Below, in pieces: positions 1 through 46,136 of a stretch of 46,136 nt of DNA. Numbering within the stretch: position 1 is the stretch's first letter; every line of letters starts with the position of its first letter. Made by a program: the position numbers and the translations under genes. Below the pieces are notes generated by a model, which worked only from the letters and a program-made list of their open reading frames with translations, was not told the DNA's origin and made no database searches. The DNA comes from a virus, in IMG/VR virus record IMGVR_UViG_3300029595_000010, positions 1 to 46,136 of that record; one strand, 5' to 3'.

Positions 1-99
1 CCGTGGCGGAGGCCGCGCCCCGATCGCCTGTGGCGGAGGCCGCGCCCTGATCGCCCGTGGCGGAGGCCGCGCCCTGATTGCCCGTGGCGGAGGCCGCGC
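1..99. repeat. Terminal direct repeat, left copy (circularisation/assembly overlap)
   Basis: Exact 99-nt match to 46038-46136, read by eye. Confidence 0.9.
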
Positions 100-305
100 C
101 CCGATAGCCCGTGGCGGAGGCCGCGCCCTGATCGCCTGTGGCGGAGGCCGCGCCCTGATTGTCCGTGGCGGAGGCCGCGCCCTGATTGCCCGTGGCGGAG
201 GCCGCGCCCCGATAGCCCGTGGCGGAGGCCGCGCCCCGATAGCCCGTGGCGGAGGCCGCGCCCTGATCGCCCGTGGCGGAGGCCGCGCCCCGATTGCCCG
301 TGGCA
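1..305 (-). repeat. 27-bp tandem repeat array, left part (11 units), coding
   Basis: Invariant 17-nt core gtggcggaggccgcgcc plus a 10-nt segment c[c/t]gat[c/t/a]g[c/t]c[c/t]; period 27. Confidence 0.95.
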
Positions 306-664
306 TGATTCTTTTTTCCGGCGTTTGCGCGCTTGATCGCGTCCTCAAATCCGATTTGGTTTTTGATATATTCGATCTGCGCTTTCACGAGGCCGGGAAC
401 GCCAATCTCAGCCTTCAGTATCATTTTCTTCGCAACAATCTTGCTATCCGATGATTCACGTTCGGCAGATACCTCTTCTGCCTCTGCCTCAAAGTACCGG
501 CTTGCATTCGGTGCGTAGTGGTTCAGCACATCGATAGGCTGCTCGCACGCGTGCAAACCTGCTTTGCATAGGTTCGGTTCACCGTCAAAAACAGCGGTTT
601 CGCCCAGCGTGTATTGCATTCCACGGCATTTCATTTGCCTGTCTGTCCCTTTGTAAACTTTCAT
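1..664 (-). CDS. N-terminal part of the nonapeptide-repeat protein (gene split by contig linearisation; continues 46037->45589). Resembles the prophage family I recall as DUF7666
   Basis: ATG 664-662 preceded by AAGGAGG. Translates MKVYKGTDRQMKCRGMQYTLGETAVFDGEPNLCKAGLHACEQPIDVLNHY..., then ATG[NDY][RQ]GAAS repeats. Open to position 1. Confidence 0.8.
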   Translation of the reverse strand, partial: MKVYKGTDRQMKCRGMQYTLGETAVFDGEPNLCKAGLHACEQPIDVLNHYAPNASRYFEAEAEEVSAERESSDSKIVAKKMILKAEIGVPGLVKAQIEYIKNQIGFEDAIKRANAGKKNHATGNRGAASATGDQGAASATGYRGAASATGYRGAASATGNQGAASATDNQGAASATGDQGAASATGYRGAASATGNQGAASATGDQGAASATGDRGAASAT

Positions 665-673
665 GTTTCCTCC

Positions 674-895
674 TTATGCCGTTTTCTGCTCAAATCCCAG
701 CGCCCCGGCCAGTTCCGATTCGCTGTACTCATCCTGCACATAGTCCCCGAAGCACTCCGTATGTACCAGCACTCCGTTGCAGCAGAAGCGCTCAGTACCT
801 TCATAGATGTCTTCCCGGCAGTATGCGCACTTGCCGACGATTACCGGCTCCGGCTCGTCGATGCCGAGATAGAGGTTCTCACCATCGTATCCCAC
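674..895 (-). CDS. Small Cys-rich hypothetical early protein (73 aa, GTG start)
   Basis: ORF track 674..949 trimmed to a GTG 9 nt after AAGGAGG; CxxC...CC...C pattern. Confidence 0.5.
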   Translation of the reverse strand: MGYDGENLYLGIDEPEPVIVGKCAYCREDIYEGTERFCCNGVLVHTECFGDYVQDEYSESELAGALGFEQKTA

Positions 896-1229
896 GGCGT
901 TTCGCCTCCTTTTCCAAGAGCTTTTCGCACAGGCTCTGCACGCTTGCACAGTGCATAGCCTCGCAGAGCTGCTGCAGAACTTCTGCGCCGCCGTCCGTCA
1001 GCCGGAAATAATACCGGTTCACCTTCCGGCGCTTATCGCTGCGGTTCTTCGGCGCGTCCATCGCCTTGATCGCCGCAGCTGCGTCGGGTTCTAGCCTGAC
1101 ACCGTATTTCTCCGGGTGTTCGCATTGCGAAAGCAGAACCTTATTAAACTTCGGGTAGTCGGCCCGATGTACCGCGTCGACGCAGGCTTTCGCACCATGC
1201 CGGACGCGGGAATCCGTTAAACTTGACAT
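879..1229 (-). CDS. Hypothetical early protein (116 aa)
   Basis: ORF track; ATG with GAAAGGAA upstream; lies in the co-directional early operon. Confidence 0.6.
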   Translation of the reverse strand: MSSLTDSRVRHGAKACVDAVHRADYPKFNKVLLSQCEHPEKYGVRLEPDAAAAIKAMDAPKNRSDKRRKVNRYYFRLTDGGAEVLQQLCEAMHCASVQSLCEKLLEKEAKRRGIRW

Positions 1230-1313
1230 ATGTTCCTTTCTGCCCTATAATGAGGGCGACAATCGTTTTCCTTTCGGCCTCTGTCGCGTTGCCGCGCGGC
1301 AGGGGTCATTTCT

Positions 1314-1559
1314 TTATGCCAGCCCATACAAGAGTGTCACGAGCGCGACGAAGCCGGTCACGACGCATTCATACGTCATTGCGGCTGTCCCTGCCATTGC
1401 TGACAGGATCATCGCCGCGCCGCTCACCCAAAGGCACAGGCCCTTGACGATCCGCCGCGCCGCCTTGCGGGCCTCCGCTTCTTCCCGCAGCCGCTCCCGG
1501 CGCTCCTCAGTCGTTTCCTCCGGCTCATACCCGAGCCGCTCTGCAAGATTGGTTCTCAT
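1314..1559 (-). CDS. Small membrane protein, two hydrophobic helices (81 aa)
   Basis: ATGA overlap with the upstream gene, GGAGGAAGGAG RBS; hydrophobic runs LCLWVSGAAMILSAMAG and VVTGFVALVTLLYGL. Confidence 0.6.
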   Translation of the reverse strand: MRTNLAERLGYEPEETTEERRERLREEAEARKAARRIVKGLCLWVSGAAMILSAMAGTAAMTYECVVTGFVALVTLLYGLA

Positions 1560-1780
1560 TCTGCTAACTCCTTCCTCCATACCGGGCTGTCCTCTCGGTT
1601 CACGCAGTAGCGCATGGTTTCCTTGAATTCCTCTCCTATTCCCCGCTGGCAGAACGCGGCATAAAATATGTTCAGGATTCGCGCGGCAGCAGCGCTCAGT
1701 TCCAGCGCGCTGCCGGATAGCACAGATACCGTTTTTTTGCCGTCCATGCCGATCTCGACGTGTACCTTCCCGTTATCCAT
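1556..1780 (-). CDS. Hypothetical early protein (74 aa)
   Basis: ORF track; overlaps the stop of the upstream gene; AAGGAGAAAACC RBS. Confidence 0.6.
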   Translation of the reverse strand: MDNGKVHVEIGMDGKKTVSVLSGSALELSAAAARILNIFYAAFCQRGIGEEFKETMRYCVNREDSPVWRKELAE

Positions 1781-1991
1781 TGGTTTTCTCCTTCGCCTCC
1801 TGCATCCGCCTGACGAGCCGCGCCAGACGGGCGTTTTGTGTAACGAGCTTCTGCGCGTCCAGATCCAGTCCCTTTCGCTTCAGCCCGCCGATGATCTGCG
1901 CTACCTGGCACTCACACACCAGCGCCGCCTCAATCAGATCATGCAGCTCCTGCGCATCCAGCGTCAGGGTGTAGGTCTTCACTTCCGCCAT
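1773..1991 (-). CDS. Hypothetical early protein (72 aa)
   Basis: ORF track 1773..2045 trimmed to the ATG after GAAGGAGG (MAEVKTYTLTLD...). Confidence 0.6.
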   Translation of the reverse strand: MAEVKTYTLTLDAQELHDLIEAALVCECQVAQIIGGLKRKGLDLDAQKLVTQNARLARLVRRMQEAKEKTNG

Positions 1992-2383
1992 GTTGCATCC
2001 TCCTTCTGTCCTCTCCTTTTTCGATTTCTGTTCGTTGCTTCGCAATTCGTTGCCGCTGCTTGGCGTTGCCCTGCTTGGCCTTTCCCCTGCTTTGCATTCG
2101 TTGCTGCGCCGTAGCTGCGCGTAGCCTTCGATGATTTGCCATGCCCCTGCATTGCTGGGCTATTCATTCCTTGCCTTTGCCGTTCTTTGCCACACTAAGC
2201 CAAGCCATTGCAGTTCATTGTATTCCTGAGCGTTTCCATGCTTTTCCTTTGCTGCGCCTATCACCGCTAAACACTGCCGTTGCGCATCTACGCCCATCGG
2301 TACGAAGCAATTCCGTTGCCGTTCACCGCTGCTCTCAGCGACGCGCTTCCCTCGCAAGTCCCTGCGTGGCCTCACCCTTGCAC
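1992..2383 (-). other. About 390-nt untranslated, T-poor spacer with six GCAACG repeats (iteron-like; possible origin or ncRNA)
   Basis: CGTTGC on the plus strand at 2033, 2048, 2064, 2099, 2278 and 2314. ORFs listed here are low-complexity K/Q/R/G strings in several frames. Confidence 0.5.
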
Positions 2384-2971
2384 TTAACCATTCAGAACCT
2401 CGTAGGTAAATCTGCCCTTGCCGGAGTTCCGCCACTGGCCGATGCCGCGTAGGCGGCCATACTCCAGCCATTCCAGGACTGCTTCCTTGTGCGCCTTTTC
2501 GTCGAGCATCACGATTTCAAACTCGATCGTGCTGCCTGCCGGGATTTCCTCCGAGTTTGCAAGGCTTATACGCTCGCCCTGTGCGGTCTGCGCACGAAGC
2601 GGTCTCTGGCATTCGCCGACCTCACCGTTGACCTCAATGGGAATCATGCGCGGCTCTACAAAGATCAGGCCGTCGATGATCTTCTTATAGGCTTTCAGGG
2701 CGCTGGATTTCTTGGATTTCACGCGTGCCAGCATACCGCAGGCGTCTTTGAAAAAGCCTTTGATCTGATAATCGTACAGAATCGGCTGTCCGTCGGTACG
2801 CGGGAAAACGGTTTTTCCCTTTTCGGCGACAGCGTCCGCGCCGAGCGCTGCGATCTCATCCTCAATCGTGCTTGCGTCCGGGGCCTTGCTTGCGATAAAG
2901 TCACGCGCAATGTTCTCGTTGCTCGGCCATGTGCCAAGAACCGGCTCCAAAAATGTTAATCTGACTTTCAT
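2384..2971 (-). CDS. Early protein (195 aa) with a RAMP/Cas6-like C-terminal glycine-rich loop; function unknown
   Basis: GAGGAGG RBS; C-terminus ...EYGRLRGIGQWRNSGKGRFTYEV fits GhGxxxxxGxG; internal ILYDYQIKGFFKDA. Confidence 0.8.
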   Translation of the reverse strand: MKVRLTFLEPVLGTWPSNENIARDFIASKAPDASTIEDEIAALGADAVAEKGKTVFPRTDGQPILYDYQIKGFFKDACGMLARVKSKKSSALKAYKKIIDGLIFVEPRMIPIEVNGEVGECQRPLRAQTAQGERISLANSEEIPAGSTIEFEIVMLDEKAHKEAVLEWLEYGRLRGIGQWRNSGKGRFTYEVLNG

Positions 2972-2981
2972 TTGTTCCTCC

Positions 2982-3182
2982 TCATGCTCCGAGAAACCGC
3001 AAAAACGGCTCTCTCGGGATCTTCACTCTGTGCTCGCTTGTGCAGCAGACCGGGAATCCAAGCTTTTCAGGCTGTTCCCTCGCCATCAAGCGAAGCCATT
3101 GCGGGGTACAGCCGAGCACCTGCGCCGCCTCGCTTGCGAGGATTGTGGGCTTTGACATTGCCCGGATATCGTCCAGCGTCAT
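2982..3182 (-). CDS. Excisionase-family/MerR-like HTH protein (66 aa); candidate Xis or early regulator
   Basis: ATGA overlap with the Cro-like gene; LASEAAQVLGCTPQWLRLMAREQ...VKIPREPFLRFL resembles HTH_17. Confidence 0.65.
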   Translation of the reverse strand: MTLDDIRAMSKPTILASEAAQVLGCTPQWLRLMAREQPEKLGFPVCCTSEHRVKIPREPFLRFLGA

Positions 3183-3388
3183 TTTTCCTCCTTTCTGCTT
3201 CCCTCAATTGCCTCGTCCAGCTCCTGCGGCGTGCAGCCGTAGAGACGGACGAGCTTTTTCTTGTACTTCCGGGCGATTCCGTTTTTACCGAGCTCCCAAT
3301 TCGAGACGGCGATGATCGAGACATCAGCTCGCCTTGCAACATCTTTTTGCAGAAGCCCAGCCCGCGCCCGAAGCTCTTTCAATGTCAA
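3179..3388 (-). CDS. Cro-like XRE-family HTH regulator (69 aa, TTG start)
   Basis: C-terminal part of ORF 3179..3946. GGAGG sits 9 nt before the TTG. LKELRARAGLLQKDVARRADVSIIAVSNWELGKN is a classic XRE HTH. Confidence 0.65.
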   Translation of the reverse strand: MTLKELRARAGLLQKDVARRADVSIIAVSNWELGKNGIARKYKKKLVRLYGCTPQELDEAIEGSRKEEK

Positions 3389-3421
3389 GCGCTCATTCCT
3401 CCATTCCTTAATTAAGTTTTG

Positions 3422-3451
3422 TTGACCGCAGCGCCCCAGACGTGCTATACT
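3422..3451 (+). promoter_or_regulatory. Candidate sigma-A promoter TTGACC-18-TATACT in the switch region
   Basis: Hexamers read directly; back-to-back with the Cro-like gene. Confidence 0.4.
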
Positions 3452-3490
3452 GTCCTTAGCCCTTTTAGGTAAATTTGGGAGGTGGTTTTC

Positions 3491-3547
3491 ATGACCAAAC
3501 TTTTGAACTTGCCAGTTCCAGACCAAAGAAACGGCGTGATGCGTTAG
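3491..3547 (+). CDS. 18-codon mini-ORF (MTKLLNLPVPDQRNGVMR) with a strong RBS
   Basis: GGGAGGTGG 5 nt upstream of the ATG; too short for the ORF track. Confidence 0.3.
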   Translation: MTKLLNLPVPDQRNGVMR

Positions 3548-3788
3548 GGCAAGGGGCAGCGCCAGAACTGCCAAAGTGAGCGGCGCGTCCATAGAAGCGC
3601 AAGTTCGTTTTGTGTCAGGATGGCATTGCCGAGCCGGTGGAAAGAACTCTACCAATTCGGACGGATGCGAAGTAATGCAGACGACCATCCTGTGCAGCGC
3701 GTTCTGGTAAACAACTCTGGGGAAACCCGCTCGTGAACGAACCACGGGCGGCTTTTCTTTACGCCGCAGCCAAATTAAGAGCTTTATC

Positions 3789-3817
3789 TTGACAAAGCCA
3801 TGTATAGCCGTTATTAT
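3789..3817 (+). promoter_or_regulatory. Near-consensus sigma-A promoter TTGACA-17-TATTAT reading into the cargo/lysogeny genes
   Basis: Hexamers and 17-nt spacer read directly. Confidence 0.6.
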
Positions 3818-3999
3818 GTAAGTGTCAGCCAACAAAATATTGTCCATACGCCCGCAAAACGAAGATTCGGATGGGGATTGGTTTTTTGTTGCCTTGATTA
3901 AGCTCTGTAAGCATATTATATACAACGTTATGTCGTATGTCAACAATACTTACGATGAAATGTTGTACAAATTGGATTGACTTTTTTTGTGAGGTTTTT

Positions 4000-4614
4000 A
4001 TGTGGTTTCTAAAAAAGCAAAAAAGCGTCATGCGCCAAGCTTCATCCAAAGACAAGCGCCCCACCATAAACAGCCCCAGCAAAAGCCAATCGGATATGTT
4101 AGAGCAATACATGATGATTGAAAAAGAAATCCGTCCAATAGAAAGTTATATGGCAAATTGCGCCGTTTCGTTGAATGCAAAGCTTCTACTGAACGAGAGA
4201 ATTGAAACATTGCAAAAGCTTATTGATGCATTTTACAGTCTTAAATCGAAATGCTATTCTCTTGGCCCAGAATACCAAACTTATTTTTCTGAGATGTGGG
4301 AACACGCTCACAATTCAAAAGATGCAGATTTTTGTTATGTTGATCGCTTTGAATGCGAGTTAAAAGAGTTGCTTAAAAACAAAGACCAATTATCCGCAAA
4401 AGAATCTTTATATATTTCACAAACCAACAATTTAAAGTCAAAAATTGAGAGCGTTCTTTCGGAAATCCATTCTATTCTTCAAACGGATTTGTATAAACGC
4501 TTTGATCCTGTCGTTCAAAACGACATATCAACAATTTTGTACTTCATGGCTAAAGACGGGACAATAACGCGCACTAAGCATGGGCGTACATATCTAATCG
4601 AATATAAGGGGTAG
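4000..4614 (+). CDS. AT-rich cargo protein of unknown function (204 aa)
   Basis: ORF track 3937..4614 trimmed to the ATG 5 nt after GAGG. No family recognised. C-terminal ~50 aa may be a winged helix (guess only). Confidence 0.65.
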   Translation: MWFLKKQKSVMRQASSKDKRPTINSPSKSQSDMLEQYMMIEKEIRPIESYMANCAVSLNAKLLLNERIETLQKLIDAFYSLKSKCYSLGPEYQTYFSEMWEHAHNSKDADFCYVDRFECELKELLKNKDQLSAKESLYISQTNNLKSKIESVLSEIHSILQTDLYKRFDPVVQNDISTILYFMAKDGTITRTKHGRTYLIEYKG

Positions 4615-4618
4615 CAAA

Positions 4619-5035
4619 ATGTCTAAACGTCTTGTTGTCACGCCAAATATTGAAGAAGTAAATTCTCTCGTAGAGGGGAAAGGATGGAGCAAAGCATACT
4701 TTTCCGAAACAGTTATGAAAAAATCTCGCGGGTGGATTACGGAATGGAAGCGTGCGAAGAACTTTCCCTCCCCCGAAGAAGCTGTCCGTATGTGCGTCAT
4801 GCTGCAAACCACGCCGGAGGAGATTCTGACGGAGCAGGCCGACATTGAGCTTGTGCGCGGGCTGCTGGAGCAGGAACGCGAAAAGGGCATAAAAAAAGAC
4901 CCCATCCCGAAGGATGGGGCGGTGAGTCCTGCCGCGCAGGAGATATTAGACTTTCTGGATTCTGCGTCCGGCGAAGAACTCGCTGACGTGATCAAATATA
5001 TCCGGTATTTGAAAAGCCAGAGGGGGCAAGCATGA
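4619..5035 (+). CDS. XRE-like HTH protein (138 aa); best cI-type repressor candidate; no S24 peptidase domain
   Basis: Starts 4 nt after the upstream gene; KGWSKAYFSETVMKKSRGWITEWKRAKNFPSPEEAVRMCVMLQTTPEEIL. Confidence 0.65.
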   Translation: MSKRLVVTPNIEEVNSLVEGKGWSKAYFSETVMKKSRGWITEWKRAKNFPSPEEAVRMCVMLQTTPEEILTEQADIELVRGLLEQEREKGIKKDPIPKDGAVSPAAQEILDFLDSASGEELADVIKYIRYLKSQRGQA

Positions 5036-5115
5036 AAATCCCGTCTTTTTCAGATTTCAAAGCGCAGCTCGACATCGAGCCGCAGCATATGACTTTGAAA
5101 ATGCGTTAACTGCAT

Positions 5116-5271
5116 TTACTGCGGGCAATTCTCTCCCGTTTTCTGCGGAGCAGGTGTCTGCTCTTGCGTCGTGCTCTGTCGCCGTTTCTCTCGCTCTTTT
5201 GCAACAATATCATACATGGCTTTCCGAAACGCTTCAGTCATTACATGAATCGGAGTGAACGGCTTACTCAT
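5116..5271 (-). CDS. Small ORF (51 aa) antisense to the island genes
   Basis: GGAGGG RBS; ATG overlaps the stop of the upstream small ORF; not in the ORF track (<60 aa). Confidence 0.35.
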   Translation of the reverse strand: MSKPFTPIHVMTEAFRKAMYDIVAKEREKRRQSTTQEQTPAPQKTGENCPQ

Positions 5272-5407
5272 GCATACCCTCCTTAATCATTCTCAAAAGT
5301 TCTTCCTGTTCTTCAACCGAAAGTTCTAACACGATCCGCTTTAGCTGCGCGCGAATCTTCTCTATCTGGATGCTATCATAGCACACTTCCTGTAAATTTT
5401 CCAGCAT
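5264..5407 (-). CDS. Small ORF (47 aa)
   Basis: AAGGAG 6 nt before the ATG; MLENLQEVCYDSIQIEKIRAQLKRIVLELSVEEQEELLRMIKEGMHE. Confidence 0.35.
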   Translation of the reverse strand: MLENLQEVCYDSIQIEKIRAQLKRIVLELSVEEQEELLRMIKEGMHE

Positions 5408-5480
5408 TGCAAGCTCCTTCTCCAAATATCCAAATTCATGCTATTGATTATTGCTATGACTTTATCATGAGGTGAACAAC

Positions 5481-6023
5481 ATGGCTCTTGTAGAGTGTTC
5501 TGAATGTGGTGCAAAAATATCCGACTTGGCATCTTCCTGTCCACATTGCGGTTGTCCTGCCTCAAGCCGGCGAAGACGTGGGATGATTCACTTCATGTGG
5601 CAAGGGCAGCGCGGGGGAAGCCTTAGAAAAACGAAAATAATTGTAGACAGAATAGAACGGGCAACCGTTCGTTGCGGCGAGTCTTTTTCTGTTGAGGTCA
5701 ACGCCGGAAAACACGAAATAGATTTGTATCAAGGAAGCAGAAAGCTGCTTCACACGGTTGTTGCTGTTTGTGGTGTTGAAAATGACGCTTATGTTGTTTT
5801 TAAGGAAACGATGGGATTTTCTCACGCGAAATTAAAGCTGGTAGAGGACACGACTGTGTTTGCAGACAATATAAACAATGCTCCACATTGTCCAACTTGC
5901 GGAAGCACCCGCGTGAAAAAGATTGCATATGCAAAAAGAAACTTATCAATAGGCGCATGGGGATTGAGAAGCAATTTGATAAACAAAACATATGAGTGTG
6001 AAAACTGTAAATACACATGGTGA
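5481..6023 (+). CDS. Double zinc-ribbon protein (180 aa), function unknown
   Basis: N-terminal CSECG...CPHCGC and C-terminal CPTCG...CENC; GAGGTG RBS. Confidence 0.7.
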   Translation: MALVECSECGAKISDLASSCPHCGCPASSRRRRGMIHFMWQGQRGGSLRKTKIIVDRIERATVRCGESFSVEVNAGKHEIDLYQGSRKLLHTVVAVCGVENDAYVVFKETMGFSHAKLKLVEDTTVFADNINNAPHCPTCGSTRVKKIAYAKRNLSIGAWGLRSNLINKTYECENCKYTW

Positions 6024-6026
6024 TTT

Positions 6027-6209
6027 CTAGTTCAGGATCCTCGGCTCCCGCCGCTCGTCCTGATCTCGGCCTACGTCCGCGACGCAGGAAAACAGGAGCG
6101 GAATACCCTTGATGTAGTCCACGCTGACGCTATGCACATCTGTCAGCTTCGCACCGTCTACTGTTACGTCCACTTTCCCGTTGTTTACCCGGATATTGAT
6201 GCACTCCAT
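6027..6209 (-). CDS. 60-aa protein behind a LexA-box promoter; candidate SOS-induced antirepressor/inducer
   Basis: ORF track 6027..6227 trimmed to the ATG 7 nt after AGGAGG (MECINIRVNNGKV...). Confidence 0.6.
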   Translation of the reverse strand: MECINIRVNNGKVDVTVDGAKLTDVHSVSVDYIKGIPLLFSCVADVGRDQDERREPRILN

Positions 6210-6229
6210 ATTTTTTCCTCCTGACATTT

Positions 6230-6257
6230 ATTATAGAACGATTGTTCTAAAAATCAA
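6230..6257 (-). promoter_or_regulatory. Sigma-A promoter TTGATT-16-TATAAT (minus strand)
   Basis: Read directly on the reverse complement, about 20 nt upstream of the AGGAGG RBS. Confidence 0.6.
6235..6248. promoter_or_regulatory. LexA (Cheo-type SOS) box AGAACGATTGTTCT
   Basis: Perfect GAAC-N4-GTTC core inside the promoter spacer. Confidence 0.55.
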
Positions 6258-6553
6258 CATGGCATTATAAACAAACAGACCGCGTTATTTTTGGGAATCA
6301 GGAACCAGATGGTGTACAGGTTATGGGACTGATGATTTGATATAATATTTGGTTTGACCGGCCCCATCGTATCTGGAACATACGGTGGGGCCATTTCAGC
6401 AGATGCCGAATTCAGGAACTATCTGCTACGTTTTCATTGTACCAGATAATGTTTGTAAGAAAAGGGCGAATCCTGCGTTCTTGTCACATGTTTTGCATTT
6501 TTATATGGAAAATGTAAGAAATAAAACTGAAACTTACGAATGGAGGCGTAATC

Positions 6554-7129
6554 ATGTCCGCAATACAGGATCTCGCTCCGTTTATCGGCGCGTATCAGGG
6601 GAAGATCAGAAGGGCAAAAGATGCAAGCGGGATGACGTTGGAGGAGCTGTCGAACGAGTCCGGCGTTTCCTTCTCTGCCGTGAGCCGATTATACGCTGGA
6701 ACACAAGCGGATCCACGGCTTTATAACTCGGCTGCGCTATGCAAAACGCTCGGGTTGTCGCTCGACGAGCTGTTCGGCCTTGAAAATCCCGTCGGAAGCC
6801 CGGAAAAGCTGACCAAGCAGATCCATCATGTCGAGCTTGAAAACGCCAAGCTGGAGGCAACAGCGGCCGCGCAAAGCGCACAGATAAAGTCTACACATAC
6901 AATGTGTTACGTCCTCGCCCTGTTTTGTATGCTGCTCTCCTTTTCTCTGATTGCCTGCCTTGTGGCGGATGCGCAGATTCGTAATGCAGGATTCATTCGA
7001 AACGGAGATTTGTCCGTAACCGCATGGGCGTGTATCGCCCTGATCGTAGGTTCAGCGCTGGCTTCGGCAATTACTTTCTACGCGATCCGAAAAGAACGTG
7101 GAGGGAAACATGGAGTGCATCAAGTGTAA
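6554..7129 (+). CDS. Membrane-anchored XRE-family HTH regulator (191 aa)
   Basis: N-terminal HTH (MTLEELSNESGVSFSAVSRLYAG) plus two C-terminal hydrophobic helices (CYVLALFCMLLSFSLIACLV; AWACIALIVGSALASAITFYAI). Confidence 0.8.
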   Translation: MSAIQDLAPFIGAYQGKIRRAKDASGMTLEELSNESGVSFSAVSRLYAGTQADPRLYNSAALCKTLGLSLDELFGLENPVGSPEKLTKQIHHVELENAKLEATAAAQSAQIKSTHTMCYVLALFCMLLSFSLIACLVADAQIRNAGFIRNGDLSVTAWACIALIVGSALASAITFYAIRKERGGKHGVHQV

Positions 7130-8213
7130 AAAAGAAATCCCAGACGGCGCGCCCTACTGTTGCTGGTGCGGAAAAAAACAGGAAGCGCGGCGAAACCGGA
7201 CACGCGGGAACGGGCAGGGAAGCGCTTACCAGCGAGGGAAGACGTGGACGGCGCGTTGGACAGAAAGAACTTACCTAGACGAGAACGACAAGCTTCGGCA
7301 AAGGATGCGAACAAAAGGCGGGTTTACATCAAAGCGCGCCGCCCTCCAATATGCTGCAAACCCTCCGAAGGAAGAGCAGCGAAGCCCCACTCTCAGAGAA
7401 TACTACAAAACATATCTGCGTGGGGATTATCTATCCTTATCGGCTGATCGTCAGGGCGCGGCGGAAAAGGCATTCGAGCGCATGAGAGAAATCGCCGACC
7501 GTGAGATCGACGCGCTTACCATCGCGCAGATACAGGATGTTATCGACCGCAACGCCAGCACCTATTACACACGGAAAGATATGAAAACCGTCCTCTCCCA
7601 CTGTTATAACCTCGCAATTGCAGAAAAGCAAACAACCGTGAATCTTGCAAAGTACATAAAGCTTCCGGAATTGGAAGAGAAGTCGCCGGAACCGTTTACC
7701 GACGCCGACGTAAAAAAGCTATGGGAAGCGTATGCAAAAGACCACTTCGTTGGGTTTATTTTAACGATGATTTATACCGGCATGATGCCCGGTGAGCTTC
7801 TGAAACTCAAGAAAGATATGATTGACTTTGAAAAGAATGAGATCGTCCGAGGCGGCATAAAGACAAAGAAGCGGAAGGAAACGCCTATGGTCTTCCCGGA
7901 TTTCGTTGCGCCGGTGCTGCATGAACTATGCGAAGAAAGCAAATCGCGCGTCGGAAATATCTGCTGCATAAACAAAGATAATTTTTACAAGAGATATTAT
8001 GAGTGTTTGGAGCTCGCCGGAGTGCAAAAGCTACCGCCTTACTCATGCCGCCATACAACCGCTACAGCCCTCGCGATGAAAAACATCGACCCGTTTACGA
8101 TCAAGGAAATCATGCGCCACACGAAGATAACGACTACCCAACGGTACGTACACCCGGACATGAAAGGCATGGTCGATGCCGTAAATCAGTTGCAAAGCGA
8201 CTCGCCAGAGTGA
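7110..8213 (+). CDS. int: Tyrosine integrase with N-terminal zinc ribbon
   Basis: MECIKCKKEIPDGAPYCCWCG..., then CRHTTATALAM...IMRHTKITTTQRYVH (R..H..R..Y catalytic signature); attP lies immediately downstream. Confidence 0.9.
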   Translation: MECIKCKKEIPDGAPYCCWCGKKQEARRNRTRGNGQGSAYQRGKTWTARWTERTYLDENDKLRQRMRTKGGFTSKRAALQYAANPPKEEQRSPTLREYYKTYLRGDYLSLSADRQGAAEKAFERMREIADREIDALTIAQIQDVIDRNASTYYTRKDMKTVLSHCYNLAIAEKQTTVNLAKYIKLPELEEKSPEPFTDADVKKLWEAYAKDHFVGFILTMIYTGMMPGELLKLKKDMIDFEKNEIVRGGIKTKKRKETPMVFPDFVAPVLHELCEESKSRVGNICCINKDNFYKRYYECLELAGVQKLPPYSCRHTTATALAMKNIDPFTIKEIMRHTKITTTQRYVHPDMKGMVDAVNQLQSDSPE

Positions 8214-8218
8214 ATTCT

Positions 8219-8242
8219 GTATGCTACAAAATATGTTACAAA
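8219..8242 (+). repeat. Arm-type repeats (GTATGCTACAAA, ATGTTACAAA), P arm
   Basis: Same decamer recurs at 8469-8478 and 8481-8492. Confidence 0.55.
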
Positions 8243-8275
8243 TGCCAATTTCCCCAGTGTTTTCAATGGTTTTTT

Positions 8276-8340
8276 CTCCCCTGCTAAGGGAGTAGGCGTC
8301 TAAAAAGCGCGCGAGAGTTCAAATCTCTCCTTCCGCGCCA
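8276..8340 (+). other. 3-prime fragment of tRNA-Ser(GCT): anticodon arm to CCA (attP core); not a complete tRNA
   Basis: ctccc-CTGCTAA-gggag, long variable arm, gagag-TTCAAAT-ctctc, cttccgcg-CCA. No matching 5-prime acceptor/D-arm upstream. Confidence 0.75.
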
Positions 8341-8386
8341 AAGTACCGATTTTAGCTGTTTTAAAGCTAAAATCGGTACTTTTTTA
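8341..8386 (+). terminator. Rho-independent terminator
   Basis: 16-bp perfect stem aagtaccgattttagc/gctaaaatcggtactt, then a T-run. Confidence 0.75.
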
Positions 8387-8447
8387 TGATTTTCACCCTA
8401 TTTTCTGCGTATTTTCAAAAAGCAAAAAATAACGTTATGACACGCTC

Positions 8448-8492
8448 TGTAACATAAAATTATTTCCCGTATGCTACATTGTATGCTACAAA
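8448..8492. repeat. Arm-type repeats, P-prime arm (one inverted, two direct)
   Basis: tgtaacat (inverted), gtatgctaca, gtatgctacaaa. Confidence 0.5.
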
Positions 8493-8526
8493 TTCAGCGC
8501 AATGCGAGGGGACTCCCCTATTTTTG

Positions 8527-8874
8527 CTACATGGACTTTATTTTCCGAAGCATAGAATCATAGACTTTTCGGTTCACAAGCGATAGTGTGTCCATAAGTT
8601 CATCAACAACCGCCCAAGCCCTTGCCGGGTCTTTCCCGGCTACCGCAAGTAAAAACTCACTGTCCCCGTACTCGCCCACGGTAGCCGGCTCTGCGGTCAC
8701 AGGGGCGGGAGCGCCGGAGTAGCAACCCACATACCTACCGCCGTCGCCCCGTTCCTCCTCCTGCATCTTGTCGCGTATCACATAAAGATCTGCCAGTTTG
8801 GCATAATTGGGATAGCTGGATTCCTCATATTCCAGCCGCGCTATCTCCTTGCGGATCTCGGCTTTATCCAGCAT
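8527..8874 (-). CDS. Cargo-operon protein, unknown function (115 aa)
   Basis: AAGGAGG RBS; ...EESSYPNYAKLADLYVIRDKM... Confidence 0.7.
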   Translation of the reverse strand: MLDKAEIRKEIARLEYEESSYPNYAKLADLYVIRDKMQEEERGDGGRYVGCYSGAPAPVTAEPATVGEYGDSEFLLAVAGKDPARAWAVVDELMDTLSLVNRKVYDSMLRKIKSM

Positions 8875-8885
8875 ATCGCGCCTCC

Positions 8886-9257
8886 TTATGCCCGCTCGAT
8901 CTGCTCCATGCAGCGGCGGATCGCTTCGCGGGTCTTATCGTCGTCCGCATCGCGCATCATATCGTCCAGCTGCGCGCGCATATGATCGCGGGCGTCTGTG
9001 CGGCTGTAGCGGCCCATTGCGTCGCGGCGGCGGCCACGGTAAGAGCTGCCCCGTCCATATGTACCGCGCATATCCGCCTCCCACTCGCCATCGCGGGAAT
9101 AGCCGCCGTCTTCAGCCATCTCGATCTTGTAGGTATTCTTGATGGAGCTCGTCAGCTTCTGGATCGCGTCCAGATCGCCCGCAGACATTTCGCGCTTGTC
9201 GGCGATTTCGTCAAGCTCTTTGCAGAGCATTTCGCGCAGGTTTCTCAAATCGTACAT
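8886..9257 (-). CDS. Cargo-operon protein, unknown function (123 aa), R/D/G/Y-rich centre
   Basis: ORF 8886..9275 trimmed to the ATG 7 nt after AAAGGAGG. Confidence 0.7.
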   Translation of the reverse strand: MYDLRNLREMLCKELDEIADKREMSAGDLDAIQKLTSSIKNTYKIEMAEDGGYSRDGEWEADMRGTYGRGSSYRGRRRDAMGRYSRTDARDHMRAQLDDMMRDADDDKTREAIRRCMEQIERA

Positions 9258-9271
9258 ATTGCATCCTCCTT

Positions 9272-9694
9272 TCACGATACGCGCTCGATGATCATATTGC
9301 TATTTGCGAAATTGATCGCCTGGGCGCTGGTGTTCTTCGCCGCTACAGTCAGGCAGCAGCCGCGCGGGACTTCCACGAATGTGGAAACAAAGATGTTAAA
9401 ATAGTTTTCAACAGCCGCAGGGGTTACGGTCGCTGTGGCGCTGCTCAGAGGTTCGCCGTTGATTGCAAGCGCAGCGGTAATGGCACCTACTGTTCCGCCT
9501 GTAGGGATGGCGATATTCGCGCCAAAGGATACGCGGAACTTCGCCTTGCATTGCTGCGTAAGCCCGCGCAGCGTAACAAGCCCGCTTCCTTCTCGATGTA
9601 CGATGCACGGCTTTCCGCAAGCCGCCGTGGAGATAAGCGGGACGTTCTGCCCAGCGGCGACAGTTTGAATCCCGGATGATGTAAATTCAGCCAT
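9272..9694 (-). CDS. Jelly-roll-like protein resembling the BclA C-terminal (C1q/TNF-like) exosporium domain (140 aa)
   Basis: Length, alternating beta pattern and C-terminus ...NSNMIIERVS resemble the BclA CTD ending ...SIIIEKVA (from memory). Confidence 0.55.
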   Translation of the reverse strand: MAEFTSSGIQTVAAGQNVPLISTAACGKPCIVHREGSGLVTLRGLTQQCKAKFRVSFGANIAIPTGGTVGAITAALAINGEPLSSATATVTPAAVENYFNIFVSTFVEVPRGCCLTVAAKNTSAQAINFANSNMIIERVS

Positions 9695-9813
9695 AAAATC
9701 ATTCCTTTCATAAAAATACAGCGGCAGGGCGATTGCCCCGCCGCGTTGTTGTCAGTATCGGCACGGGGCCGACCATTTTCGTGAGGTCACGAAAAAGCTA
9801 TGCTATGCAGTTG

Positions 9814-9921
9814 TCAGCAGCCGCACCCCTGATTGCAGCCACAGCCGCCATAGCCGCTGTTCATCATGCCGGTTGGCGCAACAGGCATAGTGGCCTGAAC
9901 GCCGCCGTCAGAAAGAGACAT
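9814..9921 (-). CDS. Unlisted 35-aa Gly/Cys-rich peptide MSLSDGGVQATMPVAPTGMMNSGYGGCGCNQGCGC
   Basis: AAAGGAG 7 nt before the ATG; followed by a stem-loop plus T-run. Confidence 0.5.
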   Translation of the reverse strand: MSLSDGGVQATMPVAPTGMMNSGYGGCGCNQGCGC

Positions 9922-9987
9922 AGTATCACTCCTTTGAAAAATTTTTATTCATCAAATCGTGGCCACGATGTTGATTTATGTTGATGA

Positions 9988-10200
9988 TTACTGCATCAGG
10001 TTTTGAAACTGCTTCGCCATCTGCTGTAGCTGATTGAGCTGCTGCTGGTTTAGCTTACCACTCTGCAAGAGCTTTTCGACCTCGGCTTTGGGGTCGCCCT
10101 TGAAATTTGCTTTGAACTGGTTGAACTGCTGCACCATCTGTGCAAAATTGCCCATCGGCATCTGCCCGCCGCCCAGCGCGGCCATAAACGGATTACTCAT
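9988..10200 (-). CDS. Q-rich small protein (70 aa)
   Basis: ORF track; overlaps the upstream gene by 8 nt. Confidence 0.6.
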   Translation of the reverse strand: MSNPFMAALGGGQMPMGNFAQMVQQFNQFKANFKGDPKAEVEKLLQSGKLNQQQLNQLQQMAKQFQNLMQ

Positions 10201-10642
10201 CGTCTTCGTCCTCCTCGGCCTTGCGTTTCTTTTTGCCCTTTATTTCGCCCACAAGAGCCGCCAGCGCGTCAAACTCTTTACGGGTGACAAATTCCATGCC
10301 CTTTCCCTGCGGAGATGTACGGGGCGTCTCTGCGCGCTCTACAAGGTCGTAAATCTTGAGCGTCGGCTTCCCGCTTGCATCCGCCTGCTTGAGATACACA
10401 GTCGGCGCGGTAGAATCCCACAGCGCCACAGCGGAGTTGGGCGCGATGAGATAACCCCTTGCCTCCTGCTCGCCGTTTACCCACTGCACACCGCTCTGCG
10501 CGATGGGGTTCTGTTGCACTGGCTGCGACATAGGCTGCTGCATGGGCTGCATCTGTGGCTGCTGCATCTGCCGCATCTGCATGAGGTTATCCGGCATCGG
10601 CTGCGGATAATAGGGATTGAAATAGGGATATGCCATGTTCAT
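10193..10642 (-). CDS. Protein with a Q/P/M-rich N-terminus and a compact C-terminal domain (149 aa)
   Basis: MNMAYPYFNPYYPQPMPDNLMQMRQMQQPQMQPMQQPM...; ATGA coupling to the upstream gene. Confidence 0.65.
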   Translation of the reverse strand: MNMAYPYFNPYYPQPMPDNLMQMRQMQQPQMQPMQQPMSQPVQQNPIAQSGVQWVNGEQEARGYLIAPNSAVALWDSTAPTVYLKQADASGKPTLKIYDLVERAETPRTSPQGKGMEFVTRKEFDALAALVGEIKGKKKRKAEEDEDDE

Positions 10643-11025
10643 TCCTCCGTTTCTTTTACCCAGTAATAAAGCGGGATTTCGTTCTCGCTATTCCAGCTGT
10701 CATAGATCGTCCCATCCTGCACGCACACTACATGCCCAGAGAGGGCGAGAATATACGTCCCGCGCGGGTGCTCATCGGCAAACCTGCCGACCGTGTAGCA
10801 GTCCGGGCAGGTGTTCGGCATCACGTTCCGGGTAAAACCATGCTGCCGTAGGTATGCACCCCATACACTGTTTGCGCTCGGCAGATCTCCCATGATGAGT
10901 CCTTGCAGGCACAATCCGATATACACCTCGTCCCAGCTCTTCCCGGTCGCCTTTGCGATGGCCCGGACGGTGCAGTCCCCGACCTTCTGCCCGGCGGGGT
11001 TTGGATTAAAATAAGAAAAGCCCAT
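10639..11025 (-). CDS. Papain-like cysteine peptidase-fold candidate (128 aa)
   Basis: ORF 10639..11103 trimmed to the ATG after AAAGGAG; GDCTVRAIA (Cys), LSGHVVCV (His), DSWNS. Confidence 0.55.
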   Translation of the reverse strand: MGFSYFNPNPAGQKVGDCTVRAIAKATGKSWDEVYIGLCLQGLIMGDLPSANSVWGAYLRQHGFTRNVMPNTCPDCYTVGRFADEHPRGTYILALSGHVVCVQDGTIYDSWNSENEIPLYYWVKETEE

Positions 11026-11108
11026 ACCGAACACTCCTTTGTGTGTCCAGTATGGACCTTTTTGCGGCTTCTTGTGCCTCAGTTGTGTATCAATTTGGTT
11101 CAAAATTT

Positions 11109-11133
11109 AAGCCCGCGGTTATTCCACGGGCTT
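11109..11133 (-). terminator. Stem-loop terminator between the two cargo operons
   Basis: 10-bp stem with one mismatch, flanked by A/T runs on both sides. Confidence 0.45.
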
Positions 11134-11141
11134 AGTTTTTG

Positions 11142-11483
11142 TTATCGTTCGTTTACAGCCAGAATCTCCGCCGCCATCGCGGCCACATACGGCGGGCATC
11201 CACGCCGTCCGCCGCACCAGTCCTGCACGGTGCGCAGCGGGATTCCAAAATACCGCGCAAATCCGGTCTGCGTCAGGCCGTATTTTTTGATCACATCCGG
11301 GATCATGCAGTGCGTGCCGTCCCAGATCCCGCCGAGCAGCGCAATCCGCTCTGCCGGAACATTTGCGTCTTCGGCATCGCCCCAGACGCTGGACAGTGCC
11401 ATATCGGAGATATAGGCGTCGCGGTCGGTGTATGCGCCGGTTTCGGCGTAGAGGGCGGAGCGGATAAAGGGTGTGAGTTTCAT
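11142..11483 (-). CDS. HTH DNA-binding protein (113 aa)
   Basis: ATGA coupling; ...YGLTQTGFARYFGIPLRTVQDWCGGRRGCPPYV... Confidence 0.7.
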   Translation of the reverse strand: MKLTPFIRSALYAETGAYTDRDAYISDMALSSVWGDAEDANVPAERIALLGGIWDGTHCMIPDVIKKYGLTQTGFARYFGIPLRTVQDWCGGRRGCPPYVAAMAAEILAVNER

Positions 11484-12121
11484 GTGGATTCCTCCTTGCT
11501 TTTCTTCGCGGACTTCTTCTTTTCCAGGTACTCTTCTTTGTTTTCTGCATACCACTGCTGCCATCGCTCTTTGTATTGCTCGGTATGCTCCTGATAATGC
11601 AGCGCAGTAAGCTGCCGGGCTCGGATACGCAGGCATTCCTCCGAGCAGCATTTGTCACGCGCCCCATCCAGCAGGAACGGCTTTCCGCACACAATGCAGT
11701 TTGCTGTTGCGATGGCTCTGGAATCAGTACGGGCCCTTCTCTGCTCCGCACCGCCGTTGTAAAAGCGTTCGAGGCAGTATTCGTTCGTGCGCTTTTTGGC
11801 GCAGTCCGGGCAGTAACGCTGCAAACCGCCCTCTACAGTGTATTCGGCTCCGCAGCGCTCGCAGATATCCTTTGAGCCGATGGGGCGGGTTTTGCCCGCC
11901 GCCTTTCGCTTCCTGCATTCTGCGCGGGCAATCCGTTTTCGCGCTTCGCTGCAATCCGGGCAGTAAAATGAGCGCGTACCATATGTTTCATAGCTCTTCT
12001 CGCAATCCGCGCAAACCTTTGTGCGCAGGGCTCTCACTGGAGCCCTGCGGCACTTTTGGCATCTTGTATCGCGCGAGAATCCTTCGAAGTGCGCACCGCA
12101 CTGAGAACAGATACGATCCAT
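11480..12121 (-). CDS. Multi-zinc-ribbon protein (213 aa; at least four CxxC...CxxC units)
   Basis: CSQCG..CQKC, CADC..CPDC, CERCG..CPDC, CIVCG..CCSEEC. Confidence 0.7.
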   Translation of the reverse strand: MDRICSQCGAHFEGFSRDTRCQKCRRAPVRALRTKVCADCEKSYETYGTRSFYCPDCSEARKRIARAECRKRKAAGKTRPIGSKDICERCGAEYTVEGGLQRYCPDCAKKRTNEYCLERFYNGGAEQRRARTDSRAIATANCIVCGKPFLLDGARDKCCSEECLRIRARQLTALHYQEHTEQYKERWQQWYAENKEEYLEKKKSAKKSKEEST

Positions 12122-12124
12122 CGA

Positions 12125-12388
12125 TCAGAAGCAATACGCGCTGATGGGCTGACCGTCGATGCGGACGGTGGCGAGTGTATCGTCGCTGAAATCGGGATAG
12201 TCAGCGTCTTCAATGCTGTCTGCAAGTTCGTCCAGTGTGTAGCCAAAGTACACGCAGAATGCATCGCCCAGGCAGGCATCCATATCGCGGCAGAGGATCG
12301 CGGACTGTTCTTCCGTGTCACCAGCCTCGGTGGCAATGGCAGTGCAAGCAATGAGTTCGTAACGGTTGTTGATGATCTTGGTTTCCAT
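12125..12388 (-). CDS. Highly acidic small protein (87 aa); possible DNA mimic/anti-defence (speculative)
   Basis: D/E-rich throughout; first gene behind the operator-containing consensus promoter. Confidence 0.65.
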   Translation of the reverse strand: METKIINNRYELIACTAIATEAGDTEEQSAILCRDMDACLGDAFCVYFGYTLDELADSIEDADYPDFSDDTLATVRIDGQPISAYCF

Positions 12389-12433
12389 GTTGTACCTCTT
12401 TCCGGCTTTCGCCTTGTTTTATCTTATGGCCTT

Positions 12434-12462
12434 ATTATACACGCAATGCGTGTAATTGTCAA
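12434..12462 (-). promoter_or_regulatory. Consensus sigma-A promoter TTGACA-17-TATAAT
   Basis: Read directly on the reverse complement, 40 nt upstream of the acidic-protein ATG. Confidence 0.7.
12439..12453. promoter_or_regulatory. 7-1-7 palindromic operator ACACGCA-A-TGCGTGT inside the promoter spacer
   Basis: Perfect inverted repeat. Confidence 0.6.
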
Positions 12463-12480
12463 GAGGAAAATGCAGAAATT

Positions 12481-12513
12481 TTTAAAAATAAGCGCCGATT
12501 TCTCGGCGCTTAT
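12481..12513 (-). terminator. Rho-independent terminator ending the late/lysis transcript
   Basis: 11-bp stem ataagcgccga/tcggcgcttat, 4-nt loop, T-run on the minus strand. Confidence 0.8.
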
Positions 12514-12514
12514 C

Positions 12515-12763
12515 TCAGTTATACAGTTTGCTGGATGTCCGCTGCATCTCCCGCATGATCTCCGGCAGGCGGCGCTGTACCGTGGCGCGGCCCAGAAACA
12601 GCTCTGTTGCAACGTCTACCTGGGGAAGCTTATCCACAAAATAGAGCTGCGCGATCTTCTCATTTTCCCGGCCAAGATTGGCCTGATAGATTACGGCCTC
12701 CATATCCTTTCTGGTCAGCCTGCCCAGCTCTGGCGGCAGCTTGGCCCGCGCCTGCGGCGACAT
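12515..12763 (-). CDS. Sigma-70 region-4-like HTH mini-protein (82 aa)
   Basis: AAGGAGG RBS; ...EKIAQLYFVDKLPQVDVATELFLGRATVQRRL... Confidence 0.65.
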   Translation of the reverse strand: MSPQARAKLPPELGRLTRKDMEAVIYQANLGRENEKIAQLYFVDKLPQVDVATELFLGRATVQRRLPEIMREMQRTSSKLYN

Positions 12764-12776
12764 ACGCCCCGCCTCC

Positions 12777-13487
12777 TTACTTTTCCTTGTGATTCAGCAC
12801 AGCGATATTGCCCTTGTTGCCGACTTCGAGATCCAGCGCAGCGGCCAGATCGCGCACCTTGACGTAGTTCGTGCCGTTCTTCAGGATGCGCTCAACGGTG
12901 ACTTCCTTTCCGTCGACGATGATTTTGCTCTTTTCTATCATTTCGGTTTCCTCCTCTGCATTTTTTCCATCTTCGAGGGCCATCACGGTATGGCCCGAGC
13001 TTACCAGTACGTCGCCGCGCAGGAGATTGGCGTCTGTCGTTAGGTACTTGCTGCCGGTCAGCAGCTCAAAGTCTCCCGTTGCGGGCCAATCGTGCAGCAT
13101 ACAGTAGGTGGTGCAGCTGTTGCCCTGCCGACGGTAGAGCGCTTCGACCGACGCGCAGCCTGCAGCCACGGCGCAGAGCATCATGAGCGCGGAGCAGTCC
13201 GTCTCCACGGGCTTTGTGATCTTGCTCACGTCCCACCCGACGGCTCTGGCTGCCTCATACGCCGTGTTCCTGTTGTCCATGTCGTAGCCGATGTTCCGGT
13301 TCTTAATGGCCGCCTCGCACGTCTGTGCGGCCCGCTCGGCCTTTTTGCGGCTCTTGTAGCGCAGTACGCCGAGCCAGCGGCCATTGTACCAGTTGGAGAT
13401 ATTCAGCTCCCGCCCGGTCTGGTTTCCGGGCTGCTGCCCGTGGCCGCCTGTCTCTCCAAGACTGGCCTGTCCGATCTTGATACTCAT
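12777..13487 (-). CDS. Endolysin: Cys/His peptidase-type catalytic domain plus a copper-amine-oxidase-N-like wall-binding domain
   Basis: ETDCSAL and SSGHTVM motifs; C-terminal IVDGKEVTVERILKNGTNYVKVRDLAAALDLEV; adjacent to holins. Confidence 0.75.
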   Translation of the reverse strand: MSIKIGQASLGETGGHGQQPGNQTGRELNISNWYNGRWLGVLRYKSRKKAERAAQTCEAAIKNRNIGYDMDNRNTAYEAARAVGWDVSKITKPVETDCSALMMLCAVAAGCASVEALYRRQGNSCTTYCMLHDWPATGDFELLTGSKYLTTDANLLRGDVLVSSGHTVMALEDGKNAEEETEMIEKSKIIVDGKEVTVERILKNGTNYVKVRDLAAALDLEVGNKGNIAVLNHKEK

Positions 13488-13792
13488 GCCCGCTCACTCC
13501 CGTACAACTCGTGATGCAGCTGCAGCACGGCGGCCTCGATCAGCTGATCGATTGTAGATACGTCGAACCGGATTCCGTGTTCGGCCAGAAAATTGATCAC
13601 ATAGGCTTTCTTTTCCTCGCCGTCCGTTGCCGCGTAGAGCTGCTCCGCCGCCTTGACGCCGATCTCGACGTATGTTTTGATGGTTTGCAGTTTGTTGGCG
13701 TCGATCTTGGTTTTGAGCCACGGGATCAGAAACGCCGAAACGAGCGCGCTGATGAGCGCGATCACTGCCGAGATGATCTGTGTGTAGTCCAT
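13484..13792 (-). CDS. Holin, LL-H-like
   Basis: N-terminal TM IISAVIALISALVSAFLIPWL, then a helical tail; ATGA overlap with the endolysin. Confidence 0.65.
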   Translation of the reverse strand: MDYTQIISAVIALISALVSAFLIPWLKTKIDANKLQTIKTYVEIGVKAAEQLYAATDGEEKKAYVINFLAEHGIRFDVSTIDQLIEAAVLQLHHELYGSERA

Positions 13793-13805
13793 ATGTATGC
13801 TCCTT

Positions 13806-14063
13806 TCAATCTTTCAGCACGATCTCTGCGATGCGTGCTGCCGCTTCCGGGCCGTATTTTTCAGCCCATTTATCCATGTACTTCTGCGCGTACTTCGCGC
13901 GGTTCTCGTTCTTGGCCTTCCAGAGATAAAACCCGCTGGAAGCCGTCGTTTCAGCCAGCACCGCAAGCGTGATCTCCGTCAGGTCTGCGCCTGCCGCGCA
14001 GGCGATGATGAGTGCGAGGCTGACAAGCGCGCTGCAAATCAGCCATTTCTTGCTAAACTCCAT
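13806..14063 (-). CDS. Two-TM holin-like protein (85 aa)
   Basis: WLICSALVSLALIIACAAG and ITLAVLAETTASSGFYLW, charged C-terminus. Confidence 0.6.
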   Translation of the reverse strand: MEFSKKWLICSALVSLALIIACAAGADLTEITLAVLAETTASSGFYLWKAKNENRAKYAQKYMDKWAEKYGPEAAARIAEIVLKD

Positions 14064-14397
14064 TGCTATGTCCGCATTGCGCCTCCAGCTGGTGCAGGAA
14101 TTTTTTCACGTCGCCGTTCCCGCCCAGCTTGACGTATTTCTGCCCGGCGATCAGGCGCTCTGCCATTGGCATTTCTTCCGACATGATGGTCAGCCGGAGG
14201 ATTGCCAGATACTGCTCGTCCTGATGCTCCTGCATTTTCCCGAGCTTTTTGTCGATCTCTGCAAGGTGCGCCTCCTGCGTTGTGGCCTTGCCGCGCTTTT
14301 TCTGAACCGCGCTGACGATGGCATTGACCACCGCCGTCAGCGCGGATGAGCCAAGAGCGGCGCAGGCGAGGGTGACGATGATGGTTTTGGTGTCCAT
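14053..14397 (-). CDS. Lysis-module membrane protein (114 aa, one N-terminal TM)
   Basis: IIVTLACAALGSSALTAVVNAIVSAV; position in the lysis cassette. Confidence 0.55.
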   Translation of the reverse strand: MDTKTIIVTLACAALGSSALTAVVNAIVSAVQKKRGKATTQEAHLAEIDKKLGKMQEHQDEQYLAILRLTIMSEEMPMAERLIAGQKYVKLGGNGDVKKFLHQLEAQCGHSNGV

Positions 14398-14428
14398 TTT
14401 TCTGTACCTTTCTCTTTTATTTGCCGGG

Positions 14429-14857
14429 CTAATCGTCCGCCATTTTGATGTAGGTGGTGGTATCGCTGGAATAGCTGATCGTCGGCAGCGTCGTGCCGCC
14501 GAGGGCTGCGTAGAGGGCCGGGTAGGCTATCTGGTCGAAGGTCGAGCCGTCGCAGGCGTGCCACGGGGCGGATAGGACGCGGACGGTCGTGAGGATATCG
14601 CCGACGTGATAATTCGGCTCCGACAGCTTCCCGAATGCCTCATTTACCATCGGGTTCGCCGGTGCGTCGCCCGCTCGCCAGATCTTTGCGGCGCTCTGTG
14701 CCGTCAGCAGGTTCCCGGCTGTGAGCGGCGTCCCGGCTTCCAGCGGCTCGTCCTCCGGGCGAAGCCATTCATAACGCAGCAGACTTCCCGCCGCGTCATA
14801 CGCCCCGTAGCGGACGGCCCCGTTTGCGAGATCGTTTGTGCCGATTCTATCCCGCAT
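14429..14857 (-). CDS. Short tail-fibre paralog with tail-collar motif (142 aa)
   Basis: Aligns over its whole length with the N-terminal ~130 aa of 14860..16353 (LANGA[IV]RYG.Y...GTPL...NLL...AAKIW...GD[IL]...CDG). Confidence 0.75.
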   Translation of the reverse strand: MRDRIGTNDLANGAVRYGAYDAAGSLLRYEWLRPEDEPLEAGTPLTAGNLLTAQSAAKIWRAGDAPANPMVNEAFGKLSEPNYHVGDILTTVRVLSAPWHACDGSTFDQIAYPALYAALGGTTLPTISYSSDTTTYIKMADD

Positions 14858-14859
14858 GG

Positions 14860-16353
14860 CTATTCCTCCAGCGCCTTGATGTAGGCATTGCTTCTTGTGT
14901 CCGTCCCGATGGTAGGGATTTCTTTTCCCGCCGCGCTATAATCGCAGTACGCCAGCCCATTCGATGATATGTATGCCGCCTCCCCGTCCGGCGATAGTGC
15001 AATACTGTCGACGCTGCTCCCCAGTACGTCTCCATATACCGGGCCGGATGCTGGAGCGCTGATCGCAATGATCTTTTCCGCTCGATCAGCACTTTCAGAT
15101 TCGCTTGCGGTTTCTGAAAGCACCAAAAGCCCGTTTTCGTATTTGCCGTTCGTATAGTTGTCGAGCGAGTAGCTATCGGTTTTGTAGGAAACTACCTTCC
15201 CGTTTTCCCACGTTGCACCGTAGTCCGCAGAATACCTGTATACCATATATCCGCTATACATCGTGGTTCCCGCACCAGAGAAAGCAGCGTTCACCAGTGC
15301 AAAAAAAGCAATTATATTTGCCCCACAATGGTAAGCTGACATCAGGGCGTGATAGGTGTACGTCGACGGCTGGTTGAAGGACGGAGTTAATTCTTCGATG
15401 TTTACGCTGCTGACTGCCTCCCAGGTCGGATTGATCAGGGTTTTTGCCTTTGAAGTCTCCAGTATGCCGCTGGTGCTACAGTTCAGCTTGTAAAAGCAGT
15501 CCTTTTCTTCGGCGTAAAATACAATTCCGCTGATAAAATCTGGGATGCTTACTATTTCCTTTGTTGTTTGGTTTACGTAGCTGGCACTTACTTCTCTTCC
15601 ATTGTAATTGTTATAGGATCCGTATTCGCCTCTTACTACGTAGATATACAGAACGTTTGGCGTAATAAACATCTTCAGTCCAGCGCTTCCAGGCAGGCTG
15701 CCGCTTGCATATAGCGTAAATGGCGCATCGAGACTATGCGTTGTGTACACTCCGTTTGCCTCTGTGGAGTCTCCGGAAAAAACAGCGTAATAAGTGCCGT
15801 TTGCATACTGCACATCCGATACCAACGAGAGTCCGGGCGGCATATCCGCCTGCTGCGTCCACGTCCCCAAATCGGGCGACGTCCAGAACTTTCTGTCGTG
15901 TAGGCCGACCCATTCCCCATTCAGATACCACATAAATCCAGGTTGAATATTCGATGACTTCAACGCCCACGGAAGCGGCGCGGCAGAGCTTCTGAGCACA
16001 GAAAACAGTTTTGGATACTTCTCCTGTGATACAGTGCGCCCGTCGCACGGCAGCCATGCGTCGGACAGGTCTGTGCGGGCGGTGATAGCGATGTCGCCGA
16101 CTTTGGCCGTACCCTCCGAAAGCTTGCCGAGCGCGTCATTCACGGTCGGGTCGTCCGGCTTCTTCGAGCCGGGCCAGATCTTCGCGGCGGTTGCATCGGA
16201 TAGCAGATTTGCCTTGTTGAGTGGCGTTCCCTCGACGGTGGGCGCGTCCTCGCGCTTGAGGTATTCGTAGTGGTTGAGCGTGCCGTCGGCGTTATAGACG
16301 CCGTAGCGGATCGCGCCGTTGGCTAAAACCTGTGTTGGCTGCCTATCTTTCAT
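14860..16353 (-). CDS. Tail fibre / receptor-binding protein: tail-collar N-terminus plus a C-terminal domain with a BNR/Asp-box
   Basis: ORF 14860..16377 trimmed to the ATGA-coupled ATG; GDIAITARTDLSDAWLPCDGRTVSQEKYPKLF; canonical Asp-box SADYGATW. Confidence 0.8.
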   Translation of the reverse strand: MKDRQPTQVLANGAIRYGVYNADGTLNHYEYLKREDAPTVEGTPLNKANLLSDATAAKIWPGSKKPDDPTVNDALGKLSEGTAKVGDIAITARTDLSDAWLPCDGRTVSQEKYPKLFSVLRSSAAPLPWALKSSNIQPGFMWYLNGEWVGLHDRKFWTSPDLGTWTQQADMPPGLSLVSDVQYANGTYYAVFSGDSTEANGVYTTHSLDAPFTLYASGSLPGSAGLKMFITPNVLYIYVVRGEYGSYNNYNGREVSASYVNQTTKEIVSIPDFISGIVFYAEEKDCFYKLNCSTSGILETSKAKTLINPTWEAVSSVNIEELTPSFNQPSTYTYHALMSAYHCGANIIAFFALVNAAFSGAGTTMYSGYMVYRYSADYGATWENGKVVSYKTDSYSLDNYTNGKYENGLLVLSETASESESADRAEKIIAISAPASGPVYGDVLGSSVDSIALSPDGEAAYISSNGLAYCDYSAAGKEIPTIGTDTRSNAYIKALEE

Positions 16354-16847
16354 GTGAGTAATCCTCCTGCGGCGCACTCCGCCGCGCCGGTGTGGCGAAA
16401 AGATTTTGCAACGTTGACGATTAAGTCCTCGCAGAGCACCAGAATGCGCTCGATATCATTTGCGCCGGTGTAGGTCAGGCGCGCCAGCTGCGGCGCGTCC
16501 GGCGTCCCGGCAGGATACGCAAGCGCGTCGCGAATGTCTTGTATCTGCCGCCGGTATTCCGCCGCCTGTGAGGCCGTTTGGATGTCCGTGACGGCCCAAT
16601 CGGTTTTCGCCGTCCATGCAATGCTCCTGCCGCAAATCGAGCTGAGGCGGACCGCCAGATAGTTCAGGGCCGTTCCCACGCGATTGAGATCAGCGGCGTT
16701 GTACGCGCCCTTCATCCCGGCCAGCCATTCCGCCTGCTCGGCTGCCGTCATGGCCGCGAACCCCTTCGCCGCCAGCTCCCGCACCCGCTCCACATCCGCC
16801 TGCGTGCGGTCGGTGACGAGCGTAACGATGATAGTCGTGGTGTCCAT
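16350..16847 (-). CDS. Tail-fibre-module protein (165 aa)
   Basis: TDRTQADVERV...KGAYNAADLNRVG motif, common next to fibre genes (from memory). Confidence 0.65.
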   Translation of the reverse strand: MDTTTIIVTLVTDRTQADVERVRELAAKGFAAMTAAEQAEWLAGMKGAYNAADLNRVGTALNYLAVRLSSICGRSIAWTAKTDWAVTDIQTASQAAEYRRQIQDIRDALAYPAGTPDAPQLARLTYTGANDIERILVLCEDLIVNVAKSFRHTGAAECAAGGLLT

Positions 16848-16849
16848 GG

Positions 16850-17269
16850 CTATGTACCTTCTTCCGTGATCTTCTTCCACCCGTCCGGGTTAACGGATGG
16901 GTTCCAGACGTTGGCGGCGAGCAGGGATTCGTAGAGCTCGTCCTGCCACCAGCCTTTTTCGCCTTTGGAGAAGGCAAGGCCGACGGTGATGGTCTCGGGG
17001 ATAAGGCGGAAGCCCTGCTTGTAGGCGATGTCTTCCCAGAGGGCCGGGGCGGCGTCCGGGGTGTTCTGGGCCGTGTCCCAGAGGTCGGAGGCGGCGCGCT
17101 TGATGGTGCCGCCCCAGTTGATGCGCGTGCCGGCTTTGACGAGGCTGCCGGAGCCGGTCAGGCGGGTGAAAAGCTCCGGCGCGAGACTCGCGTCGGCGTC
17201 GGTGAGACTGGCTGCGCTTTTGACGATATAGGGGCGCAGCGCCCGCGCCCGCTCGGTGTAGGTGCTCAT
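16850..17269 (-). CDS. Hypothetical tail-module protein (139 aa)
   Basis: ORF track trimmed to MSTYTERARAL. Confidence 0.6.
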   Translation of the reverse strand: MSTYTERARALRPYIVKSAASLTDADASLAPELFTRLTGSGSLVKAGTRINWGGTIKRAASDLWDTAQNTPDAAPALWEDIAYKQGFRLIPETITVGLAFSKGEKGWWQDELYESLLAANVWNPSVNPDGWKKITEEGT

Positions 17270-17270
17270 G

Positions 17271-17582
17271 TTATTCCGCCTCCCCGAGCAGGATCTTCGC
17301 GGCGGTCTCTGCATCCGTCAGCGGCAATGCTGCACCCATTTCCTCATAGCTGCCTTCTGGCTCAGTACCTTTCAGCGTATGGTCTGTGAGATGAAACACC
17401 ATGTCAGAAAGCACCTGATGTTCAGTTCCTTCTTCATCCGTAATAGTCACAGCCATCTTCGCGCAAAATCCTTCTGCCTGATCTTCCTTGCACGAGACAT
17501 AACAACCGTTGCCGTGCAGTCGGATGGGCACAATACTGTCCGCATAACCTGCAAATGCGCCGTCTTGTTTTACTGCATACAT
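17271..17582 (-). CDS. Hypothetical protein (103 aa)
   Basis: ORF track trimmed to MYAVKQDGAF. Confidence 0.55.
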   Translation of the reverse strand: MYAVKQDGAFAGYADSIVPIRLHGNGCYVSCKEDQAEGFCAKMAVTITDEEGTEHQVLSDMVFHLTDHTLKGTEPEGSYEEMGAALPLTDAETAAKILLGEAE

Positions 17583-17941
17583 GGTATCCCTCCAAATTTC
17601 TCTTGATAGATTTTCTCTAATCGCTCTGTGTTTGCTGTTCTCAACCGATTTTTCCAGTAGCCGTTTTCCTGCCCCGGCCATTTGTCATCCGTAAAATCTT
17701 CACCGCAGCCGTTTTTTCTGTACCATCGGTACAGATCGTTCAGCATTTTCTGCCGCTCGGCACCTTCCTGCGTGTTCGGCCTGAAATGCTCCCACCCGTT
17801 TTCGGACGTCGCAGCGCATATCCGCCTGCCGTCTGCTGCAAACAGGAACCCTTCGAGCTCCGATACCACAGTTCCGTATCGGAGATTAAATTCTCCATCG
17901 ATGCCATGCCCACGGAACCGCTTGTACACGATATACTCCAT
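17570..17941 (-). CDS. Hypothetical protein (123 aa)
   Basis: ORF track trimmed to MEYIVYKRF after GAGGAA. Confidence 0.55.
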   Translation of the reverse strand: MEYIVYKRFRGHGIDGEFNLRYGTVVSELEGFLFAADGRRICAATSENGWEHFRPNTQEGAERQKMLNDLYRWYRKNGCGEDFTDDKWPGQENGYWKNRLRTANTERLEKIYQEKFGGIPCMQ

Positions 17942-17952
17942 GTGTTTGTTCC

Positions 17953-19089
17953 TCATACGCAAAAGCCGGGCGCGAAGCCGAAGGAAGCGCGCGCGGTGCG
18001 GTCTTCGGCTGTCCCATTGGTGTTCACATTCTCGAAACCGTCGGAGCTGCTCGCAAGCGGAGAACGGAGCCACCAACGAGCGGCGGCACTCGTTCCGTTG
18101 TGCTTGTACTTTACCTTGCTGTTTCCAGCGGAATAATAGGCGTACTGCGCTTGCTTACTCGCCTCGTTCGAGTTTGCTCTCGAAATGCTCCCGAAAACCT
18201 CAAACTCCGAGAGGAGGAAAAAGTAATCCTTTGTCGCCGTGACCGCACTCGCGGATGTGCTATTATTTCCCGTATTGTCCGTGTACTTGGTAACGGACTT
18301 TAGGACTGCACGGAGCGCCGCCGGAATGACTTCGATAATCGTTCCGGAATAGCTCGAGAGGCTTGTCCCGCAAATATTTGTACGCATTTGCGAGCTCGCC
18401 CATCCGCCGGAGTTCGTTGCACTACTGTTCATAGAGAAATAGCCGGTTGTCGAAACGGGCGAGGTATAGTAACTATCGCAGAAACACACGTCCGTACCGC
18501 CGGAGAGCGCGGTCTTTGCAAGTTGGAAATGGATACGGTTTTCCCCTTCTAGGCTCGCGTTATGGTTAAATCCAATAATGAACGCATATGTTGTGTAATT
18601 AGATAGTGTAAAATGTCCAACCGTGCCGTTTAGCGTTACAGCCTTTCGGTCACCGACGCTCCAATAGTTCGCGCCCTGTCCCGCGTCGGATATATTTTTT
18701 ATTGTTTCCCAAGTATTTTTATTCAGTGTCGGATATACAAAATTAAGCGACACCGCGTAGCTGTCCGTGATAGATACGGATTTTGTGTCAGATGTTTTCC
18801 CGTCCAGCGTCGCGGATACGCTCCATGTTCCGGCTTCCGGCACGATAAGCGTACAGACTCCGGTGCTGTCAGATGTTCCGCTGATCGTTTTGGAGCCGTG
18901 TGTCGCTGTGACTATCGCACCCGCGGATACCGTTACGACCAGTTGCGGAACGATCCCGGTTTGAATTGCACGAACCGCGCTTGCAAAACCATCTGGGTAA
19001 GTCAGCGGGTCGGATGTTCCGCCTTTTTCTCTGATGGCATCGGCAACTGACGTGAGTTCTATATCGTTCGTTAAATATTCAGTTGCCAT
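17953..19089 (-). CDS. Tail fibre / receptor-binding protein with a DUF6273-like C-terminal domain (378 aa)
   Basis: N-terminal LTSVADAIREKGGTS; C-terminal ...AAARWWLRSP... (WWLRSP recalled as a DUF6273 hallmark). Confidence 0.7.
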   Translation of the reverse strand: MATEYLTNDIELTSVADAIREKGGTSDPLTYPDGFASAVRAIQTGIVPQLVVTVSAGAIVTATHGSKTISGTSDSTGVCTLIVPEAGTWSVSATLDGKTSDTKSVSITDSYAVSLNFVYPTLNKNTWETIKNISDAGQGANYWSVGDRKAVTLNGTVGHFTLSNYTTYAFIIGFNHNASLEGENRIHFQLAKTALSGGTDVCFCDSYYTSPVSTTGYFSMNSSATNSGGWASSQMRTNICGTSLSSYSGTIIEVIPAALRAVLKSVTKYTDNTGNNSTSASAVTATKDYFFLLSEFEVFGSISRANSNEASKQAQYAYYSAGNSKVKYKHNGTSAAARWWLRSPLASSSDGFENVNTNGTAEDRTARASFGFAPGFCV

Positions 19090-19451
19090 CAGAAGCTCCC
19101 TCCATTCGCGTTTGCGATCTCTACCGCCGCCCACGCACCGGAAACAACCCGCAGAAATTTTCCATTATCAGCGGCGGTGACAGACGGCACTTCGCGAACC
19201 TTGACAGCTCCTGTTTTCCCGTTCACGCTCGTCACGGGCGCTTCCGTTAGATAATCCGTGCCAGCCGCGGCCACCTCCCACGCCGTCGGCTTCCCTCTGG
19301 CGTCCACCGCCTTGACCTTGATCAGGTCCCCGACGGCCGCACCGGAGGCGAGGATCACATCTTGCTTTCCGTTCCACGCGTCTTTGTTGCTGCGCACGTC
19401 GGCGATAGCCTCGTCGATCTGCGCGCCGGTAAACTGGCTGTTGTAAGCCAT
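19089..19451 (-). CDS. Tail-fibre-like protein (120 aa)
   Basis: FTGAQIDEAIADV N-terminus, typical of fibre proteins. Confidence 0.6.
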   Translation of the reverse strand: MAYNSQFTGAQIDEAIADVRSNKDAWNGKQDVILASGAAVGDLIKVKAVDARGKPTAWEVAAAGTDYLTEAPVTSVNGKTGAVKVREVPSVTAADNGKFLRVVSGAWAAVEIANANGGSF

Positions 19452-19455
19452 ACGA

Positions 19456-19833
19456 TCACTCCTTCATACACAGAAAATCCTCGCCGTCCGCGGTCTTCAG
19501 CGCCTGCGACTCTCCCAGCGGGATAAAGCCGTAGTTGTCGTTCCAGCTGCCGTCCGCGCTTTGCGCGAACAGCGAAATGCGGTATTCCCCATCACCGGAA
19601 AGCAGAAAATCGTCGTATACCTCAAAGGTGCGCTGCGTGCCCGCCGGGGTCTGGGAGAAGGACGCGATCAAAGCGCCCTTCCCGCGGCCCCAATCCTCGC
19701 CGGACTTCGTCGCGCGGCACTCAAAAGCCGTATAGGCGATGTCCGACGAGAAGGAAACGGTGATCGAGTTGAACCCCGAGACCGCCGAGATCTTGTTGCC
19801 CGTGATGGAGAATGTCAGCTCCGGCGCGGCCAT
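19456..19833 (-). CDS. Ig-like tail/baseplate accessory protein (125 aa)
   Basis: TAATG coupling; beta-rich; tail of listed ORF 19456..20304. Confidence 0.6.
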   Translation of the reverse strand: MAAPELTFSITGNKISAVSGFNSITVSFSSDIAYTAFECRATKSGEDWGRGKGALIASFSQTPAGTQRTFEVYDDFLLSGDGEYRISLFAQSADGSWNDNYGFIPLGESQALKTADGEDFLCMKE

Positions 19834-20495
19834 TACGCGGCGCTCCACGTCCCGGCGGCGTTTTTGACGAAGACCTTCACGATCTTCACGCCGTCGCCGG
19901 AAGACGCCGATTCGAGGTCTGCGCCCTTGACGGTGACGTTGATAGCGGTGTTCTTCTTGTAGCCGCCTGCCGTGCCGCTGACGTTCGTGGAGCCGCCCGT
20001 CGCCGGGATCTGCGTGCCCGCCGTGTGCAGGCTGCTCGTCGCCGGAACGACGCGGACGGTGTATTCCTCGAAGTCTACGTCGCAGACGAAGGAGAAGGCC
20101 GCCGCGTCGTAGCCCGTGACCTTGGAGATGCGGCTCTTGTCGGGGCCGGTGATGGTCACGGCGGGGATCGAGGTGTTGAGCGTGATGGAGTCGCTGGCCG
20201 CAGTCGATTCGTTGCCGACGTCGTCGCGCACCTTTACATAGATCGTCTTCAGGCCGTCGCCGTCCGGGAGCGTAATGGATTTTGTTGCGGCGAACGTCTC
20301 CCACGACGCATCTGCTTCCTTTGCCGCCGCCTTTGTGCCCCAGATCTTCATCTGGTAGCCGGTCGTCGCGGCGTCGGTGACTGAGATCTTCGCGGTGACG
20401 GTCGCGCTGGTCGCGTACTGCGCGCCGTCGTTCAGGATCAGCGATAGGCCGGCAGGTGCCAGCGTATCAAGTGTCAGATTGAAAAAACTTGCCAT
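19833..20495 (-). CDS. Ig-like-repeat tail/baseplate protein (220 aa)
   Basis: ORF track; GAAAGGGG RBS. Confidence 0.7.
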   Translation of the reverse strand: MASFFNLTLDTLAPAGLSLILNDGAQYATSATVTAKISVTDAATTGYQMKIWGTKAAAKEADASWETFAATKSITLPDGDGLKTIYVKVRDDVGNESTAASDSITLNTSIPAVTITGPDKSRISKVTGYDAAAFSFVCDVDFEEYTVRVVPATSSLHTAGTQIPATGGSTNVSGTAGGYKKNTAINVTVKGADLESASSGDGVKIVKVFVKNAAGTWSAA

Positions 20496-20501
20496 CTGGA
20501 T

Positions 20502-20645
20502 TTATCCCCTTTCTTCGCTTGTGAGTTCGATGTACAAAAAGCCGCCAGGCCTTTCGTAGATGGTTTCTGTGCCCAAGCGGGCGGATTTGATGCCCATGGA
20601 GCCGATGAACAGCTCCAGAATGCGTTTGATTCCAACTGCCAGCAT
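20502..20645 (-). CDS. Small hypothetical protein (47 aa)
   Basis: GGAGGG RBS; trimmed from ORF 20502..20699. Confidence 0.4.
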   Translation of the reverse strand: MLAVGIKRILELFIGSMGIKSARLGTETIYERPGGFLYIELTSEERG

Positions 20646-20646
20646 G

Positions 20647-20844
20647 TTATCCCTCCAACAGATACAGTGTCCGCGCGTCCTTTTTGTCCAGCGCGTCATA
20701 GTCCGATTTTTTCAGCACGCGGATCTCATCGATCTGCGCCGATGCAATGCCTCCGCCGCCAGAGCCGCCGCCAGCACGCACGGAAACGTTAAAGGAAACG
20801 TCGACCGGATCGCGGTTCTTGAGTTCAAATTCAATGCCGCCCAT
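20647..20844 (-). CDS. Small hypothetical protein (65 aa) with a Gly-rich linker
   Basis: Start overlaps the upstream stop. Confidence 0.5.
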   Translation of the reverse strand: MGGIEFELKNRDPVDVSFNVSVRAGGGSGGGGIASAQIDEIRVLKKSDYDALDKKDARTLYLLEG

Positions 20845-21140
20845 CACAACACCGCCTTTGAAAGCGCGTGCGCAACGTCGATCTGCTTGATCTCCGAGCC
20901 AATCACGTCACCGCTCTTGAATTTCACGCGCACCTGCATCTGGCAGAGCTTCGGGAGCCGAAAGGTCTCCTGCTGGGTGAGGGGAAACAGAAACTTTCCG
21001 TCCTCGTATCCGATCTCTCCCGGATAGCTCTTTTGCAGATAAAGCAGAGAAATTTCCACCTTTTCAACGCTTGCAACGTCCAGAGGCTGCCCTTTATTCT
21101 TGATGGTAACACTAAGGTTATACGAATCTCCCTGTACCAA
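20844..21140 (-). CDS. Small tail-module protein (98 aa, TTG start)
   Basis: GGAGG 7 nt before the TTG; the rest of listed ORF 20844..21359 overlaps the upstream gene. Confidence 0.5.
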   Translation of the reverse strand: MVQGDSYNLSVTIKNKGQPLDVASVEKVEISLLYLQKSYPGEIGYEDGKFLFPLTQQETFRLPKLCQMQVRVKFKSGDVIGSEIKQIDVAHALSKAVL

Positions 21141-21156
21141 ATGCCGCACCTCCGTT

Positions 21157-22620
21157 CTATGTGCCGATAATCTTGCATTCTGCCGCCGCGATTCCGCTGA
21201 GGCGAATGTCCATACTGGTGATCGTTCCGGTGATCTTCGTGCCCCACGGCGTTGTGGTCTGCACGTAATCGCCCGGGGCTTCCTTGTCCACGATAATTTT
21301 GACACTGTGCGTCTGACGGCGCATATAGTAGTCAAAGACGTGCTGCGCGACGGCGGCAACGTTGTCGCTGTTGATCAGCGTAGCGTCGCGCACCTCGATG
21401 ACGTTCGGCTTGGTCTGCGTGGTGGCGTTCGGATTGGTCTTGGACGTGACCGACGTCGTGTGATAGTAGGTCGTACCGCCGACCTCCACGCTCTCTCCGC
21501 TTCCGGACGTCGAATAGTTGTGTGCCGTCACGCGGATCTCCGTGACCGCTGCCGCCGCTTCAACGCTGCCGCCCGTGTATGTCCGGTCAAGTGGGATCGT
21601 GGCAGGAGAGGCCGCTGTGAGCCTCCGGACGCGCACGCCGCGCGACGCGCTTGTGTCAATGGTCGCGCGAAGCGCAAAAACGATCTGTTGCAGCGCTTCT
21701 CGTTTCGTGCAGTCCGGGATATAGCCGGTTACGGTCTCGTCTTTCAGCGCAGTGTCGAAGTCCAGCGTGAAGTGCGCGCCGAGAATCGAGGCTATCAGCT
21801 CCTTCGCGTTTTTCTCGGTGTAGATCGCCGCCGCAAAGGGTTCATCGTCCAGAATGCCAAGCGCGTCCTGACAGGATACATCATAGAGCCGGGCGCTCGA
21901 CCGGGACGAGCTCTTGATGTAGAACACGCCGATCAGCTTTGCGCCGTCGTATGCGCTGACGGGCTGCTTCTCTTGGAAGATGAAATCGATATCGTCCGAA
22001 TTGTCGAGCGTAAAATCCAGCGTGTTAATCTCTACGTCGTCGGAAATCACGCTGACACCCTCGGTGACGGTGACGCTGCGCAGGTCTTCCCGCTCAAACT
22101 CCCGGACGATGCCGAAGAAGATCTGTCTGAGTTTTGCGTACCGGTACGGCAGGCTCGTCTTTTTCAGCTCGATCACGAGTTTGTTGTATCCGGAGACAGG
22201 CTTTGCGCAGAAATACTTCTGGCCGTCCGGCGTGAAGTCCTGCGACGCGACGGTTGTCTCGCCGTTGTACCACGTCATGGTCAGGGCGCTGCAATAATCG
22301 CCGATACCGCCGTCAAAATAGAGGTAAATCCCGGAGCTTGCGAACGTGCCGTCCAGCGTGATAGTCAGCGTCGGGTTCGCGTCAAAGGTACAGTCCGCTT
22401 TGCTCGGCGCGGAAGACCAGAACGCCGCCCGCTCGGTCGTGAGGATCGGACGGGAGCCGTCCAGCACCCACTGGTTCAGCTCGTTTGTTGCGACGATCAC
22501 CGGCTCTGTGCCATACGGCAGTTCCGGAAGGTCGGAGAAGGGCTTCGCAGCGGTGCTCGCCACGCTGGCCGCCTCCGCCGCGCCTACCGCAACGTCCTCA
22601 TAAATCACTCGAACGCTCAT
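21157..22620 (-). CDS. Tail-tip/baseplate hub (Tal-like) protein (487 aa)
   Basis: Size and position two genes after the tape measure. Confidence 0.7.
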   Translation of the reverse strand: MSVRVIYEDVAVGAAEAASVASTAAKPFSDLPELPYGTEPVIVATNELNQWVLDGSRPILTTERAAFWSSAPSKADCTFDANPTLTITLDGTFASSGIYLYFDGGIGDYCSALTMTWYNGETTVASQDFTPDGQKYFCAKPVSGYNKLVIELKKTSLPYRYAKLRQIFFGIVREFEREDLRSVTVTEGVSVISDDVEINTLDFTLDNSDDIDFIFQEKQPVSAYDGAKLIGVFYIKSSSRSSARLYDVSCQDALGILDDEPFAAAIYTEKNAKELIASILGAHFTLDFDTALKDETVTGYIPDCTKREALQQIVFALRATIDTSASRGVRVRRLTAASPATIPLDRTYTGGSVEAAAAVTEIRVTAHNYSTSGSGESVEVGGTTYYHTTSVTSKTNPNATTQTKPNVIEVRDATLINSDNVAAVAQHVFDYYMRRQTHSVKIIVDKEAPGDYVQTTTPWGTKITGTITSMDIRLSGIAAAECKIIGT

Positions 22621-23009
22621 ACCGGAACCCTCTTCGGTTTCATTGCAACAAAGTTAATCGATAAGTTCTGCCATTCGCTCCTATCGCCGTATCTTGATAC
22701 AAGTTCATCTTCTCCGTTTGCCACATAGGCATCAAACGTCAAAACAGATTGCGCATACGGGACAGTCAGAACGTGGCTATCGACCGGCGCGGAAATGTTC
22801 TCGTAAAACGCATCATATTCTGCAAGATCAGACGAAACAGGATCGATCTCCAAACTGTAATTGTAAAATGTACCGATAATGTCGCGCGTCATCGCGCCGG
22901 TCATCACGCGTCCCGCGTTATCGCCGTCGAGGACGGAAAACGAACGCTTTAGGCTCACAACATGCAGATTCGGATACTCCTTGCCGTCAAGGCTCAAAAT
23001 GCTTGTCAT
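22617..23009 (-). CDS. Distal-tail-protein-position gene (130 aa)
   Basis: ATGA-coupled directly after the tape measure. Confidence 0.6.
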   Translation of the reverse strand: MTSILSLDGKEYPNLHVVSLKRSFSVLDGDNAGRVMTGAMTRDIIGTFYNYSLEIDPVSSDLAEYDAFYENISAPVDSHVLTVPYAQSVLTFDAYVANGEDELVSRYGDRSEWQNLSINFVAMKPKRVPV

Positions 23010-25288
23010 ACCTTCACCCCCGCAAGCTTCACGCCGACGCGCTGTGTTTCCTCGTTGTTAAGGTTATACACCGCGCGGCCAAGTTCTCTGTGGTCGAGTT
23101 GCATGACAACCGTGATCTGTCTGCCGCCCATGCCGCCCGTTTCGTTTATGGCCTGCTTGAACGCCTGCACCATTGTGGCAAGCGGCGTTTCGATATTCGT
23201 TCCGCTTTTCTGGTCTCCCAGCACAGCCATAAACTCCCGGTTCGGCGGGATGACCGCGCCGGACGCGAGGCGGGGCAGCGATACACGGGAAACAGGCGTA
23301 ATATTGATGCCAAATGATTTTCCGCCAACAAGCGGAACCCAATCTGGAACTTCAAAGTGGATTTTGTTCAAAGCGGAAATCAAAAGGTTAATTCCGTCAA
23401 TGATGAAGTTAATCGCGCCTTCGATTGTACCGACAATGAGATTCCAAACGCCTTTCAGAATATCTAGGACACCGTTCCATGCTTTCTTCCAGTCTCCGGT
23501 GAATACGCCGGTCAGGAAGGTAATAAGGCCGCTGAGGATCTTTTTCCATGCGTTGTACTGGTCGGAGAACAGCTTTCCAATCGTTTCAAAAATCGCAGCA
23601 AGTGCCGGGTTCTTGCCCTGCAGCCATGTAACAAATGCGCTCCACGCGTCCTTGATGGAGTTTACAATCGCGTTCCACGTCTGCTTAAGCCCTTCCCAGA
23701 TCTGCTTTGCGCCTTCCGCTGCGAGCTTCAGGTCTCCCGTAAACACGCCCTTGAAGAACTTCCCGAACCCGTCTATGATTTTTTTCAGCCCTTGAATCAG
23801 CTCTTCCCCGTGCCCGGTAAAGGAAACAAGTGCCACCAAAGCGGCAACAAACCCGGCAATCAGGAGCGGAATCCAGCTCCCGGTCAGCAGGCTGATCCCG
23901 ATTCCAGCCGCGAGAAGCCCGGCAATGATTGTAAGCGTATTCACCAAATTAAATCCGTTTTCGATCACATCTTTGATCCCGACGACTAACATCGCAAGGC
24001 CACCTACCACGAGAGCGATTGCCGCAGCGGTCGGGCCAAATGCGATTGCAAGTCCGGCAGCAAGGGCCGCAAGCCCGGCGAGCATGCCGAGGAAATTTTG
24101 CAGATCAATTCCGTTATTCCAAGCATCCAGCCAGAAGTACACAAGCGCAAACGCACCGGCAACTGCAAGAGCGATGCCCCAAATCTTGCTCAGGTCGTTC
24201 GTGAACAAGCTTGCAATTTTCCAAGCGAGCAGCCCGGCTGCAATCGCACCTACTAGGCCGAGAATATCGTGGAGTTTATCCTCCGCCATGTCGAGGTTTG
24301 AGAAGTCCGGCGCGATATCCGTAGACGCTGCCCCGCCTGCGCCGCCACCTGCCGCAGAAGCGGAATTATCGGTTAGCTGGTTGATCTCGTCAAAGCTTGC
24401 CATGCTCTTACTTGCGTCTTCCGCCGCAGAGCCGACACCTTCCAACGCTTTCTGTTCTGCATTCAATCCTTGTTCGGCTGATTTCTGCGAAGACCAGCTT
24501 TTGCCAGACAGCATGCCGAAGAACTTTGCGATAGCTGTAACAACCTGCGTCAGAATGTCCACAAGCTTCACAAAAACGGGAATCACGACTTGAAGAATCG
24601 GCTGGGCCAGCGTCAAAAACACCGCCTTAAGCCGCGCAACCGCTGCACGCGCCACCTCGTTCTGCATGATTGTTTTTCCGAGCCATGTTCTAAGACTTTG
24701 CAGCGCTCGAGTAATCAGAGAGAACACCAGAACGCGCTTAAAAAGCCCGGAAACACGCTTGCTGAACGTGTTCATGCTGTCGGAAACATTTTTTGCTGCA
24801 AGCTCCATCCGTTCGGACGCGCCGCTTGCGTTTGTAATCTCTCGCGTGAGCTCTCCTGCGCGTGTCTTCGCCGCGTCCAGCGCGGAAGTCTGTTCCATTA
24901 CCTTGTCCGTAATTTTTGCGTACTTGCCGTCCAAGCTCTCAACGATCTTGTCCTGCTCTTTCAGAAGCGTTTCCTGCTCTCTAATCTGTGCAGCGACTTC
25001 GGATTGCCTACTGTATGCAGAAATATACGCATCAGGCGATGAAGACACCTCGCCGGATGTGACCTGCCGCAGCCGCTCAGATTCTGCGCGCAACGATTTC
25101 AGCGCAGTTTCTGCCTGCTTTGCGGATTCCTTTGCTGCGTCAAGCTGCGCCTTGATCCCGCTTTGCTCGCCGCTGCTCTTTTTCAGGTCGGTTTCCAGCT
25201 TGTCGATTTTTGCCGTAAGCTTATCAAGCTCCCGCTGTGCTTTTTTTGCGTCAACTTCCGCCTGCACAACGATTTTCCCATCTGCCAT
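23006..25288 (-). CDS. Tape measure protein (760 aa)
   Basis: N-terminal coiled coil, central Gly/Ala-rich TM-like region, position after the tail chaperones. Confidence 0.9.
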   Translation of the reverse strand: MADGKIVVQAEVDAKKAQRELDKLTAKIDKLETDLKKSSGEQSGIKAQLDAAKESAKQAETALKSLRAESERLRQVTSGEVSSSPDAYISAYSRQSEVAAQIREQETLLKEQDKIVESLDGKYAKITDKVMEQTSALDAAKTRAGELTREITNASGASERMELAAKNVSDSMNTFSKRVSGLFKRVLVFSLITRALQSLRTWLGKTIMQNEVARAAVARLKAVFLTLAQPILQVVIPVFVKLVDILTQVVTAIAKFFGMLSGKSWSSQKSAEQGLNAEQKALEGVGSAAEDASKSMASFDEINQLTDNSASAAGGGAGGAASTDIAPDFSNLDMAEDKLHDILGLVGAIAAGLLAWKIASLFTNDLSKIWGIALAVAGAFALVYFWLDAWNNGIDLQNFLGMLAGLAALAAGLAIAFGPTAAAIALVVGGLAMLVVGIKDVIENGFNLVNTLTIIAGLLAAGIGISLLTGSWIPLLIAGFVAALVALVSFTGHGEELIQGLKKIIDGFGKFFKGVFTGDLKLAAEGAKQIWEGLKQTWNAIVNSIKDAWSAFVTWLQGKNPALAAIFETIGKLFSDQYNAWKKILSGLITFLTGVFTGDWKKAWNGVLDILKGVWNLIVGTIEGAINFIIDGINLLISALNKIHFEVPDWVPLVGGKSFGINITPVSRVSLPRLASGAVIPPNREFMAVLGDQKSGTNIETPLATMVQAFKQAINETGGMGGRQITVVMQLDHRELGRAVYNLNNEETQRVGVKLAGVKV

Positions 25289-25300
25289 TTTCTCACCACC

Positions 25301-25867
25301 TTATTTTGAAATGCCCCATGCGGCGAGAACGTCTTTCTCTGCCTCTGTGTATGTAACTTTCAAATCGATCATATCTCTGTTCTTTCGGTAGAACTCCCGC
25401 TCCTGCTTGTCCAGAGGCTTCCCGTGTACCTTTTTGTCTCGAATACGAACAACTTGAGCAAACAGGCAGTCTCCAATCTCCTGATAGAAAGACAGGAACG
25501 ACCACCAGTGCAGATACTCAAGCGCCCGAACCTCGCATCCAGCGATTCTGTTCACGGGGGCAATAATCATGTCGAAGTCCTGCTCCCATGACATCAGCAC
25601 GGGTTCTCGCTTCTTTTCTTTGCGTTCTTCCCCACGGTCTATAAACCGAAAACATTTGTTTAGCGCTTCCTGATAGTCGCTGGATGGCATTTCCTCAAAG
25701 TCGGGATAGAAGATTCTCAACGATGCCTCCGCCTTGTCCTGCTCGTCCAGCTCGCTATCAACAAGGGCGGTGAGGATATCCAACACCGCCCGATAGTCAG
25801 ATCGGATTTCGTATTCTGTTCCGTTTACGTTGACCGATGTCGGTAAAGACCAGATTACTTTTTCCAT
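25301..25867 (-). CDS. Gp15-like tail assembly protein (gpT analogue, 188 aa)
   Basis: VNVNGTEYEIRSDYRAVLDILTAL...; in the -1 frame relative to the upstream chaperone, 13-nt overlap. Confidence 0.7.
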   Translation of the reverse strand: MEKVIWSLPTSVNVNGTEYEIRSDYRAVLDILTALVDSELDEQDKAEASLRIFYPDFEEMPSSDYQEALNKCFRFIDRGEERKEKKREPVLMSWEQDFDMIIAPVNRIAGCEVRALEYLHWWSFLSFYQEIGDCLFAQVVRIRDKKVHGKPLDKQEREFYRKNRDMIDLKVTYTEAEKDVLAAWGISK

Positions 25868-26274
25868 CTTTCCATATATTTCTTGATTCTCGGGTTCATA
25901 GCCTTCTGTTCTCTCGCAAAGGTAGTGTCGATCTGGTCGATGATGCCGAGCATCAGATTGCTCCATACAGGCAAACCGTCAGCCAGTGCGAGGACGTTCA
26001 TAGAGCCGAAAAGAGGCGTGCAAAGCGGAACCCCGAAAAGGCTGTCGATCGTATCGCGCATTTCGTTGCTTTCCCGACGCGCAATCTCAAAGATTTCTTT
26101 TTTGTTCGCGTTCTTTTCCACTTCTTCCTGATATTTCCGCTGACGGTCTGCCAATCCGTTAAACACGTCAAAAATTTTCTCTACAATTTCTGCGTCTGTC
26201 GGGTTGAACTCGAGCGTTACTTTGTCGTTGATGTTGATTTCTTCAGCGCCAGTTGCAACCTTGATGTCCGTCAT
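25855..26274 (-). CDS. Tail assembly chaperone (gpG analogue, 139 aa)
   Basis: Lies between the major tail and tape measure genes; ends in ...TGG AAA AAG TAA. Confidence 0.7.
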   Translation of the reverse strand: MTDIKVATGAEEININDKVTLEFNPTDAEIVEKIFDVFNGLADRQRKYQEEVEKNANKKEIFEIARRESNEMRDTIDSLFGVPLCTPLFGSMNVLALADGLPVWSNLMLGIIDQIDTTFAREQKAMNPRIKKYMERWKK

Positions 26275-26287
26275 CTATCATCCCTCC

Positions 26288-26818
26288 TTATGCCGCGTCC
26301 GGCGTAAACGTGATTTCTCCGTTGGAACCAACCGCCGCAGTGCCGGTGATTCTCTCTCCGCCCGGAGTTACCGTAAGCGGCATACCTACGAAGCCGCCGC
26401 CTTCGCCGCCAAGACCTGTCGCTTCGATTGCAGCGCCCTTGTATCTCTCCGCGAAAACAGCCGTTTTCTTCGTGCCTGCGTAATGGTGCACGATAAGAAT
26501 GTCCTGATTCGCCAGAGCCGCCGCGTTCTGTTCCTTAACGGCGAGGTTCCAGACATGCATAAGCGCAACATCTCCTGCATCGAGTTCGCACGGTTCAAAG
26601 TCCTGCGTGATGATGGGCTTTTTCATCGTGGTTCTGGTCGTGCCGAGGATGTCCTTGTTGGAATCCTTCTGCCAGTCGTACTCCATGCTGGAATCCGTGA
26701 CGCGCGTCCCAAGCGGCGACCACACGGCGGCGGAATCAGTGCCTGTATTCACAAAAAGAATCAAAAGTTCTCTGTCTACAGGCTGCCCAGCAACGGTGTT
26801 AAAGGTCATATCTGCCAT
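26288..26818 (-). CDS. Major tail (tube) protein
   Basis: 176 aa; position; beta-rich. Confidence 0.75.
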   Translation of the reverse strand: MADMTFNTVAGQPVDRELLILFVNTGTDSAAVWSPLGTRVTDSSMEYDWQKDSNKDILGTTRTTMKKPIITQDFEPCELDAGDVALMHVWNLAVKEQNAAALANQDILIVHHYAGTKKTAVFAERYKGAAIEATGLGGEGGGFVGMPLTVTPGGERITGTAAVGSNGEITFTPDAA

Positions 26819-26820
26819 AG

Positions 26821-27276
26821 TTAAATCACCTCATATTTCATCTTCATTAAGATTTGATGGTCTTCCCATCCGCCCTGATACACGGCGAATACCGCCGCGC
26901 GGCTGACCGCTTCCATGCGACGGACACGAACGCCATTCCCAAGAGACGGATAATTCTGGATCGCCCAATCCCCGAAGCGGTTCAGTACCGCATCAGCTCT
27001 CAGACGCTTGTCGTTACTCCCGCCCGGCTTGATACGGGCTATGATCTTGAACTGGTATTCTGCCTCATGCCCGCCGAGCAAGTACCTTTTTGTGATGTAC
27101 GCTCCTTGAATCACGGACAGAGCCACGCTTGCGGAATCAGCGGCGAGGAACTCATAATTGATGGTTACAGCCGGGAGATCGTCATCCGAAAACGAGTTTA
27201 CCCAGACCATCATTTTTCTGGATATGTCCTGTTCTTCCTCAGAAGAAACAAGCTTTTTTTCTTTTTCAGAGTCCAT
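26821..27276 (-). CDS. Neck/tail-terminator-position protein (151 aa)
   Basis: Gene order. Confidence 0.6.
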   Translation of the reverse strand: MDSEKEKKLVSSEEEQDISRKMMVWVNSFSDDDLPAVTINYEFLAADSASVALSVIQGAYITKRYLLGGHEAEYQFKIIARIKPGGSNDKRLRADAVLNRFGDWAIQNYPSLGNGVRVRRMEAVSRAAVFAVYQGGWEDHQILMKMKYEVI

Positions 27277-27676
27277 TTTTCACCGCCTTATCTGCAACTC
27301 GAATCCATTTGTCAAGGTTCTCAGCCTTTGAAGCCTCGAACCAGTGCGCCTGTGCCTGTGCGTGTCCGGACTTGTTAAATACAAGATTTTTGTCGGTTAA
27401 CACTTTCGTTCCGCCCTTCGGCGCGTATGTGCTCCCGGTCTCCGGGTCTACCATGACTTTCCCGTAGTACAGGAACCTTGCGTATGGGCCGGGATAGATG
27501 ATCGCATTCCCTTCCACCTGTGTTCTGCGGTCGAGGGAACCGGTCAAGAATGGCACATACGGGGCTGTGTCCTTTCTTGCCTGAAGTGCGACAATATGCT
27601 CCGCTTTGGTACACGCCTGCGCGATTGCCTCATGCAATTCATCAAAGCCGTCTGCCTTTACGCTGAATTTCAGCAT
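27266..27676 (-). CDS. HK97 gp10-like head-tail joining protein (136 aa)
   Basis: PYVPFLTGSL...PYARFLYYG motif. Confidence 0.65.
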   Translation of the reverse strand: MLKFSVKADGFDELHEAIAQACTKAEHIVALQARKDTAPYVPFLTGSLDRRTQVEGNAIIYPGPYARFLYYGKVMVDPETGSTYAPKGGTKVLTDKNLVFNKSGHAQAQAHWFEASKAENLDKWIRVADKAVKNGL

Positions 27677-27677
27677 A

Positions 27678-28139
27678 TTAGGCCCCTCCGACTTCGAAGT
27701 GTCTCATGTCCTGGCTTCCAAAGTCCTTCATATCGACCTTTGTGACCTTGTAAACGTCGTCATAGAGCATTTCAAGCGCCTGCTCGGTCTTGTCCGGCTC
27801 CACGACTTCACCCTTGATAAAGAATGTCGTTCCGCCGTTGCCGTCCGTGGAGAGCGTCCAGATTCCGCTTTTATCAGTTGCACGCCAGAATTCTTGCGGG
27901 CCGACGTAGCGCTTTTCTGCGCCCGTCACGCCGTCTACAGCAACCGTAGAGAACGGAATGTACAGATTCACCGCATCCGCGCCCTCAAGCCCGCTCTGGC
28001 GGACGTTGGCCGCCTTGGAGGCTTCCAGCAGAACGCCGCGCAGGACGGTGATGTAGGTTTTCTCCACGTCCTTGAATGTCGCCGGGTCTGTCTCCTGCGA
28101 GACGTTGTAGATGGTTACGGTGTGGGGGAACATGGACAC
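27678..28139 (-). CDS. Head-closure/adaptor-position protein (153 aa)
   Basis: Gene order. Confidence 0.6.
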   Translation of the reverse strand: MSMFPHTVTIYNVSQETDPATFKDVEKTYITVLRGVLLEASKAANVRQSGLEGADAVNLYIPFSTVAVDGVTGAEKRYVGPQEFWRATDKSGIWTLSTDGNGGTTFFIKGEVVEPDKTEQALEMLYDDVYKVTKVDMKDFGSQDMRHFEVGGA

Positions 28140-28531
28140 GGCCCATACCCCCTCGCTTTGAGTAATCCGGTCGGCCCGAGGTACGCCAGCACGATCTCAC
28201 GGCGGCGCGTCTCTGTCCGCTGTATATCTGCCTGGGACAGATTTCGTGAACCAAAGCTTCGCGACCAGCCGCCGACCGTCTCGCTTGATACGGGCCTGTC
28301 GGTCGTGTAGACGAGACTGTCCAGCTTCCCAGCGTCCTGCTCCAGCTCGGCCAGCGCACAGACGCAGTTCTGGACGGCTTCGAGCTTGTCCCCGGCGGCG
28401 GAGCGCGCGCGGCTCATGGTGATGTAGTCGACGTAAGCCGATGCCTTGCGGGCGAGGCCGCAAAATTGCTCTTCATCCAGCGCCGTCCCACGGTACACGG
28501 TCGCGTAAAACTCATAATCGGCGTAGATCAT
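28115..28531 (-). CDS. Head-tail connector (gp6-like) protein (138 aa)
   Basis: MIYADYEFYATVYRGTALDEEQF... typical N-terminus; follows the capsid gene. Confidence 0.65.
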   Translation of the reverse strand: MIYADYEFYATVYRGTALDEEQFCGLARKASAYVDYITMSRARSAAGDKLEAVQNCVCALAELEQDAGKLDSLVYTTDRPVSSETVGGWSRSFGSRNLSQADIQRTETRRREIVLAYLGPTGLLKARGYGPCPCSPTP

Positions 28532-28552
28532 GCTGCGCCCTCCTTCCGGTCA

Positions 28553-28583
28553 GCCTCCGCACCCGTCACGCAGGCGCGGAGGC
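28553..28583 (-). promoter_or_regulatory. Stem-loop just downstream of the capsid gene (stabiliser/attenuator)
   Basis: 8-bp GC stem gcctccgc/gcggaggc; no U-run. Confidence 0.35.
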
Positions 28584-28589
28584 TCGATT

Positions 28590-29627
28590 TTACTTGCTGA
28601 CGTCCGCGCCGATGAACAGGCCGTAAGGATCGGGCACGACCGGGATAAACAGGCCGCTTGCCTTTGTCCAGGTGGTCTTCGGGTCTGGCGTTTCCCACTG
28701 GGTAATGGTGATATACTGCTGCGCACTCTTGTCGGTGTACGGACCATAGCCCTTTTCTTCCGGCGTCACGCCCCACAGGCCAACGCCGAAGGAATTGGCC
28801 GTACCATTGGACAGGAATGCAACCTTGTCCTCCGGGAAGAAGCGGTACGTCTTTTCCGTGCCATTTGCAGCCTGCGCCTTATAGCGCTGGTCGTTGGTCG
28901 TGATCTGGCCGAAGCCGAACAGCTCGGTAAAGAGGCTGCGCAGTTTCTCGGTGGTGACATATGTACCAGCGCCGACCGTGCCGTACACGAGGGTCTGAAT
29001 GCCCTTGTTGGACGCGAGCTTACGCAGGATCTTCGTACCGACGACCATTTCGCTCAGCGCGTGGCCGGATGCCGCCGCCTGATCTGCGATGGCCTGAAGC
29101 TGGCCGATGATATCAGCGTCTGCGCCGAAGTCGATCTTGAAGCCGATGTTTGCGGACGGAACGCCGTAATCGACGGTCATGTTGAGATTGTTTTCCTTGA
29201 TGGTCATCTTGCCGGTCGCGATAACTTCCATTTTCGCGACCTCGGTTCTGACCTTGACCGCATCGGCCATCAGGCGCATATCGTCGAAGACGTAGCTCAC
29301 AATGGCGTTGTCAGCGTATACGCCGTTTTCGTTGAGCAGCTGCACCCGCTCGGACTGGTTGATCTTGCGCTTGATAAACAGCTTCTCAACCTCGGTCTTT
29401 TCGAGCGCGGGGCGCGTGGCGATCTCTGCCTCGGTGTCAAAGGCGTGGACGGTCGCCATCGTGGGGATCTGTGCGCCGTTTGCGAGGCGCAGGTACTCGG
29501 CCTTGAGGCTTTCGGTTTTCTGATCCGGGAACAGCCGGTCTCCGAGGTAGGCCGGGCGCGCGACGGAAATGTTCTGCGAGAAATCCAGACGGTCAGCGTC
29601 GGAAATCAGTTCAAGAATGTCAGGCAT
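28590..29627 (-). CDS. Major capsid protein (345 aa)
   Basis: Size and position after scaffold/decoration genes. N-terminus MPDILELISDADRLDFSQN...LFPDQKT resembles the capsid protein E family. Confidence 0.85.
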   Translation of the reverse strand: MPDILELISDADRLDFSQNISVARPAYLGDRLFPDQKTESLKAEYLRLANGAQIPTMATVHAFDTEAEIATRPALEKTEVEKLFIKRKINQSERVQLLNENGVYADNAIVSYVFDDMRLMADAVKVRTEVAKMEVIATGKMTIKENNLNMTVDYGVPSANIGFKIDFGADADIIGQLQAIADQAAASGHALSEMVVGTKILRKLASNKGIQTLVYGTVGAGTYVTTEKLRSLFTELFGFGQITTNDQRYKAQAANGTEKTYRFFPEDKVAFLSNGTANSFGVGLWGVTPEEKGYGPYTDKSAQQYITITQWETPDPKTTWTKASGLFIPVVPDPYGLFIGADVSK

Positions 29628-29645
29628 GGTGTTTTTCCTCCTTCT

Positions 29646-30200
29646 TTAGGGTGTAGTCCACACGGGGTACAGGGTCACATTGCCGGTCATTTCGACCTTG
29701 GAGACGGCAGCGCCGCCCTTAGACGTGCTCCAGCCGGTCTGGGTGTTGCCGCTCTTGGTCAACGGGTATTCGGTCGAGACGTCGGCATAGGAGCCCTCTG
29801 TGTAGACGTTCTCGTCGACGGGCGGCGTGCCGCTGCCGTCGTTTTTGTCGTATGTCACGGTATAGCCGCGCGTGATCTCCGGCGCGTCAACAAATGTGAA
29901 GCCCTTGCCGGACAGCGCGGTCTTTGCTGTGGAGGCCAGCGACAGGCGGTCTGCCAGCACACGGCCCGCGACCATCACGGAGCCGGGCATATTGCCGTCC
30001 GTCACATCGATATCCTCAAACACGATGCCGACGGCGTTCGAGTTGTCGGACGGAAACGGCGTACCGGCCTTGACGATCTTGTATTTGCCGTCCTGCACGC
30101 CCATCGACGCGGGGATTTCACGGGTTTTCAGGACGAGGCCGACTTCGCTTTCGAGGAAATTCGGCCTGACTTCTGCTTTTGTGTTTACAACGATAGACAT
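29646..30200 (-). CDS. Capsid decoration protein fused to a Listeria-Bacteroides repeat (InlB B-repeat-like) domain
   Basis: Lies between the scaffold and capsid genes; C-terminal YTVTYDKNDGSG...TGWSTS...VTLYPVW. Confidence 0.65.
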   Translation of the reverse strand: MSIVVNTKAEVRPNFLESEVGLVLKTREIPASMGVQDGKYKIVKAGTPFPSDNSNAVGIVFEDIDVTDGNMPGSVMVAGRVLADRLSLASTAKTALSGKGFTFVDAPEITRGYTVTYDKNDGSGTPPVDENVYTEGSYADVSTEYPLTKSGNTQTGWSTSKGGAAVSKVEMTGNVTLYPVWTTP

Positions 30201-30208
30201 TTTTCAAA

Positions 30209-30799
30209 TCACTCCTTGTTTGGTGTCTGCGCAAACTGCGCGTTGAACTGCTGCGCGTACATTGCGCCCTTGCTCTTTGCCGCCGGTGCGCCGCCCTGGC
30301 CGACGGGCTTGGCGAATGTGGGCGTGGGCTTATCTGCCTGAAACGCAGTCGGATCTGCTTCGAGCTGAGCCTTGTGCCACTCGTCGAAGCCGGTCAGCTC
30401 GCCGTCTTTCAGTTCAAGATGTTTCTCCTTGAGGTCTGCAAGGTAAGCTTTCTCGGCGGCTTTGGAAGAGAACTTGACGCCCTTGGCCGTAATCGCGCGG
30501 TTCATGGCGTCGGCGTAGTCCCGGCTTGCCAGCTGCGCCTTGTAATCTTCGGTTTCCTTGGTGTACCGGCCCTGAAGGTCTTCGAGTTGCTTGCGAACGC
30601 TCTCAGCGTCCCCGCTGGACTTCCTCAGGTCTTCGATGTCCTTGTTGCGGTCGGCCAGTTGCTTTTCCACGGCCTCTTTGTCCGCCTTTGCGTCCTCTGC
30701 GGCCTTTTTGTGCTTCTCAATGTCCTTGCCGTTCATGGCAAAAACCTTGTCCGCCTGCTCTTCTGTCAGGCCAATGCTCAGCAATTCTTCTTTTTTCAT
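30209..30799 (-). CDS. Scaffolding protein
   Basis: Charged coiled-coil sequence; position. Confidence 0.75.
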   Translation of the reverse strand: MKKEELLSIGLTEEQADKVFAMNGKDIEKHKKAAEDAKADKEAVEKQLADRNKDIEDLRKSSGDAESVRKQLEDLQGRYTKETEDYKAQLASRDYADAMNRAITAKGVKFSSKAAEKAYLADLKEKHLELKDGELTGFDEWHKAQLEADPTAFQADKPTPTFAKPVGQGGAPAAKSKGAMYAQQFNAQFAQTPNKE

Positions 30800-30913
30800 G
30801 GTTTCTCCTTACGGGATAGGCTTTTTAGGTCGTCGCCATGACCTCCCGCCTGCACTTTTAGGCTTGCAGATAGCCAATTTTTTGTATAAACCCCGCTCAT
30901 GCGGTTTTTACCG

Positions 30914-30957
30914 AAACAAAAAGAGCCAACCACTAAGAAAATCTCAGTAGTTGGCTC
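30914..30957 (-). terminator. Rho-independent terminator inside the head module
   Basis: 11-bp stem gagccaactac/gtggttggctc, then TTTTTGTTT on the minus strand. Confidence 0.65.
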
Positions 30958-30999
30958 ATCGTGCCATTCCGCGCACTCGATTGTGCTGCGGTATCTGTA

Positions 31000-31128
31000 T
31001 TACTTTTTCAGCTCTTCCGCCTTGATGATCTGTGCCTTGACTGTTCCGTCCTTCATGCGCTTCAGCTGAACGCGAAACCCGGCGGCAAGCGCCCGCTCAA
31101 TGGCGGCTTTCAGTTTTTCGTCAATCAT
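31000..31128 (-). CDS. Unlisted 42-aa ORF (MIDEKLKAAIERALAAGFRVQLKRMKDGTVKAQIIKAEELKK)
   Basis: ATG overlaps the stop of the MuF-like gene; followed by the terminator. Confidence 0.4.
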   Translation of the reverse strand: MIDEKLKAAIERALAAGFRVQLKRMKDGTVKAQIIKAEELKK

Positions 31129-32176
31129 ATAACACCTTCATTCTCTCCGGCTGTTCCGGCAGCCCGGCGGCCTTGCTAAAATCATGGTATTTCGTGTTCA
31201 GGCGGCGCAGCTTGGCTGTTGCGGCAGTCTCCTTATCCTTTTGGCCTGATGCTTTGTAGGCTTTTTTCAGCTTTTTTTGCTTTATGATTTCCCGCTCAAG
31301 CCTGCGCTGCATCTGGGTTGCTTCATATGCAGTATATTTCTTCCCGTCGAACTCACAGCCGAGGCCGTCGTCGATATGCTCCAGCTGCTCCTCGGAATAG
31401 GTAGGCTCCATGATTCCGGGGAGAAATGCGTGTTTGTAGTGACGGCAGTTCGCGCCAGTCAGGCCGTCTACATAGCCATAGCCGGTCGTCTCCACAAGAT
31501 CCTTGTACTGCCCAAGAGGGTCAGGCTCTCCGTTTTCGCTTTTATAGTAAATTTTCCCTTGCCAGTCTCTATGGCTTGACCACGGAGACGGACCGGGCTT
31601 GTCTCGCGCTCCGGAGTGCGCCGTTACCTCAAAGTACCGGGTATCCAGATATTCCGCCGACTGGTCGGAATACTTGTCGCAGATTTGAGCTACACCTGTC
31701 ATAACGGCCCGTCTGGCCGCTACGTCTATCTGGTCTACATGGCCGCTCGAATATTCGACCGTCTTGATCCCGCTCTCGGCCAGCTGCTTAACGGCGTTTG
31801 CAATCGCCTGATTATAGCTGATTGCCCCGCTCTGAATTTGCAACGTTGACGAATTCAAGGCCCACTGATATGCCTGCGCGGGTGGAAGCATCTTCTGTCC
31901 ACTGTCCACAAGAAACCCCAAAGATTGTGTCAAATTTCGGAATTCTCCGAGCGTCTGTCTGCGGATCGCGTCGATATCGGATGCGTCGACCAGGCGGTCA
32001 GGCTTCGTCACGTCGGCCAGCGTGATAATGCCGTTGTAATAGCGCTGATTGCGCTCTACAACGTCGTCGAGCAGTTTGTTCAGCTTCTCCTCGCTGACAT
32101 CCGCCGTCTTCTGGATGGCCTTTTTGACCTTCTTGAGATCAATGCCGTGCGACCGCAGCGCCCGAATATCCTGCAC
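31121..32176 (-). CDS. MuF/SPP1 gp7-like minor head (morphogenesis) protein. The listed GTG start is probably not the true N-terminus; the frame is open up to 32311
   Basis: ...YFEVTAHSGARD...HRDWQGKIYY... An upstream in-frame stretch PELLDAIPEEIAELFRTLEDTLLDEV looks like a genuine N-terminus. Confidence 0.75.
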   Translation of the reverse strand: MQDIRALRSHGIDLKKVKKAIQKTADVSEEKLNKLLDDVVERNQRYYNGIITLADVTKPDRLVDASDIDAIRRQTLGEFRNLTQSLGFLVDSGQKMLPPAQAYQWALNSSTLQIQSGAISYNQAIANAVKQLAESGIKTVEYSSGHVDQIDVAARRAVMTGVAQICDKYSDQSAEYLDTRYFEVTAHSGARDKPGPSPWSSHRDWQGKIYYKSENGEPDPLGQYKDLVETTGYGYVDGLTGANCRHYKHAFLPGIMEPTYSEEQLEHIDDGLGCEFDGKKYTAYEATQMQRRLEREIIKQKKLKKAYKASGQKDKETAATAKLRRLNTKYHDFSKAAGLPEQPERMKVLYD

Positions 32177-32311
32177 CGTGACTTCGTTCAGCTGATCCGC
32201 AATTTTAAGCCGGGAACAAACCTCATCCAGCAGCGTATCTTCCAGCGTCCGGAACAGCTCTGCAATCTCTTCCGGGATGGCGTCTAATAGTTCTGGGCTA
32301 AAAAGGGTACT

Positions 32312-32950
32312 TCATCCGATCACCGCCCTTCTCCGTTTCACAATATCGTCGTAATGCGGCTTTACCCGTATCACGTTCCAGTCGCATTCTTCCGGCACTC
32401 TGCCGTAGAAGATCACCCATTCCGGGGATAGCCGCTTCATCATTTCTTCGTAGCCGCGCAGGAACAGGCGCTTGCTTTCAGCGTTTGCCTGCGTTCCCAC
32501 CGAGGAAACCGCCACAACACCGCCGACAGGTTCACCGTCAAAGCACCAGTCATAACTATTCTCATCGCTCCATGAGATTGTCGGATAAACCGTCATGCCG
32601 TGAAGCTGCCAGTATGCTGCCAGCCAGTGCTTGCGGTAATGGTTGTATATCTGCATCGCAAGCGGCATATCTGTGTAGGTGGAGAAGTCAGGCGCGCACA
32701 CCGCCGCAAACTGCGACAGTTTCGGAATGTACTTGTCAGGCGTGTTCCAATATCGAATAAATTGATAATCGTCCACAAAGAAATGCAAAATCTTGCTTTT
32801 CGTGTCTTTCGCGGTGTAATGGTAATTTACAGGGATAAATTCTCCCTGCGGGTACGCCTTGACCGGCTCGATCTGCGGAATGTCGTACTTTCCAACGCCG
32901 GGGAATGTGAACTTGTCGAGATTTTCAAAGTTAATCATACCGGACGCCAT
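32312..32950 (-). CDS. DUF4417-like protein (212 aa; alternative ATGA-coupled start at 32938)
   Basis: HFFVDDYQFIRYWNTPDKY...CAPDFSTYTDMPLAMQIYNHYRKHWLAAYWQ matches my memory of DUF4417. Confidence 0.7.
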   Translation of the reverse strand: MASGMINFENLDKFTFPGVGKYDIPQIEPVKAYPQGEFIPVNYHYTAKDTKSKILHFFVDDYQFIRYWNTPDKYIPKLSQFAAVCAPDFSTYTDMPLAMQIYNHYRKHWLAAYWQLHGMTVYPTISWSDENSYDWCFDGEPVGGVVAVSSVGTQANAESKRLFLRGYEEMMKRLSPEWVIFYGRVPEECDWNVIRVKPHYDDIVKRRRAVIG

Positions 32951-33474
32951 GTACCGCTGCGCTTGTTAGTTCTGCGGTATTTCTTGCCGTTTACCGTAAC
33001 TTCCAACGCGCCGGACTTTTGCGCTGTTACAAAGGCATTGGAAAACGCCTTGTTTTCTGCTGCTTTGCGTTTTTTACTGGACTGGTCACGCAATTTCCGC
33101 ATGTAGCTATCCATTTCACCGCGCGCTCTTGCAGCTCTGTCTGCGGCGCTTCCTGTTTTCTGCGCCGTTGTCAGGCGCGCAGGCCCGCTTGCATAAGGAT
33201 TGACTGCTCCTGCCGCCGTTTTTAGTGCCGTTGTTGCGAGAGTTGCCATCTGCTTTACGGCGTCTTTCTTTTCAGCGTCCGACAGCTCAAGCCCATTGAT
33301 TTCAGCAGCGTTGCGCTCAAATGTGCGCCTGATAATATCGCCCATATCAGTGACAGACGCAGCGTTTGCTCGGTTAATATCCTGCTGTGACAAAAACCGC
33401 GCAAGGCTCATACCGCGCCCACGCCCAAATTCTCCGGCTCCAATGCCGCCACCAGCTCCGCCTCTGCCGCCCAT
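32935..33474 (-). CDS. Gly/Arg-rich N-terminus protein of unknown function (179 aa)
   Basis: MGGRGGAGGGIGAGEFGRGRG...; TAATG coupling to the portal gene. Confidence 0.65.
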   Translation of the reverse strand: MGGRGGAGGGIGAGEFGRGRGMSLARFLSQQDINRANAASVTDMGDIIRRTFERNAAEINGLELSDAEKKDAVKQMATLATTALKTAAGAVNPYASGPARLTTAQKTGSAADRAARARGEMDSYMRKLRDQSSKKRKAAENKAFSNAFVTAQKSGALEVTVNGKKYRRTNKRSGTWRPV

Positions 33475-34862
33475 TACTCTACCTCCTGTTGCTGTTCAGT
33501 TACCATGTCCTGCGCCCGCGGAAGCATTGCCTTTGCAGTCGCTTCGTCCTCGCCGTACCATTTCGCGCGGTATTCCCAGTCGTTGAGGATACCGTCAGCG
33601 AGGTCGAGCCGGTCGTTGGCCCGCTCCTGCTCTTTCTTCTCGGCATCGTCCAGGATGGAATCGCCCCAGCTGTAATCAGTTCTGTACGTCCCGGCAGGCG
33701 CAAGGTTGTAGAGCGTCGCGTATGTATCGAGCGCGTAGAGCAGACTGTCAAACGTATGTTCAAGCGCCGTTTGAATGCTGCCGATCAGCACGTATTTGCG
33801 CTGCTTACTGTTGCGTATCTCCGTCGCCGTCTTCTCGATGGTCTGCGGATCGGAAATATCTCCATAAGCCAATCCGACGTTGAACTCGATACGGCGAAGC
33901 GTATTCTGGAAACCTCGGTAGATTGCTTCGTCGCGGATCTGCGGCTCGATGTACTGAAAGAATTCGCCGCTAGGGGAGAACGGTCCCAGTTCAAACATAC
34001 GCTTGTTGAACATATCCGCAGTCGAACTCGTGCCATCCATCAGGACTTTGCGCTCGCTGGAGCGATATTCCCAGCGCAGGCGCTCCCACTGCTCATCGGC
34101 CTGCTTGATCAGCTGCACAGTAGCCGCGTCTCCGTAGACGGACATTCCGCAGGGGCTGTTTGCGTCCGTTGTGTTGGCCGCAGGCGGTCGGAAGTACGCG
34201 AAGAGCGGCCCGCTCATATTCTGGATCGTGATTTCCGGCTGAATGTCCGCCCATTCTGGGACGGCATTCAGGGGTGCTTCCGCGCCGACCGTGCCGGAGG
34301 TGTCGCTGTAATATGCTTTATTGCGGATCGTATAGGTCGTGCCGTCCAGCTCGTGCGATTCGAGGCGGATATAATACTTCCCGCCCACTTTCGCGGGCTT
34401 GTCCCGGAAGACGCCTCCGATGCAGCGCCCGGCAGGGTCAAATTTCGTCGGCTGGAACGCCGCCGCGCCGGTCACGTCGACCAGCAGCTGCTCACCGTAG
34501 ATATACGGCTTAAATGCCACGCCGCCGAGCGCAAGCCCCAGTTCTAAGGCGCTGTGAAAATTCTCTTCCGCCCGCTCAAAGCAGTCTTTCAGATAATCCG
34601 CACGGGCGCTGCCGGTGATGTTAGCCGTCAGCTCGGCCAGCGTCGGTCGCGCGATCTCCCGGCAGATCGCCGCCGGAAGCCCGACAGCAATGACATCGCA
34701 CGTCTGCCAGGGTGGATTTCCAATAAACATCGCGTACCAGAGGCTTATATTCTGCTCCATCTTCTGGCTGACTGCCGGAGATACGCCGAATTCCCGCTCG
34801 GCCACCGCCTGCGGGAAAAGCATATTCCGGAACCACCCTCGAATGTTTGTCAAAAGGCTCAT
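33474..34862 (-). CDS. Portal protein (SPP1 gp6-like)
   Basis: 462 aa; ATGA-coupled after TerL. Confidence 0.85.
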   Translation of the reverse strand: MSLLTNIRGWFRNMLFPQAVAEREFGVSPAVSQKMEQNISLWYAMFIGNPPWQTCDVIAVGLPAAICREIARPTLAELTANITGSARADYLKDCFERAEENFHSALELGLALGGVAFKPYIYGEQLLVDVTGAAAFQPTKFDPAGRCIGGVFRDKPAKVGGKYYIRLESHELDGTTYTIRNKAYYSDTSGTVGAEAPLNAVPEWADIQPEITIQNMSGPLFAYFRPPAANTTDANSPCGMSVYGDAATVQLIKQADEQWERLRWEYRSSERKVLMDGTSSTADMFNKRMFELGPFSPSGEFFQYIEPQIRDEAIYRGFQNTLRRIEFNVGLAYGDISDPQTIEKTATEIRNSKQRKYVLIGSIQTALEHTFDSLLYALDTYATLYNLAPAGTYRTDYSWGDSILDDAEKKEQERANDRLDLADGILNDWEYRAKWYGEDEATAKAMLPRAQDMVTEQQQEVE

Positions 34863-36034
34863 TTCTTGATTTCTCTCCTCAAAACGGTCATGCAAAAATA
34901 GCGGATACTATCGCACACGTGGTCGTTTTCTTTTATCACGAGGTCTTCTCCTGCGTCTTTGTCCCAGCTATAAAGGCCAAATTCCCGAAACGCGTTTTTG
35001 CAACTCTCATGGAATTTGATTATGCCGCTTTTGATGCAGGCCCCCGTGAAGCGAATGCCGTCCAGCACGGCGTTGTTTGCTTTCCATACAGAAAACTTTC
35101 CGTGCCGCCGGATGCACTCGGCAAAGGACGCTGCCGATGGGTCGAGCACGACACGCTCAATGCGGTATCCGTCCGCGAATGCCTCTAAATCCTGATAATA
35201 TTCTTCGTCAGTCTTCTGCCGCCCGCTCTCGCGCCCGCTGTGGTAATATTCTTTCTCCATGACGGCCTTGCCGCCATATTCCCGCCACAATGCAAAGACG
35301 GTAGGGTTCTGTGTGCCGTAGTCCGATGAGATCCAGTACCGCCCCGGCCCGCCCCGCTCACTCGTGACGTTTCTGGCCCGATCAAACATTGGGTAAACCA
35401 GACCCTCGGCGATTCTCCAGAGGCCGAGAATGTAGCGGTCGTAATAAACCGTCCCTTCGTATTCTTTTTTCAGATTTTCTTTAAAAGATTCCGGCAGGAA
35501 CGGATTGTCGTCTATTGTGTATGTCTGGCTGAAAATGTCCGCGTTGCTATCAAGGAATTTTTTCAGCCAGTGGTCAGGATATTGCGGATTGAACGTCCCA
35601 TCAAAACAGGAGTATTCCTTATCAAGACGGCTTTTTAGCAGCGCGAAGACTTCTTCCGACCAGTCCGCGACCTCGTCGCCGTAGCAATATTTAATCGACG
35701 CGCCGCGGATCTTTGAAACCTGAGAAACCTTTTCCGCACCGAGGCAATAGCACTTTTCCCCGAAAATCCACGCTGTGTTGTCGCTGGAGATTGTTCCGAC
35801 AAGCATATCGCCATACAGGTTCCGCATCGGCTCCAGCACATTTCGCTCAATCGTGGATTTTGTTACGCCGAGAATGACGGCCAGACCATCTTTTCCGATT
35901 CGCTCACGAATCCGGATCGGTATGATCCATCGAAAATCGAGGTAAGTCTTCCCACTTCTGGTGGCTCCGCCCTTGAAGTTCCATCGATGCGTCCCGTATT
36001 TTACAAATTCACGTTGTTTCGGACTTAACAGCAT
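34859..36034 (-). CDS. terL: Terminase large subunit (PBSX-type)
   Basis: Walker A GGATRSGKT; ...CYGDEVADW... Confidence 0.9.
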   Translation of the reverse strand: MLLSPKQREFVKYGTHRWNFKGGATRSGKTYLDFRWIIPIRIRERIGKDGLAVILGVTKSTIERNVLEPMRNLYGDMLVGTISSDNTAWIFGEKCYCLGAEKVSQVSKIRGASIKYCYGDEVADWSEEVFALLKSRLDKEYSCFDGTFNPQYPDHWLKKFLDSNADIFSQTYTIDDNPFLPESFKENLKKEYEGTVYYDRYILGLWRIAEGLVYPMFDRARNVTSERGGPGRYWISSDYGTQNPTVFALWREYGGKAVMEKEYYHSGRESGRQKTDEEYYQDLEAFADGYRIERVVLDPSAASFAECIRRHGKFSVWKANNAVLDGIRFTGACIKSGIIKFHESCKNAFREFGLYSWDKDAGEDLVIKENDHVCDSIRYFCMTVLRREIKK

Positions 36035-36425
36035 CTTGGAACTCCTTCAGCATCGAATCAAGCTTCTCCATTGTCGTCCTGTTGCGGTCGGAAGCTGCCG
36101 CGTATCGCTTCATGAGACTGTCACCGGCTTTCAGCCGGTCGGACAGCGATGCGTCCATGCCGAACTGGTCTTTGACCTCCCCGCGCATGACGGCAGTGTA
36201 AAATTTCAGAATTTCGTTGGAATCTGCGACAAGCGCCGCTTCCTGTTCGTCCAGCCTGCGCTTTATATACGCAGAAATAGCTGGTTTTGACAGGTTTTCT
36301 GCCGCAATCACTCTGCATGATGTTTCTTTGTACCCGGCCTTTTTCGCTGCTTCTGTCGCGTTTCCGGATTTCAGATATTCTTCGCAGAATCGTCTCTGCT
36401 TCGGCGTAAGCTTTTCATCCGCCAT
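36009..36425 (-). CDS. terS: Terminase small subunit
   Basis: LTPKQRRFCEEYLKSGNATEAAKKAGY typical TerS HTH. Confidence 0.85.
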   Translation of the reverse strand: MADEKLTPKQRRFCEEYLKSGNATEAAKKAGYKETSCRVIAAENLSKPAISAYIKRRLDEQEAALVADSNEILKFYTAVMRGEVKDQFGMDASLSDRLKAGDSLMKRYAAASDRNRTTMEKLDSMLKEFQDAVKSETT

Positions 36426-36651
36426 CGCTGTAAAGCCCGGCCAGCAGCTTCACCACATCCGCAATCTGGTACGTTTCCAGCAGAGTGACGTTCTTCGGCT
36501 TTTCATCAGGTCGATATTCGTAAACCATGTATTTCGTCACCATCCTGTCATTTTTCGCGGAATAGATCTGCATTTGATTGATTTTTATTTTGATTCCGTT
36601 GTACAAGAGCGCTGTTTGCAGCTTGTGTGCAAGGGCGCGCAAACTCGCCAT
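36415..36651 (-). CDS. First late-operon gene, hypothetical (78 aa)
   Basis: ORF 36415..36672 trimmed to the ATG 6 nt after AAAGGAG. Confidence 0.55.
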   Translation of the reverse strand: MASLRALAHKLQTALLYNGIKIKINQMQIYSAKNDRMVTKYMVYEYRPDEKPKNVTLLETYQIADVVKLLAGLYSDGG

Positions 36652-36678
36652 AGCCGCTCCTTTCTGCCTCATTCTTTC

Positions 36679-36737
36679 GTTCTCGTGTCTCCGTGTGTGA
36701 ATAAATATATTTATTCACACACGGAGAACACGAGAAC
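36679..36737. repeat. 59-bp near-perfect palindrome (perfect 40-bp core 36688-36727, AT-rich centre)
   Basis: gttctcgtgtctccgtgtgtgaataaatat / atatttattcacacacggaga(a)cacgagaac; one bulged base. Confidence 0.9.
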
Positions 36738-36780
36738 AGGAGGAGGAGGTTTCCGCAGAACGCTGCGGTGCCGATGAAGA

Positions 36781-36807
36781 AGGGCGTAGAGTTGATCTCT
36801 ACGCCCT
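36781..36807 (-). terminator. Stem-loop after the late-regulator gene
   Basis: 11-bp stem agggcgtagag/ctctacgccct, 5-nt loop, weak U-tract. Confidence 0.45.
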
Positions 36808-36847
36808 TATAGTAAATGTTAAATTTGGCTCTGGGACGCAGACTTTT

Positions 36848-37138
36848 TCATAAAAGCCCTCTTTTTTGCCCCACAAGGCGAATAAATTGCCTGTGCCACT
36901 CCTGCGCAGTGCGTTCGGACACATAAACCGCCATCGCAGCGCCCTGTAAGGTGTGCGTCCGCTTCCAAAGAACCAAGTCTATGAGCCGGAGTCGCTCCGC
37001 GCCGTCAACGAGCTGTTCCGTCTCCGCGATTGCATCCGCAACGGCAGCGCGCTCGGCCTTCGTCATCAGCCCGCCGCCCTTATAGCTGCGGATCATCCAT
37101 TTTGCATAGGCCCACCAGCCGTATCGCGGCGTGCTCAT
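36848..37138 (-). CDS. RinA/ArpU-like late transcription regulator (sigma region-4-like HTH, 96 aa)
   Basis: ...IDLVLWKRTHTLQGAAMAVYVSERTAQEWHRQFIRLV...; immediately upstream of the packaging genes. Confidence 0.65.
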   Translation of the reverse strand: MSTPRYGWWAYAKWMIRSYKGGGLMTKAERAAVADAIAETEQLVDGAERLRLIDLVLWKRTHTLQGAAMAVYVSERTAQEWHRQFIRLVGQKRGLL

Positions 37139-37368
37139 CAGTAATGTTGCCTCCCTTCGCGCTTTGCGCGGTTCGCATCGTGCAGCGTCCGCATACAGCC
37201 CCGTGTCGTTGCATATCTCGCCGCGTCCTTCGATTGCTCCTGCTTGTATCTGTCCGCCTCCCGGCGGAATGCTATGTATCGGGTGCAGTCCGTGTGGCAG
37301 CCGGTATGCCTATCCGCACAGCCTTTGCACGGAGCCTGCACCGGTGTGAGCCCTAGATTTCCCTGCAT
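37138..37368 (-). CDS. Cys/His-rich small protein (76 aa)
   Basis: CKGCADRHTGCHTDCTRY. Confidence 0.5.
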   Translation of the reverse strand: MQGNLGLTPVQAPCKGCADRHTGCHTDCTRYIAFRREADRYKQEQSKDAARYATTRGCMRTLHDANRAKREGRQHY

Positions 37369-37694
37369 TCGTCCACCCTCACACATACGCGCTTGCCGTT
37401 TACCGCAACGACATAGCCCGTCCGGTTTGTCCTGTATTTGTATTTCTCGGCAGGATACACCCGCCCGCAGACAGGCCGCATTTCTGGATATACCGGGATC
37501 GAGCACGTAATCAGGATCCGCACGCGCTCCGCCCGGCCCATCACATTTTCCCTATGTGCCGCCCATGCGCACGCCTCGCTGCAAAAATTGTATTTTGCCT
37601 TGCACTTCGACGGTGCGCGCATAAACGTTTTTCCGCAGGCATCGCACGTCAGCTGCATCGGCGGTCTTGGCGGCTTGCGCTTCACTTTACTCAT
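37353..37694 (-). CDS. Zinc-finger-containing hypothetical protein (113 aa)
   Basis: CDACG...CSEAC; ATGA-coupled. Confidence 0.55.
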   Translation of the reverse strand: MSKVKRKPPRPPMQLTCDACGKTFMRAPSKCKAKYNFCSEACAWAAHRENVMGRAERVRILITCSIPVYPEMRPVCGRVYPAEKYKYRTNRTGYVVAVNGKRVCVRVDECREI

Positions 37695-37852
37695 GGCCTC
37701 CACCCGGAAATCCATTTTGCCTTCTCCCAGTCCGTCAGCGTGCAAAACTTGATATAATCCGGCAGATCCGAATTGAGAATCGCTTCTCTTATCAAAAGCA
37801 AAACAAACACGGCAGCCGCAAATAAAAGCAGCATTTCAACGAATCTTTTCAC
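37691..37852 (-). CDS. Unlisted 53-aa single-TM protein (GTG start)
   Basis: Coupled at both ends (GTGA / ATGA); MLLLFAAAVFVLLLI. Confidence 0.4.
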   Translation of the reverse strand: MKRFVEMLLLFAAAVFVLLLIREAILNSDLPDYIKFCTLTDWEKAKWISGWRP

Positions 37853-38517
37853 TTACAGTTCTCCTTCTCGTTTTTCCAGTCACAATATTTCTGGCAAAGC
37901 TCCTCACTTTCAAACGACGAATCATACGGGTTGATTTTTTCAAAGTCACAGCCGCTTCTTGCAACGGCTCTACTCCTGTAATCAGATTCATTCTCCGTTT
38001 TGCATTTTACAGGATTGTAAAATAGTTCCATTCCTCCCCTCCATTCATGAATTCTGTACAGCATCAATTCCCGCGGCTTGTATACCAGTGTGCTCTTTGC
38101 GCAGGTGCAATGTTCTGTCATTTCCCGCCCACACGGGGTAATGAAGTGGCGTAGCCTGTTATCATCACATAGACCGCATTTCGGGCCTTGCACCCACTCA
38201 CCTTTTGCTTCCCACGTCGTTACCAGATTATCGCCAAGCAGCTCTTTCAACCGCGCATCTTTGTATTTCTTTTGCGCCTCCGTTTCCGCCAGCACTGCCC
38301 TTCTCTCTGCCGCCGCCAGCTTTTCCAGATACATCTTTCTGTCGTCTCTGAACATCCGCAGGCTCTTTACTTCTTCTTCCAGCGCCACGATTTTGTCTTT
38401 GATTTCCTCGCGTGCATTCACAATCAGAGCCTGTTTAAATTCATCGATTTGCCTGTCAAATTCGGAACATTCAAAATATTCATCGTCGTCAAAATCAAAA
38501 ACATCAGCAAAATTCAT
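37849..38517 (-). CDS. Hypothetical protein (222 aa): acidic N-terminus, coiled coil, Cys-rich C-terminus
   Basis: ORF track. Confidence 0.65.
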   Translation of the reverse strand: MNFADVFDFDDDEYFECSEFDRQIDEFKQALIVNAREEIKDKIVALEEEVKSLRMFRDDRKMYLEKLAAAERRAVLAETEAQKKYKDARLKELLGDNLVTTWEAKGEWVQGPKCGLCDDNRLRHFITPCGREMTEHCTCAKSTLVYKPRELMLYRIHEWRGGMELFYNPVKCKTENESDYRSRAVARSGCDFEKINPYDSSFESEELCQKYCDWKNEKENCK

Positions 38518-39002
38518 AGCTTTACCCCCTTGATGTACTTATCAAAATACGTCACGGCGACCGCCATCGCCGCCCACATATCCTTTGCGAAGCCGTAGAA
38601 AAAGCCCTGATTTGCCTTTGTGCCAACAACTCCGTATCGATCTATCAGCGCCTGCCGGATATTTTTATCCTTCGCGCTCAGACAGCCGCACAGATACAGC
38701 TTTTCTTCCCGCCGGAAGATCTTTACCGGCTCCGCGCCGTCCCTTTCGGCAAATTCCATAAAGCGGCCAATCCAAAGGCAGGTATCGAAAACCTCCTGCC
38801 CTACCGCCATGCCCATTCCGGCGATCATTTCAATCGCAAAATCCGTGCAATTGCCGTAAATGTTTTCGTGCAGAACGTCCCGAATTTCTTCGTTCGGGAG
38901 CTTCCCCACATCCAGCACGCGGCGAATTTCTTCACCGTCGTGCTCGACCACCACATAGCCGGATTGCATATTCCCCGGATCAATCGCCAGAATTGTGCCC
39001 AT
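38514..39002 (-). CDS. RuvC-like Holliday junction resolvase
   Basis: MGTILAIDPGN...FAIEMI...; AAAGGAGGTGG RBS. Confidence 0.75.
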   Translation of the reverse strand: MGTILAIDPGNMQSGYVVVEHDGEEIRRVLDVGKLPNEEIRDVLHENIYGNCTDFAIEMIAGMGMAVGQEVFDTCLWIGRFMEFAERDGAEPVKIFRREEKLYLCGCLSAKDKNIRQALIDRYGVVGTKANQGFFYGFAKDMWAAMAVAVTYFDKYIKGVKL

Positions 39003-39168
39003 CAGGCCACCTCCTTTGTTCAAAGTCTTCGCATTCCTCTCCGGAAAAGAACCTCCGTTCCAGTTCTTCCTCGGAGAACCGTTCCGCCTTGTGTTTCAAG
39101 CACCGATACGGATAAACGTAGTTCTTTCTGTATTCCAGATGCTTGCAAGTTAAGCAGCAATCCTGCAT
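38980..39168 (-). CDS. Small Cys-rich protein (62 aa; alternative start 39216)
   Basis: AAAGGAGGG 6 nt before the ATG; MQDCCLTCKHLEY. Confidence 0.45.
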   Translation of the reverse strand: MQDCCLTCKHLEYRKNYVYPYRCLKHKAERFSEEELERRFFSGEECEDFEQRRWPDGHNSGD

Positions 39169-39212
39169 CAGCTTCCCTCCTTTCGCGCTACCGCGCGCAA
39201 ACCGCAAACCCT

Positions 39213-39602
39213 TCATACTATCCGTTTCCCGCAATACGGGCAAAACTTATATTCTGCCGCTTCGATGCAATCCATAAGTTCACCGCAGGCAGTGCAGCAT
39301 CCGTCAATGATCTGCGTGGTTTCCGCTTCCTTTGTATCCTTGCCATCATTTACTCTCCTGTTCCATGCCTCAATGGCTTGTTCTTCCGTGTCGTAAATAT
39401 ACACACCACCCAAAATCCCGCCATCGCACTCATAGCTTGCAATCGGGCATTCCGGGTTGTCCTCGTGAGCATGGTGAAGCATAAATCCAAGCCCACTATA
39501 GGGACGTTCTCTATATGACTCATCATGCAGATTTCCTTCGTCATCGCACAGAACAAGGCTAATTTCACCGCCGCAGAACGGGCACGGTTTCAGTTCAGCC
39601 AT
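39213..39602 (-). CDS. Lar-family restriction-alleviation-like protein with an extra C-terminal zinc ribbon
   Basis: LKPCPFCGG...EQAIEAWNRR; C-terminal CCTACG...CPYCG. Confidence 0.7.
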   Translation of the reverse strand: MAELKPCPFCGGEISLVLCDDEGNLHDESYRERPYSGLGFMLHHAHEDNPECPIASYECDGGILGGVYIYDTEEQAIEAWNRRVNDGKDTKEAETTQIIDGCCTACGELMDCIEAAEYKFCPYCGKRIV

Positions 39603-39864
39603 CCTTCTTGCCCTCCGTTTCCTCGGCGGAATTGTGCGTCAGCACCCACAGCTCCCCGGCTCTCTTGAGCCAGTAGAGCCAGTCCGCCATAATTGCATCA
39701 ATCACCGCAGCCGCCTTGTCATGTGGCATGGCGAGAATCGCCTCCGAGGAAAGCTCCGTCGTATTATCTTCCATCACGGATTCATACAGGCGGCTACGGA
39801 TTGGGATTCTGCAATACTTTTCCTGTCCGTTAATCGTCCCACGGATTACTCCCGGGTCGCTCAT
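39595..39864 (-). CDS. Hypothetical protein (89 aa)
   Basis: ORF track; ATGA-coupled. Confidence 0.6.
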   Translation of the reverse strand: MSDPGVIRGTINGQEKYCRIPIRSRLYESVMEDNTTELSSEAILAMPHDKAAAVIDAIMADWLYWLKRAGELWVLTHNSAEETEGKKDG

Positions 39865-40367
39865 GCCTTGCCCTCCATTTCCTGCAGCGCCTTTTTGGCC
39901 TCCTCGCGGGTGAGGAAAACCGTCTTGCCGACATCACGTGCATCCATAACGCCGCAGCGTGATGTGTTCAGCAGAGTTCTCCCATTAAGCGTGCTTATAT
40001 CTGTCACAGTAAAACTGTAAACTTGCTCGACCGGGTGACTACAGAATGTCCAAAGCCCGTCGCCCACCTTGCACGGCAGCACGGCCACGCGCCCGTCCTT
40101 GTCGGCCTCGGCAAGCTCGCGGAGGCGGCTAGGCTCCACGCCCAGCGCCTGCGCTGCCAGATTTATCATCGTATCCTCCGTAAACGGAGCCTTGATTTCC
40201 TCCGGCGTCAGCCCCGTGTCCTCGTAGGCTGCGAGTCGCTCACACACCGCTATTTCAAACGGGCAATCCTTAATTTTGCACCCTCTGCCGTAGCACGGTT
40301 CTTTAAAGCAGCGCGGGTAATAGGCGTGTTTATACGATGATTCGTTCCATTTAGTCAGTCGCTCCAT
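39861..40367 (-). CDS. Hypothetical Cys-rich protein (168 aa)
   Basis: MERLTKWNESS...CPFEIAVCERLAAYEDTGLTPEEI; trimmed from ORF 39861..40508. Confidence 0.6.
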   Translation of the reverse strand: MERLTKWNESSYKHAYYPRCFKEPCYGRGCKIKDCPFEIAVCERLAAYEDTGLTPEEIKAPFTEDTMINLAAQALGVEPSRLRELAEADKDGRVAVLPCKVGDGLWTFCSHPVEQVYSFTVTDISTLNGRTLLNTSRCGVMDARDVGKTVFLTREEAKKALQEMEGKA

Positions 40368-40840
40368 AACTCTTCCTCCACATACCGCCAGCTCTGCGGC
40401 GGGCGGGTGATCGGCCCGGGTGCAAGGCCGTATTTTGTCTGCCGCAGGCCGGTAAACTCCCACAGATCGCGCGGGTGATCGTAAATTCTTAGGTTGGAAA
40501 TGTGCCATCCGTAGCCGGCGCCGCCGTCCAGATACTTCTCCAGTTCGTCTTTTGTCAGGCAGGCATCCGCAAGAAGCGTATCAAGTGGTGTGCAGTCCAT
40601 ATTCCAATCGCAGATGCAATATTTCGGCGGTTCACAGCTTCCTCCTACTCTGACGATCCTTTCAAAAATGTCGTCGCATACAAACTCGCCGATGACGCCG
40701 CCCTGAACCGAACGGTAAATGTAGCACTTAAACGGTGGGTTCATCTTCGGGCGCGTCTTGCGCACCTCAACGGTCTTCTGCCCGGTCATGATTTTCTGGA
40801 TCCACTTCTGGCGGATGCTGATCAAAATAGCTTTACTCAT
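40355..40840 (-). CDS. ASCH-domain protein, copy 1
   Basis: MSKAILISIRQKWIQKIMTGQKTVEVRKTRPKM... Confidence 0.7.
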   Translation of the reverse strand: MSKAILISIRQKWIQKIMTGQKTVEVRKTRPKMNPPFKCYIYRSVQGGVIGEFVCDDIFERIVRVGGSCEPPKYCICDWNMDCTPLDTLLADACLTKDELEKYLDGGAGYGWHISNLRIYDHPRDLWEFTGLRQTKYGLAPGPITRPPQSWRYVEEELWSD

Positions 40841-41033
40841 GCCTTGCATCCTTCCTCCGGCGCGCCCGGTACGCCGCGCAATACATCTGCAAACATGTGT
40901 CCGCTCCCAGTTCTTCTATCAGTTCCGCGGGCGGCTTCTCTTTCCGGTAATACGGGCAGCCCGTGCAGTCTTCGGATAGACCGCCCGGTGTAGATGTGCG
41001 CCGCAGCGTCTGCACGATTTTCTTGCCTTTCAT
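40833..41033 (-). CDS. Small Cys-containing protein (66 aa)
   Basis: Trimmed from ORF 40833..41090 to MKGKKIV. Confidence 0.45.
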   Translation of the reverse strand: MKGKKIVQTLRRTSTPGGLSEDCTGCPYYRKEKPPAELIEELGADTCLQMYCAAYRARRRKDARHE

Positions 41034-41123
41034 TGCGTACCCTCCATCGCCTTCCCCCACGCGGCCAGCTGGGCGCGGAGGGCTGCGCAAAGCCTTCCGG
41101 CCTTATCCTCGTCCTTCATGTTT

Positions 41124-41205
41124 TTACGTTTTGCCATCCTTCTTGCCCTCCATTTCCTGCAAAGCCTTCTTGGCTTCCTCGCTCAGGTATCGTCAGCCGT
41201 CCCAT
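41124..41205 (-). pseudogene. Deletion remnant of a second copy of gene 39861..40367
   Basis: ATG-GGA-CGG-CTG-ACG (MGRLT, compare MERLT) joined out of frame to ...EEAKKALQEMEGK..., which equals the C-terminus of the intact copy. Confidence 0.6.
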
Positions 41206-41642
41206 AGTTCTTCCTCCACATACCGCCAGCTCTGCGGCGGGCGGGTGATTGGCTTGGGTTTTGCCTTGAGCGCTACCTCTACCTCATTTGGCACAGCGTA
41301 AAATTCCCGCAGTTCTCGCGGGGTGTCGTAAATCTTGAGATTGGAGATGTGCCAGCCATATAACTCATTCGCGCCATTTGCATACGCTCGAATTTCATCA
41401 GCAGTTAGGCACGTGCGCAAGATATCATCTTCGTTCAGCCAAAAGCGGCTATTCTCGAAAAGATCTGTCACACGATCACATATAAACTCGCCGACGACGC
41501 CGCCCAGAACCGAACGGTAGATGTAGCACTTAAACGGTGGGTTCATCTTCGGGCGCGTCTTGCGCACCTCAATGGTCTTCCGCCCTTCCATGATCTTCTG
41601 GCACCCCCCTGAGCGGATGCTGATCAAAACAGCTTTACTCAT
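41193..41642 (-). CDS. ASCH-domain protein, copy 2
   Basis: MSKAVLISIRSGGCQKIMEGRKTIEVRKTRPKM...; long identical nucleotide runs shared with copy 1. Confidence 0.7.
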   Translation of the reverse strand: MSKAVLISIRSGGCQKIMEGRKTIEVRKTRPKMNPPFKCYIYRSVLGGVVGEFICDRVTDLFENSRFWLNEDDILRTCLTADEIRAYANGANELYGWHISNLKIYDTPRELREFYAVPNEVEVALKAKPKPITRPPQSWRYVEEELWDG

Positions 41643-42004
41643 GCCTTGTCTCCTTCCTCCGTCGCTTCCGGCAGCGGCATCCAGTGGGTTACCTCCACGT
41701 CTTGCCCCCATGTATCAAACCATTCGCCGTATGCGTAATTTGCAATGAGTGCATCCCCGTCAGCATTTAGCGCAAGCTGCGGCATATCATACTCTGGCGT
41801 TTTTTCTGTCACGGAAATCCACCGCTTCTTCTCTCGCAGCGCCGCATTCTCGGCGGTCAGGCGCTCGATCACGTTAGCAGCCGCAAACTCGATGTATTCC
41901 CGCCGATTTTGGGTTTCTCCGGCCTTGCAGTTTTCGCATGCGTCGTCGTGTCCAAGCCCCTTCGCGCAGCACCGCAGCGCCTTCACGATCTCTTTTTCAG
42001 TCAT
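41639..42004 (-). CDS. DUF551-like protein
   Basis: C-terminal VTHWMPLPE. Confidence 0.7.
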   Translation of the reverse strand: MTEKEIVKALRCCAKGLGHDDACENCKAGETQNRREYIEFAAANVIERLTAENAALREKKRWISVTEKTPEYDMPQLALNADGDALIANYAYGEWFDTWGQDVEVTHWMPLPEATEEGDKA

Positions 42005-42228
42005 AGGGTTTCTTCCTCCATTCCTTCAAGAACCATCATTGTGCTGCCGTCCCGCCTCACAGCGTACTTTAGTGCCTTGTGCTTGATTAGAGACAGAAGC
42101 AGTTGAATCTGAAGGTTCATGAACCACGTTCGATTCCAAATTCTCCCGTTCCAATAGATGTTTTCTTGCAGCACCAAATCGTCCAGTGATCGAATGCAAT
42201 CGCCTTTCATATATTTTGGTTTACTCAT
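42001..42228 (-). CDS. Hypothetical protein (75 aa)
   Basis: ATGA-coupled; trimmed. Confidence 0.5.
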   Translation of the reverse strand: MSKPKYMKGDCIRSLDDLVLQENIYWNGRIWNRTWFMNLQIQLLLSLIKHKALKYAVRRDGSTMMVLEGMEEETL

Positions 42229-42488
42229 TTCCTTTTCTCCCATTCCAATCCGCCGAACATAGTCGTTTGCTCCATGTCCGGTTCCTTTTTCTGCGCCGCC
42301 CTCCGTTTCTCAACCGGCCTGTACTCCCGTTCTGGGTTAAGAACGTCTATCGAGCAAAATTCAAAGTGTGGGCAGCGGTTCAGCCGCGTTATCTGACGGT
42401 CAGTTCTAATTTCGTCTTTTGGCTCGCACCAAATCATGTCATCACCTTGAAGATAGGCATTTACGCAGTAGCGGCAGTATTGCTTCAT
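42225..42488 (-). CDS. Small Cys-containing protein (87 aa)
   Basis: GAGAGGAG RBS; CRYC...C...C. Confidence 0.55.
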   Translation of the reverse strand: MKQYCRYCVNAYLQGDDMIWCEPKDEIRTDRQITRLNRCPHFEFCSIDVLNPEREYRPVEKRRAAQKKEPDMEQTTMFGGLEWEKRK

Positions 42489-42527
42489 GGATTCTCCTCT
42501 CGCATTTGCAGCAATCGCAAACAAATC

Positions 42528-43358
42528 TCATGTCTTGTCCTCCTTGTTTTCCGCAAGCATTCGCTCGACCGCCTCCAGCTGGAACGCATCAAGTTCGTCC
42601 CCGTGGCGCTGCACGCCATGTTGCATCCGAGCGGCCCCCTTCGACACAGGCCCCATCACCCTGTCCACAGCCGCACGTTCCAGTGGATTCAGTTCGTCGT
42701 GGTGCCCCTGCACACCGTAGCCGGGCTTTGCAGCGCGGCCAAGCGACGCAGGGCGTGTGCTGGCCTCTTTCAGCCAGTCAAACACGATCCCCTTGTAATT
42801 TGCGGCCATAGAGCGGGTTATCACGTCGATCATGGCTTCCTCGCCGTATCCCTCCGCAGCCTTTGTGATCTGCGTAACAAGGCTTTGCAGGCCAACAGGC
42901 TTATACTCCTCCCGTCGTTCTCCCTTGTACGTCACCCATTTTTCAACTGCTTCGCGCAGCGTGGGGGGTAGGGGGGAAAGAATACTGTCCTTGTCCTTGT
43001 CCTTTGTCCTTTTCCTTTGTCCATAGCTTTTTTTGCTTTCCTCGGAAAGCATTTGCTTTTTTTGCTTTTCGTTGCTTTCGTCAAAAGCATTTGCTTTTTC
43101 GGATTCAGGCCGACCGCCCTGCTTTCCTGCCTCACTTCTGGACGCGGAGACGGCTTTTTGCGCCGCTACGGATTCGTCAATGTCCCGTCGAATCGCAGGC
43201 CAAATGAAACGTTCACTCCCGCTGAACTCTGGCTCTGCTCCCGACTCGCGATAATCCATCGCGGCCAGCACCAAGCGCCCCACCTCAGCAGCACTGTACG
43301 CCTCGAAATAGCTCCTGTAACTCAGCCACAGCTTGACGTATTCCTTTTTATCTCCCAT
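42528..43358 (-). CDS. DUF6291-like replication-associated protein with a C-terminal tandem ~25-aa repeat
   Basis: KLWLSYRSYFEAYSAAEVGRLVLAAMDY; GVQGHHDELNPLERAAVDRVM / GVQRHGDELDAFQLEAVERML. Confidence 0.6.
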   Translation of the reverse strand: MGDKKEYVKLWLSYRSYFEAYSAAEVGRLVLAAMDYRESGAEPEFSGSERFIWPAIRRDIDESVAAQKAVSASRSEAGKQGGRPESEKANAFDESNEKQKKQMLSEESKKSYGQRKRTKDKDKDSILSPLPPTLREAVEKWVTYKGERREEYKPVGLQSLVTQITKAAEGYGEEAMIDVITRSMAANYKGIVFDWLKEASTRPASLGRAAKPGYGVQGHHDELNPLERAAVDRVMGPVSKGAARMQHGVQRHGDELDAFQLEAVERMLAENKEDKT

Positions 43359-43368
43359 CCGTCAGCCA

Positions 43369-43821
43369 TCAGACCGGCAGGTCGTCGTCGCCAATCTCCA
43401 TCTGCGGCATATCCGGCGCAGAGAACGGAACCGGCGTTGTGCTCGGCAGCGGCTTGAACTCCGAAGAGGCCGGTGCAGCGGCAGAAGCATTCTGCCCGTC
43501 CCGCTTGCTGTCGCCGAAATAAACGCTTTCTGCGACGATCTCGGCAGTCTTGCGCTTGTTTCCGTCCTTGTCTTCCCAGTTGCGGATCTGCAAACGGCCA
43601 GAAACGACGGCCATGCGGCCCTTTGAGAAATACTTGCTGACAAAATCAGCTGTATTCCGCCATGCGACAACATCAATAAAATCCGTTTCCTTCTCCGCGC
43701 CCTGCGCCGCGTAATCGCGGTCGCAGGCAAGCGTGAAGGACGCAACAGAATTTCCGCTTTGCGTCTGCCGAAGCTCAGGGTCACGGGTCAGGCGGCCCAT
43801 CAGGACGATTTTATTCAGCAT
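43369..43821 (-). CDS. ssb: Single-stranded DNA-binding protein
   Basis: MLNKIVLMGRLTRDPELRQT...; acidic tail DDDLPV. Confidence 0.9.
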   Translation of the reverse strand: MLNKIVLMGRLTRDPELRQTQSGNSVASFTLACDRDYAAQGAEKETDFIDVVAWRNTADFVSKYFSKGRMAVVSGRLQIRNWEDKDGNKRKTAEIVAESVYFGDSKRDGQNASAAAPASSEFKPLPSTTPVPFSAPDMPQMEIGDDDLPV

Positions 43822-44647
43822 TTGCAGCGCCCTCCATGACCTCGCCGGTTGCCTGATCGACCGGCATATTGTCTACCATTTCTGCATCTGCGACAACAGT
43901 AGGAACGCTGAACATATCGTCGCTGATCTCCGTCTTGACCGTGCTGTCCTGCGCGATCTGCCGAACAAATTCAGACTTCATCGGCGCGTATTTCAGAACT
44001 TTTTTCAGAACGGTCTTCTTTGCCATCTCTTCAAAGTTGGTCTGCCACGGGCCGGAGCTGTATGCCTTGCTGTACTTCTGCGCATGGGCGCGAACATCGT
44101 CCAGCGTCATGATCTCGAAGCCGTAGCCGCCGTCCTTTGTCTTGAACATGGCCCAGACGTTCACCGGGTCGCCGCGATCTCCGTTCAGCTTCGGGATAAA
44201 TTTCAGGCTGCATTCCGTGCCATACTCGGCAATCAGCGTATCGTTCGCGTGTCCGACTTGCGCCTGGATCGTCTGGATCTCGCCGGAGCGGTATGCAAGG
44301 TCGATCATGCCTTTGTATCCAAGTTGGAACTGACATTCCAGACGGTTCTGCTTCCCGTTCCAATACGGGATCAAGTATGCCTGCCCAAGCGGCGTGTTCG
44401 GCTCCAAGCCAAGCTGTGCGGCGGTCATCATCGCGCCGAGGAAAGATTGCGGCGTACACTGCGCCAGTTTCGGATTCGTGGAAAGCGCGGAAAGCGTGAT
44501 CCGCGTGAACCGTTCCGGCGTCATAACGGAGGGAAGCGCTTTCTTGATCTCACCCTCCATCTGCTTGATATACTGCTGCATTGTCGGATTTCCACCGCTC
44601 TGTGCCTTCATAGCCGTCTGCGCGGTTGCCTGCTGGATTTTGTTCAT
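43811..44647 (-). CDS. recT: RecT-family single-strand annealing recombinase
   Basis: ...FLGAMMTAAQLGLEPNTPLGQAYLIPY... Confidence 0.9.
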   Translation of the reverse strand: MNKIQQATAQTAMKAQSGGNPTMQQYIKQMEGEIKKALPSVMTPERFTRITLSALSTNPKLAQCTPQSFLGAMMTAAQLGLEPNTPLGQAYLIPYWNGKQNRLECQFQLGYKGMIDLAYRSGEIQTIQAQVGHANDTLIAEYGTECSLKFIPKLNGDRGDPVNVWAMFKTKDGGYGFEIMTLDDVRAHAQKYSKAYSSGPWQTNFEEMAKKTVLKKVLKYAPMKSEFVRQIAQDSTVKTEISDDMFSVPTVVADAEMVDNMPVDQATGEVMEGAANAE

Positions 44648-45588
44648 GATTCTTCCTCCTGTTTCATTTCTGTAATTTTGAATGGCCGGGCCTGTACCGT
44701 TTTATAAAACGGTGCCAAATCGATATCCGGGTATGCCTCTTTAAAGGCTTTGGGCTGAAACGTCTGCCGGTTTTGCTGCTTCCAAGAGACGTTGTAGCCG
44801 TTGCAGGCGGCCCGCTCTGCCGTACCCATATCGAGCTTGATCGTGTTTTCAATCTCGCGGCTGCGCTCCGCCAGTGCCGCCGCCTGACGTTTGATCTGCA
44901 TATACTCAGACAGCAGCTGTTCGCGTCCGAACAAATCAAGCTGTTCGCCGCTGCTATCGGCATAAACCGTGCTGATCGCGTCCGTCGTCGCCTCCGAACC
45001 GTCCGGTGCAGGCGGGGTGTCTTCCTCGACGCATCGCCAGAAAAGCTTCTCCGCCTCCATCAGCGCGGAGATTTCCGCCTCATCGCGCTCGAGCGTGTAT
45101 GTAAAGAATCCGCGCCCGAAGACAAGAACCGCCAAATACCAACGGTCTAGGCCGGTGACGGCCAGATAATGCACGCACTGGCAATAATATTTCTCCGGGA
45201 AATCCACACCGTTGAACTGCCGAATGTCAAGCGTCGAGGTTGTCTTGCATTCCAGCCCTGCATTTTCGCTGGAAATTCGCCTGTCAATGTCTGCGTGCGC
45301 CCACGGATACGCGGGGTTCCGAATGATGTAGTTGCAGCGCCGCACCTTTTTCCCGGACGCTTCCTCAAAACGCTTCGCAACATACTCCTCGAGATCTCGG
45401 CCGATCCGCATAGCCTCTGTGTCTTCCTTTTCCGGAAGACGCCCAGTCTTGTCCATCCATACCGTGTACGGGCTTGCAAAGCGGCTCATGCCGATAACAG
45501 CTGCCGCGTCACTCCCACCGATGGACTTTCTGCGTTCCTCCAGCCATTCTTCGCGGCTCATCTTCACAGTGGAGATTGTATCGAGCAT
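44644..45588 (-). CDS. YqaJ-type (lambda Exo-like) exonuclease
   Basis: REEWLEERRKSIGGSDAAAVIG...; coupled to recT. Confidence 0.85.
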   Translation of the reverse strand: MLDTISTVKMSREEWLEERRKSIGGSDAAAVIGMSRFASPYTVWMDKTGRLPEKEDTEAMRIGRDLEEYVAKRFEEASGKKVRRCNYIIRNPAYPWAHADIDRRISSENAGLECKTTSTLDIRQFNGVDFPEKYYCQCVHYLAVTGLDRWYLAVLVFGRGFFTYTLERDEAEISALMEAEKLFWRCVEEDTPPAPDGSEATTDAISTVYADSSGEQLDLFGREQLLSEYMQIKRQAAALAERSREIENTIKLDMGTAERAACNGYNVSWKQQNRQTFQPKAFKEAYPDIDLAPFYKTVQARPFKITEMKQEEES

Positions 45589-46136
45589 TTACTCTACCTC
45601 CATAAATTCGTCGTTCTGCAGCCGATACCAGGTACCGGCCTTGATCTTCTCGCCGTCGACAATTGCCGCTTTGACGGCAATAATCGGATGTGCCTCCCCG
45701 TCCCATTTGCCGCGCTCAACACAGCAGATCGCGCAGCCAAGTGCGCCCATTGCTTTACACTCATATCCAGCTGCAAGAGCAACACCGGCTTTGCCCGTGG
45801 CGGAGGCCGCGCCCCGATTGCCCGTGGCGGAGGCCGCGCCCTGATCGCCTGTGGCGGAGGCCGCGCCCTGATCGCCCGTGGCGGAGGCCGCGCCCTGATT
45901 GCCCGTGGCGGAGGCCGCGCCCCGATAGCCCGTGGCGGAGGCCGCGCCCTGATCGCCCGTGGCGGAGGCCGCGCCCCGATTGCCCGTGGCGGAGGCCGCG
46001 CCCCGATAGCCCGTGGCGGAGGCCGCGCCCTGATTGCCCGTGGCGGAGGCCGCGCCCCGATCGCCTGTGGCGGAGGCCGCGCCCTGATCGCCCGTGGCGG
46101 AGGCCGCGCCCTGATTGCCCGTGGCGGAGGCCGCGC
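45589..46136 (-). CDS. C-terminal part of the nonapeptide-repeat protein (continuation of 664->1)
   Basis: Repeats then ...[73 protein letters not shown] at 45591-45589 abutting the exonuclease ATG. Confidence 0.8.
45795..46136 (-). repeat. 27-bp tandem repeat array, right part (12 units plus a partial one)
   Basis: Same core and variable positions as 1-305. Confidence 0.95.
46038..46136. repeat. Terminal direct repeat, right copy
   Basis: Identical to 1-99. Confidence 0.9.

Follow-up and report, generated by a model that had tools for sequence, protein, structure and literature searches.

A tandem mini-repeat with two variable residues in a temperate phage early protein of the DUF7666 family

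Described proteins with variable repeats or loops

Repeat proteins in which few residues vary on a constant scaffold, such as the TALE, PPR, PUF, ankyrin and LRR proteins, have been informative on molecular recognition and are now used as engineering platforms. The TALE repeats of Xanthomonas and Ralstonia are like the array described here in four respects: the DNA of one unit is almost the same as that of the next, variation falls on two fixed adjacent residues, these residues are drawn from a small recurrent alphabet, and unit number and order are changed by recombination. TALE units are, however, α-helical hairpins of 33-35 residues which form a superhelix tracking double-stranded DNA with one base per unit, whereas the units described here have 8-9 residues, are predicted to form a β-strand and a tight turn, and belong to a protein in which no DNA binding was detected. 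This protein is a phage early protein and has no sequence relationship to the TALE proteins. A previous reading of the same DNA, made from the letters alone (the sequence-only reading), proposed an analogy to a TALE-type code. The analogy holds for the pattern of variation and fails for unit length, fold and homology. In the present case the evolutionary signature of such fixed-scaffold repeats is found in a unit of only 8-9 residues with a predicted β-structure.

The RTX β-roll (GGxGxDxUx) shares with the array the nine-residue, Gly-rich tandem units and a regular β-structure. The Ca-binding Asp, the hydrophobic position and the consensus of RTX are all absent from the unit found here, ATG[DNY][QR]GAAS; RTX proteins are secreted toxins with no fixed variable di-residue, and some DUF7666 relatives have 8-residue units. 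An RTX β-roll was rejected on the missing consensus and on the lack of any RTX family match. The Gp38 adhesins of the T-even phages also combine an invariant Gly-rich scaffold with short hypervariable stretches which set the specificity and are under arms-race selection. They differ in being tail-fibre tip proteins built as a polyglycine-II sandwich with variable-length loops and no tandem repeats at the DNA level; the gene described here lies in the early region and its repeat is a predicted β-strand. The variable proteins of diversity-generating retroelements (DGRs), such as Mtd of the Bordetella phage, likewise have few codons of the NAY type on a constant scaffold and an alphabet rich in Asp, Asn and Tyr. 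A DGR needs a reverse transcriptase and a template repeat and mutates adenines only, and here the diversity is spread over tandem units.

The protein belongs to DUF7666 (PF24703), a large family of phages and prophages, and to PHROG 4433; both are labelled as of unknown function in the databases. In the literature searched, a limited collection and so not a proof of novelty, no description of DUF7666, PF24703, PHROG 4433 or the di-residue rule was found, nor any binding partner, phenotype or experiment for a member of the family.

The repeat gene and its phage genome

The window, by which we mean the whole stretch of 46,136 nucleotides that was analysed (IMG/VR record IMGVR_UViG_3300029595_000010), is a circular contig of about 46 kb from a temperate siphovirus of the gut, and its two ends meet within a 27-bp tandem array. 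TRF finds the array at the start (1-304, 11.3 copies, 93% matches) and at the end (45791-46136, 12.8 copies, 93% matches). The sequence-only reading placed the array at 1-305, which covers only about half of it; the rest is at 45791-46136. The window has two exact terminal overlaps, of 18 nt and 99 nt, and each of them keeps the register of the repeat. The 99-nt overlap lies inside the array (positions 1-99 are exactly 46038-46136), and its removal leaves a circle of 46,037 bp with a 370-aa open reading frame on the minus strand (start codon 662-664, stop codon 45589-45591). The closed array then has 20 units ATG[DNY][QR]GAAS followed by the degenerate unit ATGKAGVAL. Closure at the 18-nt overlap would give 23 units instead, so the 20 units reported earlier are right for one closure and not for the other. 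With the 99-nt closure the string of variable residues is identical to the one first read: NR DQ YR YR NQ NQ DQ YR NQ DQ DR NQ YR NR DQ YR NQ DQ DQ NR. In an exact protein look-up neither closure had a match in the collection searched. The parts of the gene and the neighbouring features are as follows.

674..949, minus strand: small Cys-rich ORF immediately upstream (DUF2175, E 4.4e-4, below cutoff)
383..664, minus strand: DUF7666 N-terminal domain, aa 1-94 (Pfam PF24703)
305..382, minus strand: linker, aa 95-120, ending in ...KKNH before the array (AlphaFold helices at aa 89-104 and 106-115)
1..304, minus strand: array units 1-11 (8-304) and the first 7 nt of unit 12 (1-7) (TRF, overlap)
45802..46136, minus strand: 12 complete units (45802-46125) and an 11-nt partial unit; units 9-20 of the closed array after removal of the 99-nt overlap
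45589..45801, minus strand: degenerate unit ATGKAGVAL and C-terminal β-rich domain, aa 301-370 (translation, PHROG 27197)
44644..45588, minus strand: YqaJ-like exonuclease, immediately downstream (PF09588, E 3.3e-32)
43811..44647, minus strand: RecT recombinase (PF03837, E 9.9e-55)
43369..43821, minus strand: single-strand DNA-binding protein, SSB (PF00436, E 8e-35)
42528..43358, minus strand: DUF6291 protein gene
3179-3946, minus strand: HTH repressor-like gene (lysogeny)
7098-8213, plus strand: integrase (lysogeny)

Continuity of the array over the junction of the window is independently confirmed by another contig, L081 (45,962 bp), in which the array is internal and which aligns at 99.7-99.8% on both sides of the junction. 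The number and order of the units in the window array is assembly-dependent. The array is a recurrent assembly break point in this phage group, since 33 of 80 related IMG/VR contigs break inside it and several genome assemblies have scaffold N-gaps there; in others the translation of the array is frameshifted. The array in this way accounts for a recurrent break point in gut phage genomes. A switch of frame inside the array, sometimes followed by a switch back, is common among database proteins of the family (P0121, P0171, P0215, P0216, P0238, P0267, L091 and L111) and gives runs such as TRRPPATPP and VQLRLLA; these are either assembly or sequencing errors or real frameshift variants.

The sequence-only reading likened the N-terminal domain to DUF7666, and aa 1-94 do match PF24703, over positions 1-94 of the 95 in the profile and with 91.5 bits where the cutoff is 27 (E 4.8e-26). 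The same proposal for the C-terminal domain is not supported: a profile search gave no significant Pfam or PDB sequence match, and the domain is known only as PHROG 27197 (E 1.2e-37). AlphaFold models it with a pLDDT of 84-90. The model YadA_head, for a head β-roll with 14-residue SVAIG-type repeats, was matched by only 2 of 33 C-terminal segments, with a best E of 0.051. There is also a match of aa 219-365 (window 45604-46044, minus strand) to the NCBIfam model for E. coli YdhT (PRK09946; E 1.4e-5, 24.8 bits against a cutoff of 300), which spans the end of the array together with the C-terminal domain and probably reflects composition.

The confidence of AlphaFold is low over the DUF7666 head (pLDDT about 50-70). 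In aa 1-40 of the head (window 545-664) C13, C33 and H38 are invariant among 97 homologues and C40 is nearly so. At least one distant member, P0137, has lost both C13 and C33 and keeps H38 and C40. There may thus be a pair of Cys residues and, apart from it, a His-x-Cys site, which might bind metal or be catalytic.

The early operon on the minus strand consists of small ORFs, the DUF7666-repeat gene, the genes for the YqaJ exonuclease, RecT and SSB, and the DUF6291 protein gene. The repeat gene is directly upstream of the exonuclease, RecT and SSB, in agreement with the earlier statement that it heads the recombination block. The late genes of the window include terminase, portal, major head protein and tape measure. 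Matches to the small upstream Cys-rich ORF were found by tblastn in 12 related loci, a subset of the relatives. The recombination module downstream is mosaic and not conserved among relatives. A family member in Ihubacter has a G39P-like helicase loader, SSB and an MT-A70 methyltransferase as neighbours, and one in Acidovorax a DUF2800 PD-(D/E)XK nuclease; distant members are, like the window gene, placed in replication/recombination regions. No match was found to the defence-system models of PADLOC.

Two further observations on the phage genome should be mentioned. Just downstream of SSB, within the DUF6291 gene, there is an AT-rich stretch (42986-43099) with a 13-bp repeat (~3 copies) and a 38-bp repeat (~2 copies) of the GAAAGCAAAAAAAGCAAATGCTTT type; the rest of the genome is GC-rich. 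This stretch may be a replication origin embedded in the gene. Between the tail genes and the lysogeny region a 505-aa ORF (14860-16377, minus strand) had no PHROG match at E 1e-5 or better and gave only a sub-threshold 16-bit sortase domain match with NCBIfam; it may code for a new type of receptor-binding protein.

Variation between and within arrays

In the window array 23 raw in-register units vary at only 4 of the 27 nucleotide positions. Two of these are the sites of the di-residue: position 10, the first base of codon 4 (A in 9 units, G in 9, T in 5), and position 14, the second base of codon 5 (A in 13, G in 10). The remaining ones are position 6, a silent ACG/ACA change in 4 raw units or 3 units of the closed array, and position 8, a Gly to Asp change (GGC to GAC) in 1 unit. 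The silent change had been counted once, which is too few; the single Gly to Asp exception was correctly noted. The closed array furthermore contains a 115-bp internal direct repeat with an offset of 8 units.

The restriction of variation to a fixed di-residue is found throughout the family, in homologous proteins, DNA arrays and distant isolates. The proteins of 120 homologues differ in length in 9-aa steps and contain 7-20 full units (8-21 with the degenerate terminal unit). In this set unit positions 1-3 and 6-9 are conserved in at least 97% of the full units, position 4 is Y, D or N with rarer residues, and position 5 is Q, R or L with rarer residues. The substitutions are thus confined to the same two positions and are not spread over the unit, which was the comparison that the sequence-only reading had proposed as a check.

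A search with the N-terminal domain gave 2638 representative clusters (50% identity), which span Clostridia, Proteobacteria and others. Arrays occur in 82 of the best 150 of these 2638 clusters; the unit has 9 residues in 62 of them and 8 residues in 20. The cores of distant units differ from the one in the window (SAATNTG, GAATAG, AHSATTG and SALTGG are examples). Of 50 analysable arrays, 37 have their two most variable columns side by side, and in each of these the pair comes directly after the consensus Gly; the median share of the column entropy held by the two columns is 1.0. The first variable residue is D, Y or N in 81% of the units, and the second is mostly R, Y, S, Q, G, W or C. The window protein has the architecture of the DUF7666-repeat family: the head, an array of 8-9-residue units with the di-residue after Gly, and a C-terminal domain of the type ...VDG..IK.DTWY.L.NGEFVE.

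The finished chromosome of Ihubacter sp. rT4E-8 carries an array of 16 units of 24 nt in which the 18-nt core is 100% identical and all variation is in the last two codons. Isolates of Acidovorax, Pseudoxanthomonas and Absicoccus show the same pattern. These isolates bear on the question whether the variation is an artefact, caused by chimeric assembly of a heterogeneous population or by sequencing errors in the repeat. Such an origin could be suspected since the contig ends inside the array, as do 33 of 80 relatives, since scaffold gaps and frameshifted translations occur in other arrays, and since there is a 115-bp internal repeat. Errors, however, would not fall on the same two non-synonymous bases in more than 100 independent assemblies; a finished chromosome and draft genomes of isolates have the pattern too, so that it cannot stem from faulty assembly; and units 4-10 of the window array, with the rare Gly to Asp and ACA markers, are identical in the independent sample that gave L081. 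We regard an artefact as hardly credible. Only the number and order of the units are at risk.

The nucleotide comparison used 64 related arrays of at least 8 units. Between arrays the synonymous third positions mostly have a diversity of 0.40-0.74 (0.09 at Gly codon 3), and the Ser codons alternate between TCN and AGC, while the first and second positions of the core codons have a diversity of 0-0.09. The core peptide is fixed although the synonymous sites differ, and the core is therefore held at the protein level and not at the DNA level: it is maintained by purifying selection on the amino-acid sequence. A DNA-level function of the array as replication iterons was rejected on the same grounds, as synonymous sites and the Ser codon family change between lineages and the peptide is conserved.

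Within arrays the synonymous diversity is only 0.03-0.16, which is explained by concerted evolution. The units are homogenised by in-register unequal recombination, which also adds and removes blocks of units. At the two variable sites the diversity within arrays is 0.61 (codon 4 base 1) and 0.45 (codon 5 base 2), or 4-6 times the synonymous diversity, in essentially every array; the first site is polymorphic in 64 of 64 arrays (100%) and the second in 62 of 64 (97%). That the same two positions vary in these arrays and in the 120 homologues places the pattern far beyond chance. The choice of residues is limited: of 1059 units, 15 have a C at codon 4 base 1, which gives His, and none has a C at codon 5 base 2, which would give Pro. 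The two residues are kept polymorphic within every array with a restricted alphabet, here D/N/Y followed by Q/R/L.

Turnover of the arrays can be followed in phages which are otherwise nearly identical. L081 is 99.8% identical to the window over 13.4 kb, and the non-repeat parts of the gene are identical at 573 of 573 nt; its array has 12 units against the 20 of the closed window array, and its units 4-10 are those of the window, rare markers included. The arrays of P0272 and P0271, also of 12 units, lack exactly units 11-18 of the window array and otherwise equal it; the 115-bp direct repeats flank the missing block. Six of seven pairs of loci with flanks at least 99% identical differ in the array, mostly by in-register block indels. 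Since these phages differ by block indels and not by point changes, nothing points to hypermutation. The junctions of segment B in the window array are unique, and this segment must therefore have been present in the reads. It should be noted that most arrays come from short-read assemblies and that some of the copy-number differences may be assembly collapse. Identical flanks with very different arrays were also seen in some relatives (L005 vs L010, L006 vs L055, L058, L063; 32 against 9 units, or only 2-4), where the contraction could be real or an assembly collapse.

The order of the di-residues along the arrays is near random; at lags 1-8 no order or periodicity was found (|z| at most 2.2), and nothing suggests that the di-residues spell a structured 'word'. 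Together with the position of the variable residues at a predicted exposed turn, the random-like order would fit a neutral explanation, namely that these are the only unconstrained positions in a structural or spacer repeat, or mutational hot spots, and that the variation has no function. We consider this unlikely. Neutral sites cannot exceed the synonymous diversity under concerted evolution, as the two sites do in essentially every array, so that selection keeping the di-residues mixed is best supported. Neutrality is also at variance with the restricted alphabet, in which His is rare, Pro is absent and D/Y/N predominate family-wide, and with the block indels in place of point changes between near-identical phages. 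A local mutational bias could in principle produce the excess diversity at the two sites. This is countered by the finding that the same amino-acid positions vary in lineages where the DNA of the unit is quite different, which excludes a hot spot tied to one DNA sequence.

A more specific possibility is a targeted mutagenesis of the two codons, for instance by a DGR. The first variable codon, NAY, recalls the AAY codons diversified by DGRs, and the Asn/Gln allele has A at the variable bases. But none of the ORFs that are long enough for a reverse transcriptase was recognised as one, a template repeat is missing, and the other adenines of the unit do not vary (within-array diversity 0.012 at base 1 of ACG and 0.112 at base 2 of AAT). 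The near-identical phages, too, do not differ by point changes at the variable sites. Targeted mutagenesis is in our opinion extremely improbable. We also considered that variation might stabilise the repeat against recombination and rejected this, as synonymous changes would do this just as well and the observed variation always keeps to the two residues.

Predicted fold and possible function

An AlphaFold model was built with 97 sequences and has a mean pLDDT of 75.5, about 80 in the array, and a pTM of 0.66. In the model each unit of the array has a strict 7-residue β-strand and a 2-residue non-strand segment. The predicted turn is G plus the first variable residue and the strand is [Q/R]-G-A-A-S-A-T in the register of the unit; the turn thus contains the first variable residue, and with the second one the following strand begins. 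The absence of Pro at the second position fits a strand. Gly followed by Asn or Asp is the classic preference of a type II' two-residue hairpin turn. AlphaFold is, on the other hand, prone to give regular β-models for perfect repeats, and a second run with a gap-free alignment of 18 close homologues was poor (pLDDT 46). The β-solenoid for which the sequence-only reading proposed a test agrees with the model in so far as an all-β repeat is predicted; the array may be a flattened solenoid or an antiparallel meander.

A Foldseek search against the PDB gave no solved analogue of the model (best E 5.2), and against BFVD only other uncharacterised DUF7666 proteins and one 'pentapeptide' protein (E 4e-4). 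A pentapeptide-repeat or DNA-mimic solenoid was rejected, the period being 9 or 8 and not 5 and the net charge of the arrays averaging -0.4 (sd 2.75), where a DNA mimic would have a strongly acidic surface.

Profile searches point to a quite different structure, a collagen-like triple helix in which the unit is read as the triplets G-x-y, G-A-A and S-A-T. The Pfam Collagen model is matched with E 1.3e-13, collagen chains in the PDB with E 1e-27 (profile), and the Scl and Lcl adhesin models of NCBIfam with E about 1e-19. The NCBIfam matches have only 55-70 bits against cutoffs of 325-500, and the HMMER alignments are low-confidence compositional matches. Every third 'Gly' is a Ser and there is no Pro; 8-residue units, found in 20 of 82 homologous arrays, break the triplet period and keep the di-residue rule; and AlphaFold gives β-strands. 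We therefore hold a collagen-like helix to be very unlikely.

The explanation we prefer is that the gene codes for a cytoplasmic early protein of a temperate siphovirus, composed of the DUF7666 head, a helical linker, the 8-9-residue mini-repeats and a small β-rich tail domain. Each unit would form one short β-strand, joined to the next unit by the two-residue turn G-[D/N/Y], and the variable residues would stack as ladders of exposed side chains on an invariant scaffold of Gly, Ala, Ser and Thr. The pattern of variation suggests that the ladder is a diversifying recognition or binding surface; Tyr, Ser, Asp, Asn, Arg, Gly and Trp are the residues which dominate antibody paratopes and minimal synthetic binder libraries. 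Selection would maintain the mixture of variable residues and the shuffling of units would supply new combinations, while the ladder may recognise a variable partner early in infection, a macromolecule of the host or of a rival phage. The DUF7666 head would supply an effector or anchoring function. Taken together, the all-β repeat scaffold, concerted evolution and a ladder of turn residues diversified by selection as a recognition surface have in our estimate about an even chance of being the right description.

A more ambitious model is a modular code of the TALE/PPR/PUF type, in which each unit contacts one element of a periodic ligand (single-stranded DNA, RNA, double-stranded DNA or a polysaccharide) and the di-residue specifies which one. 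The formal pattern of TALE is shared, with its near-identical units, fixed di-residue and small recurrent alphabet; D, N, Q, R and Y are typical base- or sugar-contacting residues and would suit such contacts; and the gene adjoins genes for single-stranded DNA recombination. The units have only 8-9 residues and are predicted to be β, however, and we know of no precedent for a recognition code in such units. Nothing in the results points to nucleic-acid binding or to one target per unit, no nucleic-acid-binding family was detected in the domain searches, the downstream recombination module is not conserved among relatives, phages that are 99.8% identical have different arrays, and the order of the di-residues is near random. 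The last two points speak against the idea that the array has a fixed target in the genome of the phage itself. We find a modular code quite unlikely.

There is correspondingly a small chance that these proteins are programmable binders made of 8-9-residue β-strand units, in which the di-residue after Gly specifies the target unit by unit and is reprogrammed by recombinational shuffling. If so, the target would be a nucleic acid, a glycan or a periodic protein surface, and the family would be the β-strand counterpart of the TALE, PPR and PUF codes with the smallest known coding repeat.

The DUF7666-repeat family is very common and sits in the early region of temperate phages. This region is the usual home of genes for host take-over and counter-defence. 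The di-residue rule gives a direct experimental handle, and cultivable lysogens exist. The giant-virus proteins matched in BFVD have DUF7666 domains fused to repeats annotated as ankyrin or DUF4116, which suggests a modular head that can be joined to binding domains of various repeat types.

Follow-up and report, generated by a model that had tools for sequence, protein, structure and literature searches.

The stretch of DNA analyzed here (the window; 46,136 nucleotides, positions 1 to 46,136 of IMG/VR virus record IMGVR_UViG_3300029595_000010) very probably carries a VIPR locus, which consists of a gene for a Vipr protein and an adjoining array of pentamer repeats for the corresponding vrRNA. 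The preliminary description of this DNA had pointed to a stand-alone RAMP that works with a downstream repeat transcript, and the published work on VIPR shows precisely such an arrangement for a sister family. It had also called the arrangement unusual, which no longer applies, as a described system is defined by this very layout. The evidence supports the RAMP reading, and systems of this kind are known already.

According to two preprints on the Viral Interference Programmable Repeat (VIPR; bioRxiv, 2026; 10.64898/2026.04.26.720920 and 10.64898/2026.04.26.720927), Vipr is a phage-encoded RAMP of ~20 kDa that is proposed to be older than the CRISPR RAMPs, and the vrRNA is composed of tandem YNNGG (GGY/NN) pentamers, with NNNGG, YNNNG, and NNNNG as alternative forms. 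Seven VIPR types, which vary in array layout and in accessory vap genes, are distinguished in these preprints; a vap gene "typically" lies beside vipr, and stand-alone vipr genes occur as well. In the type II systems studied there, exemplified by Escherichia phage SUSP1 and a Pseudomonas fulva prophage, each vrRNA contains 9–16 repeats and a structured 3′ tail. Cryo-EM revealed one Vipr protomer per repeat, with six subunits making up each turn of a right-handed helix. Here, the GGY bases are sequestered by the thumb and the G-loop, and the NN bases pair with dsDNA in such a manner that every third target base is skipped, with the outcome that competing phages are transcriptionally repressed. 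It has been proposed that the CRISPR RAMPs have their viral ancestor in VIPR, and that VIPR could serve as a programmable repressor of very small size.

The phage and its early operon

With its ~46 kb, the window represents a temperate phage, either complete or circularly permuted, with genes for an integrase, a portal protein, a large terminase, a major head protein, and a tape measure protein, as well as for YqaJ, RecT, and SSB. Many related contigs are present in IMG/VR. The phage derives from human-gut-type metagenomes and has close relatives in Clostridia MAGs. A DUF6291 gene located elsewhere in the phage is presumably a candidate replication organizer. No tRNA was found in the window, and TRF analysis over its whole length confirmed that a CRISPR-like array is absent.

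The vipr gene (2384..2971, minus strand), predicted from the ORF, an AlphaFold2 model, Foldseek, and hhalign to encode a Vipr-like single-RRM RAMP, is a 195-aa ORF with an ATG start and an upstream GAGGAGG ribosome-binding site. These coordinates and this length had been given before and are borne out, with the qualification that the gene lies on the minus strand; translation of the same interval on the plus strand is interrupted by stops. The C-terminal end ...RLRGIGQWRNSGKGRFTYEVLNG had been read correctly except that the last three residues were omitted, and the internal motif ILYDYQIKGFFKDA is present as residues 64–77.

The gene indeed occupies the third place in an early operon, as the preliminary description had it. 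The order after a promoter-like site (TTGACA-17-TATAAT, 12/12 matches in a consensus scan; 3915..3943, minus strand) is a Cro-like HTH_3 gene, a 66-aa ORF, and vipr. Independent public gene calls on sister contigs show the same gene order, followed after vipr by a gap of 393 nt without any called gene. Between the promoter-like site and the array no terminator-like site was detected on the minus strand; from this and the site itself, transcription from 3915..3943 probably covers the cro-like gene, the 66-aa ORF, vipr, and the array together.

The 66-aa ORF directly upstream of vipr (2982..3182, minus strand) is a candidate accessory (vap-like) gene only. It matches phrog_6058, a family of unknown function (E = 8e-5), and has no Pfam match in the public annotation; by eye, it looks like the small HTH proteins of the Xis/AlpA type. 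A homolog is found at the same position in one further locus (L022), and most other loci of the family have a different upstream gene. The neighbors of vipr that were examined are HTH regulators and small ORFs lacking Pfam matches in the public annotation, with no conserved partner gene among them, and clustering of the neighboring ORFs across divergent vipr loci did not find any conserved gene family.

A single-RRM member of the RAMP superfamily

The Pfam scan of the 195-aa protein returned no match. Weak matches of the single sequence were all to RAMPs, namely Cas7_IIId in PADLOC (E = 0.014), Csm4 in NCBIfam (E = 0.067), and type VII Cas7 and Csm4 in the PDB (E ~0.7–0.9). The profile built from an alignment of 54 homologs (A1) matches type VII Cas7 with E = 3.9e-5 and Csm4 with E = 8.8e-4 over the C-terminal strand, the helix, and the G-loop. 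Nine residues are invariant in this alignment (G72, K75, R123, S140, G146, G172, W180, R181, and G186; n = 54), and seven more are conserved to at least 90% (L125, R126, T129, G132, R134, E141, and E39).

The AlphaFold2 model calculated with A1 (pLDDT 87.5, pTM 0.81) consists of one RRM, a long β-hairpin "thumb," and a glycine-rich loop that connects helix 2 with strand 4, in the topology β1-(helical insert)-β-α1-...-hairpin 119–143-β-α2-G-loop-β4. Foldseek comparison of this model to the PDB yielded 172 matches at E ≤ 0.001, the best reaching E = 1e-8. The best 50 of these 172 belong without exception to structures of type VII or type III CRISPR effector complexes or of Cas7-11 (TM ~0.5–0.6); their chains are mostly Cas7-sized, and at least one (7uzw_H) is Csm4. 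The single RRM and these matches support the RRM/ferredoxin-type fold for which a check by AlphaFold and Foldseek had been suggested. The glycine-rich loop (residues 172–188, GRLRGIGQWRNSGKGRF; 2408..2458, minus strand), which contains the invariant G172, W180, R181, and G186, had been recognized as a RAMP loop from the sequence, and its place between helix 2 and strand 4 together with the RAMP-only matches shows that this was right. The most conserved part of the protein is the predicted thumb hairpin (residues 119–143, ECQRPLRAQTAQGERISLANSEE; 2543..2617, minus strand), modeled as strands 119–129 and 132–143. The motif YQIKGFFK (2747..2770, minus strand), which includes the invariant G72 and K75 and starts helix 1 of the RRM (helix 67–81 in the model), corresponds to the GSSxKGxxR motif of Cas7. 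FKGALRSA of type VII Cas7 stands opposite to it in a weak HMM alignment, in agreement with the earlier remark that an IKG strand in the protein recalls Cas7-type RAMPs.

The protein belongs to a large family. The exact sequence occurs on 529 contigs, where the naming sources call it "hypothetical protein"; its cluster at 90% identity has 1190 members, and the family as a whole, which is unnamed, comprises at least 7942 clusters at 90% and at least 1735 clusters at 50% identity. A phage protein of 95% identity in BFVD carries the automatic name "Cas system-associated RAMP superfamily protein." In two natural proteins, a pair of Vipr-type domains is fused in tandem, which argues for protomers that are placed side by side.

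The pentanucleotide array

The untranslated region after the gene had been described as repeat-rich. The repeats are real and far above chance, with a spectral peak at 5.15 nt. They form a vrRNA-type array of ~72 tandem units, delimited approximately by periodicity and unit parsing (2010..2383, on the gene's strand, i.e., minus), which fills the ~375 nt of untranslated sequence from the vipr stop codon to the ribosome-binding site of the next gene and is purine-rich with ~12% T. Fourier power at 5.15 nt is ~10 against a background of 0.5–0.7; the period-3 signal is absent from the array, and the coding sequence beside it shows period 3 only. In the Fourier analysis no power was seen at 10.3 bp. 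Nowhere else in the window does the periodicity score exceed 4 (99th percentile, 2.6). Across related loci, GCAA is enriched 4–5-fold in the 400 nt that follow the stop codon, and successive GCAA sites are spaced by 5/6, 10/11, 15/16, 20/21 nt, and so on.

Parsing assigned 81% of the units to pentamers and 16% to hexamers. The unit logo starts with G (95%) and C (64%), followed by three variable positions (positions 3–5) of ~0–0.3 bits each, and the base preceding the G is A, C, G, or T in 30, 13, 35, and 21% of cases, respectively. The hexamers have the motif G(C/G)AANG, followed by GCA, with ~1 bit at positions 3–4 compared to ~0.1 bit in ordinary units. They recur every 5–8 units, 66% of the gaps being 5–7 units, and their spacing is far more regular (CV 0.36) than in any of 1000 shuffles (mean 0.86, minimum 0.74). 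The main text of one preprint makes no mention of a conserved hexamer (10.64898/2026.04.26.720920).

RNA folding did not reveal structures better than in shuffled sequences, neither for the window array (z = +1.64) nor for 20 arrays together (mean z 0.0). A search of Rfam, hammerhead ribozymes included, gave a single hit to RsmY, which is meaningless at E = 0.35. The array RNA is co-oriented with the operon, no terminator precedes the array, and the RNA has no stable fold.

Gene and array are linked in both directions

Among 83 viral loci whose proteins share at least 72% identity with the window protein, the array begins at the stop codon in ~78 and follows an inserted 202-aa ORF in three. 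It likewise adjoins the gene, with a period of 5.05–5.25, in 11 of the 12 genome loci with 54–88% protein identity, which are from MAGs labeled Clostridia, Synergistaceae, Atopobiaceae, Coriobacteriales, and Sedimentisphaerales. In some of these genomes the array is downstream of the gene and in others upstream, always on the gene's strand. When loci were ranked around a divergent family member, 77 of another 80 loci had an array of 225–1400 nt adjoining the gene, at a threshold reached by only 0.3% of background windows. In all, nearly every one of ~175 related loci has such an array beside the gene. Near-identical proteins can have unrelated arrays: 16 loci with Vipr proteins at least 95% identical contain seven arrays that are unrelated to each other. 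The array thus changes much faster than the protein. In one locus (L091) the G alone is constant in the repeat, which fits the NNNNG kind.

For the reciprocal test, IMG/VR was scanned with the DNA pattern (GCNNN)x7GC, which returned 120 viral loci. One of these encodes a member of the window family, and 76 encode a different protein of ~195 aa beside the array. The C-terminus of these sister proteins, ...G-x-G-D-[WYF]-R-P-x-F-G-R-F, is a G-loop as well. The four of the 76 that were scanned all belong to phrog_4652 (E from 1.2e-7 down to 4e-51), and the alignment of this sister family (A3) matches PDB entry 36pp_D, "SUSP1 Vipr protein," with E = 9e-54.

Homology to Vipr and reading of the repeat

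Comparison of the single window protein to phrog_4652 gave E = 0.028 only, but hhalign of A1 against A3 (phrog_4652/Vipr) aligned 178 columns with 94.7% probability and E = 5.8e-8. Against SUSP1 Vipr, A1 reached 78% and E = 1.8e-5, with GIGQWRN paired with GVGDWRP. In the HMM search of the PDB with the A1 profile, 36pp was not among the matches at E values up to 10; the relation rests on the profile–profile comparison and on the shared array context.

In SUSP1 Vipr, W178 and R179 are reported to hold G2 and Y3, and H17 and D177 to read G1 (10.64898/2026.04.26.720927). Q179-W180-R181 of the window protein align with D177-W178-R179, so that Q179 takes the place of D177, and a gap of the window-family alignment stands opposite H17. 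Judged from these alignments, the loss of the G1-reading residues would agree with the observation that the first G of the repeat is not conserved here. The window repeat apparently is G-Y-N-N-N, corresponding to the alternative consensus "YNNNG" listed for VIPR.

Of the VIPR features, the locus shows the small single-RRM fold, the remote homology, the same-strand pentamer array with hypervariable positions, and the location in a phage; an accessory vap gene conserved next to vipr is absent.

Proposed mechanism and search for targets

Beyond the fold, the homology, the array, and its linkage to the gene, which are established here, we infer by analogy with type II VIPR that the protein binds RNA, assembles into filaments, and targets DNA, and its biological role is deduced in the same way. 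Vipr protomers would polymerize along the array RNA, one per repeat, into a helical filament. The thumb and the G-loop would sequester the constant bases, in this case G and the following C, and the variable bases would be presented for pairing with dsDNA in a gapped register. Pairing might then block transcription of a competing phage or prophage.

Potential targets were searched by comparing 67 non-redundant arrays, with skips of 0–3 nt, to a small local database of phage loci (4.9 Mb), using five rules and three registers and reversed or shuffled guides as controls. No excess of matches over these controls was found in this database, nor was there an excess of exact gapped seeds. The best mismatch-tolerant target of the window array, 22/24 positions at the vipr start of another locus (L204), was rejected as a match between two short tandem repeats; in the scan with all arrays, scores of 22/24 were equally frequent with reversed or shuffled guides.

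Three details may be new, namely the hexamer every 5–8 units, the natural Vipr–Vipr fusions, and the loss of the G1-reading residues. Tentatively, and with more doubt than conviction, we consider that this clade could constitute a VIPR architecture as yet uncharacterized, in which a single continuous array of 45–280 pentamers lacks tails and ribozymes and the hexamer super-period of ~31 nt would correspond to one turn of the six-subunit Vipr helix. The hexamer might then be a handle or processing mark delimiting guides of 5–7 repeats or, alternatively, provide an extra nucleotide per turn of one very long filament, and the pairing code may employ three variable bases instead of two after the loss of G1 recognition.

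Alternative explanations

The Cas7-like fold, the closest PDB matches to Csm3 and type VII Cas7, and the position in an early operon would also suit an anti-CRISPR decoy, i.e., a phage mimic of Cas7 that enters or poisons type III or type I effectors of the host or soaks up crRNA, the repeats being incidental. We regard this as very unlikely, because the gene is tied to its own array in MAGs labeled as five different bacterial groups, which would be superfluous for a decoy, and because the repeat period of 5 nt differs from the 6 nt found in crRNA–Cas7 filaments. The family is moreover large and well conserved (at least 1735 clusters at 50% identity), whereas known anti-CRISPR families tend to be much narrower, and a guide-RNA function has been demonstrated for the sister family. 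A Cas6-like endoribonuclease whose main task is to cleave the repeat transcript to small RNAs, without a guide filament, appears improbable. RNA cleavage was suggested in the preliminary description, the hexamers at every 5–8 units could mark cut sites, and S140 is invariant, with at least 90% conservation of E141 and E39. Nothing in the results points to such a role, however: no entry described as Cas6 was seen among the best 50 Foldseek matches, the residues that we take to be typical of Cas6 catalysis were not identified, and the homologous surfaces of SUSP1 Vipr bind RNA. Processing and guiding are, in addition, compatible with each other.

The non-integer period of 5.15 bp is about half of 10.3 bp, and a 6-nt unit in place of approximately every sixth unit maintains the phase; both would fit a dsDNA element of ~70 direct sites, centromere-like, origin-like, or silencing, that is phased at half a helical turn and coated by the protein. 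Yet the array has no power at 10.3 bp and always shares the gene's transcribed strand, including the cases in which it is found upstream. The neighborhood shows no conserved partition NTPase or replication partner, and the conserved RAMP surfaces are RNA-binding surfaces in every solved relative. This half-helical-turn reading was set aside once the homology to Vipr was clear, and its probability is slight. That a low-complexity purine-rich spacer merely happens to lie beside an unrelated small protein might be considered as the region is purine-rich and T-poor like the coding strand in general, but a spectral peak of 15–20 times background, the hexamer spacing (CV 0.36 compared to a shuffle average of 0.86), and the association of gene and array in both directions leave practically no chance for this explanation, which is already refuted. 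A TRAP-like binding array, an RNA sponge, a cluster of Chi sites, and a Rho-avoiding composition were also considered, and all were superseded by the homology to Vipr.

Significance

VIPR is a newly reported RNA-based way of recognizing DNA, and the clade described here is far larger than the 2,664 sequences that formed the starting set of one of the two preprints (10.64898/2026.04.26.720920, 10.64898/2026.04.26.720927). In a temperate phage that is common in metagenome assemblies, the system takes the third gene position of the early operon, beside the lysis–lysogeny switch. For phage ecology, this is a pointer to widespread RNA-guided interference between prophages. The reduced constant motif, G-Y instead of G-G-Y, in combination with G1-reading residues that are absent or replaced, could help to define how Vipr reads its repeats and how many target bases are recognized per repeat.

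Comparison with known systems

Like the described VIPR systems, the window encodes a ~20-kDa single-RRM RAMP of a phage, equipped with a thumb and a G-loop and flanked by a long intergenic pentamer array on the same strand, in which G and Y are constant and the other positions hypervariable; there is no CRISPR array, the locus is situated outside any CRISPR-cas locus, and the array evolves much faster than the protein. The G-loop residues that hold G2 and Y3 in SUSP1 Vipr are kept (W180, R181), but H17 corresponds to a gap and D177 to Q179. In contrast to type II VIPR, to which the family has a remote relation seen by profile–profile comparison only, the repeat is G-C-N-N-N ("YNNNG") and not GGY/NN, and one continuous array of ~72 units (225–1400 nt and up to ~280 units in relatives) is present instead of vrRNAs of 9–16 repeats with tails. 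The window array is also devoid of a 3′ tail, pseudoknot, hairpins, and ribozymes, and contains a G(C/G)AANG hexamer every 5–8 units. The clade further differs from typical VIPR in having no conserved accessory gene.

With Cas7 proteins (type VII, 8yhd and 8z4j; Csm3, 6xn3 and 6ifn) the window protein shares the RRM core, the thumb hairpin, the G-loop between helix 2 and strand 4, and a size of ~200 aa, and they are its closest structural matches (TM 0.55–0.6, E down to 1e-8). Tandem fusions are another common trait, as Cas7 domains are fused in Cas7-11 and in the effectors of type III-D and natural fusions exist in the window family. Unlike Cas7, the protein is encoded by a phage, and among the neighbors examined there is no partner Cas5, Cas10, Cas11, or Cas14, no CRISPR array, and no adaptation gene. 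If the array is the bound RNA, its period would be 5 nt with a constant G and C, compared to 6 nt of any sequence in Cas7. Unlike Csm3, the window protein has no identified equivalent of what we take to be the catalytic aspartate.

A Cas7-like filament on RNA that does not derive from a CRISPR array, as proposed here, has a parallel in type IV-B Csf, where Csf2 forms a filament on non-CRISPR RNA (PMC7937560). That system differs in that it contains Cas11 and other subunits, has no dedicated periodic RNA, and is encoded on plasmids or chromosomes; a sequence relation between the window protein and type IV-B Csf was not found. More distant counterparts are the TRAP binding sites, which are triplets with 2–3-nt spacers, and the TMV origin of assembly with a G at every third base. 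Both have folds unrelated to the window protein and no guide function, but in each of them the periodicity of the RNA sequence mirrors the number of nucleotides bound per protein subunit.

Promoter-like Sites and Other Regulatory Elements

Two near-consensus sigma-70-type promoter-like sites, which are divergent and overlapping, were identified at 3789..3817 (+) and 3943..3915 (-). They are flanked on one side by a helix-turn-helix (HTH) gene on the plus strand (4619..5035) and on the other by a second HTH gene on the minus strand (about 3182..3400). Based on this combination of paired sites and HTH genes on either side, the region looks like a lysis-lysogeny switch, located two genes upstream of vipr. 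A full-length FuFi-1 RNA (Rfam RF02986, 98.5 bits; 3534..3757, +), placed between the two promoter-like sites and ending in a terminator-like hairpin (3727..3751, +), runs antisense to the long cro-vipr operon leader. A further RNA, a GP20-b cis-regulatory motif (RF03003, 57.6 bits), was found in the head-gene region (30817..30875, -).

Repeats at the Ends of the Window

The same 27-bp tandem repeat occupies both ends of the window (1..304 and 45791..46136, with about 11 and 13 copies, respectively), and the sequence is therefore circularly permuted or terminally redundant. In the sister contigs, the counterpart region, matched by position, lies within a called gene of 193–298 aa with DUF7666 and faint collagen matches. 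Accordingly, we think that the 27-bp repeat is coding and specifies a 9-residue repeat whose copy number varies.

Vipr Fusions and Pentamer Arrays

In both P0147 (458 aa) and P0167 (432 aa), two Vipr-like domains are naturally fused in tandem within one protein, and each half retains the IKG/YQxK and QWRNSG motifs. Among relatives, some arrays reach up to ~280 units (L109 and L115, ~1400 nt), and some loci carry a second array ~2 kb upstream of vipr (L085, 2050–2350; L086, 2000–2300). In L091, from a Synergistaceae MAG, an array upstream of the vipr homologue (3500..4010) consists of GANNN/GRNNN units; as G is its sole constant base, it fits the published "NNNNG" repeat kind.

Within the window array (2010..2383, -) and the arrays of loci L001–L175, the 6-nt units form a conserved motif of their own, G(C/G)AANG with GCA after it, which returns every 5–8 pentamers and thereby gives a super-period of ~31 nt. 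This spacing agrees with the published Vipr helix, which makes one turn per six subunits; the hexamer could also represent a guide boundary. A different arrangement is found in the type II-like locus L218 (phrog_4652; 2100..2450), where a repeated ~40-nt segment that holds a hairpin (CTGCATCTCTTCGGAGGTGCAG) lies between successive runs of GGCNN pentamers. In appearance this segment resembles the 3' tail of published vrRNAs, in contrast to the window array, which is without a tail.

Follow-up and report, generated by a model that had tools for sequence, protein, structure and literature searches.

What is the group of seven small genes next to the attP-like region of this viral DNA, and at which stage of the phage life would it act? 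The cluster occupies positions 8527..11025 of the window, by which we mean the whole analysed stretch of 46,136 nucleotides, and lies, as had been described, between a 3-gene unit and the attP-like region. A sequence-only reading had interpreted it as a cargo operon for low-complexity proteins of the spore coat or exosporium kind. Our reading is a different one, tentative and held with slightly less than even confidence: the cluster would be one damaged version of an accessory cassette that siphophages of gut Clostridia (Oscillospiraceae, Lachnospiraceae) carry as a portable unit, with products that assemble late in the lytic cycle in the manner proposed below.

The seven co-directional ORFs are all present on the minus strand, each with a GGAG-type RBS, in agreement with the strong RBSs reported before. 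The g1 gene (11025..10639, 128 aa) encodes a Cys/His/Asp protein, g2 (10636..10193, 147 aa) a protein with a P/Q/M/Y-rich N-terminus, and g3 (10200..9988, 70 aa), which overlaps the g2 stop by 8 nt, a Q/N-rich helical protein. They are followed by g4 (9921..9814, 35 codons), g5 (9694..9272, 140 aa; a predicted TNF/C1q/BclA-CTD-like jelly roll), g6 (9257..8886, 123 aa; helical, with a central R/G/S/Y-rich segment) and g7 (8874..8527, 115 aa; helical), the last gene before attP. The suggested coupling holds for g1, g2 and g3, which overlap or abut, and for g5, g6 and g7, spaced by 11–14 nt, but not around g4, which is flanked by conserved hairpins. The low-complexity composition is real as well: Q, P, M and Y make up 76% of the first 45 residues of g2, compared to 14% of the remainder, and Q and N account for 31% of g3. 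Terminators bound the cluster on both sides, and direct reading of the sequences shows no signal peptide in any of the soluble products. Six of the seven genes belong to conserved protein families. Since the exact g1, g2, g5, g6 and g7 proteins are found on at least 1000 contigs each, and homologues retain their order in about 90 related loci, the seven genes are real.

In these loci the order g1-g2-g3-g4-g5-g6-g7 is kept down to 33% identity of g5; the cassette comprises eight or nine genes whose arrangement does not vary, with conservation reaching down to about 30% identity, the commonest minimal set being g2, g4 and g5. All near relatives of the window have it. Hence the label of cargo does not apply, as this is a conserved, portable cassette of the backbone type and not a sporadic insertion. 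The g4 and g5 families yield at least 8000 scored candidates each, nearly all significant, and the g5 gene is the most conserved member of the set in phages from human, lemur, rodent and rumen sources. An identical g5 protein occurs in phages with differing tail fibres, lysins (Amidase_3+SPOR, ELLD and other) and integrases (tyrosine or serine). In one locus, L064, the cassette is situated between the head-tail adaptor gene and a fibre gene, with a sigma-like gene before it, and the head gene set is unrelated. In two phages HNH homing endonucleases are inserted within the cassette. None of its components has a functional annotation.

The contigs with the cassette are mostly binned to the Clostridia, a class that includes spore formers. 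Some are binned, with uncertainty, as Subdoligranulum, Christensenella and Pseudobutyrivibrio, which are not known to sporulate. Butyrivibrio is likewise a genus not known to form spores, and the cassette is complete in the Butyrivibrio virus Ceridwen. The latter has no excisionase, and only its lytic cycle was observed, on B. fibrisolvens (PMC7372960).

The candidate regulator of the cassette is sig82 (12515..12763, minus strand), an 82-aa protein resembling region 4 of sigma-70 (HTH) and matching the PHROG family phrog_36 (transcriptional regulator). It begins 13 nt past the end of the endolysin gene, and the gap contains neither promoter nor terminator; a candidate regulator gene joined to the lysis operon in this way points to expression in the lytic phase rather than in a sporulating lysogen. 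A sig82 homologue immediately precedes the cassette in 14 of the approximately 90 loci, and the sigma-like gene ahead of the L064 cassette, in an unrelated context, encodes 95 aa (phrog_1190); many lineages have no recognisable sig82 homologue upstream, and in others a terminator is followed by a small g0 ORF. The promoter-like region upstream of g1 (11047..11092, minus strand) is formed by direct repeats TGATACACAA/CTGAGGCACA and an 18-nt spacer followed by CATACT, and lacks a consensus -35 box. The motif is encountered once in the 46-kb window and is kept in seven loci with differing upstream neighbours. It would depend on an activator, presumably sig82, and expression of the cassette is likely to be late. 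The adjacent 3-gene unit (12462..11142) is a true moron with a perfect consensus sigma-70 promoter (12462..12434) and a variable middle. In close relatives, an Acb2/Tad1-hairpin gene is located beside the lysis cassette.

The seven genes had been taken for one operon. While the ORFs stand, the operon is not uninterrupted: an intrinsic terminator (9744..9721) is situated directly before the g5 RBS. It is the third hairpin of a three-hairpin RNA element between g4 and g5 (9713..9794, minus strand). The covariance model of this element, R1, run over 871 kb, hits 49 related loci once each and gives no further hit; every copy lies just 5' of g5 or of an extra small ORF preceding g5 in some loci. 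In the element 94.5% of cells are paired, compensatory changes are seen in 18 of 21 pairs, and the covariation is 0.473, compared to 0.224 in shuffles. The Rfam search over 8000..13000 at E<=1 gave no relevant match for it. Judged by the alignment, this is a new, strongly covarying RNA motif, and the leader may report on antitermination of phage late genes in Firmicutes. Another hairpin (9951..9975, minus strand; stem ATCAACATCGTGG/CCACGATTTGAT) lies between g3 and g4; by eye, in single-sequence folds, it occupies the same position with a different stem sequence in most loci examined.

The g4 gene had been described as encoding a 35-aa Gly/Cys peptide. The composition is as stated (37% G plus C residues), but the peptide represents no gene family: it is the remnant of a protein of about 258 aa, left by an internal deletion. 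In the alignment its first 23 residues correspond to the start of the full-length protein and its last 12 to the end, and the near-identical relatives L091–L096 have an intact gene for 253–258 aa at this position. At the junction (9843..9858, minus strand) one copy of the 16-nt direct repeat AGCGGCTWTGGCGGCT survives; by megablast this stretch aligns both to L092 6168-6183 and to L092 6837-6852, and the intervening 669 bp are missing, in frame. The full-length family (phrog_16490) has a short N-tail, one transmembrane helix flanked by Gly and Trp, a coiled coil rich in Q/N that contains an invariant CCC motif, and a Cys/Gly-rich C-terminus, from which a membrane topology is predicted. As the deletion took the transmembrane and coiled-coil body, the cassette in the window has probably lost or changed its function. 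Among about 90 loci, no other lacks the full gene. The 35-aa variant itself, on the other hand, was seen on about ten contigs from independent samples, including complete genomes of about 45 kb; its recurrence means that g4 is dispensable for persistence and that the cassette could matter little.

The remaining helical and low-complexity proteins were assigned as follows. In g2 (phrog_21718), the alignment of 38 homologues reveals a conserved beta-rich core of about 50 aa (WVxGE...YxK..D.SG), followed by a helix and a charged tail; it has no relative in PDB or Pfam. The g3 gene (phrog_22984) is found in 59 loci, g6 (phrog_28802) in 63 and g7 in 39. No PDB relative was found for g6, no family or PDB match for g7, and no detectable relationship between the two. 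The likeness of g2 and g3 to GerQ was not borne out, as the NCBIfam scan at E<=5 retrieved neither GerQ nor a coat family.

The proposed resemblance of g5 to the C-terminal domain (CTD) of BclA holds at the level of the fold and not at that of the sequence profile. The AlphaFold2 model is all-beta and of moderate confidence (pLDDT 69, pTM 0.66), and its top Foldseek matches in PDB are the F-BclA CTD (9h38), the BclA CTD (1wck, 2z5w), BxpB (8d02) and TNF/C1q domains, with E of about 6e-6 to 4e-5, TM 0.69–0.77 and 9–14% identity; the N-domain of the BC2L-C lectin is also among the matches. The sequence yields no Pfam match at E<=1, BclA_C included, and no PDB match at E<=10, and it has neither GXX repeats nor an exosporium leader. 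A TNF/C1q-type fold is thus supported for the model at the fold level, and the protein is presumably trimeric. Conserved cysteines are C30, C49 and C113-C114. The family (phrog_20016) comprises more than 7900 clusters at 90% identity and 614 at 50%. The best 150 of the 614 representatives do not exceed 196 aa and are mostly about 140 aa long, so none of these 150 carries a fibre or collagen region.

Two groups of proteins share this fold. The BclA CTD, the F-BclA CTD and BxpB/ExsFA of the Bacillus cereus-group exosporium are of the same fold class and size (about 135–150 aa, all-beta); BxpB, like g5, is a stand-alone protein, and the NMIIERVS strand of g5 looks by eye like the C-terminal end of BclA. 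However, g5 is phage-encoded, in one case by a lytic phage of a non-spore-former, has no collagen-like region, and is accompanied by a transmembrane protein, whereas the exosporium proteins go with the ExsY/CotY basal layer. The other group is formed by viral TNF/C1q fibre tips and small ORFs of uncultured gut phages labelled 'BclA protein' in BFVD. Several of the BFVD relatives, from Siphoviridae, Myoviridae and Podoviridae metagenome genomes, are stand-alone proteins of 130–145 aa like g5, whereas most characterised viral domains are C-termini of long fibres. None of the BFVD relatives has a described function or a conserved g4 partner.

Taken together, the cassette is probably portable, self-regulated, expressed late and built around the g4 membrane anchor and the TNF-like trimer. 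In the mechanism we propose, sig82 would be expressed from the distal end of the late operon, along with holin and endolysin, and would activate the cassette's own promoter at a very late point of the lytic cycle. The soluble products would then gather in the cytoplasm on membrane-anchored g4, with g5 as the conserved core partner, the low-complexity g2, g3 and g6 as multivalent linkers, and g1 as a processing enzyme; we infer that the products physically associate. The assembly would act on the host envelope or leave with the virions at lysis, and would work whatever the virion architecture, the type of lysin or the integration system. Several points count against this reading: a terminator-bounded site next to attP is also the classic place of lysogenic-conversion genes, many lineages show no sig82 homologue upstream, the g4-deleted variant recurs, the g5 model is of moderate confidence and the g1 fold match is weak. 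A more specific version, which we consider unlikely, is that the cassette builds a self-assembling protein structure in or on the dying host cell, either a coat similar to an exosporium or an occlusion body, or a membrane-anchored condensate, which in the gut would protect progeny phage or keep them in clusters. In this version, the Tyr/Pro/Gln-rich g2 and the Arg/Gly/Tyr-rich g6 would be sticker-spacer partners, the g5 trimer a multivalent node, the Cys-rich g4 the membrane anchor, and g1 a maturation enzyme. Such a structure would be a function without described precedent in the Caudoviricetes.

Alternatively, g5 and its helpers could decorate finished particles, for example as a TNF-like lectin binding gut mucin or bacterial glycans, with the other products serving as chaperones. 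TNF/C1q-like domains are typical of viral fibre tips, a lectin domain is among the structural matches, the L064 cassette lies among head and tail genes, and g5 is the best-conserved member across host animals. Still, we find this improbable, since a fixed docking site is hard to reconcile with the same g5 accompanying differing tail-fibre sets and the unrelated L064 head genes; moreover, the g5 family is stand-alone in the 150 best representatives, the most tightly linked gene encodes a transmembrane partner, and tail-fibre proteins are already encoded elsewhere in the window.

A role in lysis or egress, with full-length g4 as an effector or timing factor similar to class III holins or spanins and regulated by the soluble proteins, has a small probability in our estimate. 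The cassette directly follows holin, endolysin and the regulator, and the short N-tail, single transmembrane helix and large C-domain with conserved Cys of g4 repeat the layout of T4 holin T and i-spanins. However, full-length g4 matches no holin or spanin family, a recognisable holin is already present in every one of these phages, loss of g4 is tolerated, and eight genes including a TNF-like protein far exceed any known lysis accessory set. The hosts, in addition, are monoderm, which also speaks against this role.

The spore-surface reading would make the cassette a lysogenic-conversion module that the mother cell expresses during sporulation and whose products become part of the coat or exosporium, with g5 acting like the BclA CTD or BxpB, g2 and g3 as GerQ-like cross-linking substrates and g4 as Cys-rich material. 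The exosporium proteins at the top of the g5 structural matches are consistent with it, as are the parallel between the set of TNF-like, Cys-rich, Q/P-rich and R/S/Y-rich proteins and the exosporium or coat composition, the absence of signal peptides, shared with coat proteins, the adjacency to attP, and the predominance of Clostridia among the hosts. Nevertheless, it is decidedly unlikely. None of the seven proteins matches Pfam BclA_C, NCBIfam GerQ or any coat family, and the fold is not spore-specific, being common in viral fibres and small gut-phage proteins. The gene of the candidate regulator is linked to the lysis operon. The sequence-only reading had itself named a non-sporulating host as evidence to the contrary, and this is what was found for Ceridwen, which carries the complete cassette and is lytic on Butyrivibrio; the contigs binned, with uncertainty, to other non-sporulating genera agree. 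In its main text, a survey of sporulation genes carried by gut phages names neither coat nor exosporium genes (PMC10294663). A TNF-like fold shared with the exosporium but met outside sporulation calls for caution in deducing spore biology from fold or composition alone.

Finally, an island for defence, superinfection exclusion or anti-defence that the prophage would express is highly improbable: the region between lysis genes and attP is a known accessory hotspot, close relatives have the Acb2/Tad1-hairpin gene there, and a membrane protein with a protease is a common effector layout, but PADLOC gave no significant match (only g4 on a coiled-coil stretch of PD-T4-6, E 0.0026, 15 bits), arms-race genes do not typically encode low-complexity Q/P/Y and R/G/Y proteins or evolve as slowly as g5, and a lytic phage retains the cassette.

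The cassette may be compared with two kinds of known loci. Morons and lysogenic-conversion cassettes of temperate Firmicutes phages have the same position between lysis genes and attP, are bounded by terminators and exchanged among phages, and are dispensable, as the g4-deleted variant shows here. Unlike them, this cassette has eight or nine genes in an order fixed down to about 30% identity, is carried by a lytic phage and lies, in one case, within a structural operon, and its likely regulator is co-transcribed with lysis genes. In the PaLoc of C. difficile (TcdR/TcdE) and the UviA/bacteriocin BCN5 locus, a small sigma-like regulator beside holin and endolysin drives signal-less products that could leave via lysis, as we propose here; sig82, however, is only an 82-aa region-4-like protein, and the cassette has no toxin-like product. 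The cassette is among the commonest uncharacterised gene sets of human-gut Clostridia phages. Seen as a single portable unit equipped with a regulator, a promoter and an RNA element of its own, and present in a cultured lytic pair (Ceridwen on B. fibrisolvens DSM 3071), it turns seven "hypothetical proteins" into a testable system, for which the natural g4 deletion variant is a ready-made comparison.

The g1 product had been proposed to be a papain-like Cys/His peptidase. A suitable set of residues is indeed invariant in 34 homologues (D17-C18, H98 and D109), whereas the fold match is weak: for the AF2 model (pLDDT 86; helix 17-27, strand 99-103), Josephin-2, a papain-like deubiquitinase, is the sole near-significant Foldseek match among the PDB matches listed (E 0.049, probability 0.85, TM 0.47). 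As in clan CA peptidases such as the Josephin deubiquitinases, the Cys of g1 opens a helix near the N-terminus, and the His lies at a beta-strand ahead of the Asp; g1 differs from them in the weak match, the lack of a family match and the unusually small size of 128 aa. The profile search against PDB returned nothing relevant, and g1 matched no Pfam or MEROPS-type family, with C39, C39_2, NlpC/P60 and transglutaminases among those not matched. A papain-like nature is thus plausible. A C39 bacteriocin/RiPP locus was rejected, as there is no C39 match, the Gly/Cys ORF is a deletion remnant and the cassette has no transporter; a Tgl-type cross-linker was rejected too, given the lack of a Pfam match and of transglutaminases among the 50 listed Foldseek PDB matches. 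The g1 family (phrog_3754) also occurs as a stand-alone gene in Bacillus Tsamsa-like phages, Geobacillus GBK2 and Lak phages.

We read the window as the genome of a temperate siphophage with its late genes on the minus strand. Tail-fibre genes occupy 14429..16377 and a holin gene 13484..13792. They are accompanied by an ELLD-type endolysin gene (12777..13487), a gene for an 82-aa sigma-region-4-like protein, sig82 (12515..12763), which begins 13 nt past the lysin stop and is joined to the lysis genes, a three-gene unit, seven ORFs (g1–g7, minus strand, 11025 down to 8527) and an attP-like region, in this order. A tyrosine integrase is encoded at 7098..8213 on the plus strand. The attP-like region contains a weak partial tRNA match (8256..8331), which a T-arm/CCA-like end extends to 8340, and an 18-bp hairpin terminator (8340..8382). 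ARAGORN found no tRNA there, and the Rfam tRNA model gave only a weak partial match of 12.5 bits; the T-arm and CCA of this partial class-II sequence (8256..8340, plus strand) were read by eye. It is flanked by three exact minus-strand copies of TGTAGCATAC (8219..8228, 8469..8478 and 8481..8490). The copies and the tRNA-like sequence probably represent arm sites for the integrase and an attP core located in the 3' end of a tRNA.

The starts and ribosome-binding sites that the sequence-only reading assigned to the seven ORFs were confirmed, and public gene calls of exactly matching lengths exist. The label "cargo" had to be abandoned: tblastn and iterated profile searches over 78 genome loci, phage records and metagenome contigs, nearly all loci being MAGs or metagenome contigs with unreliable host labels for the short ones, found the g1-g2-g3-g4-g5-g6-g7 order in about 90 places, with g5 identity down to 33%. 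Hence this is a conserved cassette. The set kept most persistently across the loci is g2, g4 and g5. The whole cassette is present in Butyrivibrio virus Ceridwen, which has no excisionase and was observed in the lytic cycle only (PMC7372960). The cassette proteins of this phage, which infects B. fibrisolvens DSM 3071, are QHJ73765-73769, QHJ73771 and QHJ73772. The cassette size depends on the lineage, from 7 to 10 genes, because two kinds of small ORFs vary: a g0 of about 45 aa, directly before g1 in many lineages, and a helical ORF of 68–109 aa, situated in some lineages between g5 and the RNA element that precedes it (L006:5793-5999, L010:5793-6008, L019:5679-6008, L027:5802-6008, L029:4485-4709). 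Homing endonuclease genes are found within the cassette at different sites, of HNH type (phrog_374, E 3e-65) between g5 and g6 in Ceridwen (L001:7518-8312), and between g3 and g4 in Dulem virus 33 (L002:4410-4961), where the annotation is simply "endonuclease".

No cassette protein was assigned to a family by Pfam, NCBIfam or PADLOC, and the PHROGs matches were to "unknown function" families only. PDB sequence and profile searches with g1, g2, full-length g4, g5, g6 and g7 produced chance or coiled-coil matches only, no relative with a known function was detectable for g2, g3, g6, g7 and full-length g4, and the source names of homologues are "hypothetical protein" throughout, with no function given. 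The literature found on the Ceridwen genes likewise goes no further than "hypothetical" (PMC7372960). Paralogy of g6 and g7 was rejected (hhalign probability 1.8%). Despite this, the two proteins (123 and 115 aa) share one 90%-identity cluster in the protein collection, probably an artefact of fused or overlapping gene calls.

The g4 gene is atypical in the window. In every other locus a protein of 240–300 aa (phrog_16490) is encoded between g3 and g5, and relatives with an identical g5 have a gene of 253–258 aa at this position. Alignment to L092, a near-identical relative, shows that an in-frame stretch of 669 bp between two copies of AGCGGCTWTGGCGGCT is missing from the window. Hence the 35-aa Gly/Cys peptide, initially taken for a gene, is a deletion scar, which also rules out a bacteriocin or RiPP precursor, and the window cassette is without a core component. 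About 10 contigs, drawn from independent samples and including genomes of about 45 kb, carry the 35-aa product, while its neighbours occur on at least 1000 contigs; therefore the variant is real, rare and tolerated. Full-length g4 starts with a short N-tail and a hydrophobic helix flanked by Gly/Trp; a helical region rich in Q/N, in which a CCC motif is invariant, and a PxPxPAY stretch follow, and the end is rich in Cys/Gly. Direct reading of the sequences shows that, among the cassette products, only g4 has a hydrophobic N-terminal segment. The 120 listed relatives of g4 (227–259 aa) include no domain fusions.

The g5 protein (9694..9272, 140 aa) belongs to a huge family, nearly all of whose members stand alone at about 140 aa; the 150 best relatives listed are all 196 aa or shorter, so no domain fusion among them hints at the function. 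Many positions are invariant, C49 and C113-C114 among them. The predicted model, of moderate confidence only, is all-beta, and its best matches among solved structures are the F-BclA and BclA C-terminal domains, BxpB, EDA, C1q and the N-domain of the BC2L-C lectin. The fold proposed from sequence alone thus stands, whereas membership in BclA_C does not, as neither Pfam nor the PDB sequence search yielded a match. The viral models that g5 resembles are of fibre tips and of small ORFs from gut phages. We found no literature on stand-alone TNF-like phage proteins.

The g1 protein had been suggested as a papain-like peptidase candidate. It retains D17-C18, H98 and D109 as invariant residues among homologues and its predicted model is confident, but the likeness to Josephin-2 is weak. 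A transglutaminase or C39 peptidase finds no support in Pfam or in the PDB fold matches listed for the model. Residues 73–76 (CPDC, 10798..10809) form a strand-CxxC-helix, locally glutaredoxin-like; the likeness is a chance-level PDB match (7c10), and the motif is kept in most homologues, not all. A redox role for it is possible, not required. Members of the g1 family are also found as solitary genes: in Bacillus Tsamsa-like phages, in Lak phages and in Geobacillus GBK2, where the neighbours are early and recombination genes.

The g4–g5 junction contains a three-hairpin RNA element of about 80 nt (9713..9794, minus strand), whose third hairpin, an intrinsic terminator, directly adjoins the g5 ribosome-binding site. 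All 26 sequences considered fold alike, each on its own. The covariance model finds a single copy per locus in 49 related loci (for instance, L021:5882-5961 and L087:8878-8959) and none elsewhere in 871 kb, and the copies always precede g5 directly, or else the extra small ORF in front of it. In an alignment fitted to this model, with at least 20 sequences from outside model building, 94.5% of the cells are paired and 18 of 21 pairs show compensatory changes; the covariation is strong at 0.473, whereas shuffles reach 0.224 and slid controls no more than 0.145. Because of these compensatory changes and many G-U pairs, the RNA structure was preferred, and a sigma-70 promoter inside the element rejected. 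There is no Rfam match, and the element is apparently undescribed. Its possible functions are those of an attenuator, a put-like antiterminator or a stabiliser of the mRNA. A second conserved hairpin is situated upstream of g4.

A putative promoter upstream of g1 (11092..11047) comprises two direct repeats of 10–11 nt, an 18-nt spacer and CATACT; this arrangement is kept in loci whose upstream neighbours are unrelated, and it occurs once in the window. A sigmaE/sigmaK-type promoter was considered here and dropped, since the spacing appears at odds with that consensus. In other lineages a terminator and g0 precede g1, leaving no room for a promoter, which implies read-through from the late operon. 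As the candidate regulator sig82 is tied to the lysis operon, and the cassette appears to be transcribed through terminators and is kept in a lytic phage, very late lytic expression would be favoured over expression in the lysogen.

The cassette is portable. An identical g5 protein is carried by phages that differ in tail fibres, lysins and integrase (tyrosine or serine), and these cassettes are located at a prophage end, adjoining host genes. The integrated copies L091, L093, L095 and L096 are situated beside cobW/galK. The L064 cassette, which likewise follows a sigma-like gene, is placed between the genes for a head-tail adaptor and a fibre. Since it moves among phages with differing sets of tail fibres, lysins and integrases, and the L064 copy adjoins a different head gene set, it should act on the host or the environment rather than as a fitted virion part. 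Tight linkage of g4 with g5, together with coupled translation, points to an assembly of several proteins in which the products would gather on g4 as the membrane anchor. We tentatively prefer such a late-expressed, portable, anchored assembly, at somewhat less than an even chance.

A virion accessory or lectin, consistent with the fibre-tip matches of g5, is improbable given this mobility; a lysis accessory is about equally improbable, and the chance of a truly new function, for example a coat or condensate built by the phage, is no greater. Accessory cassettes at the lysis–attP junction are a familiar genomic kind, to which this one belongs; its content, dedicated regulator and RNA element have no described counterpart. 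The spore coat or exosporium module proposed in the sequence-only reading is slightly less likely still. Computed compositions bore out what had been claimed for the cluster proteins, and the parallel with exosporium proteins is real; however, host range and regulation both argue against it, HMM searches (Pfam, NCBIfam) for coat, GerQ and BclA_C families matched nothing, and the main text of a gut-phage sporulation survey names no coat or exosporium genes (PMC10294663). A role in defence or anti-defence is the least likely of all.

The three-gene unit (11142..12462, minus strand) encodes proteins of 87 aa, 213 aa (a multi-CxxC zinc-ribbon protein) and 113 aa, with no match in Pfam or PADLOC. 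Inserted between sig82 and the cassette promoter, it has its own promoter (12462..12434, TTGACA-17-TATAAT, a 12/12 sigma-70 match) and is closed by its own hairpin terminator near 11135..11100. Unlike the cassette, it differs even among relatives 96–99% identical, and it is the real moron of the region. It is missing from L081, and its first two genes (12402..11483) are swapped for others in L091 and L094, otherwise 96–99% identical. In three near-identical relatives (L091:1879-2091, L095:2098-2310, L096:1878-2090) a 70-aa gene with an Acb2/Tad1 hairpin domain (PF24729, an anti-CBASS/anti-Thoeris sponge family) occupies the slot held by the Phage_holin_6_1 holin in the window and in L092 and L094, so that an anti-defence gene may have been swapped in at the lysis cassette.
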